A stretch of DNA of 64,000 bases from Terriglobia bacterium. GTDB taxonomy: Bacteria > Acidobacteriota > Terriglobia > 20CM-2-55-15. The stretch is from the NCBI GenBank assembly GCA_965262425.1, contig OZ253536.1, positions 4,688,115-4,752,114 of the forward strand. Reading direction: 5' to 3'. This document shows positions 1 to 64,000 of the stretch, piece after piece. Below the pieces are notes generated by a model, which worked only from the letters and a program-made list of their open reading frames with translations, was not told where the DNA came from and made no database searches. Each line of letters begins with the position of its first letter. Positions within the stretch are counted from its first letter, which is position 1. The translations under genes were made by a program, and so were the position numbers.

Positions 1-287
1 TCGGTCGGACGCCTACACCCGGTGCCCGGAGCCCCCGCCGGAGGCCCCGTTCCCCATCGCCCACACCAGCCGACACCGCGGAGCGCAGCCGAGGGTCAAG
101 GCCGGCGCAGCCGCCGAGCTTGCGAGGGAAGCCTTGAGGCTTGGCGAGCACCGTGGTCTCCTCAAGCGGCGATGGAAGACGGTTTTACCCACAAATTCTG
201 CGGAAGACCCCAATTTTTTACAGAAGAGGCAGAGGTCGGGAACGTCGGTCTTGAACTGGAACTTGCAGCCTGTTGTGAGTGCTCATC

Positions 288-367
288 GACGCAGAGGCGC
301 AAGACGCAGAGTTTTTTTCTTCTTTTCTCCCTGAACATCTTTTCTGCGTCTTTGCGTCTCTGCGTCG
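288..367. repeat. Palindromic extragenic element, family GACGCAGAG (copy 1). It has 2 direct GACGCAGAG-type units, a 33-nt T-rich spacer, then 3 inverted CTGCGTC units.
   Basis: Read directly in the sequence. The 3' arm ctgcgtctttgcgtctctgcgtcga is identical to the 3' arm of the copy at 15454-15478. It lies immediately 3' of the minus-strand SDR gene. Confidence 0.6.
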
Positions 368-408
368 AAAAAGAGTCGTTTTGAGATCGGGCGTGGAGAC
401 CAGGTGGA

Positions 409-1137
409 TCAGATCGCCAGCCCGCCGTCCACCTGGATGACCTGTCCGGTGATGTATGAGGCTTCTTCGGAAAGGAGAAATTTCGCTATTCGGGCGACCT
501 CGTCAACCTTGCCGAACCTTCCCATCGGAATCTGATCGAGGGCTTTTTCGCGATACTCATCCCCGAGCGTCGATGTCATGTCGGTTTCGATGAGACCGAG
601 CGCGAGTGCGTTCACGGTGATGTTCGCTTTTGCCACTTCCTTGGCCAGCGCTTTCGTGAAGCCGATCATTCCTGCCTTTGAAGCGGAATAGTTGGTTTGA
701 CCCGGCATCCCTGTCAGGCCGCTGATCGATGAAACGTTCAGTATGGCGCCGGATCGCTGCCGAAGCATCGCAATGACGGTGGGTTTGGTGAAGTTGTAAA
801 CACCCTTCAGGTTCGTATCGAGAACCGCATCCCAATCCGCTTCTTTCATTCGGACGAGTAGCTTGTCCCGGGTGATACCCGCGTTATTGACCAGGATATC
901 GATCCGCTCAAAAGATGACCGGACGCTCTTGACTACCTCGGCAGCGCGCGCACTGTCGGTTGCGTCCGCCTCGAACGCGACGATCCTGTCCCCATCGGCG
1001 ATCTCTTCGGCCAGTGCGGCGTTGTGCGCGTAGGTGAAGACCACTCGTGCGCCCGCCTCCGCCAGCGCCCCGACGATTGCCCGGCCGATCCCGCGTGTTC
1101 CGCCGGTCACAATAGCTACTTTTTCTGAAAAGGGCAT
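409..1137 (-). CDS. fabG: Short-chain dehydrogenase/reductase, 3-oxoacyl-ACP reductase (FabG)-like
   Basis: Motifs TGGTRGIGRAIV (Rossmann), NNAG, and YSASK catalytic Tyr/Lys are present. The true ATG is at 1137 (MPFSEKVAIVTGG). The ORF-track start at 1188 is an upstream extension. Confidence 0.75.
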   Translation of the reverse strand: MPFSEKVAIVTGGTRGIGRAIVGALAEAGARVVFTYAHNAALAEEIADGDRIVAFEADATDSARAAEVVKSVRSSFERIDILVNNAGITRDKLLVRMKEADWDAVLDTNLKGVYNFTKPTVIAMLRQRSGAILNVSSISGLTGMPGQTNYSASKAGMIGFTKALAKEVAKANITVNALALGLIETDMTSTLGDEYREKALDQIPMGRFGKVDEVARIAKFLLSEEASYITGQVIQVDGGLAI

Positions 1138-1163
1138 AAGGGCTGGATTGTAGCAGATACGGA

Positions 1164-1592
1164 TTATCCAAGGACCCGGACGGTGCAATCGATCAATTTC
1201 TGTCGTCGGAAGGGTTTGCTCAGAACCTCGGATGCTCCCATTCGTTTGGCGAGGGCTTCAGTATCTTCGTCCCCGTATGCTGAGACGATCAGGAATTGGG
1301 TTTCGGGTTTCTGATGCTTGACCTCCGACAACAGCTCGATCCCTGTTTTTCCAGGCATTCTCAGGTCGCTGATGATGAGATCGAAGTCGATGTCCGACAC
1401 CAGTTCGAGAGCGCCTTCAGCGTCCGCCACCATGGTTACCGAGTAACCGGCCTTTTCGAGGACTCGTTGAATGGCCCTCCGCGTTATTTCGTCGCTGGGA
1501 GAGCCGACTTCCACGATCCGTTCAATGTCCGGGTCGGACATGAATTCGTCCGGTGTCATGTTGACGAGTTGATGGGCGGCCCACTGGCGCAT
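1164..1592 (-). CDS. Single-domain response regulator (CheY-like receiver, no output domain)
   Basis: REC fold signature ...LIISDLRMPGKTG... with the phospho-acceptor Asp, ...IVSAYGD..., and ...LSKPF. It is 142 aa with no DNA-binding domain. Confidence 0.7.
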   Translation of the reverse strand: MRQWAAHQLVNMTPDEFMSDPDIERIVEVGSPSDEITRRAIQRVLEKAGYSVTMVADAEGALELVSDIDFDLIISDLRMPGKTGIELLSEVKHQKPETQFLIVSAYGDEDTEALAKRMGASEVLSKPFRRQKLIDCTVRVLG

Positions 1593-1687
1593 GCCGATCC
1601 ACCGCGTCGGAGAAACCCTGTCGCAATGCGAATTCGATCGCTTGGGTCGTCTCGATCACGTAGATCATATGCACAGCCAAAAACTAT

Positions 1688-2656
1688 TCACGTAGAAAGG
1701 ACGTCGGACAGATCGAGCAGGTCCAGATCCAGTTCTTTCTTTCTGGTCACCACTTCCGACAGAGGCGTCGACCGAACTTCGCCGTGGATCGAGCCCACCA
1801 GGCATGCGAACTCGCCGCGGTCTATGCACTCGACAGCTCCCGCTCCCAGGCGCGTCGCCAGCAATCGATCGAAGGCTGTCGGGGAACCGCCTCGCTGGAC
1901 GTGACCCAGCGTGGTCACCCGCAGGTCGAACTCCAGCTTGTCGTATTCTTTGAAGTATCGAACCAGCGTTTCCGCGTTGCAGCGCGCGCCCTCCGCCACG
2001 ACGACCAGAGCGTGCTCCTTCCCTCTCATATAGGCGGTATGAAACACCTCCGCGATGTCCTCAGGCGTGGTTTCCCTTTCGGGAATGACTACAGCTTCGG
2101 CACCCCCGGTGATTCCGGCCATCAAGGCCAGATAACCGCAATCCCTTCCCATAACCTCAACGAGGAGTCCTCTCTGGTGGGATGACGCGGTAACTTTGAG
2201 GCGATCGATCGCTTCGAGAGCGATGTTCAGGGCCGTATCCACTCCGATCGTGATGTCGGAACCATACAAGTCGTTGTCGATTGTCGATGCGACTCCGACC
2301 ACCGGAAATCCGATTTCTGACAGCGCGAAAGATCCCTGCTGAGAGCCGTTTCCACCAATGACAACCAGGGCCTCGATTGACTGCCGTCGGAGATGGCGTA
2401 ACGCTTCGACACGGCCCTGCTCGGTCGCAAATTCCGGGCTTCGCGCCGTACCCAGGAAAGTGCCGCCCAGCTGGATCATTCCGCTGACGTCCCTTGTTCC
2501 CAGTGGCCGCATCGTCCCCGTAGTCAGGCCGGCGTATCCCCTCCCGACGCCGAACACTTCCCAACCTTTGCTGATTCCGGTTCGGACGACCGCCCGGATG
2601 GCCGCATTCATACCGGGAGCATCGCCCCCGCTGGTCAAAACGCCGATTCGTTTCAT
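1688..2656 (-). CDS. pfkA: ATP-dependent 6-phosphofructokinase
   Basis: MKRIGVLTSGGDAPGMNAAIRAVV N-terminus, plus GGDGS and MGR motifs typical of PfkA. Confidence 0.9.
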   Translation of the reverse strand: MKRIGVLTSGGDAPGMNAAIRAVVRTGISKGWEVFGVGRGYAGLTTGTMRPLGTRDVSGMIQLGGTFLGTARSPEFATEQGRVEALRHLRRQSIEALVVIGGNGSQQGSFALSEIGFPVVGVASTIDNDLYGSDITIGVDTALNIALEAIDRLKVTASSHQRGLLVEVMGRDCGYLALMAGITGGAEAVVIPERETTPEDIAEVFHTAYMRGKEHALVVVAEGARCNAETLVRYFKEYDKLEFDLRVTTLGHVQRGGSPTAFDRLLATRLGAGAVECIDRGEFACLVGSIHGEVRSTPLSEVVTRKKELDLDLLDLSDVLST

Positions 2657-2863
2657 AGAGTGTTAGCTTAATAGCAAAAAGCAACAGCCAGTAGCTAAAA
2701 GCCAACAGTCACATGCGATCGGTATCCATTCCTGGCGGGTCCGCAAGGATAGGTTCTCGGCGCCGTTGGCCCTGGTGAAATTCCCCTTCCCTGGCTTGAC
2801 CCGACCCGCCAAACGACCTATCCTTAACTTCAACAAGTTTAACCCCCCAAGGAGAGTCCCAAA

Positions 2864-3316
2864 TTGGATTTTGAATTCAGCAAACCATCAAGGTATCCAG
2901 AGGATCTCATCAAACCGATGAGAGATGATCTAACTCGTCTTGGCGTACGTGAAACACGGACGCCAGAGGAGGTGGACGAAGTGGTCCAGAATGCATCCGG
3001 GACGACCATGGTCGTCGTCAATTCGGTGTGTGGCTGTGCGGCGGGTAAGGCGCGACCCGGAATTGCCATGGCGTTGCAGCACAAGGTAAAGCCGGACAAT
3101 CTGATTTCTGTTTTTGCAGGTGCGGATGTAGAGGCCACAGCGCGTGCGAGGGAACACTTCGCGGGATACGCTCCGTCGTCTCCTTCGATCGCGATCATGG
3201 AGAACGGCCAGGTGGTCTACATGCTCGAACGCCACCAGATCGAGGGGCGTGAAGCGCCCGAGATCGCTTCGCTGCTCACCGCCGCGTTCGACAAACTGTG
3301 CGCGGCGCCAGTATAA
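2864..3316 (+). CDS. Bacilliredoxin-family protein (DUF1094/YphP/YqiW-like thiol-disulfide oxidoreductase with CGC motif)
   Basis: About 150 aa with ...VVVNSVCGCAAGKARP..., matching the CGC active-site context of BrxA/BrxB. TTG start with an AAGGAGAG SD 8 nt upstream. Confidence 0.55.
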   Translation: MDFEFSKPSRYPEDLIKPMRDDLTRLGVRETRTPEEVDEVVQNASGTTMVVVNSVCGCAAGKARPGIAMALQHKVKPDNLISVFAGADVEATARAREHFAGYAPSSPSIAIMENGQVVYMLERHQIEGREAPEIASLLTAAFDKLCAAPV

Positions 3317-3327
3317 GAAGGACCTTT

Positions 3328-3409
3328 ACCGCGAAGGCACGAAGGACGCGAAGCTCGGGATTTCTTCATGCAGAAGTCCAAACCTTCGTTTGCTTCGTGC
3401 CTTCGCGGT
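3328..3409. repeat. Palindromic extragenic element, family CGAAGGCACGAAG (copy 1)
   Basis: accgcgaaggcacgaaggacgcgaag ... cttcgtttgcttcgtgccttcgcggt forms a long imperfect hairpin. It sits between the convergent brx-like and actD genes. The same arm core is found at 35392-35487 and 58105-58191. Confidence 0.6.
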
Positions 3410-3444
3410 GAATTCGAGTCTGTGGGTTCAGGTGAAGTCCGGCG

Positions 3445-3951
3445 TCAAGGGATGTTCTTGACGACCCCGGGCCCGGCGTTGCCCAAGGCTTGTTCCAGGT
3501 CGCTGATCGTCTCGTCCGGTGGATTTCGAACACCGATGAGGATCTTGCCATCGGCCACTTCTTTGTCGTAAATCTCCGTTCCTTTCCGCCCCAACCTCGC
3601 GGTAACTACAAGTGTTGCCACGGTCGCCAGAACTGCCCCCAGCATCGTCAGTTCGAATAACGGAACCATGTTGGCGTAGAGCGACACGATCGGCATCCCC
3701 CCGGTGTTCAGCGGCCATGACATCTGCGTCAGGGAGGTCAGAAGATAAGCGGTGATGAGGCCGATGGCGCCCCCGACGACGGCAATCGTCGGCATCCAGG
3801 TTTCCCGATCCCTCTGGCCGAACTCGTATTCTTCCAGCGGCTCCGAGGACACGATGGCTATCTCACGCTCCGCGAAACCGGCCGCCCGGAGGGCATTCAC
3901 AGCTCGTTGGGCGGAGTCGGGGCTCACGTACAGGGAATAAATCGCCTTCAT
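3445..3951 (-). CDS. actD: ACIII subunit ActD-like (DUF3341-type small membrane subunit)
   Basis: Start MKAIYSLYV at 3951, overlapping the actC stop as ATGA. It has two predicted TM helices and sits in the position of ActD in act clusters. Confidence 0.5.
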   Translation of the reverse strand: MKAIYSLYVSPDSAQRAVNALRAAGFAEREIAIVSSEPLEEYEFGQRDRETWMPTIAVVGGAIGLITAYLLTSLTQMSWPLNTGGMPIVSLYANMVPLFELTMLGAVLATVATLVVTARLGRKGTEIYDKEVADGKILIGVRNPPDETISDLEQALGNAGPGVVKNIP

Positions 3952-5300
3952 ACCAGTTCTCCCGCTGCCTCGGATTCCGCGACAGTCTCGGCGGCTTTTA
4001 GTTCCGGGTGGGTGCCCACCCGGAGTTCCCAGATCGAGATGATCGGGATGAACTTGCAGAATAAAATGAAGAGCAGTGCGATGGCGGCGAACGTTGCCGC
4101 CATGATCGTCAACTCCGGCCACTCCGGAGTGTAGGTTCCCCAAGAATAGGGCAGTTGTTTGTAAGACAGCGACGGAATCACGATCAGGAAACGCTCCAGC
4201 CACATGCCGACGACGATACCAATCGAGGCGATGACGGTTCCGGTAATCGTCCGGAGCCTCCGAACGCCCAGTATCACGATGGGGATTACGAAGTTTAGGG
4301 CGACCATCGTCCAGAAAAACGGCGCGTACTCGCCCGTCTGCAGTGCCCCAAAAATCCCCTGCTCGTGGGACTCGTTCCCGTACCAGACCACCAGCCGCTC
4401 GTTGAAAACGAAGTACATCCAGAGCAGGCTCATCGTCGCCATTAGCTTTCCGAGGTTCTGGAAGTGAATGAGCTTCAGGTACTCTTCCAGGTGCAGCAGC
4501 CTGCGGATCAACGCCATTGCAATGATGAGGGCCGCGATCCCGCTAAAGATGGCGCCGGTCACGAAGTAGGGGCCGAAGATCGTCGAGTGCCATCCTGGCA
4601 CGACCGCCATGGAGAAATCGAAAGAGACGACCGTGTGCACCGATACCGCAATCGGAAGGATGGCGATTGCCATGATGTGCATGGCGGCTTCCAGGCGGTG
4701 CCACTGTTTGGGAGTTCCCTGCCAGCCCAGGCTCAACAGACCGTAGATCTTGCTTCGCAGTCCCGTCGTCCGGTCCCTGATGAGTGCGAAGTCGGGAATC
4801 ATCGGCAGCGCCAGAAACAGAAGACTCGCCAGCAGGTAAGTCGAGATGGCAAAGAAGTCCCACACCAACGGCGATCTGAAGTTTGGCCACAGTCCCCGCT
4901 CGCTGGGGTACGGGATCAAAAAGAAGAAAAGCCAGACGCGGCCCAGGTGGATGAGTGGGAACATCCCGCCGATCATCAGGGCAAACGCGGTGATGGCCTC
5001 GGCCGCGCGCGTAACCGGCCGCCTCCACGTTGCGTTGCACAGTCTCAGGATGGCGGAGATCAGCGTGCCGGCATGGCTGATTCCGATCCAGAAGACGAAG
5101 TTGACGAGATAGAATCCCCAGAAGACCGGCGAGTTGATGCCTGCAACACCGATTCCCGTGTAAACCTGATAAGCCCACGTGGCGAAGCCCACCAGGACGA
5201 TGGAACCGAAAAATGCGACCGCCACGTAAAACTTCGCGGACGTGTGAAGCAAAGGATGGAGGAGATCCTCGGTCAGCTTCTTATCGGTTTTCGGATTCAT
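3948..5300 (-). CDS. actC: ACIII subunit ActC (NrfD/PsrC-family polytopic membrane quinol-interacting subunit)
   Basis: 450 aa with about 10 TM helices and NrfD-like composition. It lies immediately downstream of the FeS and Mo-like subunits. Confidence 0.7.
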   Translation of the reverse strand: MNPKTDKKLTEDLLHPLLHTSAKFYVAVAFFGSIVLVGFATWAYQVYTGIGVAGINSPVFWGFYLVNFVFWIGISHAGTLISAILRLCNATWRRPVTRAAEAITAFALMIGGMFPLIHLGRVWLFFFLIPYPSERGLWPNFRSPLVWDFFAISTYLLASLLFLALPMIPDFALIRDRTTGLRSKIYGLLSLGWQGTPKQWHRLEAAMHIMAIAILPIAVSVHTVVSFDFSMAVVPGWHSTIFGPYFVTGAIFSGIAALIIAMALIRRLLHLEEYLKLIHFQNLGKLMATMSLLWMYFVFNERLVVWYGNESHEQGIFGALQTGEYAPFFWTMVALNFVIPIVILGVRRLRTITGTVIASIGIVVGMWLERFLIVIPSLSYKQLPYSWGTYTPEWPELTIMAATFAAIALLFILFCKFIPIISIWELRVGTHPELKAAETVAESEAAGELV

Positions 5301-6021
5301 GCCACGTGTCCCGCTGGAGATATGTCACCGAAGGTTCCGTGCCGAGATCGCCGAGCAATTTGCTTCCCCGTTGCGAACGGGAAAGTCGAGAAACCTCGCT
5401 TTCCCGGTCGTTCAGATTGCCGAATACGAGAGCGTTGGAGGTGCAGGCCTGAACGCAGGCAGTTTTGACCGCTCCGTCCTGGACGGTTTCGCCGTTGGCC
5501 TTGGCCTCGATCTTGGTTTCGTTGATGCGCTGGATGCAGAAGGTGCACTTCTCCATAACCCCCACCTCGCGCACCGAAACATCCGGATTCAACTGGAGGT
5601 TGAGCGGTTTCTCCCATTCGGGGTTGAAGAAGTTGAAGAGGCGCACGTTGTAGGAGCAGGCGTTGGCGCAGTACCGGGTGCCGATGCAACGGTTGTAAAC
5701 CTGCGCGTTCAGGCCCTCCTCGGTATGATGGCTGGCGTATGTCGGACAGACCGGCTCGCAGGGCGCGTTGTCGCACTGCTGGCAGAAGACGGGCCTGAAC
5801 TTGACCTGCACATCCGGGAACTCACCTTCGAAATACCGTTCGACTCTCATCCAGTGCATCGCGCGGCCTCGTGCTGCCTCGTCCGGGCCGACGGTCGGGA
5901 TGTTGTTCTCGGCGTGGCATGCCGTCACACAGGCTTCGCAGCCCGTACACCGGTCCAGATCTACGGTCATCCCCCATCGATAGTTCGTATCTGCCTGTGG
6001 AACCTGTTCTTCCTGCATCAA
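5281..6021 (-). CDS. actB: ACIII subunit ActB2 (4Fe-4S ferredoxin-type iron-sulfur subunit, PsrB/NrfC-like)
   Basis: Multiple CxxCxxCxxxCP clusters (CTGCEACVTAC, CQQCDNAPCEPVCP, CIGTRYCANAC, CTFCIQRINE...). The start codon is 1 nt after the ActB1 stop. Confidence 0.75.
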   Translation of the reverse strand: MMQEEQVPQADTNYRWGMTVDLDRCTGCEACVTACHAENNIPTVGPDEAARGRAMHWMRVERYFEGEFPDVQVKFRPVFCQQCDNAPCEPVCPTYASHHTEEGLNAQVYNRCIGTRYCANACSYNVRLFNFFNPEWEKPLNLQLNPDVSVREVGVMEKCTFCIQRINETKIEAKANGETVQDGAVKTACVQACTSNALVFGNLNDRESEVSRLSRSQRGSKLLGDLGTEPSVTYLQRDTWHESENR

Positions 6022-6022
6022 T

Positions 6023-8257
6023 CTACCTCGAGTGCTCCGAGGGTTCCCTCAAAGCTCCTCCATACAAAATAAGTCCACCCTCTCCTTCGACCTTTTCCAC
6101 ACGGACGCGCGTTGCAGCCCACGCCAGCGCGCCGGTTTCCGGCTCTACAACCGGAGCAAGGATGCGGATCGGATTGGCGCCGCGCCCACTCGCGTACCGG
6201 GTGAAGGTCTCGTGCCCCTGACCGACCGGCATCGCAATGACATCGGGTGCGATCGCGGGTGACACGAAGGCGGGCGCTCGGACCGCGCCGTGTGCGGAGG
6301 TGACCTCGACCAGGTCGCCCTGAACGATTCCGAATCCGCCTGCCGTTTTCGGATTGATTTCAACCCAACTGCACCACATTGCCGATGACAGGACGTCCGG
6401 GAGTTCCTGGAGCCAGGGCAGATGGGCGAGCGATCCATCCAGGAAGGACTGCGAAATGAAGGGTAGAAAATGATACGGATAGTCGCCCGCGTCTCCGTCG
6501 AATTGCGCTTCCTCGAAAGCCGCGGCGCCTCGGTTCGACGTTTGGTCATCGGCCGCCTGGGCCGAGGCCTCGCTCCATATACCACCTTGAGCCTGGGCCA
6601 GCGTCCAGTTGTCGGTTGATTCGTCCGCGGCCGGCAAGGCTTCAAAAGCCAACTGCAACGCTTCCCGGTAAGTCTGCCATGGAAGTGCGGGGTCGAGCGG
6701 CGTGGCCAGGCTTCGTCCCGCTTCAAGCAGGACGTCGGGCATGCCCCGCGTATCGTGAAGCGGGCGCATGGCCGGTGGGGCGACACTTCGCACCGCCATC
6801 GCCGTTCCGGACTCGGGCTCGGAGTCGACCCAGGACTCGAGGAAAGAATGATCGGGTAGAATCAGGTCCGCCAGGTTGCTCGTCTCGTCGATAAACTGAC
6901 CAAAGCTGGCGATGTACGGGATGCTCGACAATGCCTCCATGACACCCCATGCCGGCGGCGCTCCAAAGACCGGGTTGGTGTCGTTCAACAAGAGGACCTC
7001 GATCGGCGATCCGGTGCCGTCACGGATGTCGGAGGCAATTTCTCGGAGTGAACGTCTCGAACTGTTGTCGGAACCTTCCGGGCGGGGCGTGAAGAAGATC
7101 CCGCCCGGTGTCCCGACGCTTCCGCCGAGCGCATTCAGCGCATTCACTGCCAGGGCGTGGAACAGACCGTTGGTCTGTGCCAGCGGCGGCCCGCCGATCA
7201 AGGCGATGGCGGGTCCGTTCTCGGCAAACTCTCGACCCAACCGCCGGACCTTCCGGGCATCGACTCCGGTCAGTCGCTCCACCTCTTCGGGGGTGTAGGC
7301 GGGGAGGCCGTCGGACCAGCCTTCGATCAACAGGCCGGCGCGGCCGGCATCTTCCGCCGAGGCGAATCCGGTATCCATGATGACGTGGGCCAGGCCCAAA
7401 GCCAGAACGCCCTCGGAACCGGGACGCGCCGGAACCCACTCGTCGGCGTTCGCTCCTGTCTGAGACATTCGCGACTCAACCTGGACGAACTTCGCCCGGA
7501 CTCCGGGCCGGCCCTTCCGCATCTCGCCATATGCAACGTTTTGAGAGACCGGAGAGTTCCAGGTTCCGAGAAAGTCCGCGCCGAACCCGATGACATAATT
7601 CGATCGTGCCAGGTCCGGGGTCGGGAGTTGACTGAACCCGTAGCTTGCCAGGTTTGCGCGACGAAGTACGTCCTCACCGAAGACTTCGAACGCTATCGGC
7701 GGTGGAGCGCCGAACCGATCGAGGAACCGATCCACGAGCCTTCCCCGCTGTCCACTGAGGGGACGGGTCAGGAATGCCAGCGCGTTCTGGTTGCCCGCTG
7801 CGGCGAGACCGTCCAACTGAGATACCAGTTCGGCTTGCGCTTCTTCCCACGTGATGGGGGCGAACTGTCCGGACCCACGCTCACCGGACCGTTTGAGCGG
7901 CCCGGTAATGCGATCCGGGTGGTATGTCACCTGAATGGCCGCCTGACCGCGCACGCAGAGTTTTCCCTGGCTGACCGGGTGTTCCGGGTTGCCTTCCAGT
8001 TTCTTGACCAGCCCCTTGGTGACGACGCCGGCCTGGCCGTTTCGGACGACTTCGACATCCCCTTCCATGACGCGGACGGTCAGGCCGCATCCAGCGGAAC
8101 AAAGCGGGCAGATACTGGGTTTCCAGGCCGAGATGCCCGGCACGAGATACTCGTCAGGAAGGAACCGAATCAGCTCGTTTTCCGGGTTTCCGCAACTGGC
8201 AAGTGTGGCGGTCGCGCCGGTGGCCGCGGTGATTTGAACGAATTTACGACGATCCAT
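6023..8257 (-). CDS. actB: ACIII subunit ActB1 (molybdopterin-oxidoreductase-like large subunit with Tat signal)
   Basis: MDRRKFVQITAATGATATLASCG twin-arginine signal with the ATG at 8257 preceded by GGAG. The fold is a MopB-family (molybdopterin oxidoreductase large subunit) fold. In most ACIII this is fused to the FeS domain as one ActB; here it is split. Confidence 0.75.
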   Translation of the reverse strand: MDRRKFVQITAATGATATLASCGNPENELIRFLPDEYLVPGISAWKPSICPLCSAGCGLTVRVMEGDVEVVRNGQAGVVTKGLVKKLEGNPEHPVSQGKLCVRGQAAIQVTYHPDRITGPLKRSGERGSGQFAPITWEEAQAELVSQLDGLAAAGNQNALAFLTRPLSGQRGRLVDRFLDRFGAPPPIAFEVFGEDVLRRANLASYGFSQLPTPDLARSNYVIGFGADFLGTWNSPVSQNVAYGEMRKGRPGVRAKFVQVESRMSQTGANADEWVPARPGSEGVLALGLAHVIMDTGFASAEDAGRAGLLIEGWSDGLPAYTPEEVERLTGVDARKVRRLGREFAENGPAIALIGGPPLAQTNGLFHALAVNALNALGGSVGTPGGIFFTPRPEGSDNSSRRSLREIASDIRDGTGSPIEVLLLNDTNPVFGAPPAWGVMEALSSIPYIASFGQFIDETSNLADLILPDHSFLESWVDSEPESGTAMAVRSVAPPAMRPLHDTRGMPDVLLEAGRSLATPLDPALPWQTYREALQLAFEALPAADESTDNWTLAQAQGGIWSEASAQAADDQTSNRGAAAFEEAQFDGDAGDYPYHFLPFISQSFLDGSLAHLPWLQELPDVLSSAMWCSWVEINPKTAGGFGIVQGDLVEVTSAHGAVRAPAFVSPAIAPDVIAMPVGQGHETFTRYASGRGANPIRILAPVVEPETGALAWAATRVRVEKVEGEGGLILYGGALREPSEHSR

Positions 8258-8347
8258 GGTGCTCCAAAACCGGACTCTCCTTCTTCGGGGATGGGGAGTC
8301 GCCGACCTCAAGGGGAATGGACGTGATCAAGAAATTGCTGTCCAACA

Positions 8348-8983
8348 TCAATAGTGACAGACCAGGCAGTCGTTGGACGCCCCTTCCTGCTCGTGGCACT
8401 CGATGCAGAACCGCATCGAGTGGTCCACGACCCTTTCGGCCACACTCATCGTTGCCACGTCTCCATGACAGGTGGCGCACTCGACTCCGGACCGGATGTG
8501 CGGGGCGTGGTTGAAGCGCACGTGAGCCTCTTCGTACCATCCATAAACACGCTGCCAGGGAGGCTCCTCGCTTCGGTTGTAGTATTCGGTGAGCTGCTGG
8601 ATCACCGGGCTGTCCGTGGCGATGAAGTCATGGCAGTCCATGCACATCGAAACGCCAGGAATGTGAGCGATCGGCCCCTTGTCCACCCCGTCATGACAGT
8701 CGACGCAGTTCAGCCCGGCAACTTCGAGATGGGGTTGGTGGTTATAAGCGAGGGGCTGCACCGGCTCCGGCCTAATACCGAAGAAGTGCCGGACAGCTTC
8801 GGAGATGGTACGGTGCGCCGGCGTAAAAATCGGCGAAATCTCGGCGGTTGACTGATCCGTCGCTGTCTGCCCTTTCAGCGCGCCATCCTCATTCAGAAGT
8901 CCCCAGGTCAACCCGCCCAGAACGAGGGCCGCCACGATCAAGATCGATCTCTTGTAACCTGTACTTTTGTGAACTGATTTCAT
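8348..8983 (-). CDS. actA: Pentaheme cytochrome c (ActA-like)
   Basis: Five CxxCH motifs (CVDCH, CMDCH, CATCH, CIECH, CLVCH) and an N-terminal signal anchor. It is the first gene of the act cluster. Confidence 0.75.
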   Translation of the reverse strand: MKSVHKSTGYKRSILIVAALVLGGLTWGLLNEDGALKGQTATDQSTAEISPIFTPAHRTISEAVRHFFGIRPEPVQPLAYNHQPHLEVAGLNCVDCHDGVDKGPIAHIPGVSMCMDCHDFIATDSPVIQQLTEYYNRSEEPPWQRVYGWYEEAHVRFNHAPHIRSGVECATCHGDVATMSVAERVVDHSMRFCIECHEQEGASNDCLVCHY

Positions 8984-9048
8984 ATGTTCACGATCAAAGG
9001 GTCCTGTCTGTCCGCGCCCCAGTTACGGCGATTTCCTCTCCCCATCCT

Positions 9049-9423
9049 CTACTTAATGTTGAGTGGCGTCTCAGGATTTCGGTGAAACCCGCCCTCGCAT
9101 ACGCATCTGGCGGACAACATGCCACTATAATCATGTCGCCAACCACGCGCAACTCCTCTTTTCCCCGGCACTCCATAGCTAGCGAATTTCAGAGCCAGGA
9201 CACCGAGGTCGGTTTTCAGGACGATGAACATGAAGCCGGTGATCGCCAGAGTTACCATGAACTCGGCGTCGAGACTGGCGCCGTGGACCGACGCCACCTC
9301 GGGAAGCCACCAGCCGCGTTGGGCGAAAAACCAGACTGAGAAGATGGACAGCGCGACGAGGAACACCAGCAGCAACATGCCCTGCAGGGTGAAGCCGGCG
9401 CTCCGGGATTCTTTCGGTTCCAT
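9049..9423 (-). CDS. Small 2-TM membrane protein resembling the N-terminal TM hairpin of heme-copper oxidase subunit II (coxB-like stub); possible gene remnant
   Basis: ...WWLPEVASVHGASLDAEFMVTLAITGFMFIVL... matches the conserved lPxxAST...D.lF.fil TM1/TM2 region of CoxB. No cupredoxin domain follows. Confidence 0.35.
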   Translation of the reverse strand: MEPKESRSAGFTLQGMLLLVFLVALSIFSVWFFAQRGWWLPEVASVHGASLDAEFMVTLAITGFMFIVLKTDLGVLALKFASYGVPGKRGVARGWRHDYSGMLSARCVCEGGFHRNPETPLNIK

Positions 9424-9918
9424 GATTCCTTTCCCTAGTCTGTATACAAGGGGGAGTCGTGTTTAAGCATAAGAACAGGCGTTCGAGATGTAGAACGCCA
9501 AAAGATCCTTGAAGCAAGACGGATGCCGCTCGCCGACCCGGGGCGTGATAGTGACTTAAGCTGCTTATTCAAAGGGCGTTTTTGTGTTGGCGTTCCCATC
9601 GGTCCGGCTGAGCCGGACATTAGCAAGTCCCGGCCTTTGTCTTCGTGACGTTGCCGTCCGCGTGTTCAGGTTTTCGGACGACAGATTGGCATCCTTTCCC
9701 CGATCTGAACACGATGAACCGTGTCCGCACTTTTGGCCCGACTATCGACTACCGAACCCCTGCATGTTCCACGGGACTCACAAATCCGAAAAACGCATGA
9801 AATCTGAAAAATCAGGTTAGAATAGGCCACGAATGAACAGACGTTCGGGATGTGACCACCGGAAGGAAGGGCTTCTGAGGAGTTCGGGTAGAGTGTTTAA
9901 GAGTGGGGCGAGGACCGC

Positions 9919-10503
9919 TTGATGCCTAGTCGGATCTTCGTCGGTAACCTCCCCTATGACGCGACGGAAGTCGAACTGAAGGCTCATTTCGCCCAAGCGG
10001 GACCTGTGTCGCGTGTCTTCATTCCCCTCGACCGGGAGACCGGCAGGGTTCGGGGGTTCGCCTTTATCGAGTTTCCCGACCCTGCGCACGCCGCGCAAGC
10101 GATACAGCAGCTCCACCAGCAGCCTTTTAAAGACCGCCCGCTGGTTGTGAACGAAGCCCGTCCAAGCGAGGCTCGTGGTCCTGGCGCGGGTCCTCGTCCT
10201 GCGGGCCCTCGTCCTGCGGGCCGTCCTCCATCGGGTCCGCCCAGACCCTTCCGGCCTGAAGCGCGAGAAAGAACGACCGTCGGCGGATCGGATCGGCCGG
10301 CTGCCCGTAAGGCAAGCCCTTCGCGTCCAAGACGCCGGGGGAAACGGAGTCCCTGGGATGATGGACCCAAGAAAGAACCGCTCAAGGAAAAAATCGGGGG
10401 GCGCTTCTTCGGCGGGGACGATGACGCCGATGAAGAAGAAGCGGAAGATGCCGAATTTGATGATTTCGCTACCGGCTTGCCGGATTCCGACGAAGAAAGT
10501 TAG
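9919..10503 (+). CDS. RNA-binding protein with an N-terminal RRM domain and a Pro/Arg-rich, then acidic, low-complexity tail
   Basis: RNP1-like RGFAFIEF and RNP2-like IFVGNLPY motifs are present. The tail contains GPRPAGPRPAG encoded by a 15-nt tandem repeat. Confidence 0.8.
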   Translation: MMPSRIFVGNLPYDATEVELKAHFAQAGPVSRVFIPLDRETGRVRGFAFIEFPDPAHAAQAIQQLHQQPFKDRPLVVNEARPSEARGPGAGPRPAGPRPAGRPPSGPPRPFRPEARERTTVGGSDRPAARKASPSRPRRRGKRSPWDDGPKKEPLKEKIGGRFFGGDDDADEEEAEDAEFDDFATGLPDSDEES

Positions 10504-10561
10504 ACCGTTCGTGCCTGATTCGGTCTTGATCCAAACCGAACTACAAGATAATCCGTCTCAC

Positions 10562-12001
10562 TTGAATTCGGACGGGAGAGTACCGCCACGGGCTTCGGGG
10601 GGAAAGAGGTGCTCTTTCGGAGCGGTAATCTTGTCGGTAGTTTTCAGTGTGGTGTTCCTCGAGGCTCAGTTGACCGGGCAGAACGCGCTATTCGAACTGA
10701 ACCAGTCGATTGCCCTCCTCACGGAGCGAGTCGCTCCAAGCGTTGTCCAGATCGAGAGCACCTCCTATGCCCCGGCCTCCCCGGCGCGCGGCGCCTCTGT
10801 TGTGGCTCTACGTCCGACTATGGGGTCGGGGGTAATCTGGAGCTCGGACGGGCTGATCGTCACGAACGCCCACGTCGTAGCGGGGGCGGCCCGGGTACAG
10901 GTGCGTCTGCCCGCGGTGGAAGGAACTCCGGGCGGGAGCGTGTTGCCTCCCAGGGGCAGGCGGTTGCCGGCGGAGATTGTGGGGCTGGACCTCGAAACGG
11001 ACCTGGCCCTGCTCAGAGTCGATGTTCAAGGGTTGCCCGCTCTGGAGTTTGCCGATTCCGAGCAAGTGCGCCAGGGCCAGATCGTACTCGCCCTCGGGAG
11101 CCCTCTGGGCTTGGAGAACTCAGTGAGCATGGGAGTCATCAGTTCGGTCGCCCGGCAGTTCGAACCTGATGATCGAGTGATATATCTCCAAACTGATGCG
11201 CCGATCAATCCCGGCAACAGCGGGGGGCCGCTAGTCGATGTCAACGGGCACGTTGTAGGCATCAACACGATGATCCTGTCTCAATCCGGCGGCAGCGACG
11301 GTGTTGGCCTGGCGGTGGTCAGCAACATCGTGCTTTCCGTGGTGCGGCAACTGCGTGACCATGGTGTGTTTACACGAGGGGAGATTGGTGTTGAAGCGCA
11401 GACGATCACGCCGCATCTCACCGCAGGGCTGGATCTTGGCCGCGACCATGGCGTGGTGCTCGCCGATGTCTATCCGGGAGGGGCGGCTTACGGGGCCGGT
11501 CTCCGAGTCGGCGATATCGTTCTGGCCTTGAATGGAAAGCCGATGGAAAATGCCCGGCAGTTCTACGTGAACGTATACGGTTACGTGGCGAACAGGGTTG
11601 TGAATCTGGAGGTCCTTCGGGGCGATGAACAACTGAGTAAGTCCGTGGCGGTGCGAGTTCGTTCGGACGACCCGGAACGTGTCGCCGGCATGTTCGACAA
11701 GGAACAGCGCCTGGTGCCACGCCTCGGCATTCTGGGGGTCGGTGTCGACGAGAGTGTCAGCCGCCTGTTGCCGGTATTGAGAAGACCTGGCGGGATTCTT
11801 GTTACGAGGCTGGCCGCATCAGCCCGGGCGCCGACAGGACTGTTTCTACCCGGTGACGTCATTTACAGCGTTAACAACAGGTATCTCGAAACCCTGGATG
11901 AACTGTCGGCCGTAATCGACGCCTACGAACCGGGTGATGTTGTTGTCCTTCAGATTGAGCGTGGAGGTCGTCTTTCATTCATAGAGGTTCAACTGGACTA
12001 G
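10562..12001 (+). CDS. HtrA/DegP-family periplasmic serine protease with two PDZ domains (start uncertain, possibly TTG at 10562)
   Basis: Catalytic triad contexts TNAHVV, DLALL and GNSGGPL are present, with two C-terminal PDZ-like segments and a signal-peptide-like VILSVVFSVVFLEAQ. The ORF-track frame is open from 10175, but that overlaps the RRM gene and is judged an artefact. Confidence 0.8.
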   Translation: MNSDGRVPPRASGGKRCSFGAVILSVVFSVVFLEAQLTGQNALFELNQSIALLTERVAPSVVQIESTSYAPASPARGASVVALRPTMGSGVIWSSDGLIVTNAHVVAGAARVQVRLPAVEGTPGGSVLPPRGRRLPAEIVGLDLETDLALLRVDVQGLPALEFADSEQVRQGQIVLALGSPLGLENSVSMGVISSVARQFEPDDRVIYLQTDAPINPGNSGGPLVDVNGHVVGINTMILSQSGGSDGVGLAVVSNIVLSVVRQLRDHGVFTRGEIGVEAQTITPHLTAGLDLGRDHGVVLADVYPGGAAYGAGLRVGDIVLALNGKPMENARQFYVNVYGYVANRVVNLEVLRGDEQLSKSVAVRVRSDDPERVAGMFDKEQRLVPRLGILGVGVDESVSRLLPVLRRPGGILVTRLAASARAPTGLFLPGDVIYSVNNRYLETLDELSAVIDAYEPGDVVVLQIERGGRLSFIEVQLD

Positions 12002-12639
12002 TGTCGTCCCGAACGAAGCCGCCCCGATTCGTTCTCGGAGTCGACCTGGACGGCGTCTGTGCGGATTTTTACGGCGGCCTTCGACCGATCGCGGCCGAGT
12101 GGCTGGGAGTCCCTCCCGATACACTGCCGGCAAACGTCAGTCACGGCTTGACCGAATGGGGTATCGACCGCGCTCCGGGTGGATACGAAGCGCTTCACCG
12201 TTTTGCGGTGACTCAGCGCAACCTCTTTCGGGAACTCCAACCCCTCGATCGCGCTCCGGTGACGTTGCGGTCTCTTTCGGGCCACGACGTCCGAATCCGA
12301 ATCATCACCAACAGGCTCTTCATCAAGCATTTTCACAAGGAAGCCGTCCAGCAGACAATCGAATGGCTGGACCACTACGATATCCCATACTGGGATCTCT
12401 GTTTCATGAGGGACAAGGCGGCGGTCGGTGCCGACCTGTACCTTGAAGATGCACCCGAAAATATCGAGCAGCTTCGAACCGACGGCCATCCCACGATCGT
12501 TTTTTCGAACTCGACGAACCTGCATCTGGACGGTCCAAGGGCGGCTTCCTGGGAAGACGTCGAGAGTCTCGTGCTGAAGGAGCTGGGAGCCTGGAGTCAG
12601 GCCCAACAAGGGGGAGGAAAGCAACTCTCCGGGGAGTAG
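12001..12639 (+). CDS. HAD-superfamily 5'(3')-deoxyribonucleotidase-like protein
   Basis: LGVDLDGVCADF (DxDGV motif I) and an overall NT5C/YorS-like layout. GTG start overlapping the protease stop. Confidence 0.55.
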   Translation: MSSRTKPPRFVLGVDLDGVCADFYGGLRPIAAEWLGVPPDTLPANVSHGLTEWGIDRAPGGYEALHRFAVTQRNLFRELQPLDRAPVTLRSLSGHDVRIRIITNRLFIKHFHKEAVQQTIEWLDHYDIPYWDLCFMRDKAAVGADLYLEDAPENIEQLRTDGHPTIVFSNSTNLHLDGPRAASWEDVESLVLKELGAWSQAQQGGGKQLSGE

Positions 12640-12697
12640 AACTCGTGTCTGAGCAGTTTTCGAATACACTAATTGTCTTCGAACGGGAAAACACCTG

Positions 12698-14188
12698 ATG
12701 TCCAAATCAGTCACCCGGGACCCGACGCTCCTGCAGTCGCTAATTCCCGTCGCCCTGCTCATCGTGATGCTATGGGCGTCAGTGCGTCTTTTCGGCGATG
12801 GCTCTTCGTCCGGGCCGAACCAGATGGCATTGCTGCTCGCCGCGGCGGCCGCCGTTCTGGTGGGGATGTGGAACGGTCACAAGTGGGACGATCTGCAGGA
12901 GGGGATGATCCAGGGCGTGTCGATCTCGATGGGGGCTATTTTTATCCTTTTCACGGTGGGTTCTTTGATCGGGACCTGGATCATGGCCGGTATCGTTCCG
13001 GCGATGATCTATTACGGACTGTTACTGCTGCACCCTTCGATCTTCTATCTGGCGACTGTCCTGATTTGCGCGGTCGTGTCGATCGCCACCGGCAGCTCCT
13101 GGACCACTGCGGGGACCGTCGGTGTCGCGTTGATCGGAATTGCCGGCGCCCTGGACGTGAGTCTCGCCATTGCGGCCGGCGCCGTGATTTCGGGTTCTTA
13201 CTTCGGGGACAAGCTTTCTCCGCTGTCGGACACAACCAATCTGGCTCCCGCCATGACGGGGACGGATCTGTTTACGCATATCCGCCACCTGTTGTGGACA
13301 ACCATCCCCGCTCTGGTAATCGCCTGCATCCTGTTCCTCATTCTTGGCTTGCGGGACGTTGGGGCCGAGGGAGGTGATCTTCAACCTTTCATGGATTCTC
13401 TGTCCGGCCAGTTCGACATGGGATGGCACTTGATGATTCCACCAGCGATCGTCCTGTTCATGGTGGCCAAGAGAGTTCCGGCGTTGCCGGCGCTGCTGGC
13501 CGGGGCTCTTATTGGAGGTGTGTTTGCCGTTGTCTTCCAGCAGGATGCCGTCCTGAGGTTTGTCGACAGTCCGGAACTGGCCCGGCCCGTGGCCCTCCTG
13601 AAAGGCTTCTGGATTTCGCTGTTTGACGGCTTTAGTTCGGATACCGGCAACGAGCGTCTCGACGACCTGTTGACACGGGGTGGAATGTCGTCGATGCTCA
13701 CCACGGTGTGGCTTATCCTCACCGCGATGATTTTCGGCTCGGTGATGGAGAGGACGGGTAAGCTTTCCAGGATTGCGGCGACGATCCTGGCTTCAGCCCA
13801 GAGTACGGGATCTTTGATATTTGCGACGATTGTAACCGCGATCGGCACGAACATCGTGGCATCGGATCAGTACATTTCCATTGTGCTTCCCGGAAGGATG
13901 TTTCGGGCGGAATTCGAAAAACGAAAGCTGCATCCGAAAAACCTTTCTCGTTGCCTGGAAGATGCCGGGACGATGACTTCTTCGCTGGTGCCCTGGAACA
14001 CCGGCGGCGCCTACATGGCAGGCACCCTCGGCGTGCCGACCTTGGCCTACCTGCCGTTCTGCTTCGTCAACCTGTTGAGCCCCGTGATTTCCGCGATCTA
14101 CGGATTCACAGGCTTCACGATAGAAAAGCTCGAAGAGTCACCCCCGCCGGCCGACCTGGCCGCACGCCAATTTGCTTCTAACGACTGA
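12698..14188 (+). CDS. nhaC: Na+/H+ antiporter NhaC family
   Basis: 496 aa with about 12 TM helices. N-terminal half ...WNGHKWDDLQEGMIQGVSISMGAIFILFTVGSLIGTW... is typical of NhaC. Confidence 0.8.
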   Translation: MSKSVTRDPTLLQSLIPVALLIVMLWASVRLFGDGSSSGPNQMALLLAAAAAVLVGMWNGHKWDDLQEGMIQGVSISMGAIFILFTVGSLIGTWIMAGIVPAMIYYGLLLLHPSIFYLATVLICAVVSIATGSSWTTAGTVGVALIGIAGALDVSLAIAAGAVISGSYFGDKLSPLSDTTNLAPAMTGTDLFTHIRHLLWTTIPALVIACILFLILGLRDVGAEGGDLQPFMDSLSGQFDMGWHLMIPPAIVLFMVAKRVPALPALLAGALIGGVFAVVFQQDAVLRFVDSPELARPVALLKGFWISLFDGFSSDTGNERLDDLLTRGGMSSMLTTVWLILTAMIFGSVMERTGKLSRIAATILASAQSTGSLIFATIVTAIGTNIVASDQYISIVLPGRMFRAEFEKRKLHPKNLSRCLEDAGTMTSSLVPWNTGGAYMAGTLGVPTLAYLPFCFVNLLSPVISAIYGFTGFTIEKLEESPPPADLAARQFASND

Positions 14189-14200
14189 CGGAGAATATCG

Positions 14201-14644
14201 ATGGCATGGATCCTGGTATTGATTGCCCTCACAGTGGGGGTCGTTCTTCCCGCTCAGGCGGGAATAAACTCGCAACTCCGCGTTTGGCTCGGCCATCCGA
14301 TCCAGGCAGCCCTGGTCTCGTTTACGGTGGGTGCGCTGGCCCTGGCTACGATCTCCGTGGCGTTGCGCCTGTCCTGGCCAAGCGTGGATCATGTCGGTGC
14401 CGCGCCCTGGTGGGTTTGGGTCGGAGGCATCTTCGGAGCGACCTACGTTTCAATGGCCGTTGTCCTGGCACCCCGTCTTGGAGCCGCCACACTCATCGGA
14501 GCCAGCGTCGCGGGTCAACTTGTCGGTTCGCTCCTCATGGATCACTACGGTGCTGTCGGGTATGCCGTTCGTCCCTTGAGCCCGGAACGTATCGTTGGTG
14601 CGGGATTGCTCCTGCTCGGCGTCTTTTTGATTCAGAAATTCTGA
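14201..14644 (+). CDS. DMT-superfamily small membrane transporter (DUF606/YdcZ-like)
   Basis: 147 aa with 4-5 TM helices and a ...LPAQAGINSQLR... N-terminus typical of the DUF606 family. GGAGAA SD. Confidence 0.55.
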   Translation: MAWILVLIALTVGVVLPAQAGINSQLRVWLGHPIQAALVSFTVGALALATISVALRLSWPSVDHVGAAPWWVWVGGIFGATYVSMAVVLAPRLGAATLIGASVAGQLVGSLLMDHYGAVGYAVRPLSPERIVGAGLLLLGVFLIQKF

Positions 14645-14661
14645 AACAGGTGAGAACAGAG

Positions 14662-14778
14662 GAGTCCGAAGTCCGAGGTCCAAGGGCGGGAATGGTTAGC
14701 ACCGCGGTTGGCCTGTAGCAATCAGCGCCCAGGCCCCGACCTCAGACTTCGGACCTAGGATTTCGGACCTCGGACTGG
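14662..14778. repeat. Long imperfect inverted repeat (gagtccgaagtccgaggtcc ... gacctcagacttcggacc / ggacctcggact) with a spacer of about 57 nt
   Basis: Seen directly. It lies between the DUF606 transporter and the DinB-like gene. It may be a terminator or a structured RNA. Confidence 0.5.
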
Positions 14779-14826
14779 AAACCAACCGCCAATAGTTTCT
14801 TGCCCGACACAAAGGAAAACATTCAC

Positions 14827-15297
14827 ATGCCAAACGATGAAGCACTGAGACAACACGTGATCGACCTGCTCAAGAGCGGCCATGCGCACGTCGATTTCGA
14901 TTCGGTGATAAAGGACTGGAAGCCCGAACTCCGCGGGGCGAAGGCTGCCGGCTTCAACCACTCTCCCTGGCAGCTACTTGAACATCTCCGAATCTCACAA
15001 TGGGACATCCTGGGGTTCTCGAAGAGTGCCGATCACATATCGCCCACCTATCCGGACGGTTACTGGCCCGACGGGGAGGTTCCGCCCGATGAAGCGACGT
15101 GGGACCGAAGCGTCGAGCAGTTTGTTCGAGACCATGGATCCATGCAAGGCCTGGTACTCGACACGTCGATTCATCTGTTTGAGCGAATACCCCATGGAGA
15201 CGGCCAGACCATCTTGAAGGAGGCACTGACCCTGGCCGACCACAATGCGTACCACATCGGCCAGTTGATGGTTCTGCGGAAACAGCTCGGCGTCTGA
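14827..15297 (+). CDS. DinB/YfiT-like (DinB_2) putative metal-dependent protein
   Basis: About 156 aa with His-rich motifs (HAHVDF, LEHLRISQWD, DHNAYHIGQL) typical of the DinB_2 four-helix-bundle family. ATG at 14827 with an AAGGAAAA SD. Confidence 0.4.
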   Translation: MPNDEALRQHVIDLLKSGHAHVDFDSVIKDWKPELRGAKAAGFNHSPWQLLEHLRISQWDILGFSKSADHISPTYPDGYWPDGEVPPDEATWDRSVEQFVRDHGSMQGLVLDTSIHLFERIPHGDGQTILKEALTLADHNAYHIGQLMVLRKQLGV

Positions 15298-15343
15298 TTT
15301 ATACGATGACAGCTGCTACGGGTTGCACACCGGAACAGTTTTT

Positions 15344-15478
15344 GACGCAGAGACGCAGAGACGCAGAGGGTACATTTGTTTAAGAAAGCCGTGTGTACTT
15401 CCCGCTGGAACTGAGCGCGAACGGTGTAGCGGATAGAGAAATGAAATATCAACTCTGCGTCTTTGCGTCTCTGCGTCG
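15344..15478. repeat. Palindromic extragenic element, family GACGCAGAG (copy 2). It has 3 GACGCAGAG units, an 83-nt spacer, then 3 CTGCGTC units.
   Basis: gacgcagagacgcagagacgcagag ... ctctgcgtctttgcgtctctgcgtcga. The 3' arm is identical to the copy at 343-367. Confidence 0.6.
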
Positions 15479-15509
15479 ATAATCCGTATCAATCTGGCAG
15501 AATATCAGG

Positions 15510-16220
15510 CTAAAAAAGCAACGTAAGGCCGACTCGCCCGGCCACCAGGATGAGCCACGGGATCAAGACCCCGATGGTCCGGGTGATCACCGACGTTCGG
15601 TTCGGGGCCACGTTCCTGTAGGCGATGATCAGGAGGATCAGCACCCAGAAAGTAATCAGATCCAGTGACTGCGCGATGGCGAAAACCGTTCGCGAAACCT
15701 CCGTTGGATCGAGGAATGCCGACGGCGCGATTCCTCCCAGTTCCTGAGGATTGATCGCGGATGACGGTATGAAGAGAACCATCATTGTTGCCGCGACGTT
15801 TCGAATCAGCAATGGCAGCATCGCGAAGGAGGTGAGCGAGAAGAATTTGCCGTATTTTGCCGAACTACCCAGGATCATGAAGATCCCGAAGTATATTCCC
15901 GACAGAACGACAATGAGCACCGTCGGTCCAACCAGGGCCCCTGCGAATCCGATGTATCGCACGGCAGGGTTGTTCAATCTCTCGACGAACTGTTCCTTCT
16001 GCTCTTCGGTCAGGTTCGCACCCTGAGGAGACTGTTCCATAGCGCGAAGCGCCATTTCCGCAGAATCGACGGTCGCCGTGATCACGCCTGCCGAGATCAG
16101 CCCGACTATCGTCAGGACAAGGATTGCCGCCCAGGGACGAACCGGGGATTCGGCAATTTCCTCGAACGCAGATCCAGGGCTCCAGAACGTCTTGAATACC
16201 AGCACGAAACCTTTCATCAT
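15510..16220 (-). CDS. Yip1-domain polytopic membrane protein (hypothetical)
   Basis: 236 aa with 5 TM helices and Yip1-like topology. It is the last gene of the ABC-efflux operon. Confidence 0.35.
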   Translation of the reverse strand: MMKGFVLVFKTFWSPGSAFEEIAESPVRPWAAILVLTIVGLISAGVITATVDSAEMALRAMEQSPQGANLTEEQKEQFVERLNNPAVRYIGFAGALVGPTVLIVVLSGIYFGIFMILGSSAKYGKFFSLTSFAMLPLLIRNVAATMMVLFIPSSAINPQELGGIAPSAFLDPTEVSRTVFAIAQSLDLITFWVLILLIIAYRNVAPNRTSVITRTIGVLIPWLILVAGRVGLTLLF

Positions 16221-16261
16221 TCCTCACAGTCCCGAAATTAAGGACGTATGATCCGATAGCG

Positions 16262-17473
16262 TCACGAGGATCGCTCGACAATCTCGACACCGTCGACGAC
16301 ATCGTCGCTCGGATGTTCGATCACCGGGTCGGATTCCGAAAGCCCGGAAAGTACCTGGGCCTCCAGGCCGTTTCTTTGCCCGATTTGAACAATGCGCAGG
16401 ACCGCCCGGCCGTCCGTGACAGTGAACACCGCCCAGTCGTCCCCGGATCGGAACAGGCTGCTGGTTGGAATTTTCAAGGTCGCTTCGACCTCCCAGATGA
16501 CAACGCGGACCTCGACGCGGAACGCATCTCCGAGATACTCGGCGGCTTTGGCGGGATCGTCGAAATCGACGATCACGTTGACTCGCTGCTCCTCGACGCC
16601 GAGCGCGGAAAGCTTGGTAAAGCCGGACGGTTCGACCAGTCGCACACGGCCTGGAAGACTCATCCCGCCGCCCCACTGTTCGATCAATACTTTGTACCCG
16701 CTACGGACCTTGACGGCGTCTTCGGAGAGCAGGTCGGAGACTATTTCAAGCTGGTTGATGTCTCCGATCTCTACCAGCGGCTCACCCGCCGGGACAACGG
16801 CTTCGCTTTCACGAAGGCGGCGCAGGACTACGCCTTCGATGGGAGAACGGATCGTGATCGGTTGGGTGGGGTGGGTTTCCCCGGAGGTATCCCGGGCCGT
16901 TTCCAGAAGCCTGGCCCTGGCGACTTCCAAAGCCTGCTCCCGGTCGCGCACTTCGAAGTCGGCGGCTCTCGAGGCCTCTTGTTTACTTCGAGCCTCGAAC
17001 TCGATCGTGTCGAGGCGCTCCCTCGCCACGAGTCCTTGTTCGGCCAGTTCCTCGTAGCGTTCCACCTGAGAGTTCGCAAAAGCGAGTTCCTCGCGGACTC
17101 GATCCCTGGTGGCCTCAACCCGCCCCAGTTCCGCTTCGGCCACGCGAACCCGAGCTTCCGCTTCGGTCCGGGTGCGCAGGTCCAGTAACGCCGGTTCGGA
17201 TGGAAGGAAACTCGCGATGGCCGTCCGACCCGCGCGGACCGGGTCCCCGGGTTCGAGGTCGATCCTCAGGACCCGCCCGGCCACTGGGGCGGAAACGACG
17301 AACCGATCGTGAATCCGGGTTTCGCCCTCTTCATCGATCGTCACCCGCATGGGTCCCCGGATCGCTTCGGCAAAGTCCGCGGCCACCGGCTGTGGCCGGA
17401 ACGAGTACATAAGTGCCGCGCCGATCGCGGCCAGAACGATGACCAGAAACAGTTTTTTGAGAAAGCGTTTCAT
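16262..17473 (-). CDS. Efflux-transporter periplasmic adaptor (HlyD/MacA-family membrane fusion protein)
   Basis: N-terminal TM anchor, long coiled-coil Ala/Glu/Arg-rich hairpin, and a beta-barrel C-terminal domain. It is adjacent to the FtsX permease and the ATPase. Confidence 0.8.
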   Translation of the reverse strand: MKRFLKKLFLVIVLAAIGAALMYSFRPQPVAADFAEAIRGPMRVTIDEEGETRIHDRFVVSAPVAGRVLRIDLEPGDPVRAGRTAIASFLPSEPALLDLRTRTEAEARVRVAEAELGRVEATRDRVREELAFANSQVERYEELAEQGLVARERLDTIEFEARSKQEASRAADFEVRDREQALEVARARLLETARDTSGETHPTQPITIRSPIEGVVLRRLRESEAVVPAGEPLVEIGDINQLEIVSDLLSEDAVKVRSGYKVLIEQWGGGMSLPGRVRLVEPSGFTKLSALGVEEQRVNVIVDFDDPAKAAEYLGDAFRVEVRVVIWEVEATLKIPTSSLFRSGDDWAVFTVTDGRAVLRIVQIGQRNGLEAQVLSGLSESDPVIEHPSDDVVDGVEIVERSS

Positions 17474-17478
17474 CTCTC

Positions 17479-19863
17479 CTATTCTCGTGTCTTGAGCACA
17501 CCGACCAGGTTCAACCGGCCGAGTCTGTGCGCCACCACCAGGCTCGACACCAGTGCCGCCGCGACCACACCGAGCACCGCCATGCCGTAGGTCGCCGGTG
17601 CAACGTATAAAGGGATCCGATACAGCTCGGTATCGCCGACCGAATATACAGTGAGCGCCGCCAGGCCATAGCCGACCCCAAGACCCAACGGGATGGCAAT
17701 CGCCGTCAGCAAGCCGAACTCACCTAACAGAATGTAGGAAATTTCGCCCTTTGTGAAGCCCATTACCCGGAGGCTGGCTAACTCCCAACTGCGTTCCGAC
17801 AGCGAAATCCTTGCGGCGTTGTAGATGACGCCGAAAGCGATGATGCTCGAGAAAATCTGGTTGAAGAAAATGATGATGCCCATGTTGGCCTGTACCGTGT
17901 CCCTGAAGCTCCGAATCGCGGCATCTTTTAACGCTACGCCGACTACGGTCGGAGTCCGCTTGAATCGGTTGTATAACTCGTCCATTTTGGATTCGTCGAC
18001 CTGGAGGAATGCTCCGGAAAGCACTTTGCCTTCGCGCATCATTCGATGAAGGGCATCGAGATCCATGTATGCCGCTGTTCCAAGAAATTCATCGACCAGT
18101 TCCGCGACGACCACCTCCCTAACGGGTCGAGCGCCTTCAAGAACTTCGAGGGTCAGCATGTCGCCGACTTCTACACCGACGATTTCCGCCAGTTTCGACG
18201 AAAGCACGATGCCTTCGGGCGGCAGGTCGACCGACTCCAGATCCGAGTTGATGACGCGGTGCAGGCGGACTCCGGCCGCCAGCCCGGTAACGGCGGTTTG
18301 CCGGGATCGGTGGCCGTGGACCAGGCGCACTGGAACGCTACGCAATGGCTCAAGATGCATGACGCCATCGAGGCCGGCCAGTTCGTAGAGGGCCCCGGGG
18401 GAGGCCGGTTCGACGAACGTGACCGTCAGGTCCTGTCGCTCGGCCACGTTGAACTGAACGTCCATGGCGACCTGCATGGCGTCGAGGAAGAACATGCCGA
18501 CGATCATCATTGCCGCGCCGAACGCAATACCGACGGTGGATAGTGCCGCACGGAGGGGTCTTCGAGACAGGTTCCGGAAGATCATGCGCGTGGACGGAGA
18601 TACCCAACGACCGATGCCGGTTCGCTCGACCAAACTGACGCGATACCTGGCGGGTGCCTGCGGACGCATCGCTTCAGCCGGCGGCAGCTTCACTGCTTGT
18701 CCGACGGCACCCCGTGCCCCAAGCAACGCGGCCCCCAGGCTGGCCACCATCGCGACTGCGATGATGTCTGGCGATATCTCGAACTCCAGAACGGGGAACC
18801 GAAAAAACTCGTTGTACAGCGTCACCAGGGACGACGCCATCCAGGCACCCGACGCCAGTCCCATTGCGACGCCTGTCAGAGCCACGACGAGACTCCACTT
18901 GTAGTAGTGCAGACCTACCTCGAAGTTCGAGTAACCGAGCGCTTTTAGCGCCGCGATCTGCTCCCGTTGTACGGCGATGATCCGATTGAGAACGACGTTG
19001 AGGAGGAACGCGGCGACCGCCATAAATATGATCGGGATTATGGTCGCGAAACCTTGAAGTTGGTTGAGTTCGTTGTTCAGGTACCAGTGCGACAATTGGA
19101 GCGATCGTGGGGTCGCGCCGAGGCCCCCATAGCGTTCCAGCATCAGGTCCAGGCGCATGATGACGTCTTCCTGGTTGGCTCCCGCCATCAATCGGAGGGC
19201 GACGTCGTTGAAGGCGCCTTCCATGTCAAAGGCGGCAGCAAGCGCCGCCCGTTCCATCCAGATGATGCCGTAACGCTCATCGTCGGGCATGATATCGCCG
19301 GGCCGGATCGTGTAGATGAATTCAGGAGAGAGAGCCAGGCCGACGATTTCCAGTTCCCTGTGTCGTCCGTTGATGACGGCCCGGAGTGTGTCTCCGGGTT
19401 CGAATCCATGTGCCAGCGCAAAACCTTCACTGACCAGGACCTCGTTCGAACGGTTCGGATCGACGTAGCGCCCCCGTCGGATGAACACGTCGTTCAGTAT
19501 CGGTTGGCGCCGGGCCGGGATTGAGACCAGTCTGCCGACGGCCGGTTCGGACATGCCTTCGATGTCCAACGTGACGGTTGCACCGACTCTCAGTTCGGCT
19601 TGGGCTACTCCCGGGATCTGATTGATTCGCGTTTCCAGGTAGAGTGGAGCGCGCTTGAGCGAAGCGAACACGTCGGCGAACCGGTAACGGTCGTAGTAGG
19701 TCGACTGGGTGAGCCGAAGCGATTCGAACGCTCCCAGGTACATCACATAGACCGCAACGGCTGCCCCAATCACGAGGCTGATAGCCAGGACCTGCCCTTT
19801 GATGTGCCAGAGGTCCCGAACCAGTTTGCGGTTGATGGCTTCCATGGTCCCGATCCCTACCAC
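17479..19863 (-). CDS. ABC transporter permease with duplicated FtsX domains (MacB-like, about 790 aa)
   Basis: Two FtsX 4-TM modules, each preceded by a large periplasmic domain. The ends ...[19 protein letters not shown] are typical of the family. It overlaps the upstream ATPase gene by 7 nt. Confidence 0.8.
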
Positions 19864-20612
19864 TCCAGCTCGGAGGCCTTGATCCTTCGTTCGTTCGACC
19901 GTATCGATGTGATCAGTCCGTCTGACAACGAAATCACCCGATCGGCCATCGCGGCAATCGACGCGTTATGAGTGATCACTGCCGTGGTCGTTCCAAGTTC
20001 GCGATTAATCCTGTCGATCGCCTCGAGGACGACGATGCCGGTCTGAATGTCCAGCGCCCCTGTGGGTTCGTCGCACAACAGGACATCGGGACGCTTGGCG
20101 ATCGCGCGGGCGATGGCGACCCTCTGTTGTTCGCCGCCTGAAAGCTGGGAAGGGAAGTGGTCGGCCCGATCACCGAGGTCCACCCGTTCGAGCGATTCCT
20201 CGGGCGTCAGGGGATCTTCGCTGATATCAGTGACGAGCGCGACGTTCTCCCGGGCGGTGAGTGAAGGAATCAGGTTGTAGAACTGAAAGACGAACCCGAC
20301 GTGCCTGCGCCGATACCACGTCAGTTCGTTCTCGTTGGCTGCCGTCAGATCCTGGCCGCGGTAAACGACCGTGCCGGAGGTCGGGATATCGAGGCCGCCA
20401 AGGATGTTCAGTAGTGTGGATTTTCCGCTGCCCGAGGGCCCCAGCAACACAATGAACTCCGACTCATACAGCGAGAGATCCACACCGCGGAGAGCGTGCA
20501 CCTCGACGTCGCCCATCGGGTACATCTTGGCGATACCCCGGGCTTCGAATACGACCTGAGGCTGTGTCGGGACTTTCCGGTCTCCCTGAGCTGTTTCCGA
20601 GCGGAGGCTCAT
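19857..20612 (-). CDS. ABC transporter ATP-binding protein (MacB/LolD-type)
   Basis: Walker [10 protein letters not shown], signature [14 protein letters not shown], Walker [12 protein letters not shown]. Confidence 0.9.
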
Positions 20613-20660
20613 CTTCTGGCGCTCCCTGTTCCTATTTTAGCACTCGACGAAGTCCCCAAC

Positions 20661-20690
20661 AAAAAACCCTCTCCACCCGGTTGGAGAGGG
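20661..20690 (-). terminator. Rho-independent terminator (minus strand): stem ccctctcca / tggagaggg with loop cccggt, followed by T6 on the minus strand
   Basis: Perfect 9-bp GC-rich stem plus a U-tract read on the minus strand. It lies downstream of korAB and MITE copy A, and upstream of the ABC ATPase gene. Confidence 0.65.
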
Positions 20691-20895
20691 TCTTAAGTGT
20701 TGAAGAGTTCGCCTGCGTCCAGTGCCGGCTCTTGTTAGACGATGCCAGCTGCGGCGCTTACCGTTACCCCGATTGGACTCCAGGCCTCCGCAACTCGTGC
20801 GCGGTACTGAGCAACATGTGGCGCGGTCTGGAGTCTGTCCTCGGGGAGGAAGCATGAGTCCAGCGCTGGCTCTATCCTCGGTGGGTGTCTAAGGG

Positions 20896-21200
20896 GTGTT
20901 GTCTTATACAGTCACCCAGCGGCGCGAAGAACTCAGCATCCGAATGGCCCTGGGTGCCTCCCCGGGATCGGTGCGCTGGTTCGTTGTAGGTAGCGGAATG
21001 CGGCTTGTCGTGCTTGGTGTGTTCGCCGGCGCAGTGGGAGCCTACTTGTCGTCACGTTTCTTATCGTCGGTGGTTTACGGCGTGGGTGTCACGGACGTCG
21101 CGACCTACGCCGGCGTCGCAGCATTGGTCGGCGGTGTTGCTCTGGTGTCCTGTGCTCTGCCGGCAGCATCTCGGATGGACCCTCTCGCCGGCCTGCGAAG
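20896..21200 (+). pseudogene. C-terminal fragment (about 100 aa, last TM helices) of an FtsX/ADOP-type permease. It has no N-terminal part, and its frame runs into the MITE.
   Basis: LSYTVTQRREELSIRMALGAS...CALPAASRMDPLAGLRR matches the conserved FtsX C-terminus (...QRTREIGIRMALGA...PARRAARVDP..). The upstream 280 bp is non-coding. The ORF continues to 21552 only by reading through repeat copy A. Confidence 0.6.
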
Positions 21201-21202
21201 GA

Positions 21203-21368
21203 CTAGGAGCCTGCGCGGCAGAAGGGATCGTAGCGAGAAAGTGGAGAATCGAGGTCAGATTTTCTCGATTTTGAGGCGAATAGTGGTTCTATTCAACGAA
21301 AAATCGGGGGAATATGACCGATTACACCGCTTTCGCAGTAGATCTCTTCTGCCGCGCAGGCTCCTAGG
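21203..21368 (+). mobile_element. MITE-like repeat family 1, copy A. About 166 bp with a perfect 22-bp TIR CTAGGAGCCTGCGCGGCAGAAG and a possible GAAGGA target-site duplication.
   Basis: Near-identical copies occur at 31470-31632, 33434-33598 and, inverted, at 50203-50368. The flanks read gaagga|CTAGGAGCC...GGCTCCTAG|gaagga. Confidence 0.7.
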
Positions 21369-21409
21369 AAGGACTTCGCGGAATTGGCGTTCCTGTCCCG
21401 TCCCCCCTC

Positions 21410-22303
21410 TTACATCAGTTCCGCAACAAATTTCTGTGTCACCTCGGGATCTAGCTGGACCGATTGGTAGGCCAGGGGACCTTCAGCGGCCAGTACCGGT
21501 TCGGCCTGATCGAGCGAAGGAAGATCCGTCCGTTGGAAAAACTTCCCGATGAATATCTCGTCGCCCCAGATCAACGCTCGTCGCATCGCTTCGTGCCAGT
21601 CGGATGGATCGTAGCTTTCTTCGTCTTCGAGCTTCTTCACGCGCTCTCGGAACCATGGAAAGGTGTTGTCGTGGTTGTAGGTGACGCAGGGGCTGAAAAT
21701 GTCGATAAACGAAAATCCCTTATGCGCAAATGCCTGTTTGATCAGGTCGACCAGGTGTTTTGGCGCCCCACTGAACCCGCGGGCGACAAAAGTCGCTCCC
21801 GCAGCCAACGCCAGTGACATCGGGTTGAGGGGTTCCTCAATGTTGCCGAACGGCATGCTCTTGGTCTTCATGCCGATGCGGCTGGTGGGCGATGTCTGGC
21901 CCGTGGTGAGTCCGTATATCTGGTTGTCCATGACCAGGTAGACGAGGTCCACGTTCCGGCGCATCGTGTGAATGAAGTGGTTCCCACCGATCCCAAACCC
22001 GTCTCCGTCTCCACCGGTGACCACCACGTTCAAGTCGTGATTCGCCATCTTCACTCCCGTGGCGACAGCCAGCGCCCGCCCGTGCAGTGTATGCATGCCG
22101 TAGGTTTCGACATAGCCGGGCAAGTTGGAAGAGCAGCCGATTCCGCTCACCGTGACCACGTTGTGCGGTTGGATCTGGAGTTCGACAAGTGCTTTTTGAA
22201 TGGAAGACAGGACTCCAAAGTCACCGCAGCCCGCACACCAATCTGGATCGACCGGCCCCTTGAAATCCTTGATCTTCAGCTCCGGTTCTATTGTGGTCGT
22301 CAC
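21410..22303 (-). CDS. korB: 2-oxoacid:ferredoxin oxidoreductase beta subunit (TPP-binding; KorB/PorB-like)
   Basis: GDGDGFGIGGNHF TPP motif and CAGCGDFG. GTG start at 22303 lies 4 nt after a GGAGGA SD, which directly follows the korA stop. The ORF-track start at 22474 is an extension. Confidence 0.8.
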   Translation of the reverse strand: MTTTIEPELKIKDFKGPVDPDWCAGCGDFGVLSSIQKALVELQIQPHNVVTVSGIGCSSNLPGYVETYGMHTLHGRALAVATGVKMANHDLNVVVTGGDGDGFGIGGNHFIHTMRRNVDLVYLVMDNQIYGLTTGQTSPTSRIGMKTKSMPFGNIEEPLNPMSLALAAGATFVARGFSGAPKHLVDLIKQAFAHKGFSFIDIFSPCVTYNHDNTFPWFRERVKKLEDEESYDPSDWHEAMRRALIWGDEIFIGKFFQRTDLPSLDQAEPVLAAEGPLAYQSVQLDPEVTQKFVAELM

Positions 22304-22313
22304 GTTGTCCTCC

Positions 22314-24086
22314 TCAAACCTTGATTTCGTGCGTCGGCACGGACAAATTCGTTTTACCCGCCAGTTGCTCCACCACGCTTTCAACGATGTGATGGGGCAT
22401 GAAGGGTTCTCCATCGTACTTGCGAATATGTCCGTCGGGAACATAGCTGGTTTCACTTCGCAGGTAGCGCGCAAACTGGCCGCTGTAGTTGTTCTCGACG
22501 ATGATGGGGTGCTTCTCGGACCCGAGGATCTCTACGATGGCGTCTCCGTGCAGGGGGACCAGCCATCGGATCTGTAACTGGTTCGCCGAGATCCCTTCTT
22601 CCTTGAGTAGCTCGACCGCCTCTTGGATCACACCTTCGGTGGAACCCCAACCCACAAGTGTCACGTCGGCTCCCGGCTTCCCGATCAGCTTGGGAGGTTG
22701 GACCGCGGCCTCGATTCCCTCCACCTTCCGCTGGCGCTTTTCCATCATATTCCGCCGCTTGGTCGGATCGGTGAGTTCGTCGCTGATCAGCGTCCCATCT
22801 TCGTCGTGCTCATCGGTTGCAGCAGTGTGGGTGTGGTGGGGCACGCCCGGGACGGCGCGTGGGGAGACACCGCTCTCGGTGATCGCGTACCGTTTGTAGC
22901 CATTGGATCCGTTGCTGGACATGATCAGCTCTCCGCGATCGATCTCGACATCGAAGTCGAGATCTGCCGGCTCCACGCTGCCGGTGCCTTCTGAGAGAAG
23001 CAGATCGCCCAGGATGATTCCGGGACACTGGAACCGATCTGTCAGGTTGAAGATCTCAGGCACGAGTTTGAAACAGTCCAGGACAGTCGTCGGCGCGGCG
23101 ATGACTCTGGGATAATCACCGTGACCCGCACCCAGCATCTGCCAGAGATCGCCTTGCTCGGTTTTGGTCGGTATTCCGGTGGAAGGGCCACCGCGTTGCA
23201 CGTCGATCACCACAACAGGGGTTTCCATCATGGCCGACATGCCCAGACCTTCGGTCATCAAAGCGAAGCCGCCGCCGGAGGTGGCGCACATCGCCCGTAC
23301 TCCAGTGTGGGCGGCGCCGATTGCCATGTTGATGACACCGATCTCATCCTCGACCTGCCGCACTATAATGTTCGCTGCACGGGCGTGTGGAGCCATCCAG
23401 TGGAGGACACCGGTGGCCGGGCTCATCGGATAGGCGCAGTAAAATTTCACCCCGGCCGCCGCACCGCCCATCGCCAGAGCCATATTACCCGTCAGCATAG
23501 CCTTGGGGTTTTCCGTCATCGGCAGGGGCTCTTCGAAAGGCTTGAAGTTGTCCGATGCGTGGTCATAGCCTGCCCGTGCGACGTCGACGTTTTCCTTTAC
23601 CACCGCGTCACCCTTCCGTTTGAACTGCGCTGTCAAGACCTCAGCCAGCGGCCCGAAACCGACACCTATCATGTTGAGGGCGGCGCCTAGAGCCAGCGTG
23701 TTCTGCGCCAGCTTGTTGCGGCCGTTGTTGGTAAGTTCCTTTACGGGGAGGGGGCACAGTTGAACTCCGTCGGCCGCGTCCTTCGGTTGGATTGAGTCGC
23801 CGTTGTAAATGACTGCGGTCCCCGGGCCCATGAGCTTCAGATGACGATCCATGGTGTCCTGATTAAGAGGAATCAACAGATCGATCTTGTCGCCGAAGCT
23901 TGTCACAGGATCCACCCCGGTACGTATTGTGAGCAGGGTATGACCGCCCCGGATGAGTGACTGGTAGGCGTTGTATGCGTTCAGGTGCAGACCCCGCCGG
24001 ACGAGGATGCGGGCAAAGATATTCCCCGGGGTGGCCACGCCCTGGCCGGCCGCTCCGCCAATCGAAATTGCAAGAGTTCGATTCAT
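22314..24086 (-). CDS. korA: 2-oxoacid:ferredoxin oxidoreductase alpha subunit (KorA-like)
   Basis: MNRTLAISIGGAAGQGVATPGNIF N-terminus typical of the OFOR alpha/gamma fusion. 590 aa. Confidence 0.85.
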   Translation of the reverse strand: MNRTLAISIGGAAGQGVATPGNIFARILVRRGLHLNAYNAYQSLIRGGHTLLTIRTGVDPVTSFGDKIDLLIPLNQDTMDRHLKLMGPGTAVIYNGDSIQPKDAADGVQLCPLPVKELTNNGRNKLAQNTLALGAALNMIGVGFGPLAEVLTAQFKRKGDAVVKENVDVARAGYDHASDNFKPFEEPLPMTENPKAMLTGNMALAMGGAAAGVKFYCAYPMSPATGVLHWMAPHARAANIIVRQVEDEIGVINMAIGAAHTGVRAMCATSGGGFALMTEGLGMSAMMETPVVVIDVQRGGPSTGIPTKTEQGDLWQMLGAGHGDYPRVIAAPTTVLDCFKLVPEIFNLTDRFQCPGIILGDLLLSEGTGSVEPADLDFDVEIDRGELIMSSNGSNGYKRYAITESGVSPRAVPGVPHHTHTAATDEHDEDGTLISDELTDPTKRRNMMEKRQRKVEGIEAAVQPPKLIGKPGADVTLVGWGSTEGVIQEAVELLKEEGISANQLQIRWLVPLHGDAIVEILGSEKHPIIVENNYSGQFARYLRSETSYVPDGHIRKYDGEPFMPHHIVESVVEQLAGKTNLSVPTHEIKV

Positions 24087-24903
24087 TCAGAATCTCCTAG
24101 GTCGATGCTTTCCAGAAAGTCGTCCAAACAATGTCGACGCAGAAACCATTCCCTTTGAAGGGTGAGCAGCCTCGTTGAACGACTCCTGGGAAGGCAAGCA
24201 CTTGTACTCCAAGTACCGCCGGCTTCCCTCAAGCATTCTGTCGAGAGGGTCGGCGGGTTTGCGTTTTATTCCCTGCGGGCGAGGTCAAGCGTTCGATAGC
24301 ATATCGGCAGACCACGTCGCCCGCGATCATATGTTAATGGCGGACGATTGACGCCCCCAACAACTGTCGAATCATGTTCAGTTCACAGTCAAGAACGCGG
24401 TGTTGCGTTCGGCTGGGGTTGAAAAGTCTCCCATTTGAAGAAGTAATTATAGATGCCGGCACGCGCGCAACAATCCTTAAACAGGTACACACTTTAAACT
24501 ATTTTTAGCGGCACAACGATTATAAGTTGGCCTAGACTGGGCGTCCTACGAGACTTCCGGTGAGCTGCATTTTCCTCCATTCGTCTTTGCTCAAGATGGT
24601 CTCGCTAGACCGAACATGAGCCTGCCGACAAGTCGTCCGAGCCGCGCGTGCCTGCCGCGCCAGAGCCTCCAAACGGATCCCAAAAGGAGCTCTCTGGATC
24701 GTGGACCATGGACCAGACTTTGAACGTCTATCCGTCGGCCCAGCGGGCGCTCTTCCAGCAATACCACGTTGGCGGGTGCAGCAGCTGCGGTTGTCTGAGT
24801 CGTGCAGCTTAGCAGATTTGACGTTATTTTGCCACTGCTCACGAGGTGAAGCCTATTGTTTGTATGATGTTACCAACTGTGGTGAGTCTTGCACGCTGCG
24901 GGT

Positions 24904-27333
24904 TTATAGCGGGAGATTGCGGAGGCGAAGAGCGTTCGAAATTACTGAAACCGAGCTGAATGTCATCGCTGCGCTGGCGATTATCGGGCTGAGTAGCAAG
25001 CCAAGGAAGGGATACAGAATTCCCGCTGCGATCGGGACACCAACCGAGTTGTACGCGAAGGCGAAAAACAGGTTCTGCCTGATATTTCTCATCGTGCCCC
25101 GACTCAGCCGGCGCGCGCGCACGATCCCTCTCAGATCTCCCTGGACCAGTGTGACTCCCGCGCTCTCCATCGCGATGTCGGTGCCGTGTCCCATGGCGAT
25201 TCCAACGTGGGCGGCAGCCAGTGCCGGGGCGTCGTTGATTCCGTCACCGGCCATTGCCACGATGTGGTTCTGGGATCGGAACTCCTTGATAGCTGCTTGC
25301 TTGGCGTCCGGGAGGACCTCGGCCCGGAACTCGTCGAGTCCAAGCTTGGCGGCGACCACCTCCGCTGTTTCCCGACTGTCGCCTGTCAGCATAACGATCC
25401 GGACACCCTCTTCTTGAAGCATTCGAATGGCTTCGGGGGTCGATTTCTTGATGGGGTCGGAAACGCCCAGCAGACCGGCCGGTCTGTCGTCGATAGCGAG
25501 GAACATCACTGTTTGTCCGTCACGACCGAGCCTCTCGGCCGTCTCCAACAGCGGAGTCCGGTCGATGTCGCGTTGCTCGAATAGCGTGGCGTTGCCGAGA
25601 ACGATCTTGTGGCCTCCGACGGCTCCGATCACTCCCTTGCCCGTCAGGGATTTGAATTTCTCAGCTTTCTGGAACTCGACCTTGCGCCGGCGCGCCCCAC
25701 CGACGATAGCCTCGGCCAGAGGGTGCTCGCTTCCCACTTCGATCCCAGCCGCCGCGCTGAGCACTTCTCTTTCAGTCCTGCCGTCGAGCGGGCAGACGGA
25801 AATCAAGCGAGGCTTTCCCTCGGTCAGCGTGCCGGTCTTGTCTATGACGAGGGTGTCCACCTTCTCGAGTATTTCAAGGACTTCCGCGTTCTTGATCAAC
25901 ACTCCCGCCCTGGCTCCCCTTCCGGTTCCCACCATGATGGACATCGGCGTTGCCAGTCCCAGCGCGCAGGGACACGCGATGATGAGGACCGCGATCGCAT
26001 TGACGAGAGCGAACGCCATTCTGGGCTCCGGGCCAAGGACGGCCCACACGGCGAACGTTAGCACCGAAATCAGCACAATGGCCGGAACGAAGTAGGATGC
26101 CACAACGTCGGCGAGTCGCTGGATGGGCGCCCGCGTTCTCTGCGCGGCTGCGACCATTTTGACGATCCGGGCCAGCATCGTTTCGCTTCCGACCTTTTCG
26201 GCAACCATGATCAGACTGCCCGTGCCGTTGAGGGTTCCTCCCGTGACCCTGGCGCCGGCGGTCTTCTCGACCGGTATCGGCTCGCCCGTGATCATGGACT
26301 CGTCGACCGCGCTGCTCCCTTCCTCGATCCGTCCATCGACGGGTACTTTAGCCCCGGGCCGGACCCGCAGTCGATCTCCGGGGTGAACCTGTTCAAGCGG
26401 TACGTCCTCCTCGCGCCCTCCTTCATCGATCCGTCGCGCCGTCGCGGGAGCCATCTGCAACAGCGCCTTGATTGCGTTACTTGTTCGGCCTCGAGCCCGA
26501 AGCTCCAGGATCTGTCCGAGCAGAACCAGGACCGTGATGGCGGCCGCGGCTTCAAAATAGACCGCCACTCCGCCGCCGGCCTCCTCGAAAGACGCAGGGA
26601 AGGCGTCCGGGGCGATTGTCGCTATAGTGCTGTAGAGATAAGCGACGCCGGTTCCGATCCCCACCAGCGTGAACATGTTGAGGCTACGGTTCACGATTGA
26701 TGCCCAGGCTCTTTCGAAAAACGGCCAGCCGCTCCAGAGCACGACCGGCGTCGCCATAACAAGCTGGACCCAGTTCAGTGCCTCGACCGAGGCGCCGCCG
26801 ATGGGCCCCCTCGGTATCATGTGAACCATCGCAAGCAGCATCAGAGGCAAGGTCAGCGCCAACCCGATCTTGAATCGTCGCGTCACGTCCTCCAGTTCAG
26901 GGTTCGGTTCCTCTTCGAGGGCGATGGTTCTCGCTTCGAGCGCCATGCCGCAGTCCGGACAGGAACCCGCCTCGGACCGTACGACGTCGGGATGCATGGG
27001 GCAGGTGAATTCGGTCCGGTGGGCGGGGTATTCGAACTCTAAAGGTTCAAGCGCCATACCGCATTTGGGACAAGCTCCCGGCCCCTCCTGCTGAACTTCC
27101 GGATCCATCGGACAGGTGTAGATCCCCGTCGGGTCGTCCGGTGCCATGGGCAGGGGGACGGATATCGAACCGGCTGGCGTGTCGAGGTATCGATCCGGAT
27201 CGCTTCGAAACTTTTCGAGGCAACGAGTAGAACAGAAGTAATAGACGGTCCCCGAATGTTCATGCTGCCGTGCGGAGTCGTCAACGGCGACGTTCATGCT
27301 GCAGACGGGATCTTTCACACTCCGAACGCTCAT
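24904..27333 (-). CDS. copA: Cu+-exporting P1B-type ATPase (CopA) with an N-terminal YHS/TRASH domain and two CPMxPxV...CPxCGM heavy-metal-binding modules
   Basis: DKTGTLT phosphorylation site, a CPC membrane motif ([13 protein letters not shown]), [11 protein letters not shown]-terminal VCSMNV...[12 protein letters not shown] (YHS), plus 2x TCPMxP-V...CPxCGMALE. Confidence 0.9.
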
Positions 27334-27355
27334 ATCAGATCAGTGTACACTCCGG

Positions 27356-28429
27356 CTAGGAGCCTGCGGCGGGCTGGGGGAGGGTTGTGGGTGGTTGGAC
27401 CTGCCAGCCTTCTCCGTCGAGGGCTTTCATGAACTCGACCAGGTCCGCTTTTTCCTGATCGGTCAGCCGCAGGGGCTTGATTTCCTGGTCCAGAGTTGGA
27501 TTTTCGAAGCCGCCCTCATCGTAGAAATCGACGACTTCCTCCAGAGTCCAGAATCGCCCGTCGTGCATATACGGCCTCGTGTACAGGATGTCGCGCAGGG
27601 TCGGGGTTTTGAAACGCCCGCGATCTTCCTCGTTCTGGGTCACGACGTATCGGCCCGCGTCCGGATTCTCCTCATCCATACCGACGCCGAGGTTGTGGTA
27701 TTGGTTGTCGGTGAGATTGAATCCCGCATGGCAGGCGGTGCAGTTGGACTTCTCCCGATCCTCGAACAGCGTCCAGCCACGCTGTGCCGACTCCGACAGA
27801 GCGTTCTGGTCGCCCGACATGAAACGATCCCACGCGGAGTTGCCGGATATGATCGTTCGCTCGAACGCCGCGATCGCGCGCCCGACGTTATCGATCGTGA
27901 TGTCGGGCGATCCGAAAATAGCCTCGAACTGTGCTTGGTAACCCGGTATGCCGTTCAACGTCGCTACGGCCCCACGGTGTGTGTTAGCCATCTCGATAGG
28001 ATTGGCGATGGGGCCGACGGCCTGTTCTTCCAGGTCCTTCGCCCGGCCATCCCAGAATACGCCAAGCTGGGCGTAGGCCAGGTTGATTACCGTTGGGGCA
28101 CTGCGACCACCTTCCTGCCCGGCGACACCCATGCTGACCGGCCGACCGTCCGTGAAACCGAGTACCGGATTATGACAAGTCGCGCAGCTCACCGTTCCGT
28201 CCGACGAGAGCCTGGGATCGAAGAATAATTGCTTGCCCAGTTCGACCTTAGCCGCCGTCATCGGGTTGTTTTCCGGGATCGGTGGAGCGGCACCGATTCC
28301 CAGCGGAAGGTCTATTTCCATGGGATCGTGCGCCCCGGGAGGGAACACGAAGGCCTGATCCGTTGTTTGTGGTTGGCAGGCCGTCACCAGTAATCCGGCC
28401 AGGATGATCACCTTGAAAGTCTTCGACAC
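27356..28429 (-). CDS. Di-heme cytochrome c peroxidase (CCP/MauG family) lipoprotein
   Basis: Two CxxCH motifs (CATCH, CTACH) and CCP-family motifs (FFDPRLS, FKTPTLRD). GTG start at 28429 with an AAGGAGG SD. Lipobox LLVTAC. It ends 22 nt upstream of the copA start. Confidence 0.85.
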   Translation of the reverse strand: MSKTFKVIILAGLLVTACQPQTTDQAFVFPPGAHDPMEIDLPLGIGAAPPIPENNPMTAAKVELGKQLFFDPRLSSDGTVSCATCHNPVLGFTDGRPVSMGVAGQEGGRSAPTVINLAYAQLGVFWDGRAKDLEEQAVGPIANPIEMANTHRGAVATLNGIPGYQAQFEAIFGSPDITIDNVGRAIAAFERTIISGNSAWDRFMSGDQNALSESAQRGWTLFEDREKSNCTACHAGFNLTDNQYHNLGVGMDEENPDAGRYVVTQNEEDRGRFKTPTLRDILYTRPYMHDGRFWTLEEVVDFYDEGGFENPTLDQEIKPLRLTDQEKADLVEFMKALDGEGWQVQPPTTLPQPAAGS

Positions 28430-28531
28430 AATAGCCTCCTTATAAAAAGGTATCAACTTCGTCTCCAGATTGATCTGAAGTGTATCGATACCCATCAGCG
28501 CCTGGCCTTATCCAACAATTCTACTGAACGT

Positions 28532-31303
28532 TCATGTACTCATCTGTCGCAGGACGTACTGCAGAATACCTCCGTGCCTGTAATACTGAATTTCGACAGG
28601 TGTGTCCAGCCGAGCCACCACCCCGAAACTCTTCTCGGAACCGGACTCATCTCGTGCGCGTACGATGAGTTTCTGTCGGGGTGACAGGCCCCCGGCGATC
28701 CCCTCGATATCAAAGCTCTCGAACCCGGTCAATCCAAGGCTTTCCCGGCCCTCTCCGTCGGCAAATTCCAGGGGGAGAACCCCCATGCCGATGAGGTTGC
28801 TCCGGTGGATTCGTTCAAAACTCTCCGTCAGCACCGCCCGAACGCCCAGCAGGCGGGTTCCCTTGGCAGCCCAGTCTCGCGAGGAACCGGATCCATATTC
28901 CTTTCCGGCGACGACGATGAGCGCGGTTCCTTCTTCCTTGTAGCGCATCGCCGCGTCATAGATGGCCATCTGTTCCTTTTCCGGAAGGTGGACGGTCCAC
29001 CCTCCTTCGGTGCCGGGCGCCATCTGATTGCGGAGTCGGATGTTTCCGAACGTGCCCCGCATCATCACTTCGTGATTGCCTCGCCGCGCTCCGAAAGAAT
29101 TGAAATCTCCCGGCTCGACCCCTTCGCTCAAGAGATACTCGCCGGCAGGGCTGTCCTTCGGAATCACGCCCGCCGGAGAGATGTGGTCGGTTGTGACCGA
29201 GTGTCCCAGCACAGCAAGCGCCCGGCCGTTCCGGATGTCCTCGAGGGCAGGCGCCTCGCGCGGCATGTCGTCAAAAAACGGCGGCCGCTTGACGTATGTG
29301 GAATCGTCATCCCACCCGTAAAGGTCAGTCGTGGCCGACTCCAGCGCATTCCAGCGTTCATCGCCCTGGAGCGATTCTTCGTAGGCTGTCCGGAACATTT
29401 CCGGCTGCAGGGCAGAGGCAATCGTGTCCCGGACTTCTTCGCCGGTCGGCCAGATGTCCGCGAGGAGAACCGGATTTCCGGCCGCGTCGAAACCCAGGGG
29501 CTCAACTGTCAGATCCACATCCATATTGCCGACGATCGCGTAGGCGACCACGAGCGGTGGTGATGCAAGATAATTGGCCCGGACCAGGGGACTGATCCGG
29601 CCCTCGAAATTACGGTTTCCGCTCAGGACGGACGTCGCGATCAGGTCGTGCTCCTCAATACCCGCGGCGATCGGATCAGGAAGGGGGCCGCTGTTGCCGA
29701 TACAGGTGGTGCACCCGTATCCGACGAGGTGAAACCGCAATGCTTCCAGGTCCGTCAGCAATCCGGTCTTCATCAGATAGTCGGTGACGACACGAGACCC
29801 GGGAGCCAGGCTCGTCTTGACCCAGGGGCGAACGGTCAGCCCCCGCTCGACGGCTTTCCGCGCCAACAGTCCTGCGGCGATCATCACCGAAGGATTCGAT
29901 GTGTTGGTGCAGCTGGTTATCGCTGCGATCACAACCGACCCGTGACCGATAGAAAACTCATCCTGGTCCAGCTTGATCGGAACGGATTTGACGAGCGCAG
30001 CCAGTGCGTCCGTTTCGGGAACGCCGCCCGAGGATGCCCGTGGCCCCTCGCCGGAATCGATCCAGTTCTCCACCCGGGCTTCACCCCCACCTCCACTCCC
30101 GTTCAGCATCGAGACCAGGACCCGGCGAAACCCGGACTTGGACTCCCTGAGGAGAATGCGATCCTGTGGCCTTTTGGGGCCTGCGATTGCGGGTTCAACC
30201 GTAGATAGGTCCAGTTCGAGCGAATCTCTGAAGATCGGGTCGGGCGTTTCAGGAGTTCGGAACAGGCCTTGAGCCTTCGAATATGTTTCGACGAGTTCGA
30301 TCGAGGCGGCATCACGGCCGGTCAACGTCAGATAGTTGAGCGTCTCGCTATCGACAGGGAAAAACCCGACGGTGGCGCCGTACTCCGGCGCCATATTCGA
30401 AATGGTCGCCCTGTCCGCCAGGGAAAGATGGTCGAGACCCGGTCCGAAGAATTCGACGAACTTTCCGACAACGCCTTTAGCTCGAAGCATCTGGACAACA
30501 AGAAGGACCGCGTCCGTCGCGGTCGACCCTTCCGGCAATTGACCGCTAAGCCTGAAGCCAACCACGTCCGGGATGAGCATGGACAGGGGCTGGCCGAGCA
30601 TGGCGCCCTCGGCTTCGATGCCGCCCACGCCCCAGCCGACGACACCCATGCCGTTGATCATTGTGGTGTGCGAATCGGTGCCGACGAGCGTGTCCGGGTA
30701 TGCAGTGACGTTTCCACCGTCCCGGTTCGAGAAGACGACATGCGCCAGATGTTCCAGGTTGACCTGGTGCACGATCCCGGTGTCGGGAGGCACGACACGG
30801 AAATTGTCGAACGCTTTCTGACCCCACTTGAGGAACAGGTAGCGTTCGCGATTCCGCTCCAGTTCGCGCTCCGCGTTGTATGCAAAGGCCGAAGCCGAGC
30901 CATACTGATCGACCTGAACGGAATGGTCCACCACAAGATCGACAGGTTGGAGGGGGTTGATCCGTTTGGGATCTCCTCCCATGTCTCGTATCACTTCGCG
31001 CATGGTCGCCAGATCGACTATGGCGGGGACGCCCGTAAAATCCTGCATCAAGACACGCGCCGGACGGAATGCGATCTCCCATTCGGATCGTGGACCGGAG
31101 ACCGATCCGGCGAGTGCGCGAATGTCTTCTGCCGAAACCGACTCCCCGTCTTCGTGACGCAGAAGGTTTTCCAACATGACCTTTAGAGAAAACGGCAGGC
31201 CGGACACACCATCAACGCCCGATTTCTCCAGCGCCTCCAGCGAAAAGTAGCGAAGGGGCTCGGTGCCCAGTTGAAGTGTGGACTCTGTTCCAAAGCTGTT
31301 CAT
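28532..31303 (-). CDS. acnA: Aconitate hydratase A
   Basis: 924 aa from the ATG at 31303 (MNSFGTESTLQ...) with aconitase family domains. The ORF-track extension to 31441 is rejected. Confidence 0.9.
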   Translation of the reverse strand: MNSFGTESTLQLGTEPLRYFSLEALEKSGVDGVSGLPFSLKVMLENLLRHEDGESVSAEDIRALAGSVSGPRSEWEIAFRPARVLMQDFTGVPAIVDLATMREVIRDMGGDPKRINPLQPVDLVVDHSVQVDQYGSASAFAYNAERELERNRERYLFLKWGQKAFDNFRVVPPDTGIVHQVNLEHLAHVVFSNRDGGNVTAYPDTLVGTDSHTTMINGMGVVGWGVGGIEAEGAMLGQPLSMLIPDVVGFRLSGQLPEGSTATDAVLLVVQMLRAKGVVGKFVEFFGPGLDHLSLADRATISNMAPEYGATVGFFPVDSETLNYLTLTGRDAASIELVETYSKAQGLFRTPETPDPIFRDSLELDLSTVEPAIAGPKRPQDRILLRESKSGFRRVLVSMLNGSGGGGEARVENWIDSGEGPRASSGGVPETDALAALVKSVPIKLDQDEFSIGHGSVVIAAITSCTNTSNPSVMIAAGLLARKAVERGLTVRPWVKTSLAPGSRVVTDYLMKTGLLTDLEALRFHLVGYGCTTCIGNSGPLPDPIAAGIEEHDLIATSVLSGNRNFEGRISPLVRANYLASPPLVVAYAIVGNMDVDLTVEPLGFDAAGNPVLLADIWPTGEEVRDTIASALQPEMFRTAYEESLQGDERWNALESATTDLYGWDDDSTYVKRPPFFDDMPREAPALEDIRNGRALAVLGHSVTTDHISPAGVIPKDSPAGEYLLSEGVEPGDFNSFGARRGNHEVMMRGTFGNIRLRNQMAPGTEGGWTVHLPEKEQMAIYDAAMRYKEEGTALIVVAGKEYGSGSSRDWAAKGTRLLGVRAVLTESFERIHRSNLIGMGVLPLEFADGEGRESLGLTGFESFDIEGIAGGLSPRQKLIVRARDESGSEKSFGVVARLDTPVEIQYYRHGGILQYVLRQMST

Positions 31304-31469
31304 GACTGATGTTCTTTCTCCCGCTGATTGGCTGATGGTATGTGGGCCGAACAGGTCCGCGAAGACGAGCCTGACGATCCGCACTCGGACCGAAGTTACA
31401 TTATATGCGCATACCGCCTCCCTTGAATTGGTCCAGACCATCTGCTAGCGTAAGTCCTTTGGTTTGACG

Positions 31470-31632
31470 CTAGGAGCCTGCGCGGCAGAAGGGATCGTAG
31501 CGAGAAAGTGGAGAATCGAGGCCAGATTTTCTCGTTTTGAGGCGAATAGTGGTTCTATTCAACGAAAAATCGGGGAAATATGGACCGATTATACCGCTTT
31601 CGCAGTAGATCTCTTCTGCCGCGCAGGCTCCT
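31470..31632 (+). mobile_element. MITE-like repeat family 1, copy B
   Basis: Same TIR and internal sequence as copy A, with a few substitutions. It lies upstream of the gamma-CA-like gene and downstream of acnA. Confidence 0.7.
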
Positions 31633-31668
31633 CGTTTCCCGTCGTCAAACCGGGATCTCCGGAGGCTC

Positions 31669-32190
31669 ATGCTTCACGAATACAAGGGCGTGCGGCCGAC
31701 ACTGGGTGAGGGTGTCTTTGTCGCGCCAGGCGCTCACGTGATTGGCGACGTAGAGATTGGCGACCACTCCAGTATCTGGTTCAACACCGTGGTTCGCGGC
31801 GACGTCGACTACATTCGAATCGGACATCGGACGAACATACAGGATGGTTCGATTTGTCACGGCATGTTGGATGAATGCCCCGTGATCCTGGGTGACTTTG
31901 TGACCGTCGGTCACGGTGCCATCCTGCACGGTTGCACTGTGGAATCCCACTGCTTGATCGGAATGGGCGCGACGATCATGAACAATGTGCGTGTCGGAGC
32001 GGGATCGATCGTCGCTGCGCGGGCGCTGTTGACGGAAAACACCGAGATCCCGCCCAGGAGCCTGGTTTAGGGAGCTCCCGGTAGAGTGAAGAGGGCGTTG
32101 ACGGAAGAAGAAATCGCCGGCATCGACGAATATGCCTGGCGGTATTGCCGGTACAAGGACGCGTACCTGGCCGGTCCTGATAAGCGATGA
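31669..32190 (+). CDS. Gamma-class carbonic anhydrase family protein (PaaY/YrdA-like hexapeptide-repeat protein) interrupted by one in-frame TAG at 32068-32070
   Basis: Left-handed beta-helix hexapeptide repeats up to ...IPPRSLV*. The same frame continues as GAPGRVKRALTEEEIAGIDEYAWRY..., matching the conserved family C-terminus. It ends with a TGA overlapping the hisS ATG as ATGA. Confidence 0.7.
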
Positions 32191-33437
32191 TCAAATTGGT
32201 TCGTGGTACCTACGACATCCTCCCGCCCGACATCCATATCTGGCACGCCATCGAGGCGGAAATGAGGGCTGTGTTCGAATCGTACTCGTTTAACGAGATC
32301 CGTACCCCAATCTTCGAGTCGACCGAACTGTTCGTCCGGGGAGTCGGGGAAGAAACCGATATCGTTTCGAAAGAGATGTACACGTTCAAGGACAAGGACG
32401 AGAAGACCTCTTTGACTCTCAGGCCCGAGGGAACAGCGCCAGTTGTCCGCTCCTACATTGAACACCATCTTTCTGATGAATCCAGGATGATCAAGCTCTA
32501 CTACATCGGTGCGATGTTCCGTCGGGAACGACCCCAGAGGGGCCGTTTCCGGCAGTTTTATCAGGCCGGAGTGGAGGTTCTTTCTCCCAACGACAACCCC
32601 GCCATCGAGGCGGAGGTTGTCGAAATGCTCATGCTGCTGTTCGAGCGGCTGGAAGTTTCGTCGCTGGACCTGGCTGTGAATTCGATCGGGTGCCGGGAAT
32701 GTCGGCCCTCATACATCGAGAAGCTGCGGAGCGAAATCCGCGGGCGCCGTGAAGGTTTGTGTGAGGACTGTCGCAACCGGGGTGAGAAGAATCCACTGCG
32801 TGTCTTCGACTGCAAAGTGAAATCCTGCCAGGCGCTGATAGGGGAGCTGCCGACGATTACCGACAACCTCTGTCAGGAGTGCAGGGAGCACTTCTCCGGA
32901 TTTCGCGCGTACCTGGATGAAAGAGAGATCCCGTACCGGGTGGAGCCCCGGCTCGTCCGAGGCCTGGACTATTACATGCGAACGACGTTCGAGATACTTT
33001 CTTCCAGCCTGGGGGCTCAGGACACTCTGGTGGGAGGCGGCCGCTACGATGGCCTCAGCGAAGACCTGGGCGGTCCCCCGACTAACGGGTTTGGTTTCGC
33101 GATGGGGCTTGAGCGGTTGATCCTGTCGATTCCGGAGCCCGAAAAGCTGGCGCCGGGACCCGGCCCGGCCTATTTCCTGGCGACAATGGGCGAGGACGCA
33201 TTCCGGTACGCCACGCTTCTGGCACGCAAATTGCGAAAGGCAGGCTGTTCGGTCTATCTGGATTTCGCCGGGCGCAGCCTCAAGAGCCAGATGAGATTGG
33301 CAGGGAAGCTCGGTGCAGCTCAAGTTGTCATGATAGGTGAAAACGAGATCAAGTCCGGGACCCTCATCGTTCGGGACATGAACACCCGGGAGCAAAGGGA
33401 GTTGAGCGAGTCTGAACTGATGGAGACGGGCTGCTAG
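32187..33437 (+). CDS. hisS: Histidine--tRNA ligase
   Basis: 416 aa with class II aaRS motifs and an HisRS-specific N-terminus MIKLVRGTYDILP. Confidence 0.9.
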   Translation: MIKLVRGTYDILPPDIHIWHAIEAEMRAVFESYSFNEIRTPIFESTELFVRGVGEETDIVSKEMYTFKDKDEKTSLTLRPEGTAPVVRSYIEHHLSDESRMIKLYYIGAMFRRERPQRGRFRQFYQAGVEVLSPNDNPAIEAEVVEMLMLLFERLEVSSLDLAVNSIGCRECRPSYIEKLRSEIRGRREGLCEDCRNRGEKNPLRVFDCKVKSCQALIGELPTITDNLCQECREHFSGFRAYLDEREIPYRVEPRLVRGLDYYMRTTFEILSSSLGAQDTLVGGGRYDGLSEDLGGPPTNGFGFAMGLERLILSIPEPEKLAPGPGPAYFLATMGEDAFRYATLLARKLRKAGCSVYLDFAGRSLKSQMRLAGKLGAAQVVMIGENEIKSGTLIVRDMNTREQRELSESELMETGC

Positions 33438-33598
33438 GAGTCTGCGCGGGAGAAGGGATCGTGGCGAGAAAGTGGAGAATCGAGGCCAGATTTTCTCGAT
33501 TTTGAGGCGAATAGTGGTTCTATTCAACGAAAAATCGGGGAAACATGGACCGATTATGCCGCTTTCGCAGTAGATTCCTTCTGCCGCGCAGGCTCCTA
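33434..33598 (+). mobile_element. MITE-like repeat family 1, copy C (the TIR begins inside the hisS stop codon)
   Basis: ctaggagtctgcgcgggagaag...cttctgccgcgcaggctcct. The TAG of hisS is the CTAG of the TIR. Confidence 0.7.
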
Positions 33599-33612
33599 CG
33601 GAAGTACTGGAA

Positions 33613-35367
33613 ATGAAGAGAACCCATAGTTGTGGAGAGTTGACCGCGGCCGATGCGGGAAAAGAAGTTGTGCTCATGGGGTGGGTGAACCGGCGGCGGG
33701 ACCACGGCCAGCTTGTTTTCATAGATCTGCGTGACAGAGAGGGCATTACCCAGGTCGTCCTGCACCCGGAACGCGACGCCGACGCCCACGGGCAGGCCAA
33801 GCGATTGCGTTCCGAGTTCGTGATCGCCGTGCGGGGAAAGGTTTCCCTGAGGGATGGGGAACTGGCCAACCCCAGCTTGAAGACCGGTGAGATCGAAGTG
33901 GACGTCGAGCGGGTCGATGTTTTCAGTGAGGCCCGGACCACGCCCTTTCCGATCGAGGACGACATTTCAACCTCCGAAGATCTGCGACTGAAATACCGTT
34001 ACCTCGATCTGCGCCGCCCGCAGATGCAGGCCAATTTCCATCTTCGGCATCAGGTCATGATGGCGATTCGCGCCTATATGGATCGGGAGGGATTCTGGGA
34101 GGTCGAGACCCCCTTCCTGACGAAGTCGACTCCGGAGGGTGCGAGAGACTATCTGGTTCCCAGCCGGCTCTCCCACGGTAACTTCTATGCCTTGCCGCAA
34201 TCGCCACAGATCTTTAAGCAGATCCTGATGGTTTCCGGCTTTGAAAAGTATTTCCAGATCGTCCGATGCTTTCGCGACGAAGACCTCCGTGCCGACAGAC
34301 AGCCCGAGTTTACTCAAATCGACGTCGAGATTTCCTTTCCGGACGTGGATGATTTCTTTGCTGTGATGGAAGGCTTGATGGTCGAAGTGTTCAAAGTGAA
34401 AGGCCTCGAGATCGAGTGTCCATTTCCCCGAATGAGCTATGACGACGCGATGGACCGTTACGGCTCAGACAAACCCGACACCCGTTTCGGAGTCGAGTTG
34501 CAGGACTTTACCGAAGTATTTCGCGAAGCGGAACCGTCCTTGTTCCGGGATATCGTTGAGGGGGGCGGTACCGTTCGGGGTCTGCTAGCGCCGGTGTCCT
34601 ACTCTCGCCGGATACTGGATGAAATCGACACTTTCGTAAAGCACCTGGGCGGTGCGGGCGTGGCGTGGTTGAAAGTGACCGATGAGGGGACCAGTGCGGT
34701 TCCACCAATCAAAAAAGCGGGTGCCGCGGCCATCGAGGCCCTCTTGACCAAGGCTCGGGCGCGTCCTGGAGAGACGGTTTTCATGGTTGCGGGGAACCGG
34801 GGCGATGTCCTTCCCACGATGGGCGCACTGAGGTTGGAACTGGCCCGCCGCGAGGGCTGGATTCCTTCGGGCAAATGGAATTTTTTGTGGGTGGTAGACT
34901 TTCCGCTCTTCGAATTCGATTCCACCGAGAATCGCTGGGCGTCCACGCACCATCCATTCACTTCCCCGGTCGCCGAAGATCTTTCCATCCTGGAGAGTGA
35001 CACCGGCAAAGTCCGCGCTCAGGCTTACGACATGGTTCTCAACGGGGTGGAATGTGGCGGCGGTTCGATCAGGATTCACCAGAGTGAAGTTCAGGCGCAA
35101 ATCTTCAAGCTGCTGGGGCTTGACGAAGAGGAGGCGGCCGAGAAATTTGGTTTCTTTCTCGAGGCTCTGGAATACGGAACCCCGCCCCACGGCGGGATCG
35201 CGCTCGGCCTCGATCGAATCATCATGCTGCTGGCCGGAGGCCAATCGCTCCGCGACGTGATTGCCTTCCCCAAGACGGCCCGGGCGGTCGATCTGATGAG
35301 TGGCTCGCCGTCGAGGGTAGGCGACCAGCAACTCAAGGAACTGGGAATACGAACCCGGAAGAGTTGA
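33613..35367 (+). CDS. aspS: Aspartate--tRNA ligase
   Basis: 584 aa with an OB-fold N-terminus, class II motifs, and a GGGSIRIH / LGLDR C-terminal region typical of bacterial AspRS. Confidence 0.95.
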
Positions 35368-35391
35368 TGCCTCTTCGGCGTCACGTCAGTT

Positions 35392-35487
35392 TCTTTTCAA
35401 CACGAAGACACGAAGTCACAAACGAAAGTTGAATTTCATTAAGCCTGATTCCTTCTTCGTGCCCTTCGTGCCTTCGTGTTGAAAAGA
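35392..35487. repeat. Palindromic extragenic element, family CGAAGGCACGAAG (copy 2)
   Basis: tcttttcaacacgaagacacgaag ... cttcttcgtgcccttcgtgccttcgtgttgaaaaga. It lies immediately 3' of aspS. Confidence 0.6.
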
Positions 35488-35533
35488 ATGTTCCGGTGTG
35501 AGGAGCCTTTCGGTAAACGAACGGACGTGGCTT

Positions 35534-37348
35534 ATGTCCAAGATACAGGTATTGCCTGACGTAGTTGCCAACCAGATCGCTGCGGGTGAGGTGGTCGAGC
35601 GGCCGGCGTCGATCGTCAAGGAACTGATCGAGAACTCCATCGATGCCGGTGCGGGCAAGATTTTCGTCGAAGTTCGTGGTGGCGGCAGATCCCTCATTCG
35701 CGTGATCGACGACGGAAATGGCATGAGCCGGGAAGATGCGGCGCTCTGTTTCCAGCGACACGCAACCAGCAAACTTCAGGACTCGAAAGATCTGCTTTCG
35801 ATCCGGACATTAGGTTTTCGAGGCGAGGCCTTGCCCTCGATAGCGTCTGTTGCCAGGGTTCGCCTGGAGACCCAGCTTCGGGATACCGACGTCGGTACGT
35901 CCGTAGAGGTGGCGGCGGGTGAGGTCCTTTCCATTAAGGAGGATGCTTTTCCCGAGGGCACCCAGATCACTATCGAGGACGTTTTCTATAACGTCCCCGC
36001 CCGGAGTAAATTCCTGAAGTCGGAATCTTACGAACTCAGCCGGGTCACGTCCTTATGCACCCACTTCGCGCTCGCGTTTCCCGGAATTCACTTTGTGTTG
36101 AAGAGCGGAAACTTCGAGATCCTGTCGGCCCCGACCGCGACCGGCTATCGCGACCGAATATTTCAGGTGTTCGGACAGGACCTCCTGGACGAATTAGTCG
36201 AGTACCAGAAGGACTGCGGCCCCGGGCTCAAGATTCACCTTTTCACGTCTCGACCCCACGTCCAGAAGTACAACCGGAACTCGATGTTCTTTTTCGTCAA
36301 CCGCCGTGTCGTGAGGGACAAGATCATATCGCACGCCTTTAGCGAGGCTTATCGCAGCATCCTTCCTTCCGGCACTTTTCCCGTTGCGATGTTGTTCGTC
36401 GAGGCGCGTCCAAAGGACGTGGATGTGAACGTCCATCCCGCCAAGACGGAAGTTCGGTTCCGTCAGGGATCACTGATTCACGATGCGATTCGAAACACGG
36501 TGGCCGACGCCCTGACCTCGGACAAGACCATCGTTCCAATGGAAGAGGGCACTGCCGGGGCGTCACTGTATCGCGCTCCGGAGTTCAAGCCCCGGGTGCC
36601 GACTTCCTGGAGTGGAGGCCCGCTCGCGAAAGAGCCGATTGCCGATTCTCCCGCGGCGCTGACTTATTCCGAAGGGAGGGTTCTGGCTTTCGACTTCCAG
36701 CAGGGACAGACGGTGACGGGGGGGGATGCGGCCCCTGGGACCGGCTCCCCGCGCGATTTCGAATTGGTCCGGAGCGAGATTCGGCCTCTGGGCCAACTCC
36801 AGGACAGTTTCATCATCGCCGCAGACTCTTCAGGTCTGGTTGTCATCGACCAGCATGTGGCCCACGAACGCGTTCTGTTCGAGGCGTACATTCGTGAACG
36901 TGCCGACGAGCAGGTCCAGGTGCAACAGCTCTTGATGCCGATCCTGATTGAGTTAAGCCCCGCTCAGGAGGTCCTGATTGAAGCCCTGAAGCCGGAGCTG
37001 GACCGAAACGGTTTCGAGGTGGAACCGTTTGGGGGGCGGACTCTGGCAGTGAAAACAGCCCCTGCCATCCTGAAGGCCGGGGCTGTTGAAAAGCTCGTCC
37101 GCGAACTGCTGGACGGTCTGGAACGCGAACATCAGGGCTTGAGCATCGACCATTTTCGCAAGAAAATTGCGGCTACGGTGGCCTGTCATGCAGCAATCAA
37201 GATCAACAATCCGCTCGATGGTGTTAAGATGCGATGGCTGGTTACGGAGCTGATGAAAACAGATGTTCCGACGGTTTGTCCCCATGGCCGTCCGATCATC
37301 GTGAGATACGATCTTCGGGAGATACATAAGGCGTTCAAGCGTTCTTGA
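35534..37348 (+). CDS. mutL: DNA mismatch repair protein MutL
   Basis: GHKL ATPase N-terminus (IAAGEVVERPASIVKELIENSIDAGA), MutL transducer, and a C-terminal dimerisation domain. ATG at 35534. Confidence 0.9.
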   Translation: MSKIQVLPDVVANQIAAGEVVERPASIVKELIENSIDAGAGKIFVEVRGGGRSLIRVIDDGNGMSREDAALCFQRHATSKLQDSKDLLSIRTLGFRGEALPSIASVARVRLETQLRDTDVGTSVEVAAGEVLSIKEDAFPEGTQITIEDVFYNVPARSKFLKSESYELSRVTSLCTHFALAFPGIHFVLKSGNFEILSAPTATGYRDRIFQVFGQDLLDELVEYQKDCGPGLKIHLFTSRPHVQKYNRNSMFFFVNRRVVRDKIISHAFSEAYRSILPSGTFPVAMLFVEARPKDVDVNVHPAKTEVRFRQGSLIHDAIRNTVADALTSDKTIVPMEEGTAGASLYRAPEFKPRVPTSWSGGPLAKEPIADSPAALTYSEGRVLAFDFQQGQTVTGGDAAPGTGSPRDFELVRSEIRPLGQLQDSFIIAADSSGLVVIDQHVAHERVLFEAYIRERADEQVQVQQLLMPILIELSPAQEVLIEALKPELDRNGFEVEPFGGRTLAVKTAPAILKAGAVEKLVRELLDGLEREHQGLSIDHFRKKIAATVACHAAIKINNPLDGVKMRWLVTELMKTDVPTVCPHGRPIIVRYDLREIHKAFKRS

Positions 37349-37474
37349 CCGACAAAGGTGACTGGGCCGGTATTGGTCATAACGAATGATCTGTGGTTTG
37401 GCGCAAGCGTTAGCTTTGATTTTCCTCAGCAATCACGATAGTCTCTACACTTACTTTTACTAGGAGGATTCTGT

Positions 37475-37777
37475 ATGGCAGGTAAGATGACGCAGACTCA
37501 GATAATCGCCGCCATGGCGGAGAAGGCGGATGTCAGTAAGAAGGAAGCTAAAGCCTTCATCACTGCTCTCTCCGAACTGGCCCACAAAGAAACTAAGAAG
37601 AACGGTGAGTTTACGTTTCCCGGCGTCGGCAAGCTTGTGAAGCAGAAAAGAAAAGCGCGTACGGGACGAAATCCCGCGACGGGCGAAGCGATCAAGATCC
37701 CCGCCAAGACCGTGCTGAAGTTCCGAATCGCCAAGGCAGCGAAGGACGCGGTTCTGGGCGTCAAGAAAAAGAAGTAA
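37475..37777 (+). CDS. hup: HU/IHF-family nucleoid-associated DNA-binding protein
   Basis: 100 aa with the GFGKF-type arm ...FPGVGKLVKQKRKARTGRNPATGEAIKIPAK... GGAGGA SD. Confidence 0.9.
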   Translation: MAGKMTQTQIIAAMAEKADVSKKEAKAFITALSELAHKETKKNGEFTFPGVGKLVKQKRKARTGRNPATGEAIKIPAKTVLKFRIAKAAKDAVLGVKKKK

Positions 37778-37808
37778 TCGGCTACTTCGACCGGGGTTCG
37801 CAAAGTTT

Positions 37809-37862
37809 GGATTCGCGGGAACCGACCCGTTGGGAGCGTGTTCCCGCGAATCTGTTTTCGTT
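37809..37862 (+). terminator. Probable intrinsic terminator of hup (stem attcgcgggaa / ttcccgcgaat, followed by ctgttttcgtt)
   Basis: 11-bp stem with a 19-nt loop and a T-rich tail, 30 nt after the hup stop. Confidence 0.45.
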
Positions 37863-37908
37863 CGCCTTCGGGACCACGCCTGGGTCGACGGCCATCCCTC
37901 AATCCGAT

Positions 37909-38370
37909 CTATTCCACCACCTCCGCTCCGTCCCGGACAGGGACCAGTCCACCCATAAACCATCCGATGATGGACGTCACCGCCGCAATTACGCTGTTTA
38001 CGATCAAGCCCACGAGGCGAATGCCCATCGCCGCAAGAAAGCCGACTGGTCCGGGTTGGTTTAGAGCAATCGGGTTGTTGAAGTGTGTATCGCCCGCTAC
38101 GTAGGAGAGACCGGTGCCGAAAAGGATCAGGACTTGAGACACCAGGGCGATCATAACGCCCACCTGGACGGCCCCCCCCACACCGTAGCCCTTGTAACGC
38201 CTCGAGATTGCCGGCCACAATAACGTGAGATGCGTTTGCAGCGTCACCATCGAGAAATACTGGATGCCGGCTTCATAGGGGGCTCCGGCCTGGCTCATGA
38301 CCAGTTTTCCAAGGAAGAAGATCAGCAGCAGAAGGGCGGGCAGTGTGATGAAGTGTGCTTTTTCTTTCAT
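37909..38370 (-). CDS. Hypothetical 4-TM membrane protein
   Basis: ATG at 38370 (MKEKAHF...) preceded by GGAGGG. It is hydrophobic with 4 predicted helices. No recognisable family. Confidence 0.4.
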   Translation of the reverse strand: MKEKAHFITLPALLLLIFFLGKLVMSQAGAPYEAGIQYFSMVTLQTHLTLLWPAISRRYKGYGVGGAVQVGVMIALVSQVLILFGTGLSYVAGDTHFNNPIALNQPGPVGFLAAMGIRLVGLIVNSVIAAVTSIIGWFMGGLVPVRDGAEVVE

Positions 38371-38535
38371 GTATCCCTCCGGTTGTCGAAGGGATTGTAT
38401 GCCAGGACAGGGGGTCGTGGCGAGGGTTCGTGACAGGTGCGAGTGAGAAGTACGCTGCGTAGTTTCGTTGGTGCCTGAATCCACTGGTGGACACAGCTAC
38501 CCGGACCCGGTACCTCTAACGGTGCCTTTCAGAAA

Positions 38536-38742
38536 TTAGTTCTGGGCCCTGGTCGATTGCCAGTTGTGGAAATCCGACCCCAGGATGAAGAACTTGCGGC
38601 CGATCCGCATTGTCGGGATGCTCTCCTCCTCGATGATCCGGCGGAAGTGCCGGATGGAGAAGCCCGCCATCGAGGCGGCGGACGGAATATCGAGAAACAT
38701 CTTCGTCGGGGGGGCGCTTTGTGTTGTCGCTTCTTTCAACAT
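38536..38742 (-). CDS. Excisionase/MerR-like helix-turn-helix DNA-binding protein (small, 68 aa)
   Basis: ...FLDIPSAASMAGFSIRHFRRIIEEESIPTMRIGRKFFI... matches the excisionase-family HTH pattern (site-specific recombination excisionase, Xis). Confidence 0.5.
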   Translation of the reverse strand: MLKEATTQSAPPTKMFLDIPSAASMAGFSIRHFRRIIEEESIPTMRIGRKFFILGSDFHNWQSTRAQN

Positions 38743-38993
38743 AATGACCGTCTCCTGACCTGCATTCAGAGCACATCGCTTGCCATGGTGTGCGTCGGGG
38801 TTTTTCGTTCTCTTCGGAAGAACGCCTGACCCATCGCCGCCCCTGCCAGTACGTGTTTGGGCCGTTCAGGACGGGGCGTTTCGGCCGCCGCGTTGTGGAT
38901 GCCGACCGCATTGCCTGTGTTGGCGGAGACGCCGTTCGTCATTGTTTTGACGATCGAGACCCATCGGATGTCAGAAGGATGACGGAACGCTAA

Positions 38994-39204
38994 GGGCCCG
39001 CTCAAGAATAACGTCACATTTTGGCATCCCACCGTCGCGCCATCTTCGCGGACCGTCGCGCCATCTTCGCGGGACCGTCGCGCCATCTTCGGCCGCTCCT
39101 CAATCGCAGATGTCGGGCTATTTCTCCGGTCTGCTCAATCGGTCGCGACCGAATCTGACCGAAATCTGGGCGCCAATTCTGTGAAGTTGTTCTTGAGCGG
39201 ACCC
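38994..39204. mobile_element. MITE-like repeat family 2, copy 1. About 211 bp with an imperfect TIR GGGCCCGCTCAAGAATAACGTCACATTTTGGC / GCCAATTCTGTGAAGTTGTTCTTGAGCGGACCC, and it contains a 3x tandem 21-nt repeat.
   Basis: A second copy is at 57465-57633, with identical internal blocks (caatcgcagatg.cgggctatt.ctccggtctgctcaatcggtcgc.accgaatctgaccgaaatctgggcgccaattctgtgaagtt). Its gtcgcgccatcttcgcgg(g)acc unit is repeated 3x. Copy 2 carries only one related, degenerate unit, cccatcttcacgccaccttcggccgctcc. Confidence 0.65.
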
Positions 39205-39283
39205 TGGATGGAGCGGAAATGGCGTGCCTCGAGACTCCGGGCCCCGATTTGACACTGCCGACCCGTGGTCCTACCCTTGAACG

Positions 39284-40201
39284 GTGTCCCCGGCTATTGA
39301 AGTTCGGAACCTGTCGAAAACCTACCGCCGCTGGTGGTCCAGGAAGGGCGTTCACGCGTTGGTCGACGTCGACTTGGAGGTGGAGCGCGGCTCGATTTTC
39401 GGTCTGCTGGGTCCGAACGGTGCGGGGAAGACCTCTCTGATCAAAATTGCCCTGACGATCGCCCACCCCAGCCGGGGGGAGGTGGTGTTGCTGGGACAGG
39501 GGACCCATGACCGGTCCGTCTTCAAGAGAGTCGGCTATCTCCCGGAAAATCCGAGGTTCCCTGCACACCTCACTGCCTGGAACGTTCTTCGTCTCTACGG
39601 CAGCATGAGCGGCAGGGACATGAACTACATCCGCGAGAAGGGGCCGGAGTGGCTCGAACGTGTGGGCCTGTCCGGGTGGGAGCGCGTTCGGGTCGCAAAG
39701 TTTTCCAAGGGCATGGTCGAACGGCTGGCTTTTGCTCAAGCGGTGATTCACGATCCCGACTTGATTTTCCTGGACGAACCGACCGATGGGCTGGACCCGC
39801 TCGGACGCATGGAAATGCGGAAGATCTGCAGGGAACTCGCCGCCGCCGGAAAAACGATCTTCATCAATTCGCATATCCTGGCTGAGATAGAGACGGTATG
39901 CGATCGCGTCGCCCTGATGAAGGAAGGCCGAATCATCGACGTCGGCACGGTGGCCGATTTCACTTCCGGCGATGAGACGTACGAGATCGTGGTCGCGACC
40001 CAGGACGACGATCTGGGGACGTGGTTCGAGAGCCGGAAACTAGGCTTCTCGATCGACAATGGGCAGTTTCGGGTCCTCCTCCCGGACCGGAATTCCGCCA
40101 ACCAGTTGATCGACGCTCTACGAACCCGCGGCGTCGAAATCGAGTCCGTATCCCCCAGGCGCAAGTCCCTCGAGTCGGTTTTCCTGGAAAGAGTATGTTG
40201 A
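39284..40201 (+). CDS. ABC-2-type transporter ATP-binding protein
   Basis: Walker A GPNGAGKTS, signature FSKGMVERLAFAQA, Walker B LIFLDEPTDGLD. GTG start. Confidence 0.85.
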   Translation: MSPAIEVRNLSKTYRRWWSRKGVHALVDVDLEVERGSIFGLLGPNGAGKTSLIKIALTIAHPSRGEVVLLGQGTHDRSVFKRVGYLPENPRFPAHLTAWNVLRLYGSMSGRDMNYIREKGPEWLERVGLSGWERVRVAKFSKGMVERLAFAQAVIHDPDLIFLDEPTDGLDPLGRMEMRKICRELAAAGKTIFINSHILAEIETVCDRVALMKEGRIIDVGTVADFTSGDETYEIVVATQDDDLGTWFESRKLGFSIDNGQFRVLLPDRNSANQLIDALRTRGVEIESVSPRRKSLESVFLERVC

Positions 40202-41028
40202 ACCCGCTGAAGCCAGGCGTGTTTTTCGACACGTTCGAGGAGTCGTTCAGGAACAACATGTTCCTATTTTTTTTTGCGATCTCCTCGCTGTTCATCGCCT
40301 CGATCGCGCTGGCGTTGAACATGGACATCGTCAGTGGGGTCATAGCGGGAGTCACCTTCTTTGGAGAGGAGTTGGAGATTCCCAGGATGACCGTTCCGCA
40401 ATTCATCAACGCCGTTCAGTCCGGTATGGCGATGATGATTGCCACGATCGGATTGTTCCTGGCGCTGATGGCCACCTCGACGCTGTTCCCCTTGATGACT
40501 CAGAAAGGCAGCATTGAGCTGCTGCTGTGTCGCCCCGCCCCCCGCTGGCGTTTGATGGTCGCCCGTTTTCTGGGCGGCACCGCCATCATGGCCCTCAATG
40601 CCGGGTACTTGATTGTCGGCGTCTGGTTGGTTCTGGGATTGAAGTCCGGAATCTGGAACACCGGGTTTCCGAAGTCAACCCTTCTGATCGTCACCGCGTT
40701 CGTGTTCTTGTACTCGGCCGTGATGACCCTGTCGGTGATGACCGAGAACGGCCCGGTGGGACTACTGGCCGGATATGCCATCCTGATGTTTTCGCCGGTT
40801 CTGGCCGCCCACGAGAGAATTACGCCGGCCTTTTCGAAGGAACTTTACCGGGAGATATTTCGTTCACTCTACTGGGTGTTGCCGAAGGTGGCCGAGATGA
40901 TCGGAGCGGCCAGGAGCCTGATAGCGGGCACGCCGCTGGAGATCGGTTCGGTCCTGTGGACGTCCGGGCTGTTCACCGCCGGGTGCTTTGTTGTCACTTT
41001 GGTATACTTCAGTAGAAGAGACTATTGA
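40195..41028 (+). CDS. ABC-2-family transporter permease (6 TM helices)
   Basis: ATG at 40195 overlaps the ATPase stop. The profile is hydrophobic 6-TM, typical of ABC-2 permeases. Confidence 0.6.
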   Translation: MLNPLKPGVFFDTFEESFRNNMFLFFFAISSLFIASIALALNMDIVSGVIAGVTFFGEELEIPRMTVPQFINAVQSGMAMMIATIGLFLALMATSTLFPLMTQKGSIELLLCRPAPRWRLMVARFLGGTAIMALNAGYLIVGVWLVLGLKSGIWNTGFPKSTLLIVTAFVFLYSAVMTLSVMTENGPVGLLAGYAILMFSPVLAAHERITPAFSKELYREIFRSLYWVLPKVAEMIGAARSLIAGTPLEIGSVLWTSGLFTAGCFVVTLVYFSRRDY

Positions 41029-41050
41029 AAAACGGAACGAGGTCCAAACC

Positions 41051-41980
41051 ATGAAATGGGTCATTGGTGTGATTTTTCTTGCGGTGACGATCGCGGTCGT
41101 CGCGAGTTTTCCTGGAACAGTTGAAGCGGTCAATCCGGACGAGGCCCTGCTGCGCCTGTTCCCGATCGACACGAAGGGCGTGGGCTTTGTCGATTTGGCC
41201 CAACTCCGGGATAACCCGTTGATCAACGAACTGGTTATCGACAGGATCCTGCGGGACAAGCCCCTAGTGATAGACGAGTTTGAGGAGCAGACAGGACTGG
41301 ATCTGGAGTCGGACATCCAACAGATCATGGTCGGACGGACCGGCGAGAAAGAGTTCCTCATCGTCGCCAGGGCGAATTACGAGGGCTTCAGAGTCGAGCA
41401 GTATTTCAACGACAAGGGTCTCGATTTTGATACCTACGCGGGAAGCACGCTGTACTTCCCCGATGGTGATGACGACGACGGAGCGGTCAGCTTCGTGGAC
41501 GGTCTTGTCCTGGTCGGAGACAGAAACTCGATCCAGGAAGCCCTCGACCGCTTGAACGCACCCTCGACCACGGCCATGGCCAATCAAAGCCTGCTGGATT
41601 CCATTAATTCGATCGACGAGGGAAGCCAGGTCTGGGCGGTTGGCGCCTTCGAGGACTTTCTGCTTCCCGATGGGATCGCGCCCGCGATGACTACCGACCT
41701 GTTCGACGCGCTCGAGGGCGGCACTTACCAGATGCACATCGACTCGATCGTAACCGCCCGAGCCATCGGCGACTTCACGACCCCCGAAGTCGCCCAACGA
41801 ACAACCGATCTGCTCCGGGGCCTGGTCGCGCTCGGCAAGATGCAAGCCTACGAGCGACAGGAATTCATCGAACTCCTGGACGGCGTCCAGATCGAAACCA
41901 TCGACGCCACTGTCCAAATCAACTTCTCCGCCGACGGCGACCTACTCCGCCGCTTACACGAATCCGACGACAGGCAATAA
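41051..41980 (+). CDS. Secreted hypothetical protein (signal peptide; possible ABC-2 accessory component)
   Basis: MKWVIGVIFLAVTIAVVASFPGTVEA signal peptide, 23 nt after the permease stop, with an acidic DGDDDDG segment. No family recognised. Confidence 0.4.
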   Translation: MKWVIGVIFLAVTIAVVASFPGTVEAVNPDEALLRLFPIDTKGVGFVDLAQLRDNPLINELVIDRILRDKPLVIDEFEEQTGLDLESDIQQIMVGRTGEKEFLIVARANYEGFRVEQYFNDKGLDFDTYAGSTLYFPDGDDDDGAVSFVDGLVLVGDRNSIQEALDRLNAPSTTAMANQSLLDSINSIDEGSQVWAVGAFEDFLLPDGIAPAMTTDLFDALEGGTYQMHIDSIVTARAIGDFTTPEVAQRTTDLLRGLVALGKMQAYERQEFIELLDGVQIETIDATVQINFSADGDLLRRLHESDDRQ

Positions 41981-42002
41981 TAGAAAGGATCCAGCTTGAT
42001 CG

Positions 42003-42038
42003 AAAGAGGCGCTCTTCAAGAGCGCCTCTCTCTCTTTA
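42003..42038. terminator. Bidirectional terminator-like hairpin between the convergent secreted-protein gene and rho (agaggcgctctt caa gagcgcctct)
   Basis: Perfect 11-bp inverted repeat with a 3-nt loop, followed by ctctctcttt. Confidence 0.5.
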
Positions 42039-42174
42039 GCCGAACAGAGAGCACCGTAGACGCCCCGAGACCAAGGCGCGCGGAGCGAGGCCGAGAAGGC
42101 GCATTCCTATGCGTTGACGAGGCCGAACGACAAGCAACGCCGGTATCGGGGATGGATACGGCGCTCGACCGGAT

Positions 42175-43497
42175 TTAGCCTCTAGCGCCGGACATGGATG
42201 CTAGGAAGTCGGCATTCGCCTTCGTCTTCGACATCTTCTCCAGTAGCAACTCCATCGCTTCGACTGTCGACAGCGGGTTGAGAACTTTCCGCAGAATCCA
42301 GATCCGAGTCAATTCGTCCTTGGAAACCAGGAGCTCCTCTTTTCGCGTGCCGGACCGGTTTATGTCGATGGCCGGGAAGACCCGCTTGTCGACCAGCTTC
42401 CGGTCGAGGCCGATCTCCATGTTGCCCGTGCCCTTGAACTCCTCGAAGATGACATCGTCCATCCGGCTTCCGGTGTCCACCAGGGCCGTGGCGATGATCG
42501 TGAGGCTGCCCCCTTCTTCGATGTTGCGGGCTGCGCCGAAGAACCGCTTCGGCCGCTGCAAGGCGTTCGAGTCGACGCCACCGGAGAGGACCTTCCCCGA
42601 GGGCGGCACGATCGTGTTGTAGGCCCGGGCCAGGCGTGTGATCGAATCGAGCAGGATGACTACGTCGCGCTTGTGTTCCACCAGTCGCTTAGCCTTCTCG
42701 ATGACCATCTCGGCAACCTGTACGTGGCGCGAAGCCGGCTCGTCGAACGTCGAACTGATCACCTCTCCATTGACTGACCGCTGCATGTCGGTGACCTCTT
42801 CGGGCCGCTCGTCGATCAGCAGAACGATCAGGATGACCTCCGGCTGGTTCGCGGTGATGGAGTTGGCGATCGTCTGCAACAACATCGTCTTGCCGGTTCT
42901 TGGCGGCGCGACGATCAGCCCGCGCTGGCCCTTCCCGATAGGAGTCAACAGGTCCAGCACCCGGGCCGACAGCTGGTCCTTCTCAGTCTCCAGCGTCAGT
43001 CTTTCGTCTGGGTAAAGCGGCGTCAGGTTGTCGAAAAAGATCTTGTTGCGGGCCTGGTCGGGATGTTCGAAGTTGACGGCTTCGACCTTGATCAGAGCGA
43101 AGTAACGCTCACCTTCCTTCGGCGGGCGCACCTGTCCGGACACCGTGTCGCCGGTTCGTAGATCGAACTTGCGAATCTGTGACGGCGATACATAGATGTC
43201 GTCGGGGCCGGGAAGGTAGTTGTAATCGGGGGCTCGGAGGAAACCGAACCCGTCGGGCAGGGTTTCCAGCACGCCTTCACTGAAAATGAAGCCGCTCTTT
43301 TCGGTCTGGGCCTGGAGGATCTTGAAGATCAACTCCTGCTTGCGCATCCCCGATGCTCCCTGGATGTTCAGGTCTTTGGCGACCTGGGTCAGGGCGGCGA
43401 TGTTCATTTCTTTTAGCTGGGCGATGTCTCGTGTGGCGGTCCCTTCGGCACGCTCGGTTGATACTTTCTTGGTCATAGGTGGGTTTTTCTCACTCAT
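42175..43497 (-). CDS. rho: Transcription termination factor Rho
   Basis: N-terminal RNA-binding domain, RecA-like ATPase with Walker A APPRTGKT, and the characteristic C-terminus. ATG at 43497. Confidence 0.95.
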
Positions 43498-43559
43498 GCA
43501 GGTTTTTTTGAAATCGCGGCTTGCGGGCACGGTTCCGGATCGGCCCCGTATCCTCCACC

Positions 43560-44135
43560 TTAGGAAATGGCAGTTCGAATCCTGTTCAAGATGGAATCTC
43601 TTCCAAGACGCGTGACTGCGGAGAATGAAATCAGTTCTTCGGTCCCGAGCGTTTCCTTGGCTTTTCGGATCGAGTGGTTCATCTGATTCCGTTTAAGTTT
43701 ATCAGCCTTGGTCAGGATGACAGAGTTCTCGATATGGTAATAGTCCAACCACTCCTTCATTAAGAGGTCGTTTGGAGTAGGTGGAATTCGACAATCGACG
43801 AGCAACAATGCCAGTTTCAGCTGCGGGCGATCCCGCAAGTATCCTTCGACCATCTTCCGCCATCCCGCCTGCACGCTCTTGGGTACCTTTGCATATCCAT
43901 ACCCGGGCAAGTCAACAAAGTAGAAGTGGTCATTGATTGAATAGAAGTTGATGGTTTGTGTGCGGCCTGGTGACTTGCTGATCCGGGCCAACCCCCGAAG
44001 GTTGACCAGAGCGTTCAGTAGTCTTGATTTTCCGACATTCGAGCGGCCAATGAAAGCAATTTCGTGAAATCGGTCTCTGGGAAAGTCATCCGGATCCAGG
44101 GCGCTCTTGACAAATCGGGCGGAAATAACCTTCAC
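43560..44135 (-). CDS. engB: Ribosome biogenesis GTP-binding protein YihA/YsxC (EngB)
   Basis: [14 protein letters not shown] (G1), DLPGYG (G3), TKADKL (G4). Confidence 0.85.
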
Positions 44136-44230
44136 AGGAAGCTGAGCGCGAACGGCTCTTTTCCGAACATATCCATTTTAGCAATTCTTGTCGGAAAAGG
44201 TCCAGTTCGGTGTTTCTGGCTCATGATTCA

Positions 44231-46639
44231 TCAGTGCATGATGGAACCGGGCCGGACCGTCGATTCACTCGCTACCCGTGGATCGAACCCTTCAACCCCT
44301 TCGAGTGGGGTGGGCTGCTCCGTCAGGGCGACTTTGAGGACGTCATCCAATTCCTTGACGAGGTGGATGGTGAATTCTTCCAGGATATTGGCAGGAATGT
44401 CGGCCAGATCTTTCTGGTTGTCCTCGGGAATGATAATCGTCCGAATTCCGACGCGATGTGCCGCCAGCAGCTTTTCCTTCAATCCCCCGATCGGCAGTAC
44501 TTTTCCGCGCAGCGTTATCTCGCCGGTCATGGCGACGTTGCTGTGCACCGGAATCTGAGTCAGCGCGCTGACGATCGACGTCGCCATCGTAATGCCCGCC
44601 GAAGGCCCATCCTTGGGAATGGCCCCTTCCGGGACATGAATATGGATATCGAGCCTCTGATAGAAATCGCTCGGAATTCCAAAATCATGCGCCCGCGCCC
44701 GTACATAACTCATGGCGGCCTGGGCCGATTCCTGCATCACGTCGCCGAGTTTACCCGTCAGCGTGAGCTTGCCGCTTCCCTCCATCAAGGTCGCTTCGGT
44801 GGCAAGGATCTCACCGCCGACCTCGGTCCAGGCAAGACCGGTAACAAAGCCGATTTCGTTCGTTTCTTCGTGACGACTCGAACGGTACTTCGGAATGCCG
44901 AGGTAGTCCGACAGATTGTCGTTGGTGATTTCCGCCCTGTATTTCTTGCCTTCCCGGACCACCGCACGCGACACCTTGCGGCAGACTCCCGAAATCTCGC
45001 GTTCGAGGTTGCGGACCCCGGCCTCGCGCGTGTAGCCCCGGACGATGGTTGGGATCGTGGCGTTGTCGAATTCCAGCTGCTTGGTGGCGATGCCTGTCGT
45101 CTCGAGCTGTTTTGGGATCAGGAAGCGCTTCGCGATTTCCACCTTCTCCTCCTCGGTATAACCGGGGAGCCGGAGGATTTCCATGCGGTCCTGCAGCGGC
45201 TGCGGGATCGTATGCAACACGTTCGCGGTTGCAATAAACATGACCTGGGAGAGATCGTAGTCCACGTCCAGGTAGTGGTCGTTGAATGTGGAGTTCTGCT
45301 CCGGATCCAGCACCTCGAGCAGTGCCGCGGCGGGATCACCCCGGAAGTCCGTGCTCATCTTGTCGACTTCATCGAGAAGGAACACCGGATTCATCGTGCC
45401 GGCCTTCTTGATCATCTGGATGATCTGCCCTGGTAGCGCACCGATATAAGTGCGGCGATGTCCCCGGATCTCGGCCTCGTCGCGGACCCCGCCCAGGGCC
45501 AGCCGTACGAATTTGCGGCCCGTTGCTCGGGCGATAGACCGGCCAAGCGAGGTCTTGCCGACACCCGGAGGGCCCGCAAAGCACAGGATCGAACCCTTGG
45601 GCTTTTTGACGAGCTGGCGGACTGCGAGGAACTCCAATATCCGTTCCTTGATCTTATCCAGGCCGTAGTGATCCTCGTTCAGGATACGTTCGGCGGCATC
45701 GATATCCCGGATCTCCCGGCTTCGTTTTTTCCACGGCACCGCAACAAGCCAGTCGATATAGTTGCGCGAGACGGTCGATTCAGCCGACATCGCCGGCATC
45801 ATCTCGATGCGACGCAATTCCTGGGTTGCCTTTTCGTAGGCCTCCTTCGTCATTCCGGCATCTTCGACCTTGGCTCGCAGCTCCTCCATATCGGACTTTT
45901 CGTCTTTCTTTCCGAGCTCCCGCTGGATCGCCTTGATCTTTTCGTTGAGGTAATATTCCTTCTGCGCCCGTTCCATCTGCCGTTTGACACGACTCTGGAT
46001 GGATCGATCCACCTGCAGCTTTTCGATCTCGATGTCGAGCAGGTCCGCAAGTCGCTTGCAGCGCTCCACGGGATTGAAGATCTCTATAAGTTCCTGCTTT
46101 TCTTCGATGGATAGTGTCAGGTGCGAGCAAATCGTGTCTGCCAGCCGACCGATGTCATCCATCCGTATCGCCGAAAGAACTTGCTCGTAATTCACGTTCT
46201 GGCTCAGCTTGACGTATTGCTCGAAGAGTTGGCTGACGCGCGCGATCAGGTTGTCGTATCCGGAAAAGGACTGGTTCTTGAACGGAGACAGGCGGAGGTT
46301 GGCGGCCATGTGGCCGTTTTCTTCCGAAAGTTGCAGAATGCGAGCCCGTTCGATGCCCTCGACCAGAACCTTCGTGTTTCCGTCCGGGAGCTTCAGCGCC
46401 TGGACCAGGTTCGAAATGGTTCCGATCTGATAGATCTCGTTCGGCTTCGGGTTGTCGACCGAAGCGTCGTACTGCGTCGCCAGGAAGATTCGTTTGTCGC
46501 CTTCCATCGCCATTTCCAGTGCACGCACAGAGGACTTCCGTCCTATCACGAAGGGGACCAGCATGTAGGGGAAGATGACTACGTCCCGGATAGGGACCAT
46601 CGGCAACTTGACCTGCTCGTATTTATCCTTTGCGCTCAT
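44231..46639 (-). CDS. lon: ATP-dependent Lon protease
   Basis: 802 aa with a Lon N-domain, an AAA+ domain (GPPGVGKTS), and a protease domain with the catalytic Ser context PKDGPSAG. Confidence 0.95.
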
Positions 46640-46723
46640 TAGTTCACTTCCGGGTTCAGGATTTGTCGGGGATCCTGACTGGTTGGGACAACCGATCCAT
46701 TCGCCTGTCCAGCCTTTTTCTGT

Positions 46724-47986
46724 CTATCCAGCCTTTTCGTACGGCAACCGTACTTCCTTCTTTTCGACCATTCGTTTCGTGATCGTTAGCGCTTCCTGGC
46801 TTTTTTGTCCCGGGAGGGAGTACATAACGTCAAGCATCAGTTCTTCCATAATGATACGCAGGCCGCGGGCACCCACCTTTCGCTTTATGGACTGGTCTGC
46901 GATAGCCGCAATGGCTTCCTTGGAGAACTTCAAATCGACGTTTTCGTATTCGAACAAACGCTGGTACTGCTTGACGAGCGCATTCTTTGGCTGGGTCAGG
47001 ATCTTCACCAGGGCGTCCTGATCCAGGTCGTGCAGAGTTGCCACGACCGGTACCCGGCCGACGAATTCGGGGATCATCCCATACTTAATGAGATCTTCGG
47101 GTTCTACCATGTCGATCAGCGCCGACCGATTCTCTGTGGTCTTTGCGCGCAGCTCGCCCTGAAATCCCATCGTGCTACCCTTGGCGAGCCGTTTTTCGAC
47201 CATGTTCTCCAGGCCCACGAAAGCTCCACCGCAGATAAACAGGATGTTGGTCGTATCGACCTGTGTGAATTCCTGATGGGGGTGTTTCCGACCACCCTGA
47301 GGCGGGACGTTGGCGACCGTGCCCTCAAGCATCTTTAACAGTGCTTGCTGGACCCCTTCGCCCGACACATCGCGCGTGATCGAAGGGTTTTCGTCTTTTC
47401 GACCTATCTTGTCGATCTCGTCGATATAAATAATCCCTGTTTGAGCCCTTTCCACATCCCCACCGGCACTCTGTACCAGTCTCAGGATGATGTTTTCGAC
47501 GTCTTCGCCGACGTAACCCGCCTCGGTCAAGGTGGTTGCATCTACGATCGCAAACGGGACGCTCAGGAGCCGCGCAAGTGTTTGAGCCAGCAAGGTCTTG
47601 CCGGTCCCGGTGGGTCCGATCAAGAGGATGTTGGATTTCTGCAGCTCGACTTCGGACTTTTTTCGGGCCAGTTCGATCCGCTTGTAGTGGTTGTAGACAG
47701 CCACGGCCAGCTTCTTCTTCGAGGTGGTCTGACCAATTACGTATTGATCCAGGAACTCTTTGATTTCAGGTGGTTTCGGAAGGTGGACGTTGCTCGGAGC
47801 CGGCTCGACGCTCTGGTCTTCATCAATAATGTCCTGACAGACAGCGACGCATTCATCGCAGATGAACACCGTGGGGCCGGCGATCAACTTCCGAACATCG
47901 TTCTGGCTCTTGTTACAAAAGGAACACCGAAGCACATCACCGCTGTTCTTCTTCAAAGCGCTTTCCTCCACACCGTTTGCGCACAC
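46724..47986 (-). CDS. clpX: ATP-dependent Clp protease ATP-binding subunit ClpX
   Basis: N-terminal zinc ribbon CSFCNKSQ...CDEC and an AAA+ domain with [11 protein letters not shown]. Confidence 0.95.
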
Positions 47987-48039
47987 CTGGCCGCAAATCG
48001 GAATTCATTCGACCTTCTACTGCATCAACGTATGGGGCG

Positions 48040-48651
48040 TCATTGGCGTTTTGAAATGACTTCGTCAATCAGGCCATATTCCTTACATTGTTCTGAGCTC
48101 ATGATGTAGTCGCGTTCCACGTCCTTTTCGATCTTCGCCAGGGGCTGGTCCGTATGTTTGACCAGGATGTCGTTCAGGATGCTGCGCATTCGGAGGATCT
48201 CTTTTGCGTGGATCTCGATGTCGGTTGCCTGCCCCTGAAGCCCGCCCAGCCACGGTTGGTGGATCAGGATCCGGGAGTGGGGGAGCGCGAAACGCTTCTT
48301 AGGGGATCCGGCCGCAAGCAGAACCGCTGCCATGCTGGCTGCTTGTCCGACGCAGATTGTCGTCACATCGGGACGGATAAACTGGATTGTGTCGTAAATC
48401 GCCAGTCCAGCCGTTATCGATCCCCCGGGAGAATTGATGTAGAGCGAGATATCGCGATCCGGATCTTCAGCCTCGAGGAAGAGCAGTTGGGCCGTGACGA
48501 CGTTGGAGACATTGTCGTCGATCGGCGTGCCGATGAAAATGATACTGTCGCGCAGCAGTCGCGAATAGATGTCGTAGGCTCGCTCGCCGCGGTTGGTCTG
48601 TTCCACGACCATGGGGATCAAAGTATTTCTTTCTTCAATGTTGTTGCGCAT
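48040..48651 (-). CDS. clpP: ATP-dependent Clp protease proteolytic subunit ClpP
   Basis: ...[18 protein letters not shown]..., with the catalytic Ser context GQAASMAA and the His/Asp contexts. Confidence 0.95.
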
Positions 48652-48846
48652 TCACCGGTTCCACTGCATCGGGCAACGTCAAACAAAGCCCTGGTTATAC
48701 TTATCGGCAAATTGTGTCACGAACTACCCACAAAAATAGCATACAACATCGGCGGGATTATGATGCGGTCAAAGACCGGCCGCCGAGTCCAGAGTCCGAG
48801 GTTGGGCGAGAGAGGTATGTTGTAGCGGTCTCTGACGGTCGAACTG

Positions 48847-50187
48847 TCAGGGCTCCAGGATTTGCGGCGCGTCTCGAGCGTCGTCTTGTTCCTGGCTCAA
48901 GCTTCCCGCCGGGACCACTTTGGCCCTCTCTTGAAGCATGTTGAGCACTTTTTTGTTTTGAATCTGTCCTTTGATCCGATCCAGGCCGTCGTTTCGGCCG
49001 AGGACCTCACGGACATTTTCCTTGGGGCGATTCATTTCCGCGGCGATGACATCGATTTCCTTCTCGATGTCCTCATCCTCAACCCGAATATCTTCAACCT
49101 TGGCCAGGTGTTCGAGAATCAATGAACCCCGAACATCCCGGACAGCCTCCGCATATTGATCAGCCCGGATCTTTCCCCAGTCCACATCCAATCGTTGGGG
49201 GTTGACGCCCTGCTCGGTCAGGTTCCGCATGAGCCGCTGCAACCGAATCTGGACCTGGTGTTCGATGAGTGAATCGGGGACCTCGAACTCGTTGTTGTCC
49301 TGCAGCCAGCCGAGGAGTGCGTTGTGGGTTTCTTCCGAGGCGTTCCGGCGCTTATGGGCTTCCAGGTTCTCGCGAATGCTCTGCTTGAAGCCGTCCACCG
49401 TCTCATAGTCTCCCAGACTCTGGGCGAACTCGTCGTCGAGCTTCGGGCTGACCTTTTCCTTGATGGATTCCACCTTCACCGTATAGACGACGTGCTTCCC
49501 GGCCAGGTTCTTGTCCGGATGATCTTCCTTGTAGGTCACAGGGAAAGCCTTCTCCTCGCCGGCACGTGTGCCGGTAAGGTTGTCTGTGAACTCCTTGAGC
49601 GTCGTCGCTCCACCGATTTCACACAGCACCTTTTCCGCCGACAGGTCCGTCTCTTCATCTCCCTCGACCGAACCATTGAAGGTGATTTCCACGAAATCCC
49701 CTTCACCAACCTCACGATCTTCGTCCACAGGAGTCATCTCGGAGTGTTCTTCGATGATTCGCGCGAGCGCGGCGTCAATGTCTGAATCCACAACTTCGGT
49801 CGCGATCTCCTCGACTGGGATCTCGGAATGGTTCGTAATGTCCAGGCGTGGGTAGACTTCGAATACCGCTTTGAAGCGCAGCGCTTGCCCTGTCGAATAC
49901 TCCACGCCTTCAAAGCCCGGCGTATGCACGACGTCCAGGTTCTGATCCTTCGCGGCCTCTGAGAAGTACTTTGGCAGGAGTTTCTGTAACACCTCGGACC
50001 GGATCTCGTCGCGGTATCGATTCTTTACGACCGCAATCGGTGCCTTGCCCGGCCGGAATCCCGGCACCTTGGCCTGGCGCTTGAACTCCCGCGCAATGGA
50101 TGTCACTTCGCCGTCCACGACGTCCTGTGCGATCTCGATATCGAGGCGCTTCTTTACCGCGGTTATGTCAGTCAGTTCTGCTTTCAT
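48847..50187 (-). CDS. tig: Trigger factor
   Basis: 446 aa with an N-terminal ribosome-binding domain (FRPGKAPI), an FKBP-type PPIase middle domain, and a C-terminal arm. Confidence 0.9.
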   Translation of the reverse strand: MKAELTDITAVKKRLDIEIAQDVVDGEVTSIAREFKRQAKVPGFRPGKAPIAVVKNRYRDEIRSEVLQKLLPKYFSEAAKDQNLDVVHTPGFEGVEYSTGQALRFKAVFEVYPRLDITNHSEIPVEEIATEVVDSDIDAALARIIEEHSEMTPVDEDREVGEGDFVEITFNGSVEGDEETDLSAEKVLCEIGGATTLKEFTDNLTGTRAGEEKAFPVTYKEDHPDKNLAGKHVVYTVKVESIKEKVSPKLDDEFAQSLGDYETVDGFKQSIRENLEAHKRRNASEETHNALLGWLQDNNEFEVPDSLIEHQVQIRLQRLMRNLTEQGVNPQRLDVDWGKIRADQYAEAVRDVRGSLILEHLAKVEDIRVEDEDIEKEIDVIAAEMNRPKENVREVLGRNDGLDRIKGQIQNKKVLNMLQERAKVVPAGSLSQEQDDARDAPQILEP

Positions 50188-50202
50188 TGGCTAAAAACCG
50201 TG

Positions 50203-50368
50203 CTAGGAGCCTGCGCGGCAGAAGAGATCTACTGCGAAAGCGGTATAATCGGTCCAGATTTCCCCGATTTTTCGTTAAATAGAACCACTATTCGCCTCAA
50301 AATCGAGAAAATCTGTCCTCGATTCTCCACTTTCTCGCTACGATCCCTTCTGCCGCGCAGGCTCCTAG
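50203..50368 (-). mobile_element. MITE-like repeat family 1, copy D (inverted relative to copies A-C)
   Basis: Both termini are the perfect TIR (ctaggagcctgcgcggcagaag ... cttctgccgcgcaggctcctag). Its internal sequence is the reverse complement of copies A-C. Confidence 0.7.
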
Positions 50369-50455
50369 CCGATCCTCATTTTCTTAAAGTTGGCTGTTCC
50401 AGGAGAAAATTTTGACTGAGGCATGGTGTTCATGACCGCCCAGCCGGCTTCGTAA

Positions 50456-50537
50456 TGCGAAAGGAGGGACTCGAACCCTCATGGGTTGCCCCACTGGATC
50501 CTAAGTCCAGCGCGTCTGCCAATTCCGCCACTTTCGC
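50456..50537 (-). tRNA. tRNA-Leu (anticodon UAG), type II with a long variable arm, no encoded CCA
   Basis: Minus-strand read GCGAAAGTGGCGGAATTGGCAGACGCG CTGGA-CTTAGGA-TCCAG TGGGGCAACCCATGA GGGTTCGAGTCCC...CTTTCGCA. The acceptor stem is 7 bp, the anticodon loop is C-U-UAG-G-A, and it has the T-loop GTTCGAGTC. Confidence 0.8.
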
Positions 50538-50852
50538 GCACCTGTAAAGTCAATCACTTGCGGAATCCTACCACTTTCTCGTTTGCCGTCGATGTGGAAA
50601 TTTGTGGGACTCCGATCCGAACTCTGGCAGTTTCTCGACGGACTGCCGTTTCTAATCCATCGACGGGTGAGTATACCGCATCGTCGTCTTGGGGGTTTCG
50701 GTCCCATAACGTCCGAGTGGAGCAGGCGTTCGTGGAGAAGCAGATTCTCCTGATTCGGGGACGGAGGCATAATTATCCCAACTGTTCCTGACATATAAAG
50801 GTTGCGGGAGTTGTCCCTCCGTCCCCGAATTAGGAGCCCGATCTTTGCCCTC

Positions 50853-51527
50853 TCAGACGTTCTTCGCTTTGATCAGACGCAGCGGGAAGGCCGCCGGAGA
50901 GGCGGCTGAGAAGAACTTGTAGTTCTGGACCGACACGATTGTGAAGCCGGCGTTCCGAACGGACTCGACCGCCCGGCGGTTCCAGTTACATCCGACTTTG
51001 TTGACACGCAACCACAAGGGGTTGAGCAGATCCATCAGAAGCCCGTCCGGCCATCGCTCGCCCCGCACATGCTCGAGGAGCCGCAGGTCGGCGTCGGGTT
51101 TCAGGACGCGCCTGAACTCCGCCAGTGCTTTCTGAACGGATTGAACGCTGCACAGCACTGTCGAAGCCACGACCGCATCGATGCTGGCATCGTCGAACGG
51201 TAAGGATTCCGCAACGCCGGCAAGAACTTGGATCGTTGCACTCCGCGCCCTCGCCTCTTGTTGGGCCGCAGCCCGAAAGGCGTCATCCGGTTCGATCGCC
51301 GAGACGCTCACCTCGTCGCCGTAGTACGGGAACATTGCCCCGGTCCCGGCTCCGATTTCCACGACGTCACCGATGAGCCCTTCGACCAGGAGTGCCCGGA
51401 CAGGGGCGAACCCGTCCTTGTCGAGTTCCCGGACGAGCCACTTGTGGAACGGGACGGGTCCCATCGTCGCCTGCCTCCGGCCGACGCCGGGACCGTGACG
51501 GAGGAAAAATACGACTTCCTTGATCAT
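50853..51527 (-). CDS. Class I SAM-dependent methyltransferase
   Basis: Motif I VVEIGAGTGAMF and a post-I acidic residue, with an overall size of about 220 aa. The start is uncertain (ATG at 51527 or 51464). Confidence 0.65.
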   Translation of the reverse strand: MIKEVVFFLRHGPGVGRRQATMGPVPFHKWLVRELDKDGFAPVRALLVEGLIGDVVEIGAGTGAMFPYYGDEVSVSAIEPDDAFRAAAQQEARARSATIQVLAGVAESLPFDDASIDAVVASTVLCSVQSVQKALAEFRRVLKPDADLRLLEHVRGERWPDGLLMDLLNPLWLRVNKVGCNWNRRAVESVRNAGFTIVSVQNYKFFSAASPAAFPLRLIKAKNV

Positions 51528-51549
51528 GAACTGGTGAGACGGGCGGACC

Positions 51550-54194
51550 CTAAAAATCGAACCGAACAGACAGATTGATGTGCCGGGCGTTTCGGGCCCT
51601 TGTGGCTTGACCAAAGAAAGGGGAGGTCATGACACCGCTAAAGCTCTGGATGTTGACCTTGTTCAGTAGATTGTTGGCGTTGGCCGTAATCGTCATGCGA
51701 ATCCCGCGGCGGGCACCGTAATAGCCGCCACTAGAGGCTGGGCCGCTCTGCGCCCCGGCACTACGAGCCGAACGAAGCTGTATGGATTTCGACAGATTGA
51801 GGCCGACCTCAAAGAAGCCCGGGCCTGTCAGCGAATTTCGCGGAACTCCCGCGGGCCGGTCATTGGTGTTCGTGTCGTCGTTGTCGTCTGTTCCAGTCCT
51901 CAGGCTATAGGGCCGGCCGGTGTTCCAGTTGAATCGCGTGTTCGCGTTGATGTTCCAGGGAAGCCGGAAGTTCGCCGATGCGTTGAGCCGATGCGTTCCG
52001 CTGACCCGAGCCCACTCCGATGCGAGGTCGTAGTTGTCGGCCGGCCGACCAAACGCCCCTGTCGCATCCGAGTAGTTGGAGTCAAGGTTGTAGCTTCCGT
52101 TGATGTTGACGAAGCTGAACCGCTGCCGGAATCCGATCCTCAGGTTGTGGCTGCGAGACGTCCCTGTCGATTCCAGTTGATTGATATTGCCACGCTCGGG
52201 TTGGGGGCGGACACACCGTGCCAACCGTTCCTCGTCTGTTTCGTCAGCGGTTCTTGCCGGGCAGGAACGAACGACACGCTTGAATCGAAGGGTGCGTTCA
52301 GGTTTCTGCCGCGGAACATGTGGACGCCCCGGATGAATTTGTAGGCCCCCGTCAAAACAAGACCCTCTCCGAGAGTCGTTTCGACAGACACCTCGGAGTT
52401 CCACGTGTACGGCGCCGTCAGGTCCTCGGCTCGCGAGTTGACATTCGTAGGCACGCTGACGGTCGCTTCCCCGTCCTCACTCGCGAATGGATCCGGAAAA
52501 GACGGGTTCCGGATTGTCAGAGACTGCTGATGCTTCCCGTCGAATCGAATCAAGTTTCCGACGACCCCCGTATTGAGGCGTTGATGGAAAATGCCGCTCC
52601 CGCCTCGGATGACCGTTGATCCGCCCAGCGAGTATGCAAAACCCACCCGGGGGTCGAAGTTGTTGCGGTCACCGAGGTTTGTCTGGGACTCGTATCGGAC
52701 ACCGATCCCAAGAGCCAGCCGGTTCGTGACCCTGAAATCACTTTGAACGAACAGCGCGGATTCGAACTGGCTGACGTCAAGGACCGGGTCTCCCTGGTTG
52801 ACCGAGTAGAGGATGGGCTTGCCGGCAATAAAATCGTCGAGACTCGAGAACGTGAAAGTTCCGTTGAAATTCTGTCGCTGCAGGGACTCGTTCGCCCTGT
52901 ATTCCCCATCGAACCCCACCTTCAGGGACAGGTTCCTTCCCGTGTACATCGCCAGATCGCCGAACGAGTAGTTGCGGTTCCGGTTCTCGCCGCTGTTACT
53001 CGACCCACCGCCCCGGAATGCATCGATGACGTTGATGGTGGTCCCGATGTTGCCGGGAATCGATTCGTTGAAGTTTCCGTTGATCTGAAAACGCGCTTCG
53101 TTGTTGAGAACACCCGACAGGATAGATGTTTCCTTGATCTGAAAATTGAAATTCTTTCCGGTGTTACTCGAAGCCTGTTCAGGCAGTCCGAAACCTCCAA
53201 CCCCAAGGTTGTTGAAGCTGTTCGTACCGTAGGTCAAACTAAAGTTCAGCTGGTGATCGTCGTTGATCTGTGCTGTTGTGCGTGTGGTGAATCCACGGTT
53301 GATGAACGGCCGGGTGAAAGAGTCCGAAACAAGGCCCGTCGGCGTGATCGCTCGAATCGTCTCACCCTGTTCGTTATTGTTGTGGAAGAAACTGAACGTT
53401 GCCGTCACCCGGTTCGGAATCAAGGTGCCGCCCACGTTGGCGCGGAAATTTCGCTGTTGGTAGGGCGGACGGGTTGCCGCGAACGTGTTGCGTGCATCGA
53501 GCGACTCGTCCGCAAAGTTTAAACGGACATCGCCGTTGAACGGGGCGGTACCTCCACGGGTGATGATCTGGGTCTGACCCCGGCCCTGCCGGCTCTCCTC
53601 GGCTGTGAACGAGTTCTCGTTGATTCGGATTTCCTGGATTTCTTCGCGTTTCGGCATCCGGCCTCCGCGGAACCCGTCGATGCTCAAGCCTCCGCCCCCG
53701 CCCGGGCTCCGCAAGTCTCCCAGATACTCCCGCAACTCGGCTTCGTCCTCCGGCAGGTCCGAATTCACACCCGCCCCGATCGTGTCGGTCAGCGCATTTC
53801 TCTGTGCGGGGTTCAGAAACTTGACAGCCGCCAGTAACAACTGTTCCTCGAGCGCCATTATGGCGGTGGCGATGGATCGGTCGCCCGTCTCGACGCTTTC
53901 GGCGAGGCGACGCCGTTCGCGATCGTGGGCTTCATAAACCGACTGGACCTGTGTTTCCTGGTCGAAGGTCAGGGGTGGTACACCGGCCTCTTCGAGCAGG
54001 GAGCGCAAACCCGGAACGCCTTCTTCGAGCAACATGCGCCCGGCCTCGGATTTGGCTTCGTCTTCGGCGACACTTCCCGGGGTCTGAAGTCCGGGGACAC
54101 CGGCCTGGATGGTCGGCGGCTGGGCGCCTTGCTGGGCGACCGCCAGCCCTGGGACTACCAGCAGCAGCGTGAATGTCGAAATCCAACGGGTCAT
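51550..54194 (-). pseudogene. TonB-dependent-receptor-like / carboxypeptidase-regulatory-like outer-membrane beta-barrel protein (about 880 aa), interrupted by a frameshift in the 52140-52404 overlap (G5 run at about 52203-52207)
   Basis: Signal peptide MTRWISTFTLLLVVPGLAVAQQ, N/S/T/G/Y-rich beta-strand composition, and a C-terminal ...NLSVRFDF (aromatic terminal residue). Two ORF-track ORFs (52140..54296 and 51550..52404) cover it in different frames. Confidence 0.6.
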
Positions 54195-54647
54195 CGATCC
54201 TATCCCTGCGTGAATGTGAGGTGCTCCGTTCGGCACCAGCGGCCACGGGCTCATGCCATCGGCGACTTTACAGAATACAGGAAACGTGGCGACCACAAAA
54301 CCGGGTGGTTTGCTCGTCCATTTTCGGCCAAATATAATCGTACTGCCCGTTAGACTGGCAGGTTACAAGAAGGTCGTGAACTTCGGAGGGAATCCTGAAT
54401 TCCGCTAAGGCTCGAGGCTCCAATGCCGATAGATTCCTCCTGCTTCGGACGAAGCAATTTGATGCCCATTGGGCAATCAACTCCTCGAACCGGCCAACAT
54501 CGCCATACCGATCACGATGAAACCAATTCCAGCGACAGCCTTCAACGTTGCCGGCGAAACGAACCGGGACATCTGAGGAAATCAGTTAAGAAATGCTGCA
54601 TCTTTCCATTTTAGCGGAACCGCCTGCCAACCCTGCCATTCAGCCCA

Positions 54648-54923
54648 CTAGGAGCCAGCCCCGCGAGCCTTATTGGGCTGTGGGTTCGCTTTATTCACCT
54701 GTAAAGCCCGGCCACCCATGTCCTGAAGGTGCAGTGAGTCGATTGCCTCGCCTATTTGCGATTCGTCGTGGAGCTGGGCGAATCCGAACCCCCGGGAGCG
54801 GCCCGTGTCACGATAAGTCAGGATGTGGACCGATTCCAGGGGGAATCCACGAGATTCAATCCACTCGCTCAGTTCTTCGTCGGACACTGTGTAGGGGACG
54901 TTCCCAATGAACAGTTTAGGCAT
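54648..54923 (-). CDS. RNA-binding protein (single RRM domain, 91 aa)
   Basis: RNP2 LFIGNVPY and RNP1 RGFGFAQL. ATG at 54923 with an AAGGAG SD. Confidence 0.75.
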   Translation of the reverse strand: MPKLFIGNVPYTVSDEELSEWIESRGFPLESVHILTYRDTGRSRGFGFAQLHDESQIGEAIDSLHLQDMGGRALQVNKANPQPNKARGAGS

Positions 54924-55068
54924 GATCTCCTTTCTTCGTGGCGGTTTTCGACGCCGGATTCGGGACAAACCGGTGCGCAAGCCGCCGGACTTGAACGACG
55001 CGTCACTTAAGAAGACGCAAAAGGGAGGTCCAGCCGTGCAACGTTCCCCGGATTTTGTTTCGGAACGA

Positions 55069-55650
55069 CTATTGCGAGGCTAGCGCCGCCTCGATCGCAC
55101 GCACCATCTCGCGGGATTCGGGCTCCACCGGGGATCCGAATCGATTCAGGATCTCACCATCGCGTCCGATCAGGAACTTTTCAAAATTCCATTCCACTTC
55201 ACCGGGCGCATTCCGGTACGACGTCAGGAGTTCATACAGCGGCACCTTGTTCCGTCCGCTGACCACGATTTTAGAGAACATGTCGAAGCGGACACCGTAG
55301 TTCCTCTCGCAAAATTCCTGGATCTCGCCGGCCGAACCGGGTTCCTGTCGGCCAAAATCGTTCGAGGGGAAGCCCAGAATGGCGAGGCCCTCGGCTGCAT
55401 ACCGGTTGTGGAGGTTCTGAAGGCCCTCGTACTGATAGGTGTAGCCGCATTCACTGGCAACGTTGACGATCAGGACCGCCTTCCCCAGATACTGGTTCAG
55501 GTCGACGCTGTCACCGGCCAGGCTCTTCATCGTAAATTCGAGAACACCGGGCATCGCAGGCGAGGTCTCCTCAGGGTTCGTGGTCGCAGCCGCGACGAAA
55601 GCCAGCGATAGCGCCAGAACTGCAACGATGGACGTCGGAATCATTTTCAT
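55069..55650 (-). CDS. Glutathione peroxidase (Cys-type), secreted
   Basis: VNVASECGYT active-site context with Cys and no in-frame TGA, a WNFEKFL motif, and an N-terminal signal peptide. Confidence 0.85.
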   Translation of the reverse strand: MKMIPTSIVAVLALSLAFVAAATTNPEETSPAMPGVLEFTMKSLAGDSVDLNQYLGKAVLIVNVASECGYTYQYEGLQNLHNRYAAEGLAILGFPSNDFGRQEPGSAGEIQEFCERNYGVRFDMFSKIVVSGRNKVPLYELLTSYRNAPGEVEWNFEKFLIGRDGEILNRFGSPVEPESREMVRAIEAALASQ

Positions 55651-55711
55651 CGGTCTTGTCTCCCCTGCATGGATCTATTATTTAAGAGTTTCGGTCCTGG
55701 CATGGCCGATA

Positions 55712-57409
55712 TCAAGTCATTTCTTTAGTGTAAAACGAAGACTCATACAATGTCGCCTCGTCGTCGTCTTCGAGCAGAAGCCGGCGAATCAGCTTGATCG
55801 GGATACCGCCCTGACGCACGAAGTCGTCGTGGAACTTCGACAGTGAGTAGGCGTTCCCTCTGGATTTCCGGTAGTCGTGACGCAGCTTGTATAGCTGCAG
55901 CTTTCCAAGCGTGTAGATCAGGTATGTGGCATCGTACGCCCCGCGGCGAGCTTCTTCGTATGCATTGGCCGGTTCCTGGAAGCCCTTTTCGATGAAAAAC
56001 CGTGCGCCTTCTTCGACGGTCATCCCCTCGGTGTGCATCTTGATTCCGACCACGTACCGGCAGTCGCGAAGCAGTGCCTCCTGAAGTTGCGCGAGGCGAA
56101 TCCTTTCGTCGCCTTCGCGATAGCCTTCCTCGACCATCATCTGTTCGGCGTAATGCGCCCAGCCCTCGACGTTGGAGCCGCACCAGATCAGTTTTCGCGT
56201 CTTGGTTGGAAACTGATCGGCGTAGAGGAACTGGATGTAGTGACCGGGGTACGCTTCGTGGATGGTGATCACATCCATGACGGTAGGATTGAACATCCGC
56301 AGGTGTTGCTGTTTGTGCTCCTCATCCCAGTCGTGCTCGGGTGGCGTCACGTAGTAGTAGGCCTCACGCGCCTTCCGCTCATAGGCACCCGGCGTGTCCA
56401 TCGCGGCAAAGGCGCCGAAACGGAAGTATGGAGGTGTCTCCACAATATTGGGTCCGACGTCCGATGGAATGTTCACGATGTGTCTTTCTTTCAAGAAATC
56501 CACGATTCCCCGGATCGTTTTCCTTGCGCTGGGCAGCAGGCTTTCTTCTGTCGGATGATCCTCCGAGAGCAACCCCATCACTTCCGCCGGAGACCGGTCC
56601 GGGTCGAGTCGTCGTGCGGTTTCGACGAAGTCGTGATAGTCGCGAGCCAGGTTTGCCTCTCCAATCGCGAGGATTTCCTCGAGCGGTTCTTCGACCATCT
56701 CCTCGTGACGCAGCTTGGCCCTGAAAGCGTCTCGCCCGATTGCATAGTTTCCCTTTGAGCGGGGCAGTAGATCGTCTTCGAGCCAGGAAGCCGCCTCGCA
56801 GACGGCGTCGGACGCGATCTGGTGAACCCTTCGGAACTGATCCAGCAGCTTCAGGTCGTCTCCGGCCGCGGCCTGGGCCCACTCCCCGATCGTGTCCCGG
56901 AAAAACTGAATCGAGCCCGAGGTGATGCGGATCGCCAGGTCCGTGAATTCCCGCGGAGGGTTCCTGACGTTTTCCTTCAAGGCTTCCAGTATCGGCCCGA
57001 CGCCTTCCAGGCGCGAGGCGACCGAGCGCAATCTCTCCGGAGCAGGCGCAAAATCACGTTTTATCAGGCCGTCGATGGATTCGCCCAGAAGCCAGACGTA
57101 GTTGATGGGATTCTTCGTCCAGGTCTCGAGGATGTCCAGGTCCAGGAGTTCCGCGCTTATCCGGCTACCGAGGATTTGGGCATCGATTCTATCGGCATCC
57201 GCCAGCGCTTTCGTGTCAAACGAGCCCAGCCTTTCCTGGAGGGTCTTCAGTCTGTCGATCCGTCTGCGATGTCCTCTGGCCGACCAATCCGGAAACCTGG
57301 AGTCGTAATCGTGAATTCCGGCCGCGGTCGCGTCCGCCGGACACCACTCGAATAGAGCGTCGAAATAGTCGTCGACGAAGGCACTGAATTCATCCTCTTC
57401 GTTCGCCAT
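55712..57409 (-). CDS. DUF885-family protein (putative zinc-dependent hydrolase)
   Basis: About 565 aa. The HEAYPGHYIQ motif and overall size are as in DUF885. ATG at 57409 (MANEEDEF...). Confidence 0.45.
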   Translation of the reverse strand: MANEEDEFSAFVDDYFDALFEWCPADATAAGIHDYDSRFPDWSARGHRRRIDRLKTLQERLGSFDTKALADADRIDAQILGSRISAELLDLDILETWTKNPINYVWLLGESIDGLIKRDFAPAPERLRSVASRLEGVGPILEALKENVRNPPREFTDLAIRITSGSIQFFRDTIGEWAQAAAGDDLKLLDQFRRVHQIASDAVCEAASWLEDDLLPRSKGNYAIGRDAFRAKLRHEEMVEEPLEEILAIGEANLARDYHDFVETARRLDPDRSPAEVMGLLSEDHPTEESLLPSARKTIRGIVDFLKERHIVNIPSDVGPNIVETPPYFRFGAFAAMDTPGAYERKAREAYYYVTPPEHDWDEEHKQQHLRMFNPTVMDVITIHEAYPGHYIQFLYADQFPTKTRKLIWCGSNVEGWAHYAEQMMVEEGYREGDERIRLAQLQEALLRDCRYVVGIKMHTEGMTVEEGARFFIEKGFQEPANAYEEARRGAYDATYLIYTLGKLQLYKLRHDYRKSRGNAYSLSKFHDDFVRQGGIPIKLIRRLLLEDDDEATLYESSFYTKEMT

Positions 57410-57464
57410 GAGCCGCCTATTATTGCACAGCCTCCCAGGCGTTGCCGCCAGGGTTTCCGGGTAA

Positions 57465-57633
57465 GGGCCCACTCAAGAATAACTTCACATTTTGGCATCC
57501 CATCTTCACGCCACCTTCGGCCGCTCCTCAATCGCAGATGCCGGGCTATTCCTCCGGTCTGCTCAATCGGTCGCAACCGAATCTGACCGAAATCTGGGCG
57601 CCAATTCTGTGAAGTTATTCTTGAGTGGACCCT
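57465..57633. mobile_element. MITE-like repeat family 2, copy 2 (about 169 bp)
   Basis: gggcccactcaagaataacttcacattttggc ... gccaattctgtgaagttattcttgagtggaccc. Its internal block is shared with the copy at 38994-39204. Confidence 0.65.
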
Positions 57634-57709
57634 AAGGACGGCACGGTGCGATCTCAGGATTGATATTTACAGAACCCGGAACTACAATCCCAGCCAGGAG
57701 CATCCCAAC

Positions 57710-58081
57710 ATGAAGACGGCACCGTCGAAAGTTCGGCGCGCACTCTATCAGTTGCGACGCGAAATGCTGGATTACCTCCATCGTGGCGAGGCCGACACCG
57801 ACTTCTGCGGCCAGTGCCACCTCCCCCATCCTTCCGGCGATTATGAATCCTACGAATTTTGTCCCTGGTGCTGTCAGTCCGTAAACGGATGGGAGCCGAG
57901 GTCGGACGAGTCACGCCGGATCATTGAGCACCACTGGGTGACAACCGACGAGATCCAGTGTGGGGAGTGTGGTGGGGAATACGAGCAACCATCACGATAT
58001 CCATTTCAGTTCTGCCCGCATTGCGGCGCACCGTTTGCGGACCAGGATGAATTGATGATTGAGCTGCCCTTCCTGATTTAA
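57710..58081 (+). CDS. Hypothetical cytoplasmic Cys-rich protein with two zinc-ribbon-like CxxC pairs
   Basis: CGQC...CPWCC and CGEC...CPHC. No signal peptide. It is flanked by repeat family 2 (5') and palindromic family 3 (3'). Confidence 0.4.
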   Translation: MKTAPSKVRRALYQLRREMLDYLHRGEADTDFCGQCHLPHPSGDYESYEFCPWCCQSVNGWEPRSDESRRIIEHHWVTTDEIQCGECGGEYEQPSRYPFQFCPHCGAPFADQDELMIELPFLI

Positions 58082-58104
58082 CAAGTTCCCGGCTTGAAAC
58101 ATTC

Positions 58105-58191
58105 TCTTCAACACGAAGACACGAAGAACACGAAGAAGCAAAAAATAGAAACTTCGCGTGTTTTCGTGACCTTCGTGCCTTCGTGTTGAAA
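58105..58191. repeat. Palindromic extragenic element, family CGAAGGCACGAAG (copy 3)
   Basis: tcttcaacacgaagacacgaagaacacgaagaag ... cttcgcgtgttttcgtgaccttcgtgccttcgtgttgaaa. Confidence 0.6.
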
Positions 58192-58218
58192 TTTCGGCTG
58201 TTGGGTCCGCTACGGCTG

Positions 58219-58600
58219 CTATTCGTGCCGCAGCGCAATCATCGGGTCCACCCGCGCGGCTCTCCGTGCGGGAACGTAGCAGGCCAGCAGAGCCGAGGTG
58301 ACCAGCAGGGCGGTTGTTGCCGCAAGCACGTTCGGATCCAGCGCGGATGTCCCGTAGAGAAGAGAACCGACGAGGCGTCCCAGCGCGACCGAAGCTGCCA
58401 GCCCCAGGCCGATTCCCATCCCGGTCAGTGTGACTCCTTCTCCCACGACCATCTTCAGGATGTCACGCCTTGCGGCGCCTAACGCCATGTGGATTCCGAT
58501 TTCCCGCTGGCGCTGGCCGACGAAGAACGAAATCACACCGTAGATGCCCATCATTGCCAGGAGCAGGGCTGCAATACCCAGGCCTCCGAACGCCGCCGCG
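58219..58600 (-). pseudogene. C-terminal fragment (about 125 aa, TM2-TM4 of the last FtsX module) of an FtsX/ADOP-type permease
   Basis: ...FGGLGIAALLLAMMGIYGVISFFVGQRQREIGIHMALGA...LLACYVPARRAARVDPMIALRHE*. Upstream of aa 123 the ORF-track reading is unrelated sequence antisense to nrfA. Confidence 0.6.
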
Positions 58601-58616
58601 GACGCCGACTGACGCG

Positions 58617-59696
58617 GACCCGCGTTCGGTTGTCGCCCGGCAGAAGCTGGACGAAGATCCGCGACTTCGAACGATGTGGGCCGGTTACGCCTTTTCAGTC
58701 GACTTCCGGGAAGAACGGGGCCATGCCTACATGCTTCTGGATCAGACCCTGACCGAGAGACAGGCCGTGGCCCAGCAACCGGGCACCTGTATGCAGTGTC
58801 ACGCTTCGTTGTACGTGCCCTACCGAAAACTTGGTGATGGGGACCTCGTTCTTGGTTTCGAGCGGATGAACCAGATGTCGTATCAGGAAGCTCGGGAACT
58901 TGTGTCGCACCCCGTCTCCTGCATCGATTGCCATGATCCGGGAACCCTGCAGCTGCGCGTGACAAGGCCGGCGTTCATGGAGGGCATGGCGGCGCTGAAG
59001 GCCGCTGACGGCGTGGTCGACTATGACGTGAACGCCGACGCGACTCGGCAGGAGATGCGGAGCTATGTCTGCGGGCAGTGCCACGTCGAGTACTACTTCA
59101 AAGGCGAGGAAAAACGTCTCGTGTATCCCTGGGCGAACGGCTTGAAGGTCGAAAACATCATGGCGTACTACGATGAAACAGGTTTCAAAGACTGGACCCA
59201 TGAAGAGTCCGGAGCGCCGGTCCTCAAGGCCCAACATCCGGAATTTGAAATGTGGAATCAGGGGATCCACGCACGGTCCGGGGTCGCCTGTGCGGATTGC
59301 CACATGCCCTACATGCGTGAGGGTGCGATGAAGATCAGCGATCACCATGTTCGCAGTCCCGTGTTGAACATCAATCGTGCCTGCCAGACATGTCACAAGT
59401 GGCCCGAGGCGGAGCTTCTGGACCGTGTCGAGACAATCCAGACCCGTCTGTCCGGTGCGCGCGATCTCGCCATGAATGCATTGATGGACTTGATTGAAGA
59501 CATCCGTGCTGCGGGGGCGGAAGGCGCGTCCGATGCCGATCTGGTCCCAGCCCGGGATTTCCAGAGGCGGGCACAGTTCTATCTGGACTTTGTCGAAGCG
59601 GAAAACTCAACCGGGTTTCACGCGCCTCAGGAGGCAACCCGGATTCTCCTGGAGTCGATAGACTTCTCCCGAAAGGGCCAAATGTCCCTGAGATAA
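58617..59696 (+). pseudogene. nrfA: Pentaheme cytochrome c nitrite reductase NrfA homologue, 5'-truncated (no signal peptide; no nrfH)
   Basis: Five CxxCH motifs (CMQCH, CIDCH, CGQCH, CADCH, CQTCH) and NrfA motifs (DPRLRTMWAGYAF, VCGQCHVEYYF, EMWNQGIHARSGVACADCHMPY). The longest in-frame N-terminus (from 58470) has no hydrophobic signal. Confidence 0.7.
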
Positions 59697-59765
59697 GCGA
59701 CGTTGAAATGGCGTGGAACGACAGGTGGTGCGTGGTAACGTCCATCTCACACTTGTGAGGGAATC

Positions 59766-61400
59766 ATGAAGAGTGTGGTGCGAACCTTGTTCGGGTTGTT
59801 GCTGTTCGTTACGTACGTGTCGGGAGCGTCCGTGCAAAACGAGGGGGAGCACCCGAGGTTGATCCTTGTCCTCTCGATCGACCAGATGCGCTTCGACTAC
59901 CTGACGCGGTTCGACGACCTCTACACCGGAGGGCTGCGAACCCTTCTGGATCGTGGCGCCATCATGACTGACGCGAAGTTCCGCCACGCGGCTACCGAAA
60001 CCGGCCCCGGACACTCGACTCTGATATCGGGTCGCCATCCAAGCAGTTCTGGAATCATTGCCAACAGTTGGTGGGATCGACTGCTCGGCAAGGTCGTCAA
60101 TGTGGTCGACGATCCTTTCGAACGCCCGTTGGGCGGTGCCGGCCGGAGCGCTTCTCCAGTCAATTTTGATGGGTTTACGATAGGCGATGCGCTGAAGCAG
60201 AATAGTCCGCAATCGAAGGTTGTGGGGGTGTCGACAAAGGACCGTTCGGCGATCCTGATGGCTGGACGTCTGGGAGACGCCGCGTACTGGTTTGAGAGAG
60301 CCGAGGGAAACTTCATCACGAGTACCTACTACATGGACGAAGCTCCGGGATGGCTCGAGCGTTGGAACGGCAACCGAATGGCGGATTCGTATGCGGGGAC
60401 CGCTTGGACTCGTTTGTTGGGCGACGACTCGCTGTACTGGGAATATGCGGGCGAGGACGCGGTCGTCGGAGAGTGGACCGCCGAGGATACGGTGTTTCCG
60501 CATCGACTTCCCGGGAATCCGCCCGAACCGATTTATTACAACTATCTACGTCGATCCCCGTTTGCCGACGAAATGATATTGTCAGTCACCCTGGAGGCCG
60601 TCCGGGCGCACGACATCGGAGAAGATGAGTTCACCGACATCCTGGCGGTCAGTTTTTCCGGTACGGATCTGGTCGGACACGAGTTCGGTCCCGACAGCCA
60701 GGAATTGATGGACCAGCTTCTCAGGCTGGATGGGATTCTTGGAGAACTGTTCGCGGAGATTGACGGTGGCCCTGGATTGGATCGAACGCTTGTCGTGCTG
60801 ACGGCGGATCACGGAGTCGTACCGCTGGTCGAAGTCCTCGAGGCCGAGGGAGTGGATGCCCGGCGTGCAACACCGCAGGCATTTAGAAACGCTCTCGAAC
60901 GGGCTCTTGCCGATAAGTATCCCGGCGTCGAGGGTCTTATCGCCTACAGCACAGTCCGCGGTGTCTATCTGAATCGGGAACTGATTCGAGGCAGCGGGCT
61001 GGAAGTGGGAGCGGTTGAGGAAACGATCATCGAGGCGCTCCTGGCGACAGGGCTGGTCGCGACCGTCTACACCCGCGACCAGATGGTCAGTAACGACCCG
61101 GCGACGGATCCATACATCGATCTCTTCCGCAATTCGTTCGCATCGACCCGCAGTCCCGATCTGATGGTTCGTCACAACGAAAACGTCTATTTTGATTCTG
61201 ACCCCGGCGGTACAGGGCACGGCACCCCCTATGACTATGACCGCCACGTTCCGATTGTGTTCATGGGGGAGGGAATCGAACCAGGATGGTATTCCGAAGC
61301 TTGCGGGCCGGAGGACATCGCGCCGACACTGGCCTTGATTCTTGGTCTGGAATATCCGCGCGAGCCGGATTCACGTTTGTTGCTGGAAATACTGAAGTAG
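59766..61400 (+). CDS. Alkaline-phosphatase-superfamily nucleotide pyrophosphatase/phosphodiesterase (NPP)-type enzyme, secreted
   Basis: Signal peptide, LVLSIDQMRFDYL (NPP metal-ligand region) and ATETGPGHSTLISGRHPSSSGI (catalytic Thr region). Confidence 0.75.
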   Translation: MKSVVRTLFGLLLFVTYVSGASVQNEGEHPRLILVLSIDQMRFDYLTRFDDLYTGGLRTLLDRGAIMTDAKFRHAATETGPGHSTLISGRHPSSSGIIANSWWDRLLGKVVNVVDDPFERPLGGAGRSASPVNFDGFTIGDALKQNSPQSKVVGVSTKDRSAILMAGRLGDAAYWFERAEGNFITSTYYMDEAPGWLERWNGNRMADSYAGTAWTRLLGDDSLYWEYAGEDAVVGEWTAEDTVFPHRLPGNPPEPIYYNYLRRSPFADEMILSVTLEAVRAHDIGEDEFTDILAVSFSGTDLVGHEFGPDSQELMDQLLRLDGILGELFAEIDGGPGLDRTLVVLTADHGVVPLVEVLEAEGVDARRATPQAFRNALERALADKYPGVEGLIAYSTVRGVYLNRELIRGSGLEVGAVEETIIEALLATGLVATVYTRDQMVSNDPATDPYIDLFRNSFASTRSPDLMVRHNENVYFDSDPGGTGHGTPYDYDRHVPIVFMGEGIEPGWYSEACGPEDIAPTLALILGLEYPREPDSRLLLEILK

Positions 61401-61557
61401 TCTCTCCGTCCGACCCTTCACAAATGGCGATTCTCCCGCGGACCTTCATCGCGCCCCCCCATGCTTGACACTATGGCGTGTCACGACGTACACTGAATAA
61501 GTCGTGACGCGATGCATTGTGTCACGCGACAGTCCAGCGAAATGGAGAGAGTGACAC

Positions 61558-61944
61558 ATGAAACGCGATGAGATCGACAAACGCGATGAGATCGCCGCAC
61601 ACCTGCCGCTGACACCGGCATTGTTTCAGGTTTTGCTTGCCCTGGCCGACGGGGACAAGCACGGCTACGCCATCCTCAAAGAGGTCGGCGAACGGACCCG
61701 GGGCCGCGTCCGCCTCAGCACGGGAACGCTCTACGGGATCATCAAGCGTCTGCTCCATGACGAACTGATCGCGGAGCAGTCGCGACGTCCCTCGCGAGAC
61801 GACGAACGCCGGCGTTACTATCGTCTGACCCCGCTGGGCAGGAACGTCGCTTCGGCTGAGGCCGAGAGGATGGAAGAAATGATCGCCACCGCGCGCCTGA
61901 AGAAACTGATCCGTGCTCCGCAAACCGAAGGGAGCGTCGGATGA
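61558..61944 (+). CDS. PadR-family transcriptional regulator
   Basis: ...GDKHGYAILKEV...TGTLYGIIKRLLHDELIA...RRYYRLTPLGR winged-helix signature. Confidence 0.8.
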   Translation: MKRDEIDKRDEIAAHLPLTPALFQVLLALADGDKHGYAILKEVGERTRGRVRLSTGTLYGIIKRLLHDELIAEQSRRPSRDDERRRYYRLTPLGRNVASAEAERMEEMIATARLKKLIRAPQTEGSVG

Positions 61945-64000
61945 CCGGGGAGAAAAAGTCCCGGATCCGACGACTGTATCGGGCGTTGCTGCGGGCATTT
62001 CCATTCGACTTTCGCTGGGACTACGGACCGGAGATGGAAGATGTCTTCCTCGAACAGAGGCGGGATGCTGAGACACAGGGAGGGAAAGTGGCTCTCGTGC
62101 GATTGTGGTGGGAAACCTTTGTCGGAATAGTGCGAACCGCCCCCGGCGAACACTGGGAGATGCTTCGGCAGGATGCGGGTTACGCGCTCAAGACGATGTC
62201 GAAGAGACCTGGATTTGCCGCGGTTGCCGTCGTCACGCTGGCACTGGGAATTGGCGCTAACGTCGCCATCTTCAGTCTTGTCAACGGCATCCTGCTCGAG
62301 CCCCTGCCCTTCCAGGATGCGGATCGGATCGTTCAGATTTTCGAACAAAACCCGACCGAAGGCGTCGAGCGGGCCAGCGTCGCGCTTCCGAATTTCCTGG
62401 ATTGGAGATCTCAGAATAGCGTGTTCGAGGACATGGCCGTGTTCGACCGGACGGGCGTGACCTTTGCCGGTGCGGAACCGAGACGGCTTTCCGCTATCGT
62501 CGCGTCTTCGAGCTTTCTCCGGACACTGGGCGCGGTTCCGATCAAGGGACGGGACTTTCCCCGCGACCAGGATCTGCGAGCCGCGGACCGGGTTGTCCTG
62601 ATCGGCGAGCAGTATTGGGTGGCGGACATGGGGCGAGACCCATCCATTGCCGGTCGCACCATGATGCTGGACGGCGAAGCACATACCGTGATCGGGGTTT
62701 TCAGCATGGCCCTGAATGTCTTGCTGGACGACGTGGACGTGATCGTTGGGATGGCTATCGACTCGACCGGTGCGGACCGGTCCCAGCACGAATACAGTGC
62801 CATCGGGAAGCTTCGGTCCGGTGTTGCTCCCGACGAGGTCCGGGCGGAGTTGGAGACAATCAGTCTGCGCCTGGAACAGGCCTATCCGGAAACGAACCGG
62901 GGATGGCAGGTTTACACGGTTCCGATTGCCGAACGCATCTTTAACCCGGTACTGCGGGCCATCCTGCTACTGCTGACGCTCGGGTCCGGATTCGTTCTCC
63001 TGATCGGGTGCGCGAACGTCGCCAATCTGTTGTTGGCCCGTGCAACGAGCCGGGAACAGGAAGTGGCCGTTCGCATGGCCCTGGGAGCGGGAAGGGCCCG
63101 AATTGTACGCCAGTTCCTGACTGAGAGCGTCTTACTGGCTGTCTTGAGTGGGCTGGCGGGCATTCTGCTGGCCGCCTGGTCCCTGCCCGGACTGATTGCA
63201 CTGGTACCTGCCGAGGTGCCGCGGATCGCCAACGTTGTCCTCGACGGCTGGGCGCTACTCTATGCGATCGGTGTTTCCGTAATGACCGGCGTGTTGTTCG
63301 GCCTGGTCCCGGCCGTCCACAGCTCAAGACCCCAAATCAATGAAGCGTTGAAGGAAGGGGGCCGAACCTCGGCCGGCCGATCCCGTGCCCGCCTGCTCAA
63401 GAGCCTCGTTGTTTCGGAAGTGGCACTGGCATTCGTCCTCCTCGTCGCCGGTGGCTTGTCGATCCGCAGCTTTCAGCTGTTGACCGAGGTCGATCTCGGC
63501 TTTCGAACCGACAACCTCCTTACGGTCGATGTGGCGTTGCCGGAAAGCGACTACGACGATCCCGGTGACCGTGAAGTGTTCTACCGCAGTGTCGTGGACC
63601 GACTCAACTCCATCGCCGGCGTCCGATCGGCTGCCGCAGTGACGACCTTGCCGATGGGAGAGTCATCGTCCTGGAGCGAAATTCGCATCGAACCAGGGGA
63701 GCCGGTCGACGGCGGTCGGCCCACTTTCGCGGGCTATCTCATCGTGAGCCCGGACTATTTCCAGACCATGGGTCTGGGGTTCCGGCGAGGTCGGAGTTTC
63801 GGATCCCCGACGGGTGAGGGTCCGGTGGAAGTTGTGGTCAACGATGCCCTGGTTCGAGCTTTCTTCCCCGGCGAGGTCGATCCCATCGGGAAGCAGTTCC
63901 AGGCTATTCATGCAGCTCCGGACAGAACGCTGCAGGTTGTCGGCGTCGTGGGCGATGTGCCTTATTCCCGCATCGAAAACGGATCCCGGGCGGAAGTGTA
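61941..64000 (+). CDS. ADOP-type FtsX-family permease (MacB-like duplicated permease), partial and open at the window end
   Basis: Not in the ORF track because it has no stop within the window. I translated it codon by codon from the ATG at 61941, which overlaps the padR stop as ATGA. The frame is open for 686 codons and includes ...GFAAVAVVTLALGIGANVAIFSLVNGILL... and ...EQEVAVRMALGAGRARIVRQFL..., which are FtsX motifs. Confidence 0.8.
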   Translation, partial: MTGEKKSRIRRLYRALLRAFPFDFRWDYGPEMEDVFLEQRRDAETQGGKVALVRLWWETFVGIVRTAPGEHWEMLRQDAGYALKTMSKRPGFAAVAVVTLALGIGANVAIFSLVNGILLEPLPFQDADRIVQIFEQNPTEGVERASVALPNFLDWRSQNSVFEDMAVFDRTGVTFAGAEPRRLSAIVASSSFLRTLGAVPIKGRDFPRDQDLRAADRVVLIGEQYWVADMGRDPSIAGRTMMLDGEAHTVIGVFSMALNVLLDDVDVIVGMAIDSTGADRSQHEYSAIGKLRSGVAPDEVRAELETISLRLEQAYPETNRGWQVYTVPIAERIFNPVLRAILLLLTLGSGFVLLIGCANVANLLLARATSREQEVAVRMALGAGRARIVRQFLTESVLLAVLSGLAGILLAAWSLPGLIALVPAEVPRIANVVLDGWALLYAIGVSVMTGVLFGLVPAVHSSRPQINEALKEGGRTSAGRSRARLLKSLVVSEVALAFVLLVAGGLSIRSFQLLTEVDLGFRTDNLLTVDVALPESDYDDPGDREVFYRSVVDRLNSIAGVRSAAAVTTLPMGESSSWSEIRIEPGEPVDGGRPTFAGYLIVSPDYFQTMGLGFRRGRSFGSPTGEGPVEVVVNDALVRAFFPGEVDPIGKQFQAIHAAPDRTLQVVGVVGDVPYSRIENGSRAEV

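Follow-up and report, generated by a model that had tools for sequence, protein, structure and literature searches.

Five hairpins in the 64-kb stretch of DNA analysed here (the window), those beginning at positions 286, 3325, 15339, 35391 and 58107, are probably gene-less copies of a nuclease-linked palindromic element of the REPIN/RAYT kind. In its full-length form such an element holds a gene for a GxxExxY nuclease in its loop, and the solo copies lack that gene.

Six tandem-unit hairpins in the window

The sequence-only reading of this DNA had described five hairpins with arms of reiterated short units, sorted into a Family 3 and a Family 4, and an inverted-repeat scan recovered each of them where it had been placed (Table 1), as well as the identical 25-nt 3' arm (CTGCGTCTTTGCGTCTCTGCGTCGA) that had been noticed in both Family 4 copies. 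All five fold into one long hairpin on both strands, with energies of -38 to -74 kcal/mol and z-scores of -5.6 to -10.2, and none of 200 dinucleotide shuffles was as stable. Across the window, a generic scan for a tandem unit followed by its inverted tandem unit revealed 7 clusters versus 1.2 +/- 1.0 in shuffles, while the pattern CRCNNAGNCRCNNAG occurred 12 times versus 0.62 expected (19-fold), with 11 of the 12 occurrences inside the five hairpins. The window hairpins span 80-140 nt and have nearly perfect stems of 20-30 bp and loops of 28-92 nt (T-rich in H1, about 84 nt in H4).

Table 1. Hairpins of the window, with family labels from the sequence-only reading
Hairpin	Position	Strand	Arms	Class	Arm sequence or units	Cap	Gene context	Fold
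H1	286..368	none	286-302/352-368 (inverted-repeat scan)	solo, Family 4	5' TCGACGCAGAGGCGCAAGACGCAGAG, 3' CTGCGTCTTTGCGTCTCTGCGTCGA	TCGAC/GTCGA	3' of SDR gene 409-1188(-) (Pfam)	-47.5 kcal/mol (+ strand), z -8.0
H2	3325..3412	none	3325-3368/3369-3412	solo, Family 3 (variant)	CGCGAAG/CACGAAG/CGCGAAG	TTTACC/GGTGAA	between convergent Disulph_isomer (2864-3316 +) and ActD (3445-4203 -) genes (Pfam)	-57.5 kcal/mol, z -10.2
H3	14663..14777	none		absent from the earlier reading (inverted-repeat scan and generic tandem-unit scan)	GTCCGARG units, AGTCCGAAGTCCGAGGTCCAAGG … GACCTCAGACTTCGGACCTAGGATTTCGGACCTCGGACT		between co-directional YdcZ and DinB_2 genes	-57.9 kcal/mol, z -3.3
H4	15339..15482	none	15339-15377/15444-15482	solo, Family 4	5' TTTTTGACGCAGAGACGCAGAGACGCAGAG, 3' CTCTGCGTCTTTGCGTCTCTGCGTCGA	TTGAC/GTCGA	between convergent DinB_2 and Yip1 genes	-73.6 kcal/mol, z -9.5
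H5	35391..35488	none	35391-35415/35464-35488, 96% complementary	solo, Family 3	TTCTTTTCAACACGAAGACACGAAG … CTTCGTGCCCTTCGTGCCTTCGTGTTGAAAAGAA	TTCAAC/GTTGAA	aspS-mutL spacer, co-directional genes, upstream of mutL	-40.7 kcal/mol (+ strand), -49.1 kcal/mol (- strand)
H6	58107..58190	none	58107-58134/58163-58190	solo, Family 3	TTCAACACGAAGACACGAAGAACACGAAG … TTTTCGTGACCTTCGTGCCTTCGTGTTGAA	TTCAAC/GTTGAA	between convergent zinc-ribbon (57710-58081 +) and FtsX-like (58219-58965 -) genes	

The scans also revealed a sixth hairpin, H3, whose architecture matches that of the others but whose GTCCGARG unit misses their C-R-C prefix and whose fold is less decisive than those of the other five. This unit had no relatives in any fetched locus, and H3 may belong to the same element family. 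The window segment 2657-2800 did not fold (z -0.4), though a related MAG has a hairpin there, and Rfam at its gathering score matched only a tRNA (50456-50537) in the window and none of the hairpins. The end of a MITE lies at window position 210, 76 nt from H1.

A single unit consensus in distant lineages

Evaluating the arms unit by unit, we found that five of the six window hairpins are built from 2-4 tandem copies of CRCNNAG, each with 1-2 spacer bases, and are capped on the outside by TTCA(C/A)C…G(G/T)TGAA or TCGAC…GTCGA. The period, previously given as 7-9 nt, is thus 8-9 nt (a 7-nt core plus the spacer), with unit spacings distributed as 8 > 9 >> 10-11. The purine-rich arm comes first in 110 pairs and is reversed in 25, such that polarity is not absolute. 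The division into two families did not hold, as Families 3 and 4 share the CRCNNAG consensus under one or the other cap, and at one orthologous site, that of H2 and its counterpart in locus L035, both arms differ in unit type between the genomes, alternating between CACGAAG and CGCGAAG. Judged on this common consensus, H1, H2, H4, H5 and H6 belong to one superfamily of palindromic element.

The exact Family 3 20-mer, TTCAACACGAAGRCACGAAG, is present in more than 112 stretches of GTDB species-representative genomes, covering at least 15 named bacterial lineages (among them Acidobacteriota, Gemmatimonadota, Planctomycetota, Bacteroidota, Ignavibacteriota, Chlamydiota, Alpha- and Gammaproteobacteria, a Deltaproteobacteria-labelled MAG, Chloroflexota, Armatimonadota, Verrucomicrobia and Negativicutes) and one Thermoplasmata archaeon. 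Most of these 20-mers form plus/minus pairs 40-130 nt apart around unrelated loops. Because the genome contigs were picked by this exact 20-mer, the sample is skewed to the CACGAAG type. The same 20-mer was absent from 2.9 million viral contigs, and we found only one viral GxxExxY relative, so phages are unlikely carriers.

Octamer arms bracket GxxExxY nuclease genes

All three GxxExxY genes (family PF13366/TIGR04256 in Pfam and NCBIfam) in the 20-mer loci adjoin such arms, and the one in L066 lies inside a hairpin. In metagenomic loci, counting a gene as bracketed when its flanks shared at least 5 inverted 8-mers and limiting the comparison to genes flanked by 200 nt or more on each side, we found arms around 42 of 66 GxxExxY genes versus 5 of 88 shifted controls; about one third of the GxxExxY genes had no detectable arms. 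Loops of one gene length (350-600 nt) were found in 43 of 66 strict arm pairs from these metagenomic loci, and gene-carrying forms were recorded in L066, L069 and L117-L196. An unbiased consensus from 48 gene-bracketing pairs, TTTCACC-RC-NN-AG-R-CRC-NN-AG, matches the arms of the window, and both window types recur around genes: the Family 4 type in L133, L120 and L209 (the TCGAC-CGCAGAG arms of H1 in the first two) and the Family 3 type in L129 and L122. Where arm pairs of the genome loci enclosed a long loop, it held no convincing cargo besides GxxExxY, and the searchable open-access literature yielded no description of an association between GxxExxY genes and octamer arms.

The GxxExxY protein is about 125 aa long and, by fold search, adopts a Cas4-like PD-(D/E)XK fold with an intact D-E-K site. 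A sequence search of solved structures gave no match, PADLOC gave a marginal Cas4 match only, and PHROGs gave none; the family itself has more than 7,998 matches. Nucleases that are 70-88% identical carry different NN variants of the unit, which rules out a simple code from protein to unit and means that GxxExxY, if it reads the arms, must ignore the NN positions.

The 64-kb window contains no GxxExxY gene and the loops there measure 28-92 nt, so we class the window copies as solo forms, which greatly outnumber gene-carrying copies overall. A tblastn search with 80 GxxExxY proteins found no remnants of the gene in the loops of solo hairpins, so that solos may have arisen from gene-carrying copies or, just as possibly, the gene may home into hairpins that already exist.

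Genomic position and a possible host role

The sequence-only reading had interpreted the hairpins as REP/BIME-like terminator-insulators lying, in every copy, directly 3' of a gene or between convergent genes. Their description as dispersed, intergenic, REP-like palindromes stands, whereas the positional rule does not, given that H5 lies upstream of mutL, H3 lies between co-directional genes and the wider sample is mixed: 70 solo hairpins fell into 30 co-directional, 24 convergent and 16 divergent spacers. With the crude ORF calls available, these 70 solos showed no significant 3'-end bias (24 convergent versus 17.5 expected). As for termination, the hairpins are like intrinsic terminators in being stable, G+C-containing stem-loops downstream of genes, but their stems (25-30 bp) and loops (20-90 nt) are far larger and, reading both strands directly from the sequence, we saw no T-run following the stem in any of the six. 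Family 3 copies typically carry a T-run on the 5' side and an A-run on the 3' side, the reverse of a terminator. A terminator consensus scan, whose loop limit of 3-8 nt is too short to detect such hairpins, found none at the six sites. We therefore reject the intrinsic-terminator reading on the missing U-tracts.

A broader host-serving role, in which the hairpins, REP/BIME-like, act in RNA to terminate transcripts, insulate genes or stabilise 3' ends and the tandem units do no more than let stem length vary, seems to us unlikely, even as it would fit the intergenic position of all six window hairpins (four of them at convergent gene ends), their very stable folds and the slight over-representation of convergent sites. 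It would also fit the retention of H2 and H6 in a genome of only about 82-84% identity, where both occupy the orthologous positions and the arms have diverged less than the loops. What such a role does not accommodate, beyond the missing U-tracts and reversed flanks, is the placement of 16 of the 70 solos between divergent genes without a significant orientation skew, the fold of H5, which is weaker on its transcribed (+) strand than on the antisense strand (Table 1), and the mismatch pattern described below; it also leaves the arms around a nuclease gene across phyla unexplained.

Arms covary, and mismatches point to a DNA-level palindrome

Complementarity between the two arms reached 0.78 versus 0.54 for permuted arms, a value attained by 0 of 500 permutations, and this covariation holds at the free NN positions too. 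One orthologous site has CGCGGAG, CGCAGAG or CGCCGAG as its unit in different genomes, with the two arms of any one genome largely alike, and the switch between H2 and its L035 orthologue likewise affected both arms. Neighbouring units agreed at all three variable positions in 44% of cases versus 11% for random pairs. Mismatches in gene-carrying copies, counted on the sense strand of the gene, were split between 60 of G·U type and 56 of A·C type, and this equal tolerance argues for a palindrome acting at the level of DNA rather than for a sense-strand RNA structure.

These counts also bear on an RNA processing element of the 23S-rRNA intervening-sequence type, in which RNase III would cut the stem and release the insert, whether or not it has an ORF, from host transcripts, rendering insertions harmless, the solos being the ORF-less form. 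Intervening sequences of 23S rRNA are long hairpins, some with a small ORF of the S23p/four-helix-bundle family, and they share with the present elements an optional small selfish ORF and, as a possible route for the latter, insertion at a helix apex. The nearly perfect stems of 20-30 bp would suit RNase III, the nested hairpins recall intervening sequences within rRNA helix loops, and gene-carrying copies do sit within the moxR-DUF58 operon, where the neighbouring genes are kept together and the reading frame of the element overlaps the DUF58 start codon. Selection for RNA pairing should yield an excess of G·U over A·C, however, and since 60 versus 56 were seen it is disfavoured. Solos also occur in divergent promoter regions and convergent spacers, where no single defined transcript is expected, and Rfam returned for the related hairpins only sub-threshold matches to miRNA precursors, that is, to generic long hairpins. 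The ORF family is also another one, and no examined copy lies in rRNA. We regard the RNA processing alternative as quite unlikely.

Turnover at orthologous sites and relations to other mobile DNA

Hairpins persist at orthologous sites, and presence/absence differences are also seen. H5 is identical in four other assemblies. As had been anticipated from the arm composition, stems change by whole tandem units: the H6 orthologue in L038, from a related MAG, has conserved outer units, a diverged loop and a 5' arm of 4 units rather than 3, and in one strain of the same species H4 carries a 24-nt duplication made of its terminus and two units. Other strain variants of H4 have a MITE in the loop or a group II intron in the arm, and some hairpins are nested in the loops of other hairpins.

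At the moxR-DUF58 site the gene is present in some and absent in other genomes whose DUF58 proteins are 77-97% identical. At least 10 of the fetched loci carry it there and 4 lack it, the latter with three different spacers, as those of L198 and L199 match. The L198 spacer is what an internal deletion has left of the element in L209, and this one clear case of gene loss left decayed arms and no clean solo hairpin.

Some copies are associated with outer repeats. In Maribellus the hairpin is part of a longer MITE that has terminal inverted repeats (TGAGYCCACTCCGAAAAG…), 4-bp target-site duplications (ATTT, AAAT, CAAT) and loops conserved between copies, and an outer CCGAAAC…GTTTCGG layer surrounds some of the Terriglobia copies. 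Both observations are what one would expect if the elements were ordinary MITEs moved by a classical transposase, with the hairpin as internal cargo and the GxxExxY link secondary, an explanation that we regard as improbable because in most lineages loops and flanks are unrelated and there is neither a target-site duplication nor a fixed outer end (in the Terriglobia and window copies these were likewise not found, nor was a matching IS). Moreover, it is the arms that are conserved across phyla, not any outer terminal repeat, the bracketing of GxxExxY genes is specific (42/66 versus 5/88), and no transposase is consistently near the hairpins, IS256-like and other insertion sequences being inserted into them rather than bounded by them. 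Foldback transposons and MITEs are similar in their hairpin-forming terminal inverted repeats of short tandem repeats and in their scant coding content, although the classical foldback elements are eukaryotic, and they differ from most copies here in the same respects of target-site duplication, transposase and loop conservation.

The same genomes hold many tandem-unit hairpins with unrelated units (AGTCTGA, GTCGCGA, AGCCTTA, CTCCGGAA, TGCTGAA and others), and these, with the homogenised units within elements and the unique unit of H3, might suggest independent local slippage at arbitrary palindromes without common origin or shared recognition, a highly improbable account that for the five CRCNNAG hairpins is largely refuted by the sharing of C1, C3, A6, G7, cap and polarity among phyla and 48 independent gene-bracketing pairs, by the exact 20-mer in its more than 112 stretches and by the 19-fold excess of the pattern in the window. 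Slippage of this kind may yet apply to H3 and to the other unit types.

A proposed REPIN/RAYT-like system on a different nuclease

Our best reading is that the pairing of octamer arms with GxxExxY constitutes a REPIN/RAYT-like system built on a different nuclease. The element would act as a DNA palindrome and not as a sense-strand RNA signal, and repeated slippage together with arm-to-arm correction would keep the arms complementary and the units alike. We infer that the nuclease may act on the arms, recognising either the octamers or the hairpin or cruciform that they form, and thereby maintaining or spreading the elements, possibly by insertion into the apex of existing hairpins. More tentatively, and with considerable doubt on our part, GxxExxY could be the catalytic partner in a class of mobile or self-maintaining palindromes that spans the bacteria and has so far gone unrecognised. 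Analogous to REPIN/RAYT but using PD-(D/E)XK chemistry, such a class would insert or regenerate elements at hairpin apices through an enzyme that reads the octamers or their hairpin or cruciform; were this so, nesting, arm-to-arm correction and unit homogenisation would be explained.

A REP is an imperfect palindrome of 20-40 nt, one end of which carries a GTAG or CGTC tag that stays unpaired (PMC3733652), and REP/REPIN elements are associated with a RAYT transposase (Bertels & Rainey 2011, PMC3116915; Di Nocera et al. 2013, PMC3733652). The elements described here are like these systems in being short intergenic palindromes with many copies per genome, in that solos far outnumber the gene, in the placement of one small nuclease gene between inverted copies of the same repeat, and in their long vertical inheritance, lineage-differing families and targeting by other mobile elements. 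They differ in the protein (a Cas4-like PD-(D/E)XK nuclease here, versus an HUH/Y1 tyrosine transposase of IS200/IS605-like type for RAYT), in the arms (2-4 tandem octamers versus a single 20-40-nt stem with a GTAG/CGTC tag), in range (one consensus over at least 15 bacterial lineages and one archaeal genome, whereas REPs are lineage-specific) and in the GxxExxY genes, of which there are a great many diverse ones instead of one for each REP family. We found no GTAG tag in the window hairpins, and the GACG/CGTC of the Family 4 copies is paired within the stem.

Two further systems invite comparison. The TAACTGA repeats of Beggiatoaceae, Cyanobacteria and Bacteroidetes and the cyanobacterial STRR heptamers (MacGregor 2015, PMC4679880) are also intergenic 7-8-nt tandem repeats in distant phyla whose transfer mechanism is not known, but they are direct repeats, often just upstream of start codons, with one inverted set reported and nuclease bracketing undescribed (PMC4679880). 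Integron attC sites, with their RYYYAAC…GTTRRRY cores in cassette arrays next to intI, resemble only the TTCAAC/GTTGAA variant and not the general TTCACC/GGTGAA cap, and the copies here do not fit such arrays, being single and dispersed between housekeeping genes.

If the proposed link between arms and nuclease is correct, it would provide the first biological context for PF13366/TIGR04256, a large nuclease family of unknown function, and would offer a sequence- or structure-specific Cas4-like nuclease together with a candidate substrate. It would also represent a second genome-replicator relationship of REPIN/RAYT type, mechanistically different from the first, and account for intergenic hairpins that are abundant in Acidobacteriota, Gemmatimonadota, Planctomycetota and many soil and freshwater lineages.

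Separately, we observed that the hairpins, as insertion hotspots, attract insertion sequences, MITEs and group II introns, and they likely cause assembly breaks and lead gene callers to extend N and C termini falsely.

Hairpins of the window share one architecture and one consensus

All five hairpins described in the sequence-only reading were found where it had placed them, and reading the sequence agreed that its two Family 4 copies (H1 and H4) carry an identical 25-nt 3' arm. On folding, every reported element formed one long hairpin on both strands (−38 to −74 kcal/mol; z −5.6 to −10.2 versus dinucleotide shuffles), and the five rank among the longest inverted repeats of the window in an inverted-repeat scan (I2, I3, I7, I8, I16). 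A generic scan for short tandem units facing their own inverted tandem returned 7 clusters in the window versus 1.2 ± 1.0 in shuffles, exposing a sixth, previously overlooked hairpin (H3) whose fold stands out less clearly from shuffles (z about −3). All six are intergenic and flanked by unrelated housekeeping genes, in DNA of ~58% G+C from a Bryobacterales-like organism within Terriglobia that is known from metagenomic contigs of 5.8-6.3 Mb.

The proposed division into two families, Family 3 (H2, H5, H6) and Family 4, did not hold, as both fit a single consensus of CRCNNAG units with common caps. Counting the 1-2 spacer bases after each unit, the repeat period is 8-9 nt, and the outer cap reads TTCA(C/A)C…G(G/T)TGAA or TCGAC…GTCGA. 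The CRCNNAGNCRCNNAG pattern has 12 matches in the window versus 0.62 expected, 11 of them inside the five reported hairpins. At the site orthologous to H2 in a related Solibacteraceae MAG, whose flanks are ~82-84% identical to the window, CGCGAAG replaces CACGAAG in both arms; the "family" differences therefore represent drift within one consensus.

Many tandem-unit hairpins with unrelated units (AGTCTGA, GTCGCGA, AGCCTTA, ACGCGGATGA, AGCGGTCGnnn, CTCCGGAA, TGCTGAA, TTACGCAGA) occur in the same genomes (comparison loci L024, L025, L036, L041, L070, L078, L083, L093, L095, L101, L105, L111). The tandem-unit architecture is wider than the CRCNNAG superfamily, and H3 may belong to this wider set.

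Coordinates and sequences of hairpins, arms and neighbouring elements (L-numbers, loci compared with the window)
Feature	Location	Description
H1	window 286-368	hairpin
H2	window 3325-3412	hairpin
H3	window 14663-14777	hairpin, GTCCGARG units
H4	window 15339-15482	hairpin
H5	window 35391-35488	hairpin
H6	window 58107-58190	hairpin
L133 arms		TTTTTTCGACGCAGAGACGCAGAG [gene] GCGTCTCTGCGTCGAAA
L209 arm		TTTTGACGCGGAGACGCGGAG
L129 arm		CACCACGAAGACACGAAGACACGAAG
GxxExxY element, Bryobacteraceae	L120:1362-2030; also L133, L142, L204, L206, L209	inside moxR-DUF58-batA operon
Arm pair enclosing ORFs	L066:4308-6549	CACGAAG-type arms around IS256-like transposase ORF (432 aa) and second ORF
Reversed arms, Parachlamydiaceae	L046:4684-7769	CTTTGTG… then …CACAAAG, 46-61 nt apart, between successive genes
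MITE in H4 loop	L210:1155-1490	335 bp; 8-bp target-site duplication ATTTGTTT
H4 duplication	L213:~1335-1650	24 nt, cap and two units; same MITE as L210 downstream
Group II intron	L214:~1130-1671	RVT_1 and GIIM, within H4 arm
MITE at window start	window 1-210	window begins inside ~335-bp MITE; terminal repeats GGGTCTTCCGCAGAATTTGTGGG…CCCACAAATTCTGCGG
MITE-like repeat, four copies (I5, I6, I9, I11)	window 21203-21367, 31472-31632, 33435-33598, 50202-50369	~165 bp; 25-28-nt terminal inverted repeats CTAGGAGCCTGCGCGGCAGAAGGGATC
Second inverted-repeat family (I1, I10)	window 57464-57633, 38993-39205	ends AGGGCCCRCTCAAGAATAAC…GTTATTCTTGAGYGGRCCCT
tRNA gene	window 50456-50537 (-)	Rfam, 60.5 bits
Inverted repeat	window 50747-50836	36 nt, 81% complementary

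The same arms bracket GxxExxY genes

A 136-aa ORF within a CACGAAG hairpin of L066 encodes a GxxExxY protein (TIGR04256, E 1e-42; PF13366 PDDEXK_3, E 3e-41), and across the ~0.8 Mb of genome loci compared, two further GxxExxY genes, the only others present, also abut such arms. Of 600 candidate stretches from a metagenome scan with a GxxExxY alignment, 584 were confirmed, and we retained 80 loci. Where both flanks were at least 200 nt long, 42 of 66 GxxExxY genes had at least 5 inverted 8-mers in common between the upstream and downstream side, versus 5 of 88 shifted pseudo-genes in the same loci. With strict arm detection, 43 of 66 CRCNNAG arm pairs enclose a loop of 350-600 nt, one gene's length, and these unbiased arms, taken together, give TTTCACC-RC-NN-AG-R-CRC-NN-AG as their consensus. 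The exact arm types of the window are present in this gene-bracketing set (L133, L209, L129), and the window hairpins are very probably members of the same superfamily. The 64-kb window holds no GxxExxY gene, and its hairpins are therefore solo forms. A search for coding remnants in solo loops found none; gene-carrying copies may have given rise to solos, or the gene may home into solos.

Arms were in the usual order in 110 cases versus the reverse in 25. The reversed arms of L046 leave each gene bracketed by F…R arms, one such gene encoding a RING-like zinc-finger protein. The transposase-bearing arm pair of L066 is possibly an insertion sequence placed into a hairpin.

GxxExxY proteins are very diverse in sequence, and the homology search was saturated, with at least 7,998 matches at E ≤ 1e-10 among 8,000 candidates scored. 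In a 64-sequence alignment G26, G28, L29, L30, E31, D71, E81 and Q95 are invariant and Y34, K83 and Y99 near-invariant (at least 90%). Together with a confident AlphaFold2 model (pLDDT 91.5), these conserved residues identify a minimal PD-(D/E)XK nuclease with an intact D…E-x-K site. A 2012 survey listed PF13366 with unknown function and "multiple transfers" between divisions.

The exact 20-mer TTCAACACGAAGRCACGAAG occurs in more than 112 stretches among the matches listed from GTDB species-representative genomes. Its hosts include Terriglobia, Solibacteraceae, Pyrinomonadaceae, Thermoanaerobaculia, Gemmatimonadales, several Planctomycetota, Bacteroidales, Maribellus, Chitinophagales, Ignavibacteriota, Parachlamydiales, Acetobacteraceae, Rhodospirillaceae, Hyphomonadaceae, Methylobacter, a Deltaproteobacteria-labelled MAG, Roseiflexaceae, Anaerolineales, Chthonomonadales, Verrucomicrobia, Negativicutes and a Thermoplasmata archaeon; the motif was not found in 2.9 million viral contigs. 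The majority of matches form hairpins, each arm holding 2-4 units, with loops mostly of 4-150 nt that show no relation between copies. Because the 20-mer represents a single variant of a constrained, very high-copy consensus, its cross-phylum recurrence alone needs no recent transfer, and it is the conserved consensus, not this recurrence, that is to be explained.

Arms and units change in concert

Evaluating 48 gene-bracketing pairs, we found that the two arms covary, with an arm-to-arm complementarity of 0.78 versus 0.54 after permutation of 3' arms between elements, none of 500 permutations reaching 0.78. At R2, N4 and N5, which are free to vary, it is 0.92, 0.73 and 0.94 versus 0.51, 0.40 and 0.57. 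Of neighbouring units in an arm, 44% are identical at all three variable positions, versus 11% of random pairs. One Bryobacteraceae orthologous site has CGCGGAG, CGCAGAG or CGCCGAG units and a TCGAC, CCCC or TCACC cap in different genomes, most genomes showing one predominant variant in both arms and most units (L142 is mixed). Such concerted change requires unit-to-unit and arm-to-arm homogenisation beyond point mutation and pairing selection. Mismatches are symmetric on the gene's sense strand (60 G·U-type, 56 A·C-type), which favours a palindrome at the DNA level over selection on sense RNA.

Elements persist at orthologous sites and can be lost by deletion

The sites orthologous to H2 and H6 are filled in the related MAG, with outer units kept and loops diverged. 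The suggestion that the stem can extend was borne out insofar as arms differ by whole units, shown both by a 5' arm of 4 units in an orthologous copy versus 3 in the window and by the duplication in an H4 strain (L213). The related MAG has an additional hairpin at the site matching window 2657-2800, where the window sequence does not fold.

A GxxExxY element occupies the moxR-DUF58 spacer of L120, L133, L142, L135, L182, L204, L206-L208 and L209 and is missing from that of L198/L199, L200 and L203, with DUF58 proteins 77-97% identical across the group and 96.3% identical between L209 (filled) and L198 (empty). L198 keeps a decayed 5' arm and leader sequence of the element and is therefore an internal-deletion remnant. 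The GxxExxY proteins encoded here share 64-92% identity, below the flanking proteins, consistent with genes that have long been inherited vertically and evolve fast. Nesting is seen here, an inner arm pair lying within an outer pair, and elsewhere, CACGAAG hairpins lying in loops of CGCAAAG-type hairpins. In the Bryobacteraceae operons the called ORF passes through inner and outer arms, its end overlapping the DUF58 start codon (TGATG/TAATG), and the resulting gene calls are 180-200 aa with repeat-encoded extensions such as SKPESAEEAE.

Relation to known palindromic elements

We read the hairpins and the GxxExxY gene as functionally analogous to REPIN/RAYT systems, which they would resemble in a palindromic DNA shell, a full-length form encoding a nuclease, solos far more numerous, and vertical persistence alongside structural turnover. 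The nuclease would recognise the conserved C1, C3, A6 and G7 positions of the octamers, or a hairpin or cruciform built from these octamers, and such recognition would drive the upkeep or spread of the elements, which might insert at hairpin apices. We offer this mechanism tentatively, as a possibility on the lower side of even. Canonical REPs are ruled out, as the hairpins have no unpaired GTAG or CGTC tag, the defining mark of a REP, and the gene tied to them is not a RAYT.

The sequence-only reading had favoured terminator-insulators lying 3' of genes or between convergent genes. A terminator role is rejected for the lack of a T-run after any stem, on either strand, in all six hairpins; a 5' T-run and a 3' A-run are typical of Family 3 copies and only make the stem longer. 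The intergenic setting stood for all six, but the wider sample is not limited to 3' ends: by crude ORF calls, 70 solos lie between 30 co-directional, 24 convergent and 16 divergent gene pairs, with no significant departure from 50/25/25. Neither attC sites, CRISPR repeats nor any Rfam family fits the hairpins.

We found no description of the association between these arms and the GxxExxY gene in the openly accessible literature, and place the system with an already known type of element, in which interspersed palindromes are linked to a selfish nuclease.

The hairpins attract other mobile DNA

Among near-identical strains of the source species, H4 is a hotspot (region equivalent to window 15298-15900), having received the MITE and the group II intron listed in the Table. 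In a Maribellus MAG (L009, L037, L064, L082, L102), a recently amplified ~200-bp MITE has the CACGAAG hairpin at its core, with outer ends TGAGYCCACTCCGAAAAG…CTTTTCGGAGTRGRYTCA, 4-bp target-site duplications (ATTT, AAAT, CAAT) and loops conserved between copies. Four hairpins of Solibacteraceae MAG SRP308112_co1_433 (L010, L035, L048, L051) have the 3' arm broken at one same position (…GTGTCTTCGT|ATCTGGACTCCTCTGTCAAGTAGGCACAACTC), the contig ending soon after, in what looks like an arm-targeting insertion sequence.

The MITE at the window start is 99.5% identical to the L210 copy in the H4 loop and ends 76 nt from H1. The ~165-bp repeats are presumably the MITEs mentioned in the sequence-only reading, and the 36-nt inverted repeat, ~200 nt from the tRNA gene, adjoins one of these copies.

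What the first reader, a model, noticed from the sequence alone, without database searches (positions are those of the whole stretch)
21203..21368. Family-1 MITE-like element: about 165 bp, perfect 22-bp TIR, four copies in 64 kb, one beginning inside a stop codon
Copies at 21203-21368, 31470-31632, 33434-33598 and (inverted) 50203-50368 share the perfect terminal inverted repeat CTAGGAGCCTGCGCGGCAGAAG. They also share a highly structured interior. It contains nested hairpins such as GAATAGtggttCTATTC and TCGAGgccagattttCTCGA, and sub-terminal inverted blocks gatcgtagcgagaaag / ctttcgcagtagatc.

All copies are intergenic and sit at gene 3' ends, after korB/FtsX-fragment, acnA, hisS and tig. 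Copy A is flanked by a GAAGGA direct repeat. Copy C starts within the hisS stop codon. Copy A supplies the reading-through tail of a truncated FtsX fragment. Copy A also lies between korB and a strong minus-strand terminator, so it is probably transcribed in the korAB 3' UTR.

Four copies in 64 kb implies hundreds per genome. The element may double as a structured RNA or terminator module.
Basis: seen in the sequence. Interest (0 to 1): 0.7.

Follow-up and report, generated by a model that had tools for sequence, protein, structure and literature searches.

The report
Small transposon riding on ISKpn6-type transposase
The four repeats are real copies of a roughly 160-base non-coding mobile element (a MITE) whose ends exactly match the left end of ISKpn6, the insertion sequence next to the KPC carbapenemase gene; it inserts at the four bases CTAG, often at a gene's TAG stop codon, so it is an ordinary kind of element with some interesting details.

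Summary
Four copies, 93-97% alike, sit at 21203-21367, 31470-31634, 33434-33599 and 50203-50368 (the last inverted).

They are MITEs of the IS1182 family, ISKpn6 clade:
- The 19-nt terminal repeat GGAGCCTGCGCGGCAGAAG is identical to the left end of ISKpn6.
- The same repeat bounds full-length 1.54-1.57 kb IS copies that encode IS1182-family transposases in Proteobacteria and Acidobacteriota.

The outer CTAG is the duplicated target, not part of the repeat. A close relative has one CTAG and no element at site A. Relatives also lack copies B, C and D. The GAAGGA "direct repeat" already exists in the empty target.

In 64 copies from other genomes, 24 have a neighbouring gene whose TAG stop lies in the flanking CTAG.

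- B lies in a divergent promoter region.
- D lies 15 nt upstream of the tig start codon.
- C lies 13 nt upstream of aspS.
- No terminator or promoter motif was found, and Rfam gave no match.

Still unexplained: the family keeps a conserved about 160-nt hairpin through compensatory changes, has conserved unpaired motifs, and folds consistently better on one strand. Its orientation relative to host genes is nevertheless random.

Verdict: a new member of a known kind, of moderate interest.

The parts
21203..21367 (+). MITE copy A. The flanking CTAG copies are at 21203-21206 and 21364-21367; the core GGAGCC...GGCTCC runs 21206-21364. Arm a (TAGCGAGAAA) is on the left.
   Evidence: The empty site in relatives L233-L236 has a single CTAG. 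Copy A lies between an FtsX-like fragment ORF (+) and the korB stop at 21410 (-).
31470..31634 (+). MITE copy B. The flanks read CTAG on the left and CTCG on the right. It sits in the loop of a 9-bp hairpin, GGTTTGACG...CGTCAAACC.
   Evidence: Absent in relatives L103-L105, where the hairpin is intact. It lies between the divergent genes acnA (-) and the hexapeptide transferase (+, start 31669).
33434..33599 (+). MITE copy C. The flanks read CTAG on the left and CTAC on the right. The left CTAG holds the hisS stop codon TAG (33435-33437). The aspS ATG at 33613 is 13 nt beyond the right end.
   Evidence: Absent in relatives L103-L105, where hisS and aspS overlap by 4 nt (ATGA).
50203..50368 (-). 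MITE copy D, inverted. It lies between tRNA-Leu (50456-50537, -) and the tig ATG (50187, -), 15 nt upstream of the tig start codon.
   Evidence: Absent from the tRNA-Leu-tig spacer of relatives L229 and L232.
27356..27368 (+). Exact 13-nt match to the element's end, CTAGGAGCCTGCG, with no partner end. It overlaps the stop codon of the minus-strand gene 27356-28495. It may be the remnant of a lost copy.
   Evidence: By my own arithmetic, not a tool result, an exact 13-mer is expected about 0.002 times in 128 kb of sequence.

Best explanation
The repeat is a non-autonomous DNA transposon (a MITE) of the IS1182 family, ISKpn6 clade.

Anatomy. The element is about 158-160 bp long and has no coding capacity. 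It is bounded by 18-19-bp terminal inverted repeats, GGAGCCTGCGCGGCAGAAG. These are the binding and cleavage sites of an ISKpn6-like DDE transposase encoded elsewhere.

Mechanism. The transposase moves the element in trans and integrates it at the tetranucleotide CTAG. That target is duplicated on both sides, as 4 bp or as its central TA.

Where copies end up. CTAG contains the amber stop codon TAG, and the duplication restores whatever was there. Insertions exactly at a gene's C-TAG stop, in hairpin loops and in short spacers are therefore tolerated and accumulate. This explains a copy 'starting inside a stop codon' and the excess of copies next to gene 3' ends.

Shown here:
- Identity of the ends with autonomous IS copies.
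- The CTAG duplication.
- Presence/absence polymorphism at all four window sites.
- Absence of an ORF.
- Multi-copy, multi-genome distribution.

Inferred:
- That an ISKpn6-like transposase is present in this genome and mobilises the element.
- That host effects are incidental.
For: (1) Ends shared with autonomous IS copies.
- The 19-mer GGAGCCTGCGCGGCAGAAG bounds a 1,575-bp element in L063, CTAG to CTAG. Its 449-aa ORF scores 390.6 bits against NCBIfam NF033551 'IS1182 family transposase' (cut-off 270) and matches Pfam DUF772, DDE_Tnp_1_6 and DDE_Tnp_1.
- Related transposases next to the same end occur in L067, L019, L023, L035, L064, L021, L066 and L095.
- L035 and L064 come from a Terriglobia MAG. 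In L035 the IS core is 1,539 bp and has CTAG on both sides.

(2) Link to ISKpn6.
- The L063 transposase is 72.6% identical to ISKpn6.
- ISKpn6 on plasmid pBIC-1a, next to blaKPC-2, has a left end of exactly GGAGCCTGCGCGGCAGAAG and a right end of GGAGTCTGCGCGGCAGAGC. CTAG lies on both sides, and it measures 1,540 bp between the ends.

(3) Target duplication.
- Relatives with 98%-identical KorB have ...gaatgga-CTAG-gaaggac... and no element. The window has ...gaagga-CTAG[element]CTAG-gaaggac....
- A nested copy in L034 interrupts the apex TGTAG-CTAG-GCTACA of an identical copy and is flanked by two CTAGs.
- In L167 a MITE and an IS1182-like IS abut and share one CTAG.
- 54 of 65 left flanks and 54 of 65 right flanks read CTAG.

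(4) Insertion polymorphism.
- Copies B and C are absent from relatives at about 94% nucleotide identity.
- Copy D is absent from relatives with 87-88% identical Tig.
- Strains at 99.6-99.8% nucleotide identity carry B and C.

(5) Family behaviour already in the literature.
- IS1182-derived MITEs of 160 bp with 26-bp IRs and 4-bp DRs are reported in Methanosarcina acetivorans (PMC3852290).
- ISPsy36 (IS1182 family) targets the 4-bp palindrome GGCC (PMC8027508).
- Members of the family target palindromes and stem-loops (PMC5678879).
- In line with that last point, 7 of 63 reconstructed empty sites here have a perfect stem of at least 6 bp around the CTAG. Controls give 1.2%, and 0 of 1000 controls reach the observed value. 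Sites A and B of the window are among the seven.

(6) Stop-codon and 3'-end association, from gene calls by my own codon-usage gene finder.
- 24 of 64 elements have a flanking gene whose TAG stop is in the CTAG.
- 74 gene 3' ends face an element against 46 5' ends (p = 0.013).
- Median distance is 22.5 nt to 3' ends and 112 nt to 5' ends.
Against: - No IS1182 transposase lies in the 64-kb window. The rest of this genome could not be searched, so a resident cognate transposase is inferred only.
- At sites B, C and D the nearest available relatives do not have a CTAG at the orthologous position. B has ATTGT in the hairpin loop. C has an overlapping ATGA junction. D has a different small hairpin. 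Either those spacers diverged, or some insertions rearrange the target, as reported for IS1272.
- Apart from the terminal repeat, the MITE interior shows no BLAST-level similarity to the ends of the full-length IS copies. It is therefore not a simple internal-deletion derivative of the IS copies found here.
- Simple selfish-element logic does not predict the conserved core motifs, the covariation or the strand-biased wobble pairs.
Confidence: 0.9

Rival explanations
1. The element's main role is that of a structured RNA module. Read as part of neighbouring transcripts, its long hairpin would act as a terminator, a 3'-end stabiliser or a processing site.
For: - The fold is very stable: z = -14.2 and -11.7.
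- In a 54-sequence alignment of nine or ten sub-families, 93.2% of cells are paired. There are 350 double-change cells against 112 in shuffles. The covariation score is 0.458, against 0.07-0.11 for slid controls.
- Once oriented by two conserved, non-identical sub-terminal motifs, the same strand folds better in 9 of 9 clearly oriented sub-family consensuses, by about 5-22 kcal/mol. That strand carries 39 G.U pairs against 18 on the other.
- G.U cells outnumber A.C cells by about 143 to 34 in the consensus pairs. This is my hand tally of the pair types listed.
- Many copies sit directly after stop codons, so they are probably transcribed.
Against: - Rfam gave no match at gathering score or at E<=10.
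- No hairpin-plus-U-tract terminator or sigma-70-like promoter lies in or beside any window copy.
- Orientation relative to flanking transcription is random: 14 sense against 12 antisense. Arms facing 5' ends number 6 against 3, and arms facing 3' ends 20 against 20.
- Copies C and D lie 13-15 nt upstream of aspS and tig. In relatives hisS and aspS overlap, so transcription must pass through the element.
- The sequences share ancestry, so the strand bias and covariation counts are not independent events.
- DNA-level constraints, such as cruciform or hairpin recognition by the transposase, would also preserve pairing.
Confidence: 0.1
2. The element is a host-maintained repeat of the REP/BIME kind, spread by a RAYT (Y1) transposase, or another non-transposon palindromic repeat.
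For: It is palindromic, mostly intergenic and multi-copy. The apex carries a conserved (A/G)TAG...CTA(T/C) hairpin that recalls the GTAG of REPs.
Against: - It is about 160 bp long, whereas REPs are 20-40 bp (my own knowledge of REP elements).
- It has long terminal inverted repeats identical to those of DDE-type IS elements.
- It makes a clean target duplication.
- Copies are present or absent between close relatives.
- No RAYT gene was seen next to any copy, but none was searched for.
Confidence: 0.02
3. The CTAG is part of the element's terminal repeat, as the reader's 22-bp TIR implies. Insertion would then replace target bases, in the way of the 'stem-loop replacing' transposition described for IS1272, rather than duplicate a CTAG target.
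For: - Empty sites B, C and D in relatives have no CTAG.
- At B the flanks are almost identical, yet the 5 nt at the insertion point differ completely.
- IS1272 (IS1182 family) replaces target stem-loops without making a TSD (PMC5678879).
- No element was seen with the same non-CTAG variant on both sides.
Against: - Site A is a clean one-CTAG to two-CTAG case in a very close relative.
- The nested (L034) and abutting (L136, L167) copies share CTAGs exactly as duplication predicts.
- ISPsy36, of the same family, uses a 4-bp palindromic target.
Confidence: 0.12

Closest known systems
ISKpn6 (IS1182 family), the insertion sequence beside blaKPC in Tn4401
   Same: - Its left terminal repeat is identical over 19 nt, GGAGCCTGCGCGGCAGAAG.
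- CTAG lies on both sides.
- Full-length relatives with the same ends (L063, L067, L035, L064) encode transposases 53-75% identical to that of L063, which is itself 72.6% identical to ISKpn6.
   Different: - The window element is 160 bp, not 1,540 bp, and has no transposase gene.
- Inside the terminal repeat its sequence is unrelated to the ISKpn6 ends.
- It sits in an acidobacterial chromosome, not on an enterobacterial plasmid.
IS1182-family MITEs of Methanosarcina acetivorans (ISMac2-related; PMC3852290)
   Same: They are about 160-169 bp long, have 25-26-bp inverted repeats and a 4-bp direct repeat in one set, and belong to the same IS family.
   Different: They are archaeal and have a different partner IS. 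I did not compare the sequences.
ISPsy36 and IS1272 (IS1182 family)
   Same: - ISPsy36 uses a 4-bp palindromic target, GGCC.
- IS1272 prefers palindromes and stem-loops as targets.
- Here the target is CTAG, and 11% of insertions lie in hairpin loops against 1.2% expected.
   Different: - Both are autonomous elements.
- IS1272 is reported to replace the target stem-loop without a duplication, whereas site A here shows a clean duplication.
Correia (NEMIS), ERIC and other whole-length-hairpin bacterial MITEs
   Same: They are 100-170 bp long, fold as one long hairpin, are often co-transcribed with neighbouring genes, and sit close to gene ends. This comparison rests on my own knowledge, not on a test made here.
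   Different: - Their terminal repeats differ, and their target duplication is TA.
- Their partners are different or unknown.
- Documented RNA-level effects, such as RNase III cleavage, promoters and orientation-dependent mRNA stability, have no counterpart shown here. Orientation here is random.

Membership tests
Bacterial MITE (non-autonomous derivative or parasite of a DDE insertion sequence) | Short (under about 300 bp) with no transposase ORF | tested here: met
   The cores are 159-160 bp. The element is too short to encode a transposase, and no IS1182 transposase is present in the window.
Bacterial MITE (non-autonomous derivative or parasite of a DDE insertion sequence) | Terminal inverted repeats shared with an autonomous IS | tested here: met
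   The 19-nt repeat is identical to the ends of L063, L035 and L064 and to the ISKpn6 left end.
Bacterial MITE (non-autonomous derivative or parasite of a DDE insertion sequence) | Target-site duplication shown by comparing a filled site with an empty one | tested here: met
   At site A the empty site has one CTAG and the filled site has two. The nested copy in L034 shows the same. Sites B, C and D are empty in relatives but have no CTAG there.
Bacterial MITE (non-autonomous derivative or parasite of a DDE insertion sequence) | Multiple dispersed copies and presence/absence polymorphism | tested here: met
   - 4 copies lie in the window.
- All four window sites are empty in relatives.
IS1182 family, ISKpn6 clade (as the mobilising partner) | The partner element encodes an IS1182-type DDE transposase | tested here: met
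   NCBIfam NF033551 scores 390.6 bits against a cut-off of 270. Pfam DUF772, DDE_Tnp_1_6 and DDE_Tnp_1 also match. The transposase is 72.6% identical to ISKpn6.
IS1182 family, ISKpn6 clade (as the mobilising partner) | A cognate transposase is present in the same genome as the MITE copies | not testable with these tools
   Only 64 kb of this genome is available, and it holds no transposase of this kind. A different Terriglobia MAG carries two full copies, L035 and L064.
IS1182 family, ISKpn6 clade (as the mobilising partner) | The transposase binds these ends and mobilises the element | not testable with these tools
   This needs an experiment.
Intrinsic terminator or known structured RNA family | A GC-rich stem followed by a U-tract, or a match to an Rfam model | tested here: not met
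   No terminator-like site lies in or beside any copy. Rfam gave no match at gathering score or at E<=10.
REP/BIME repeats | A 20-40-bp unit, an associated RAYT gene, and no terminal inverted repeats or target duplication | tested here: not met
   The unit is 160 bp, has 19-bp terminal repeats and makes a CTAG duplication. RAYT genes were not searched for.

The most novel reading that the evidence does not exclude
The element may be more than a passive MITE. Across sub-families with different terminal repeats, which match different IS1182-type transposases, it keeps four things:
- The same length of about 160 nt.
- The same conserved unpaired motifs: AGCGA(A/G)AA on one arm, TT(T/C)GCAG on the other, and an apex (A/G)TAG-N5-CTA(T/C). 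One apex version, TGAGGCGAATAGTGGTTCTATTTAACGA, is identical in elements whose arms and inner repeats differ.
- Stems that change only by compensatory substitutions.
- An excess of G.U pairs on one strand.

This is the pattern of a molecule that works as a single strand. That could be a transposition intermediate recognised as a hairpin or cruciform, or an RNA with its own function. On this reading the terminal repeats are swapped to exploit whichever IS1182 transposase is at hand.
Probability: 0.15. Interest if true: 0.7.

Novelty: new member of a known kind. Interest (0 to 1): 0.4.

Why it matters
- Annotation. The result explains a high-copy repeat in an acidobacterial genome and warns annotators about several things: copies overlap TAG stop codons, extend spurious ORFs such as the FtsX fragment, split operons such as hisS-aspS, and break metagenome assemblies.
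- Link to a clinical element. The element connects an abundant environmental MITE family, found in Acidobacteriota and in Beta- and Gammaproteobacteria, to the ISKpn6 lineage known from Tn4401/blaKPC plasmids. The terminal repeat is identical over 19 nt. ISKpn6-type transposases therefore have a large natural pool of substrates and a strict CTAG target.
- IS1182 mechanism. If the conserved hairpin core proves to be functional, it would bear on how IS1182-family elements recognise DNA. That mechanism is still poorly understood: Wan et al. 2017 (PMC5678879) could only propose a model for IS1272 and noted that earlier work gave no detailed data.

Tried and rejected
- Symmetric palindromy of the flanks right next to CTAG: no excess, 3.29 of 12 complementary positions against 3.28 in controls. 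Allowing offsets gave only a modest MFE signal, -15.7 against -14.6 +/- 0.36 kcal/mol. Only the test for a perfect stem of at least 6 bp was clearly positive.
- G.U strand bias within single copies: 6 against 2 in the window family, not significant alone.
- Orientation relative to host transcription, and which arm faces a gene start: no bias. I therefore dropped the idea that the better-folding strand is selected in host mRNAs.
- Outward promoter in the b arm (TTGCAG as a -35): I saw no usable -10 by eye, and the scan tool found nothing in any of the three regions scanned.
- Derivation of the MITE arms from the sub-terminal parts of the full-length IS copies: BLAST found no similarity beyond the terminal repeat, nor did inspection by eye.
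- Phage carriage: 0 matches to the terminal repeat in viral contigs.
- Literature: no paper contains the terminal-repeat sequence. Searches for ISKpn6 with MITE, and for CTAG with MITE, returned nothing specific. The original ISKpn6/Tn4401 paper is not held.
- Small-peptide idea: a 17-codon ATG ORF ends at the right CTAG in copy A, but the other window copies have an extra base just after that ATG (ATGG against ATG-), so the frame is not kept. I dropped it on inspection only.
- Whole-genome copy count: not possible.

Full report

Yes. The four stretches read as described.
- The 22-mer CTAGGAGCCTGCGCGGCAGAAG is found 8 times in the window at up to 3 mismatches. The hits form four facing pairs, against 0.00 expected in shuffles.
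- Copies B, C and D are 96.9%, 93.3% and 96.4% identical to copy A over their whole length (alignment).
- Each copy is an imperfect palindrome from end to end. About 61 of some 80 positions are Watson-Crick paired.
- Copy A folds at -104.3 kcal/mol (z = -14.2) on the + strand and -85.7 kcal/mol (z = -11.7) on the - strand.

**2. What is it?**

- The hits include Betaproteobacteria (Hydrogenophaga, Polaromonas, Massilia, Variovorax).
- They include Gammaproteobacteria (Dokdonella, Lysobacterales, Wenzhouxiangella).
- They include Acidobacteriota (Terriglobia, Holophagales).
- They include a few Actinomycetota MAGs.

Most hits are facing pairs 159-164 bp apart, that is, the same kind of small element.

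*Full-length partners.* Some hits are full-length insertion sequences.
- In L063 the two ends are 1.57 kb apart and enclose a 449-aa ORF. It scores 390.6 bits against NCBIfam 'IS1182 family transposase' (cut-off 270) and has the Pfam DUF772 and DDE domains.
- tblastn finds relatives of this transposase next to the same end in L067, L019, L023, L035, L064, L021, L066 and L095.
- L035 and L064 are from a Terriglobia MAG. Their cores are 1,539 bp, and L035, the one whose ends I read, has CTAG on both sides.

*Link to ISKpn6.* The L063 protein is 72.6% identical to the ISKpn6 transposase. The copy of ISKpn6 next to blaKPC-2 on plasmid pBIC-1a has exactly this 19-mer as its left end. Its right end is a 3-mismatch version, and CTAG lies outside both ends.

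*The window.* It contains no such transposase. Its repeat is therefore a MITE of the ISKpn6 clade of the IS1182 family.

*Host organism.* The window's organism appears to be an acidobacterium.
- Its MITE sub-family is shared at 94-98% identity with Terriglobia MAG OZ252023.1.
- The named homologues of its HisS, Tig and KorB are from Acidobacteria or Terriglobia MAGs.

**3. Target and duplication**

In 65 copies the three bases outside the core are CTA on the left (60, 54 and 60 of 65) and TAG on the right (61, 54 and 59 of 65). The ends therefore read CTAG|GAGCC...GGCTC|CTAG.

Three independent lines show that CTAG is a duplicated target and not part of the element:
- Site A. Relatives with 98%-identical KorB (L233-L236) have korB and the FtsX-like fragment gene 41 nt apart. 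There the sequence is ...ctgcgaatgga-CTAG-gaaggacttcgcgg... The window has ...ctgcgaagga-CTAG[element]CTAG-gaaggacttcgcgg....
- Nested copy. In L034 one copy sits inside another. The intact copy has the apex TGTAG-CTAG-GCTACA. The interrupted copy has a CTAG on each side of the insert.
- Abutting elements. They share a single CTAG (L167, L136).

Whether 4 bp or only the central TA is duplicated cannot be told, because the target always reads CTAG.

The remaining three window sites are also empty in relatives:
- B and C are absent from L103-L105, which are about 94% identical at the nucleotide level.
- D is absent from L229 and L232.
- Strains 99.6-99.8% identical to the window carry B and C.

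One loose end remains. Those three empty sites do not show a CTAG.
- B: the loop of the hairpin GGTTTGACG...CGTCAAACC reads ATTGTTTTCC.
- C: hisS and aspS overlap as ATGA.
- D: a different small hairpin occupies the site.

Either these spacers diverged, or some insertions rearrange the target. The latter has been reported for IS1272, another IS1182-family element, which replaces target stem-loops (PMC5678879).

**4. Where copies land**

I wrote a codon-usage gene finder that reproduces the window's known genes. With its calls:
- 24 of 64 elements have a neighbouring gene whose TAG stop codon is the TAG of the flanking CTAG.
- Gene 3' ends face elements more often than 5' ends do, 74 against 46 (p = 0.013).
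- 3' ends are also much closer, with a median of 22.5 nt against 112 nt.

Inserting at C-TAG restores the stop codon and leaves the protein unchanged.

A minority of insertions lie in hairpin loops. 7 of 63 sites have a perfect stem of at least 6 bp around the CTAG, against 1.2% in controls, with 0 of 1000 controls as high. Window sites A and B are two of the seven. This agrees with the statement that some IS1182 members target palindromes (PMC5678879).

**5. Gene context in the window, corrected**

- Copy A lies between the convergent FtsX-like fragment ORF and korB (stop at 21410). In relatives the 101-aa fragment ORF stops at the target TAG. In the window a 1-nt difference upstream shifts the frame, so the ORF runs into the element.
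- Copy B lies between the divergent acnA and hexapeptide-transferase genes, not after acnA. The probable acnA start is 31303, giving 923 aa as called in relatives. The hexapeptide-transferase gene starts at 31669.
- Copy C lies after the hisS stop and 13 nt before the aspS ATG.
- Copy D lies downstream of tRNA-Leu and 15 nt upstream of the tig ATG, not after tig.

No sigma-70-like promoter or hairpin-plus-U-tract terminator is found in or next to any copy. That includes the 'strong terminator' said to lie beside copy A. In relatives hisS and aspS overlap, and tig follows its tRNA closely. Transcription must therefore read through copies C and D. This argues against a terminator role.

**6. Structure and what remains unexplained**

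*Sub-families and motifs.*
- The copies retrieved by the terminal repeat fall into about ten sub-families. Their interiors are only 50-60% alike, yet their length stays at 159-164 nt.
- Nearly all of the 54 copies carry two different conserved sub-terminal motifs, one per arm, and an apex hairpin (A/G)TAG-N5-CTA(T/C). Arm a reads TCGAGGCGAAA and arm b CCGGCTGCAAA. L069 and a few others were ambiguous. These motifs give the element an intrinsic orientation.

*Covariation.* On the oriented 54-sequence alignment, RNAalifold predicts 38 consensus pairs, 23 of them with compensatory double changes. The pair counts are as follows:

| Measure | Observed | Control |
|---|---|---|
| Cells paired | 93.2% | 35-49% (slid) |
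| Double-change cells | 350 | 112 +/- 9 (shuffles) |
| Covariation score | 0.458 | 0.07-0.11 (slid) |

*Strand bias.*
- The a-to-b strand folds better than its complement in 9 of 9 clearly oriented sub-family consensuses.
- That strand has 39 G.U pairs against 18 (single copies).

*Different ends, same apex.* A metagenome scan with the window's apex 21-mer returned at least 120 loci.
- Most of them carry the same apex and the same architecture but different inner terminal repeats. Examples are CTAGGAGYCTGTCGGACTTAGG and CTAGGAGCCTGTCCGAGAATAG.
- One such copy abuts an IS1182-like IS with the matching type of end.

*Reading.* Conserved unpaired motifs together with covarying stems look like a functional single-stranded fold. 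Against an RNA role in host transcripts:
- Orientation is random: 14 sense against 12 antisense. Arms facing gene 5' ends number 6 against 3, and arms facing 3' ends 20 against 20.
- Rfam has no match, even at E<=10.

The sequences also share ancestry, so the counts overstate the number of independent events. I leave this as an open observation. The most economical reading is a constraint imposed by the transposition machinery.

**7. Comparison with what is known, and verdict**

MITEs derived from or mobilised by IS1182-family elements are already described. An example is the 160-bp, 26-bp-IR, 4-bp-DR elements of Methanosarcina acetivorans (PMC3852290). Four-base palindromic targets (ISPsy36, GGCC; PMC8027508) and palindrome targeting are also known for the family.

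No paper in the library contains this terminal repeat, and none describes an ISKpn6-type MITE.

The finding is therefore a new member of a known kind. It is real, well characterised and moderately interesting. The interest lies in its exact match to the left end of ISKpn6, its distribution across phyla, its strict CTAG and stop-codon targeting, and its unexplained conserved hairpin core.

Noticed in passing
window 38991-39205 and 57462-57633: A second, unrelated MITE-like repeat. Its terminal inverted repeats of about 26 nt read AGGGCCCGCTCAAGAATAAC(G/T)TCACA ... TGTGAAGTT(G/A)TTCTTGAG(C/T)GGACCCT. The two copies are about 90-95% alike. The first copy carries extra tandem units of roughly 22 nt (CCGTCGCGCCATCTTCGCGG...) that the second lacks.
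   Followed up: partly
window 27356-27368: An exact 13-nt match to the element's end (CTAGGAGCCTGCG) with no partner end. It encodes the last codons and the TAG stop of the minus-strand gene 27356-28495. It may be the remnant of a lost copy.
   Followed up: partly
window 31669-32070, compared with L101 and L103-L105: In the window and in L100 the hexapeptide-transferase gene upstream of hisS is called at 133 aa and ends 117 nt before hisS. In the other strains and relatives it is 173 aa and overlaps the hisS start. A premature stop or a frameshift in the window strain would explain this.
   Followed up: no
window 20896-21201, compared with L233 2436-2741: The FtsX-like C-terminal fragment is also a free-standing 101-aa ORF in relatives, where it ends at the CTAG. 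It is therefore an old gene remnant or small gene, not something created by the element. In the window a 1-nt difference (gaatgga against gaagga) lets the ORF run on into copy A.
   Followed up: partly
window 3385-3429, 35456-35500, 58163-58207; also 334-371 and 15445-15482: Short repeated motifs, TTCGTG(N3)CTTCGTGCCTTCG(C/T)G and CTGCGTCTTTGCGTCTCTGCGTCGA, recur in the window. Their meaning is unknown.
   Followed up: no
flanks of copies in many loci (e.g. L004, L036, L055, L065, L097, L122, L159, L176): When a flanking CTAG is altered, it is most often to CCAG on the left or CTGG on the right. These are the same T-to-C change read inward from either end, and it turns CTAGG into CCAGG. The two ends never carry the same variant as a direct repeat.
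   Followed up: no
L143 and L175 (metagenome loci); L113 and L217: Some copies of the same apex family carry extra DNA just after the apex. In L143 and L175 it is a segment of about 70 nt that contains GGAGCCTGCGACGAG. In L113 and L217 it is a small extra hairpin, CCCGAAAAC...TTTCGGG. These look like secondary insertions or variants.
   Followed up: no
L237 2531-3643: In a relative with 86%-identical KorB, the position downstream of korB is occupied by an ISL3-family transposase gene instead of the FtsX fragment. The korB 3' flank therefore seems to be a recurrent landing site for mobile elements.
   Followed up: no

Follow-up and report, generated by a model that had tools for sequence, protein, structure and literature searches.

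A gene of the gamma-carbonic-anhydrase (gamma-CA) family that precedes hisS in the window (the whole 64-kb stretch of DNA that was analysed) is interrupted by an in-frame amber codon, which very probably reflects a real and very recent TTG to TAG nonsense mutation in one Terriglobia sublineage, leaving a nascent pseudogene. The intact alleles of close relatives show the ancestral gene to have encoded a 173-aa gamma-CA-family protein, with a stop codon overlapping the hisS start; in one sublineage of a population of uncultured Terriglobia (Acidobacteriota), a T-to-A transversion at 32069 would have turned Leu134 (TTG) into amber (TAG). The 39 codons downstream of the stop look conserved because there has been too little time for decay, the haplotypes showing about 5 differences in 20 kb.

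The feature amounts to an ordinary nonsense polymorphism at the strain level. Like other such polymorphisms and nascent pseudogenes, it consists of a single-base stop in a gene that is otherwise intact, with the intact allele present in near-identical strains, no secondary decay visible and linkage to a few neutral SNPs. There is nothing unusual about it, its sole particular being that the stop breaks an ATGA overlap with an essential aminoacyl-tRNA synthetase gene.

Reading frame of the interrupted gene

The positions given in the initial annotation for the open reading frame, the TAG, the 39-codon continuation and its TGA were all confirmed on the sequence (Table 1), as was the overlap of that TGA with the hisS ATG, which is seen as ATGA at 32187-32190. 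The 133-codon frame reads ...NTEIPPRSLV at its C-terminus before the TAG, and the same frame then runs on as GAPGRVKRALTEEEIAGIDEYAWRYCRYKDAYLAGPDKR up to the TGA. By itself, an open stretch of 39 codons is not significant -- a rough estimate puts the chance of it at about 0.2 at 58% G+C -- and the significance of the continuation lies in its homology, not in its length. Within the compared stretch, which extends to 32200, the orphaned 3' part is identical in sequence to that of the intact allele.

Table 1. Features of the gamma-CA gene, its junction with hisS and the linked markers (window coordinates)
Feature	Position	Strand	Remarks
Shine-Dalgarno-like GGAGG	31661..31665	+	3 nt upstream of the gamma-CA ATG (31669); read from the sequence
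Truncated gamma-carbonic-anhydrase-family ORF	31669..32070	+	left-handed beta-helix, hexapeptide repeats; 133 codons + TAG
Derived amber codon TAG	32068..32070	+	SNP at 32069: A here, T (TTG, Leu134) in sibling assemblies and sister genome
Orphaned 3' part of gamma-CA gene	32071..32190	+	39 codons + TGA (32188-32190); antiparallel strand and C-terminal alpha-helix including conserved Tyr159
In-frame GTG (Val140)	32086..32088	+	11 nt after GGGAG (32070-32074); possible re-initiation codon, speculative, from sequence only
hisS, histidyl-tRNA synthetase, 416 aa	32187..33437	+	tRNA-synt_His and HGTP_anticodon reach residue 413 of 416; TAG at 33435-33437
Linked haplotype marker in aconitase	30704	-	synonymous, Thr200 ACT vs ACC; in all three TAG-bearing assemblies
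Linked haplotype marker in aspS	34140	+	synonymous, Gly176 GGT vs GGA; in all three TAG-bearing assemblies

TTG and TAG alleles in assemblies of the same organism

Sibling loci were found by exact look-ups in public assemblies, first with the HisRS protein as query and afterwards with the products of 133 and 173 aa (Table 2). TTG, encoding Leu, and a 173-aa call were found in six assemblies of the same uncultured Terriglobia bacterium, and TAG in three distinct ones, namely the window, L002 and L006; in the cluster listing, the 133-aa form stands on three contigs and the exact 173-aa form on five. When 601 nt were aligned for the window and L001-L004, position 32069 was the sole variable column, with T in L001, L003 and L004 and A in the window and L002. 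Five of the six TTG assemblies cover these 601 nt and are identical to the window at 600 of them, again with 32069 as the sole difference. The allele evidence takes the form of assembled contigs and their coverage tags (19x and 109x for the TAG contigs).

A recent nonsense mutation from TTG, TGG or CAG had been the first explanation offered in the initial annotation, which also took the extension to be still translated, or to have been so until very recently. The siblings bear out both points, since they read TTG at the site and encode the intact protein of 173 aa.

Table 2. Alleles of the gamma-CA gene in sibling assemblies
Codon	Locus	Assembly	Product
TTG	L001/L007	ERZ25074053, 5.84-Mb circular contig, 22x	173 aa
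TTG	L003/L010	ERZ28763718, 6.35 Mb	173 aa
TTG	L004/L011	ERZ21829562	173 aa
TTG	L008	ERZ25069191	173 aa
TTG	L009	ERZ26167216	173 aa
TTG	L012	Logan assembly of ERR14231558	173 aa
TAG	L002/L005	ERZ25068966, 842 kb, 19x	133 aa
TAG	L006	ERZ25071132, 6.22-Mb circular contig, 109x	133 aa

Direction of the change

The closest species representative, OZ252023.1 (L013; a 6.41-Mb chromosome, with 97% protein and 96.4% nucleotide identity), has TTG at the site and shares the ATGA junction. A further seventeen relatives, ranging from Terriglobia to Proteobacteria and archaea, have proteins of 168-180 aa with L, M, A, Y, T or V at this position, so that a sense codon and full length are found in 18 of 18 genomic relatives. 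Alignment to homologues had been proposed at the outset as a check on the extension; all 18 proteins fall within 168-180 aa, and none stops after the equivalent of SLV. As the sister genome and all 17 further relatives have a sense codon here, TAG is the derived state, and the T-to-A transversion, as read from the aligned sequences, lies on the short branch leading to the clade formed by the window, L002 and L006.

Linked variation around the gene

The surroundings of the gene were compared in a 20-kb alignment of the window, L006 and four TTG contigs, and in a 7-kb alignment that additionally contained L002 and the sister genome. Over the 20 kb, the window and L006 have five SNPs in common against all four TTG contigs, at 24538, 30704, 32069, 34140 and 40225. 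The states 30704A, 32069A and 34140T are common to the window, L002 and L006; beyond these, the window and L006 have in common 24538T, 40225T and a 17-bp deletion in the hisS-aspS spacer. The indel concerned (~33586-33600) lies at a short direct repeat (GCAGGCTCCT) at the 3' edge of the intergenic repeat copy described below and is variable between strains: the TTG contigs have the spacer in full, L002 lacks 6 nt of it, and the window and L006 lack 17 nt. Relative to L006, the window also carries seven private SNPs, which are mostly synonymous or outside called genes. (Private non-synonymous SNPs, absent from every other assembly compared, are at 29226, giving aconitase Gly693 vs Ala, and at 36687, giving mutL Ala385 vs Asp; exact protein look-ups of the window variants of mutL (604 aa) and aconitase (923 and 969 aa) found nothing on record.)

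Differences in private SNPs and in the spacer indel among the three TAG contigs show them to be separate assemblies of one haplotype. The sequence contexts of the haplotype SNPs show no common motif; together with the synonymous character of the linked SNPs, this indicates that the pattern is one of true, slight divergence under purifying selection and not of error.

It is very unlikely, then, that the A at 32069 is an artefact of sequencing or assembly, that is, a consensus error where T would be the true base in all strains. The difference is admittedly a single base in long-read metagenome assemblies (the contig names suggest assemblies of metaMDBG style), one of the TAG contigs is at just 19x, and the SNP ends a TTT run 3 nt from a GAGCTC palindrome (32072-32077) that is a possible methylation site. 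Against this, the same A is present in three non-identical assemblies, one of them closed at 109x, and is completely linked to synonymous SNPs in neighbouring essential genes, as well as to the 17-bp spacer indel in the window and L006, whereas six further assemblies in which the local sequence context is the same have T. Errors made at random would neither recur in three assemblies nor follow a haplotype, and the sequencing error that the initial annotation had allowed for finds no support at 32069 in the sequences compared, with TAG standing in three distinct assemblies on a haplotype marked by linked synonymous SNPs. Should the reads be nanopore reads, a recurrent lineage- or context-specific miscall beside the GAGCTC palindrome would be unlikely; a methylation-linked systematic miscall was considered and likewise judged unlikely, the five haplotype SNPs having no sequence motif in common. 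Moreover, methylation-linked miscalls do not usually take the form of T-to-A.

The junction with hisS

In the intact allele, hisS probably benefits from termination-reinitiation at the ATGA. No obvious Shine-Dalgarno sequence precedes its start (…CCGGTCCTGATAAGCGATG), and a scan of 31300-33700 found no sigma-70-like promoter for hisS inside the gamma-CA gene, though the simple consensus used is not decisive for Acidobacteria. The amber codon would uncouple termination from the hisS start, with translation ending 117 nt earlier. Such uncoupling is evidently tolerated, given that the lineage yielded a closed genome at 109x coverage.

The gamma-CA-hisS synteny is conserved in related Terriglobia. 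The junction is ATGA in L013, L017 and L018, shows a 10-nt stop-to-start offset (a 7-nt spacer) in L014, and extends over 200-320 nt in L015, L016 and L019; as it varies in this way among relatives, the overlap is not required for hisS expression in the group.

There is a slim chance that the TAG is tolerated by way of a partial rescue, either through low-level UAG read-through or a suppressor of this lineage, or through re-initiation at the GTG at 32086, which would keep hisS coupled. If that were so, selection would still be acting on the "dead" 3' segment for its role in coupling.

TAG as a stop codon

Read-through or suppression of the amber codon had also been raised in the initial annotation. 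Amber recoding, whether by pyrrolysine, by suppressor tRNAs or by a reassigned TAG, would likewise show an in-frame TAG with a conserved reading frame continuing beyond it, and partial read-through, by near-cognate decoding or by a suppressor tRNA encoded elsewhere, would yield some full-length protein and keep hisS coupled. The intact post-TAG frame and ATGA junction, and the abundance of the lineage despite the mutation, are consistent with this, but it is highly improbable as the explanation. A mutation this young (5 differences in 20 kb) fully accounts for the intact frame, and the sibling strains simply encode Leu.

Furthermore, TAG is a common and genuine stop in the window. A greedy ORF call, with 59 calls, gave 27 TGA, 20 TAG and 12 TAA stops, so that TAG terminates hisS and 18 other ORF calls besides the gamma-CA frame. 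The TAG of hisS, a gene of the same operon, sits 3 residues past the last Pfam domain (the anticodon-binding domain, HGTP_anticodon), and its read-through, as by a strong suppressor, would lengthen HisRS by 63 residues. The only tRNA detected in the 64-kb window is tRNA-Leu(UAG), the Rfam scan giving no other match; it decodes CUN codons and is no amber suppressor. A search for other in-frame TAG codons, for tRNA-Pyl and for suppressors had been suggested: within the 64-kb window no suppressor tRNA, CUA-anticodon tRNA, Pyl tRNA or pyl genes were found, and in the 20-kb neighbourhood of the gene in L006 the gene calls agreed with those of at least one TTG contig (L008 or L009) at every other gene, giving no sign of in-frame TAG codons at conserved sense positions in further genes. 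(A list of ORF pairs split by a single stop was also tried as a test for in-frame TAG codons and was rejected as too noisy, most of the pairs being antisense to real genes.) TAG is taken as a normal stop in this organism, and nothing in the 64 kb suggests reassignment or programmed read-through.

Family assignment and predicted consequence of the truncation

The gamma-CA ORF contains four stretches matching Pfam Hexapep (PF00132, E=5.7e-22). When the PDB was aligned with the 173-aa protein, using a placeholder Leu at the stop position, solved gamma-CAs aligned gap-free across the stop and out to residues 162-169 (9qev, E=8e-51; 4mfg; 3tio, YrdA; 1v3w). The closest solved structure is 9qev, gamma-CaCA, whose alignment covers residues 1-162. 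This protein has seven beta-helix turns, an antiparallel strand at residues 139-143 and a helix from Glu146 to Tyr166; its zinc ligands, His64, His82 and His87, lie at the subunit interface, and the highly conserved Tyr159 comes from the helix to about 3.9 Å from the metal (PMC12648627). Both YrdA and gamma-CaCA are among the members of the subgroup that have been reported inactive (PMC12648627). The alignment being gap-free, the equivalents in the window protein are H64, H82, H87 and Y159, and the first three, as putative metal ligands aligned to those of 9qev, are retained in the truncated ORF. With a mean pLDDT of 52.8, a single-sequence AlphaFold2 model of the 173-aa protein was not good enough to be used, and the structural argument is based on the gap-free alignment to solved structures.

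The score against the NCBIfam gamma-CA model (NF050158) rises from 146.9 to 171.5 bits when the extension is included, which, with the gap-free PDB alignments, agrees with the earlier identification of the extension as the C-terminal helix of the family; even the intact form stays under the equivalog cut-off of this model (171.5 vs 250 bits). The label of PaaY/YrdA type that had been given to the protein holds in the general sense of the gamma-CA family but does not extend to PaaY or CaiE. These hexapeptide proteins belong to the same superfamily and have a similar length, and the motif ...PPRSLVMGSPAKVVRELT... occurs family-wide, but the window protein scores far under both equivalog cut-offs (117.4 bits vs 319.6 for TIGR02287 PaaY; 98.2 vs 305 for CaiE), and its genomic context is aconitase / hisS-aspS-mutL and not paa or cai genes. 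By its sequence, it is classed as a general gamma-CA-family relative (CamH/YrdA-like) and not as a PaaY or CaiE equivalog.

The intact allele thus resembles 9qev in its hexapeptide left-handed beta-helix and in having His64, His82, His87 and Tyr159 at the same positions of a 173-aa protein, whereas the window gene is cut at codon 134, with strand, helix and Tyr159 left untranslated. In the TAG lineage, translation would end after residue 133. The predicted 133-aa product would keep the beta-helix and the three His metal ligands and would be without the closing antiparallel strand, the C-terminal helix (~146-166) and the metal-facing Tyr159; with these lost, it would most likely be unstable or inactive, to judge from the homologous structures, hence the designation of the gene as a nascent pseudogene. 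No compensating gamma-CA paralogue was found in the window by tblastn with the gamma-CA protein.

It is scarcely credible that selection maintains the 133-aa protein as a functional short isoform, or that the mutation was favoured as a loss of function: the allele does occur in three assemblies, one of them from a sample in which the lineage is dominant (109x), and the three His ligands are kept, but none of the 18 genomic relatives ends at the position of codon 134, all solved gamma-CA-family structures with a checkable alignment run on into the C-terminal segment, that segment provides both the fold-completing helix and the highly conserved Tyr159, and hitch-hiking predicts sharing among very close strains equally well.

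With a very recent nonsense mutation as the preferred reading, the gene should be flagged in annotation as a strain-specific pseudogene or disrupted gene and not as evidence of recoding; otherwise the change matters little. The case shows that a conserved frame beyond a stop can merely mean that the mutation is very young. The natural pair of TTG and TAG alleles could be used to probe the dispensability of the gamma-CA-like protein in Terriglobia and the need of hisS for the ATGA overlap.

Repeats and other loci in the window

An intergenic repeat of ~165 nt is present in three copies, at 21203-21365, 31470-31632 and 33434-33597. The gamma-CA gene is immediately preceded by one copy, and the hisS-aspS spacer contains another, which overlaps the hisS stop codon. 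When folded, the hisS-aspS copy gives a near-perfect long hairpin (-94 kcal/mol, z = -10) with the inverted ends CTGCGCGGGAGAAGG...CCTTCTGCCGCGCAG; the Rfam scan of the window assigned no family to the repeat. L013 is without the hisS-aspS copy, and in view of this absence the repeat behaves like a mobile palindromic element of the MITE/REP-like kind. A second repeat family has two 128-nt copies, at 39078-39205 and 57506-57633, with 95% identity and 18 kb apart.

In L010 (ERZ28763718), a DDE_Tnp_1 transposase gene (378 aa; 5609-6745) lies between the CCP_MauG (cytochrome-c peroxidase) gene and aconitase, the equivalent point in the window being ~28450-28520; this insertion is IS activity within the same population. 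The CCP_MauG call is shorter in L007 and L010 (357 vs 379 aa).

On the minus strand of the window, 44231-50537 holds tRNA-Leu(UAG) and then ORFs of 446, 203, 420 and 802 aa, whose sizes and order make them a candidate for the classic tig-clpP-clpX-lon cluster. The last two (420 and 802 aa) share a reading frame, with a TAG and 85 nt between them, and appear to be two separate genes.

Follow-up and report, generated by a model that had tools for sequence, protein, structure and literature searches.

Two related repeats in the window (the whole 64-kb stretch of DNA that was analysed), copy 1 at 38994-39204 (211 bp) and copy 2 at 57465-57632 (168 bp), are probably non-autonomous MITEs of a single soil-Acidobacteriota family with ends of the type found in ISAzo13-family insertion sequences (IS). 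Judged from sequence, they would be moved by a transposase that is encoded elsewhere, carry an internal array prone to replication slippage and supply no promoter to the adjacent genes; we place the probability of this reading at roughly 85%. The earlier note on this DNA had described the repeats as MITE-like, and this description is upheld by their inverted termini and a target-site duplication, by the presence of many copies in other genomes, by orthologous sites that lack the element and by the existence of an autonomous IS with matching ends.

Each copy is bounded by terminal inverted repeats (TIRs), one per end, as had been proposed; they are 25 nt long. Complementarity between the arms is 88% (26 nt) for copy 1 and 96% (25-26 nt) for copy 2. 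A search of the window for the terminal motif CTCAAGAATAACNTCACA gave four occurrences, one for every end of the two copies, where 0.07 are expected by chance, and none of 100 shuffled windows reached four. The coordinates originally assigned hold for both copies except at the right end of copy 2, where 57633 counts the first base of the flanking TAA. When aligned end to end the copies are 94.7% identical over the first 38 nt and 94.5% identical over the last 127-128 nt. The core of about 110 bp previously called identical is indeed shared and homologous, but at 94.5% identity it is similar rather than identical. The sole large difference between the copies is 43 extra nt in copy 1, equal to two more tandem units of 21/22 nt. 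Sensitive BLASTN detected no other copy or fragment of the element within the 64-kb window. The coordinates of the features are given in Table 1.

Table 1 Features of the two MITE copies and their flanks in the window.
Feature	Position	Strand	Basis or remark
TAA, the usual target triplet	38991-38993	.	Directly left of copy 1; right side (39205-39207) is TGG, no repeat
Copy 1 left TIR GGGCCCGCTCAAGAATAACGTCACA	38994-39018	+	23/25 (92%) match to right end of IS in L114
Copy 1 tandem array, 2.8 units of 21/22 nt (ACCGTCGCGCCATCTTCGCGGG), each unit two 11-nt half-units	39031-39091	+	Tandem Repeats Finder; holds the 43 nt extra relative to copy 2
Copy 1 core	39092-39179	+	Window sequence, copy comparison
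14-bp perfect palindrome TCGGTCGCGACCGA in copy 1 core	39139-39152	+	
11-nt repeat in copy 1 core, period 11, 2.1 copies, consensus GACCGAAATCT	39147-39168	+	
Copy 1 right TIR TGTGAAGTTGTTCTTGAGCGGACCC	39180-39204	+	Motif search, inverted-repeat comparison
Copy 2 left target-site duplication TAA	57462-57464	.	Flank comparison
Copy 2 left TIR GGGCCCACTCAAGAATAACTTCACA	57465-57489	+	25/25 identical to right end of ISAzo13-family IS in L114
Copy 2 core with base-state array (two 11-nt half-units, CCCATCTTCACGCCACCTTCGG)	57490-57607	+	10-nt deletion relative to copies in other genomes, as in copy 1
Copy 2 right TIR TGTGAAGTTATTCTTGAGTGGACCC	57608-57632	+	Homology to IS right end about 35 nt here
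Copy 2 right target-site duplication TAA	57633-57635	.	Flank comparison

The ORFs that overlap either copy (168 and 211 bp) have no Pfam match. Public assemblies of the window's genome carry a 106-aa gene on the minus strand (38766-39086), also without a Pfam match, whose start lies inside the tandem array of copy 1; this is probably a spurious ORF created by the insertion of copy 1, and recognition of the MITE explains ORF calls of this kind.

The distribution of the family was followed with a scan for the terminal motif in a collection with one genome per species (596 billion bases), which returned at least 105 loci. By our own estimate about 140 matches to the scan pattern are expected by chance, so many of these loci are chance matches and family members were counted only where the homology runs past the motif. 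Eight matches on viral contigs, all without the GGGCCC prefix, were dismissed as chance. Full-length homologues with 74-91% identity are present in several Acidobacteriota MAGs; the Terriglobia chromosome OZ252023.1 has at least 12 full copies plus fragments, and further members were found in a Solibacteraceae MAG (L047, L083) and at L088 and L091. The resemblance between the window copies extends beyond their short termini, from end to end, and is shared with homologues in other genomes. Family copies mostly measure 167-200 bp; outliers reach 406 bp (L056) and 580 bp (L079:6935-7514). The 25-nt terminus alone, attached to unrelated cores, occurs at further loci, among them one in another Acidobacteriota MAG (DASQID...) and others in MAGs labelled Planctomycetota and Desulfobacterota (L027/L068, L041, L077), so that the miniature elements with this terminus form a broader group than the family itself. 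All 17 copies that were examined are intergenic and none is spanned by a long ORF with high third-position G+C. Five of them abut the stop codon of the neighbouring ORF (i.e. they lie at gene 3' ends), a position in keeping with a T(T/A)A target when genomic G+C is about 58%. The window sequence itself recurs with 99.9% identity in long-read metagenome contigs of 5.8-6.2 Mb, and the homologues of the proteins that flank the copies are labelled Terriglobia or Bryobacterales.

The internal array is the most variable part of the family. In copy 1 Tandem Repeats Finder reported a period of 22 with 2.8 copies and 97% matches (39031-39091), underlain by an 11-nt period. The base state, seen in copy 2 and L047, consists of two 11-nt half-units. 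One extra 22-nt unit is present in L001, L079:2171, L081 and L095 and two in copy 1 of the window, while the longest arrays comprise 6.5 perfect 22-nt units (L079:6965-7107) and 11.9 units of 20 nt (L056). Unit length varies between 20 and 22 nt among paralogous copies and each array is near-perfect internally, which indicates repeated, independent and recent expansions. The earlier proposal of recent unit expansion or contraction, for which a comparison of unit number among copies had been suggested, therefore stands for paralogous copies, where the number runs from the base state to about 12 units; no such variation was seen between strains, the array having the same length in five assemblies of 99.9% identity. 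Among these five assemblies of the window's genome no change was found in the array or in the element, so the copy 1 array is stable on that time scale. Replication slippage is the most likely cause of expansion and contraction, and a variable array of this kind could serve as a strain marker.

The flanks of the same 17 copies reveal a 3-bp duplication of the form T(T/A)A, with a single TGA case. A TNA triplet stands on the left in 16 of the 17 and on the right in 12, against a background TNA frequency of 5.5%, and left and right triplets are identical in 10 of the 17 pairs, where chance would give 1 in 64 per pair. Copy 2 is perfectly flanked (TAA/TAA); copy 1, with TAA on the left and TGG on the right, has no target-site duplication.

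Both window sites are polymorphic for presence or absence of the element, being empty in relatives of 80-96% identity. At the copy 2 site the divergent DUF885/zinc-ribbon gene pair is kept in three relatives (L136, L137 and L138, with DUF885 proteins 96%, 85% and 80% identical, respectively), and the element is absent from all three. Without its 168 bp and one TAA the copy 2 site would be 190 bp long, and the corresponding stretch measures 190 bp in L137 and 176 bp in L136. At the copy 1 site the element is absent from L140/L141 and from L142/L143. The closest relative (L136/L140/L141, with L141 on the same contig as L136) shares 94-96% DNA identity, and when aligned with the window its sequence departs at 38991 and matches again from 39232; this relative, with a DNA identity of about 95%, lacks both window copies at the corresponding sites. 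The two copies have in common a 10-nt deletion (CCTCGAAATA) relative to the copies in other genomes, which implies that both descend from one lineage-specific variant.

Other differences were seen around these sites. Comparison of window positions 39205-39231 with L140:2150-2170 showed that 21 nt beside copy 1 (AATGGATGGAGCGGAAATGGC) are missing from the closest relative. In L140/L141 an unrelated element of about 290 bp lies 27 nt beyond the copy 1 site, while L142/L143 have neither element. It belongs to a further MITE-like family, the third in this material, with termini GAGCCCGTGGTGGAAGTCTGTAGGGTCGCG and flanks CGAG/CTAG (L140/L141, about 2168-2444), which also occurs nested in a copy of the present family in L079 (about 7140-7432). 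The intergenic region upstream of the ABC ATPase gene thus appears to collect insertions. Four copies of a second MITE-like family, unrelated to the present one, about 167 bp long and ending in termini CTAGGAGCCTGCGCGGCAGAAGGGATC, are present in the window (21200-21367, 31469-31632, 33433-33598 and 50202-50370); they are 92-96% identical to a copy in the closest relative (L140:5179-5347). The window also contains hairpin elements with arms made of three 8-mers (3325-3412, 15339-15482, 35391-35488 and 58107-58190), for example GACGCAGA three times facing TCTGCGTC three times, or ACACGAAG facing CTTCGTG. In L138, the relative at 80% identity, the copy 2 site is taken up by a related element (about 2320-2430), so the hairpin elements may also be mobile.

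A candidate source of the termini was found in other Acidobacteriota MAGs (L053, L071, L075, L084 and L085), where the motif stands at the end of a longer conserved sequence with TAA or TTA before it, and the ORF running into that end encodes an ISAzo13-family transposase (Pfam PF07592, E = 1e-70 to 8e-109). When metagenomes were scanned with a pattern in which the final transposase codons (W-N-Y-T...) run into the terminus, 18 loci matched, and four of these (L111, L114, L122 and L123) end in TGTGAAGTTATTCTTGAG(T/C)GGGCCC followed by TAA. One of them, L114:519-2440, is a complete IS of 1.92 kb with TAA/TAA flanks. Its right end is identical to the left end of copy 2 at 25 of 25 positions, the stop codon of its transposase (TGA) sits within the 25-nt terminus (TGTGAAG), and at the right end of copy 2 the homology runs to about 35 nt. 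The L114 transposase scores 394.5 bits against the NCBIfam model for the ISAzo13 family (NF033519, cut-off 200) and matches Pfam PF07592 with E = 7e-113; NCBIfam also recorded a faint resemblance to IS630. Nine of 11 full-length IS copies have identical TAA or TTA triplets on both sides; in the remaining two, a TTA flank is paired with a TAA flank. The terminal match makes an ISAzo13-family IS the candidate parent of the MITE family. In the literature searched, no paper was found that ties ISAzo13 to a MITE family.

The 3-bp duplication could also have pointed to a different mobiliser, as IS5 and PIF/Harbinger are the classes best known for TNA or TAA duplications of this length, and a partner of that kind was the initial guess. 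It was dropped once the terminus had been located at the ends of ISAzo13-family elements. Movement by an IS5-family or PIF/Harbinger-like transposase is now very unlikely: the T(T/A)A duplication that speaks for it is also made by the IS whose right end, including the transposase stop codon, matches the terminus at 25 of 25 positions, and no IS5-type element with these ends was found.

The derivation of the family from the ISAzo13-type element is not one of simple deletion. The left end of the IS (GGGGCGACGCAAAAATAACTACTC) matches its own right end at only about 17 of 24 positions, while both ends of the window MITE resemble the IS right end. Past the terminal 25-42 nt or so the core shares nothing with the IS, and the core and array motifs searched for were absent from both IS types. 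Two right-end-like termini around a foreign core indicate that the window family is not a simple IS deletion derivative. Such a derivative does exist in a Bryobacterales MAG, where L033:4331-4545 is an internal deletion (about 216 bp) of an L114-type IS that keeps 104 nt of the right end (96% identity) and the true left end; this shows that the L114-type IS does give rise to miniature elements. A transposase adjoining the solo termini was sought in L021, L033 and L077 and none was found, the L033 element being the deletion derivative and lying beside a DNA methylase gene.

No ISAzo13 transposase gene is present within the 64-kb window. Relatives of the L114 transposase are numerous (7,953 of 8,000 scored candidates at E <= 1e-40), and the best 120 of the 8,000 all lie on contigs of about 15 kb or less, so that, among these 120, nothing indicates a close relative on the megabase contigs to which the window belongs. 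Several features of the IS were recorded in passing. In nine of ten full-length ISAzo13-type copies (L112, L114, L115, L117, L124, L126, L127, L075 and L084) the transposase is encoded by two ORFs in a -1 relationship, which overlap at a conserved run of 8-10 A (ACGAAAAAAAAACGCC) at IS positions of about 924-966; in L085 the two are fused into one ORF. In sequence terms the overlap resembles a site at which transcriptional slippage or programmed frameshifting takes place. The proteins at L114:724-1485 and L085:2917-4611 are extended at the N-terminus by about 180 residues, which precede the part that aligns with the 387-position ISAzo13 model and match nothing in Pfam or NCBIfam. Two inverted IS copies lie about 1.4 kb apart on a single contig from a soil metagenome (L115:624-5865), a layout like that of a composite transposon.

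The element as a whole is a diverged fold-back: once the right half is reverse-complemented, it agrees with the left half at 68% of positions (62/91). Predicted folding is far stronger than for shuffled sequence (z = -9.1, -6.0 and -7.7), and across ten copies 10 of the 59 predicted pairs show two-sided changes that preserve pairing, against 2.9 in shuffles (none of 500 reached 10) and no more than 4 in slid controls. We read this as the two arms evolving together since both ends must fit one enzyme, rather than as evidence of an RNA gene. The strong folding (z = -9.1 and -6.0) and the excess of two-sided changes over shuffles and slid controls would also be expected if the core were a structured non-coding or cis-regulatory RNA to which the inverted termini are incidental. 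We regard such an RNA as highly improbable. Rfam 15 gave no match at the gathering threshold and, with E up to 1, only a meaningless match of 8.8 bits; the pairing of the arms is a string of 2-bp helices broken by 2-nt loops, which is unconvincing as an RNA helix; and the two-sided changes, several of them common to L088 and L091 only, are those expected if both ends fit one transposase. The target-site duplications, the empty sites and termini identical to an IS end also argue for an origin as mobile DNA.

A different question is whether the 11-nt-phased repeats of the arms and the fold-back symmetry, kept by two-sided changes, are functional rather than debris of slippage. This we consider unlikely. 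The phased repeats could be binding sites for the unusually long N-terminal region of the transposase or for a host protein; if so, unit number would tune the mobility of a copy, or DNA bending between neighbouring promoters. It is likewise unlikely, though conceivable, that one ISAzo13 lineage has seeded MITE families across phyla, which would account for the 25-nt terminus on unrelated cores in the MAGs labelled Planctomycetota and Desulfobacterota.

Both copies lie close to gene starts, as had been noted: copy 1 ends 79 nt before the start of the ABC ATPase gene (39284), and copy 2 is 77 nt from the start of the zinc-ribbon gene (57710) and 55 nt from the conserved ATG of the DUF885 gene (57409). 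From these positions it had been suggested that the copies could donate or alter promoters. Promoter prediction, proposed at the same time as a check, does not bear this out, as the scan found no sigma-70-like site inside either copy; nor was a terminator-like site found within either element. A strong TTGATA-17-TACAAT site lies between copy 2 and the zinc-ribbon gene (57660-57688) and the motif GTGCAATAAT lies just upstream of the DUF885 start codon; both are outside copy 2 and both are kept in relatives without the element. Copy 2 is wedged between two intact divergent promoters. That the MITE has in addition been put to host use as a promoter or regulatory module would agree with the location of both window copies in 5' intergenic regions (of the ABC ATPase gene and of the divergent DUF885/zinc-ribbon pair) and with a TTGAGC in each terminus, facing outward, that matches the -35 consensus at 4 of 6 positions. 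It is nevertheless decidedly unlikely in view of the lack of a predicted promoter within either copy, the conservation of the neighbouring sites without the element, the five of 17 copies that lie at gene 3' ends, and the fact that relatives manage without either copy. An effect on the neighbours, if there is one, would more likely come from the added spacing or from a long hairpin that would form if the element were transcribed, and the expected function of the neighbouring genes is unchanged.

The reading of the two repeats as ISAzo13-type MITEs suggests the following history. The element consists of two inverted copies of an ISAzo13-family right end placed around a core of about 115 bp that is non-coding and roughly palindromic. 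The 25-nt ends would be recognised by a DDE transposase of the ISAzo13 family, supplied by a gene located elsewhere, and insertion would take place at 5'-T(T/A)A-3' with duplication of the triplet; of these, the duplicated triplet and the terminal match are themselves observed. Slippage in the 11-nt-phased repeat of the left arm would then have left copy 1 two 21/22-nt units longer than copy 2.

The two copies represent an ordinary kind of genomic parasite with an internal array that changes in length. For the poorly studied ISAzo13 family they define the end sequence, give T(T/A)A as the 3-bp target and add a set of derived miniature elements, the hosts of which are abundant but uncultured soil Acidobacteriota.

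Comparison with known systems places the family closest to its candidate parent. The ISAzo13-family IS (NF033519, PF07592) has the same 25-nt terminus at its right end and duplicates the same 3-bp T(T/A)A. ISfinder lists 'Ga/g' ends for the ISAzo13 family, which the window terminus, starting with GG, would fit. The window element differs from the IS in having no transposase gene, in its size (168-211 bp compared with 1.92 kb) and unrelated core, and in that both of its ends are right-end-like, whereas the left end of the IS is only a partial match to its right end (about 17/24). The deletion derivative L033:4331-4545 shares the right-end terminus, the T(T/A)A flanks and the miniature size, but is a plain internal deletion, unlike the window family with its two right-end-like termini and foreign core.

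REP/BIME-type extragenic palindromes, which are spread by RAYT (an IS200/IS605-like, Y1-type transposase), are likewise intergenic, palindromic and present in many copies. REPs are 20-40 bp palindromes with a GTAG or CGTC head (PMC3733652), and against that definition the window element differs in length (168-211 bp), in its 25-nt inverted termini and in its 3-bp duplication. Its assignment to this class is scarcely credible.

Among other bacterial MITEs, the Correia elements of Neisseria are set apart from the window family by host phylum, termini, partner IS family and duplication. They duplicate TA, compared with T(T/A)A for the window element, and their ends carry promoter elements, none of which was detected in the window element. 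Correia elements, RUP, Nezha and ERIC resemble the window family in their length of 100-200 bp, inverted termini of about 25 nt, intergenic position and strong base pairing, and for Correia and other bacterial MITEs, too, an IS with matching ends has been proposed as the mobiliser (PMC3049150).

The pneumococcal BOX element (boxA - boxB(n) - boxC) is likewise a small interspersed repeat with conserved ends, between which a tandem module is repeated a different number of times from locus to locus. No sequence relationship to the window family is expected, the module here being 20-22 nt and not boxB, and the window family differs also in its clear duplication and candidate partner IS. The size ranges overlap, at 67-637 bp for BOX (PMC3049150) and 167-580 bp for the window family, and BOX is the nearest analogue for an element in which ends enclose a variable tandem module (PMC3049150).
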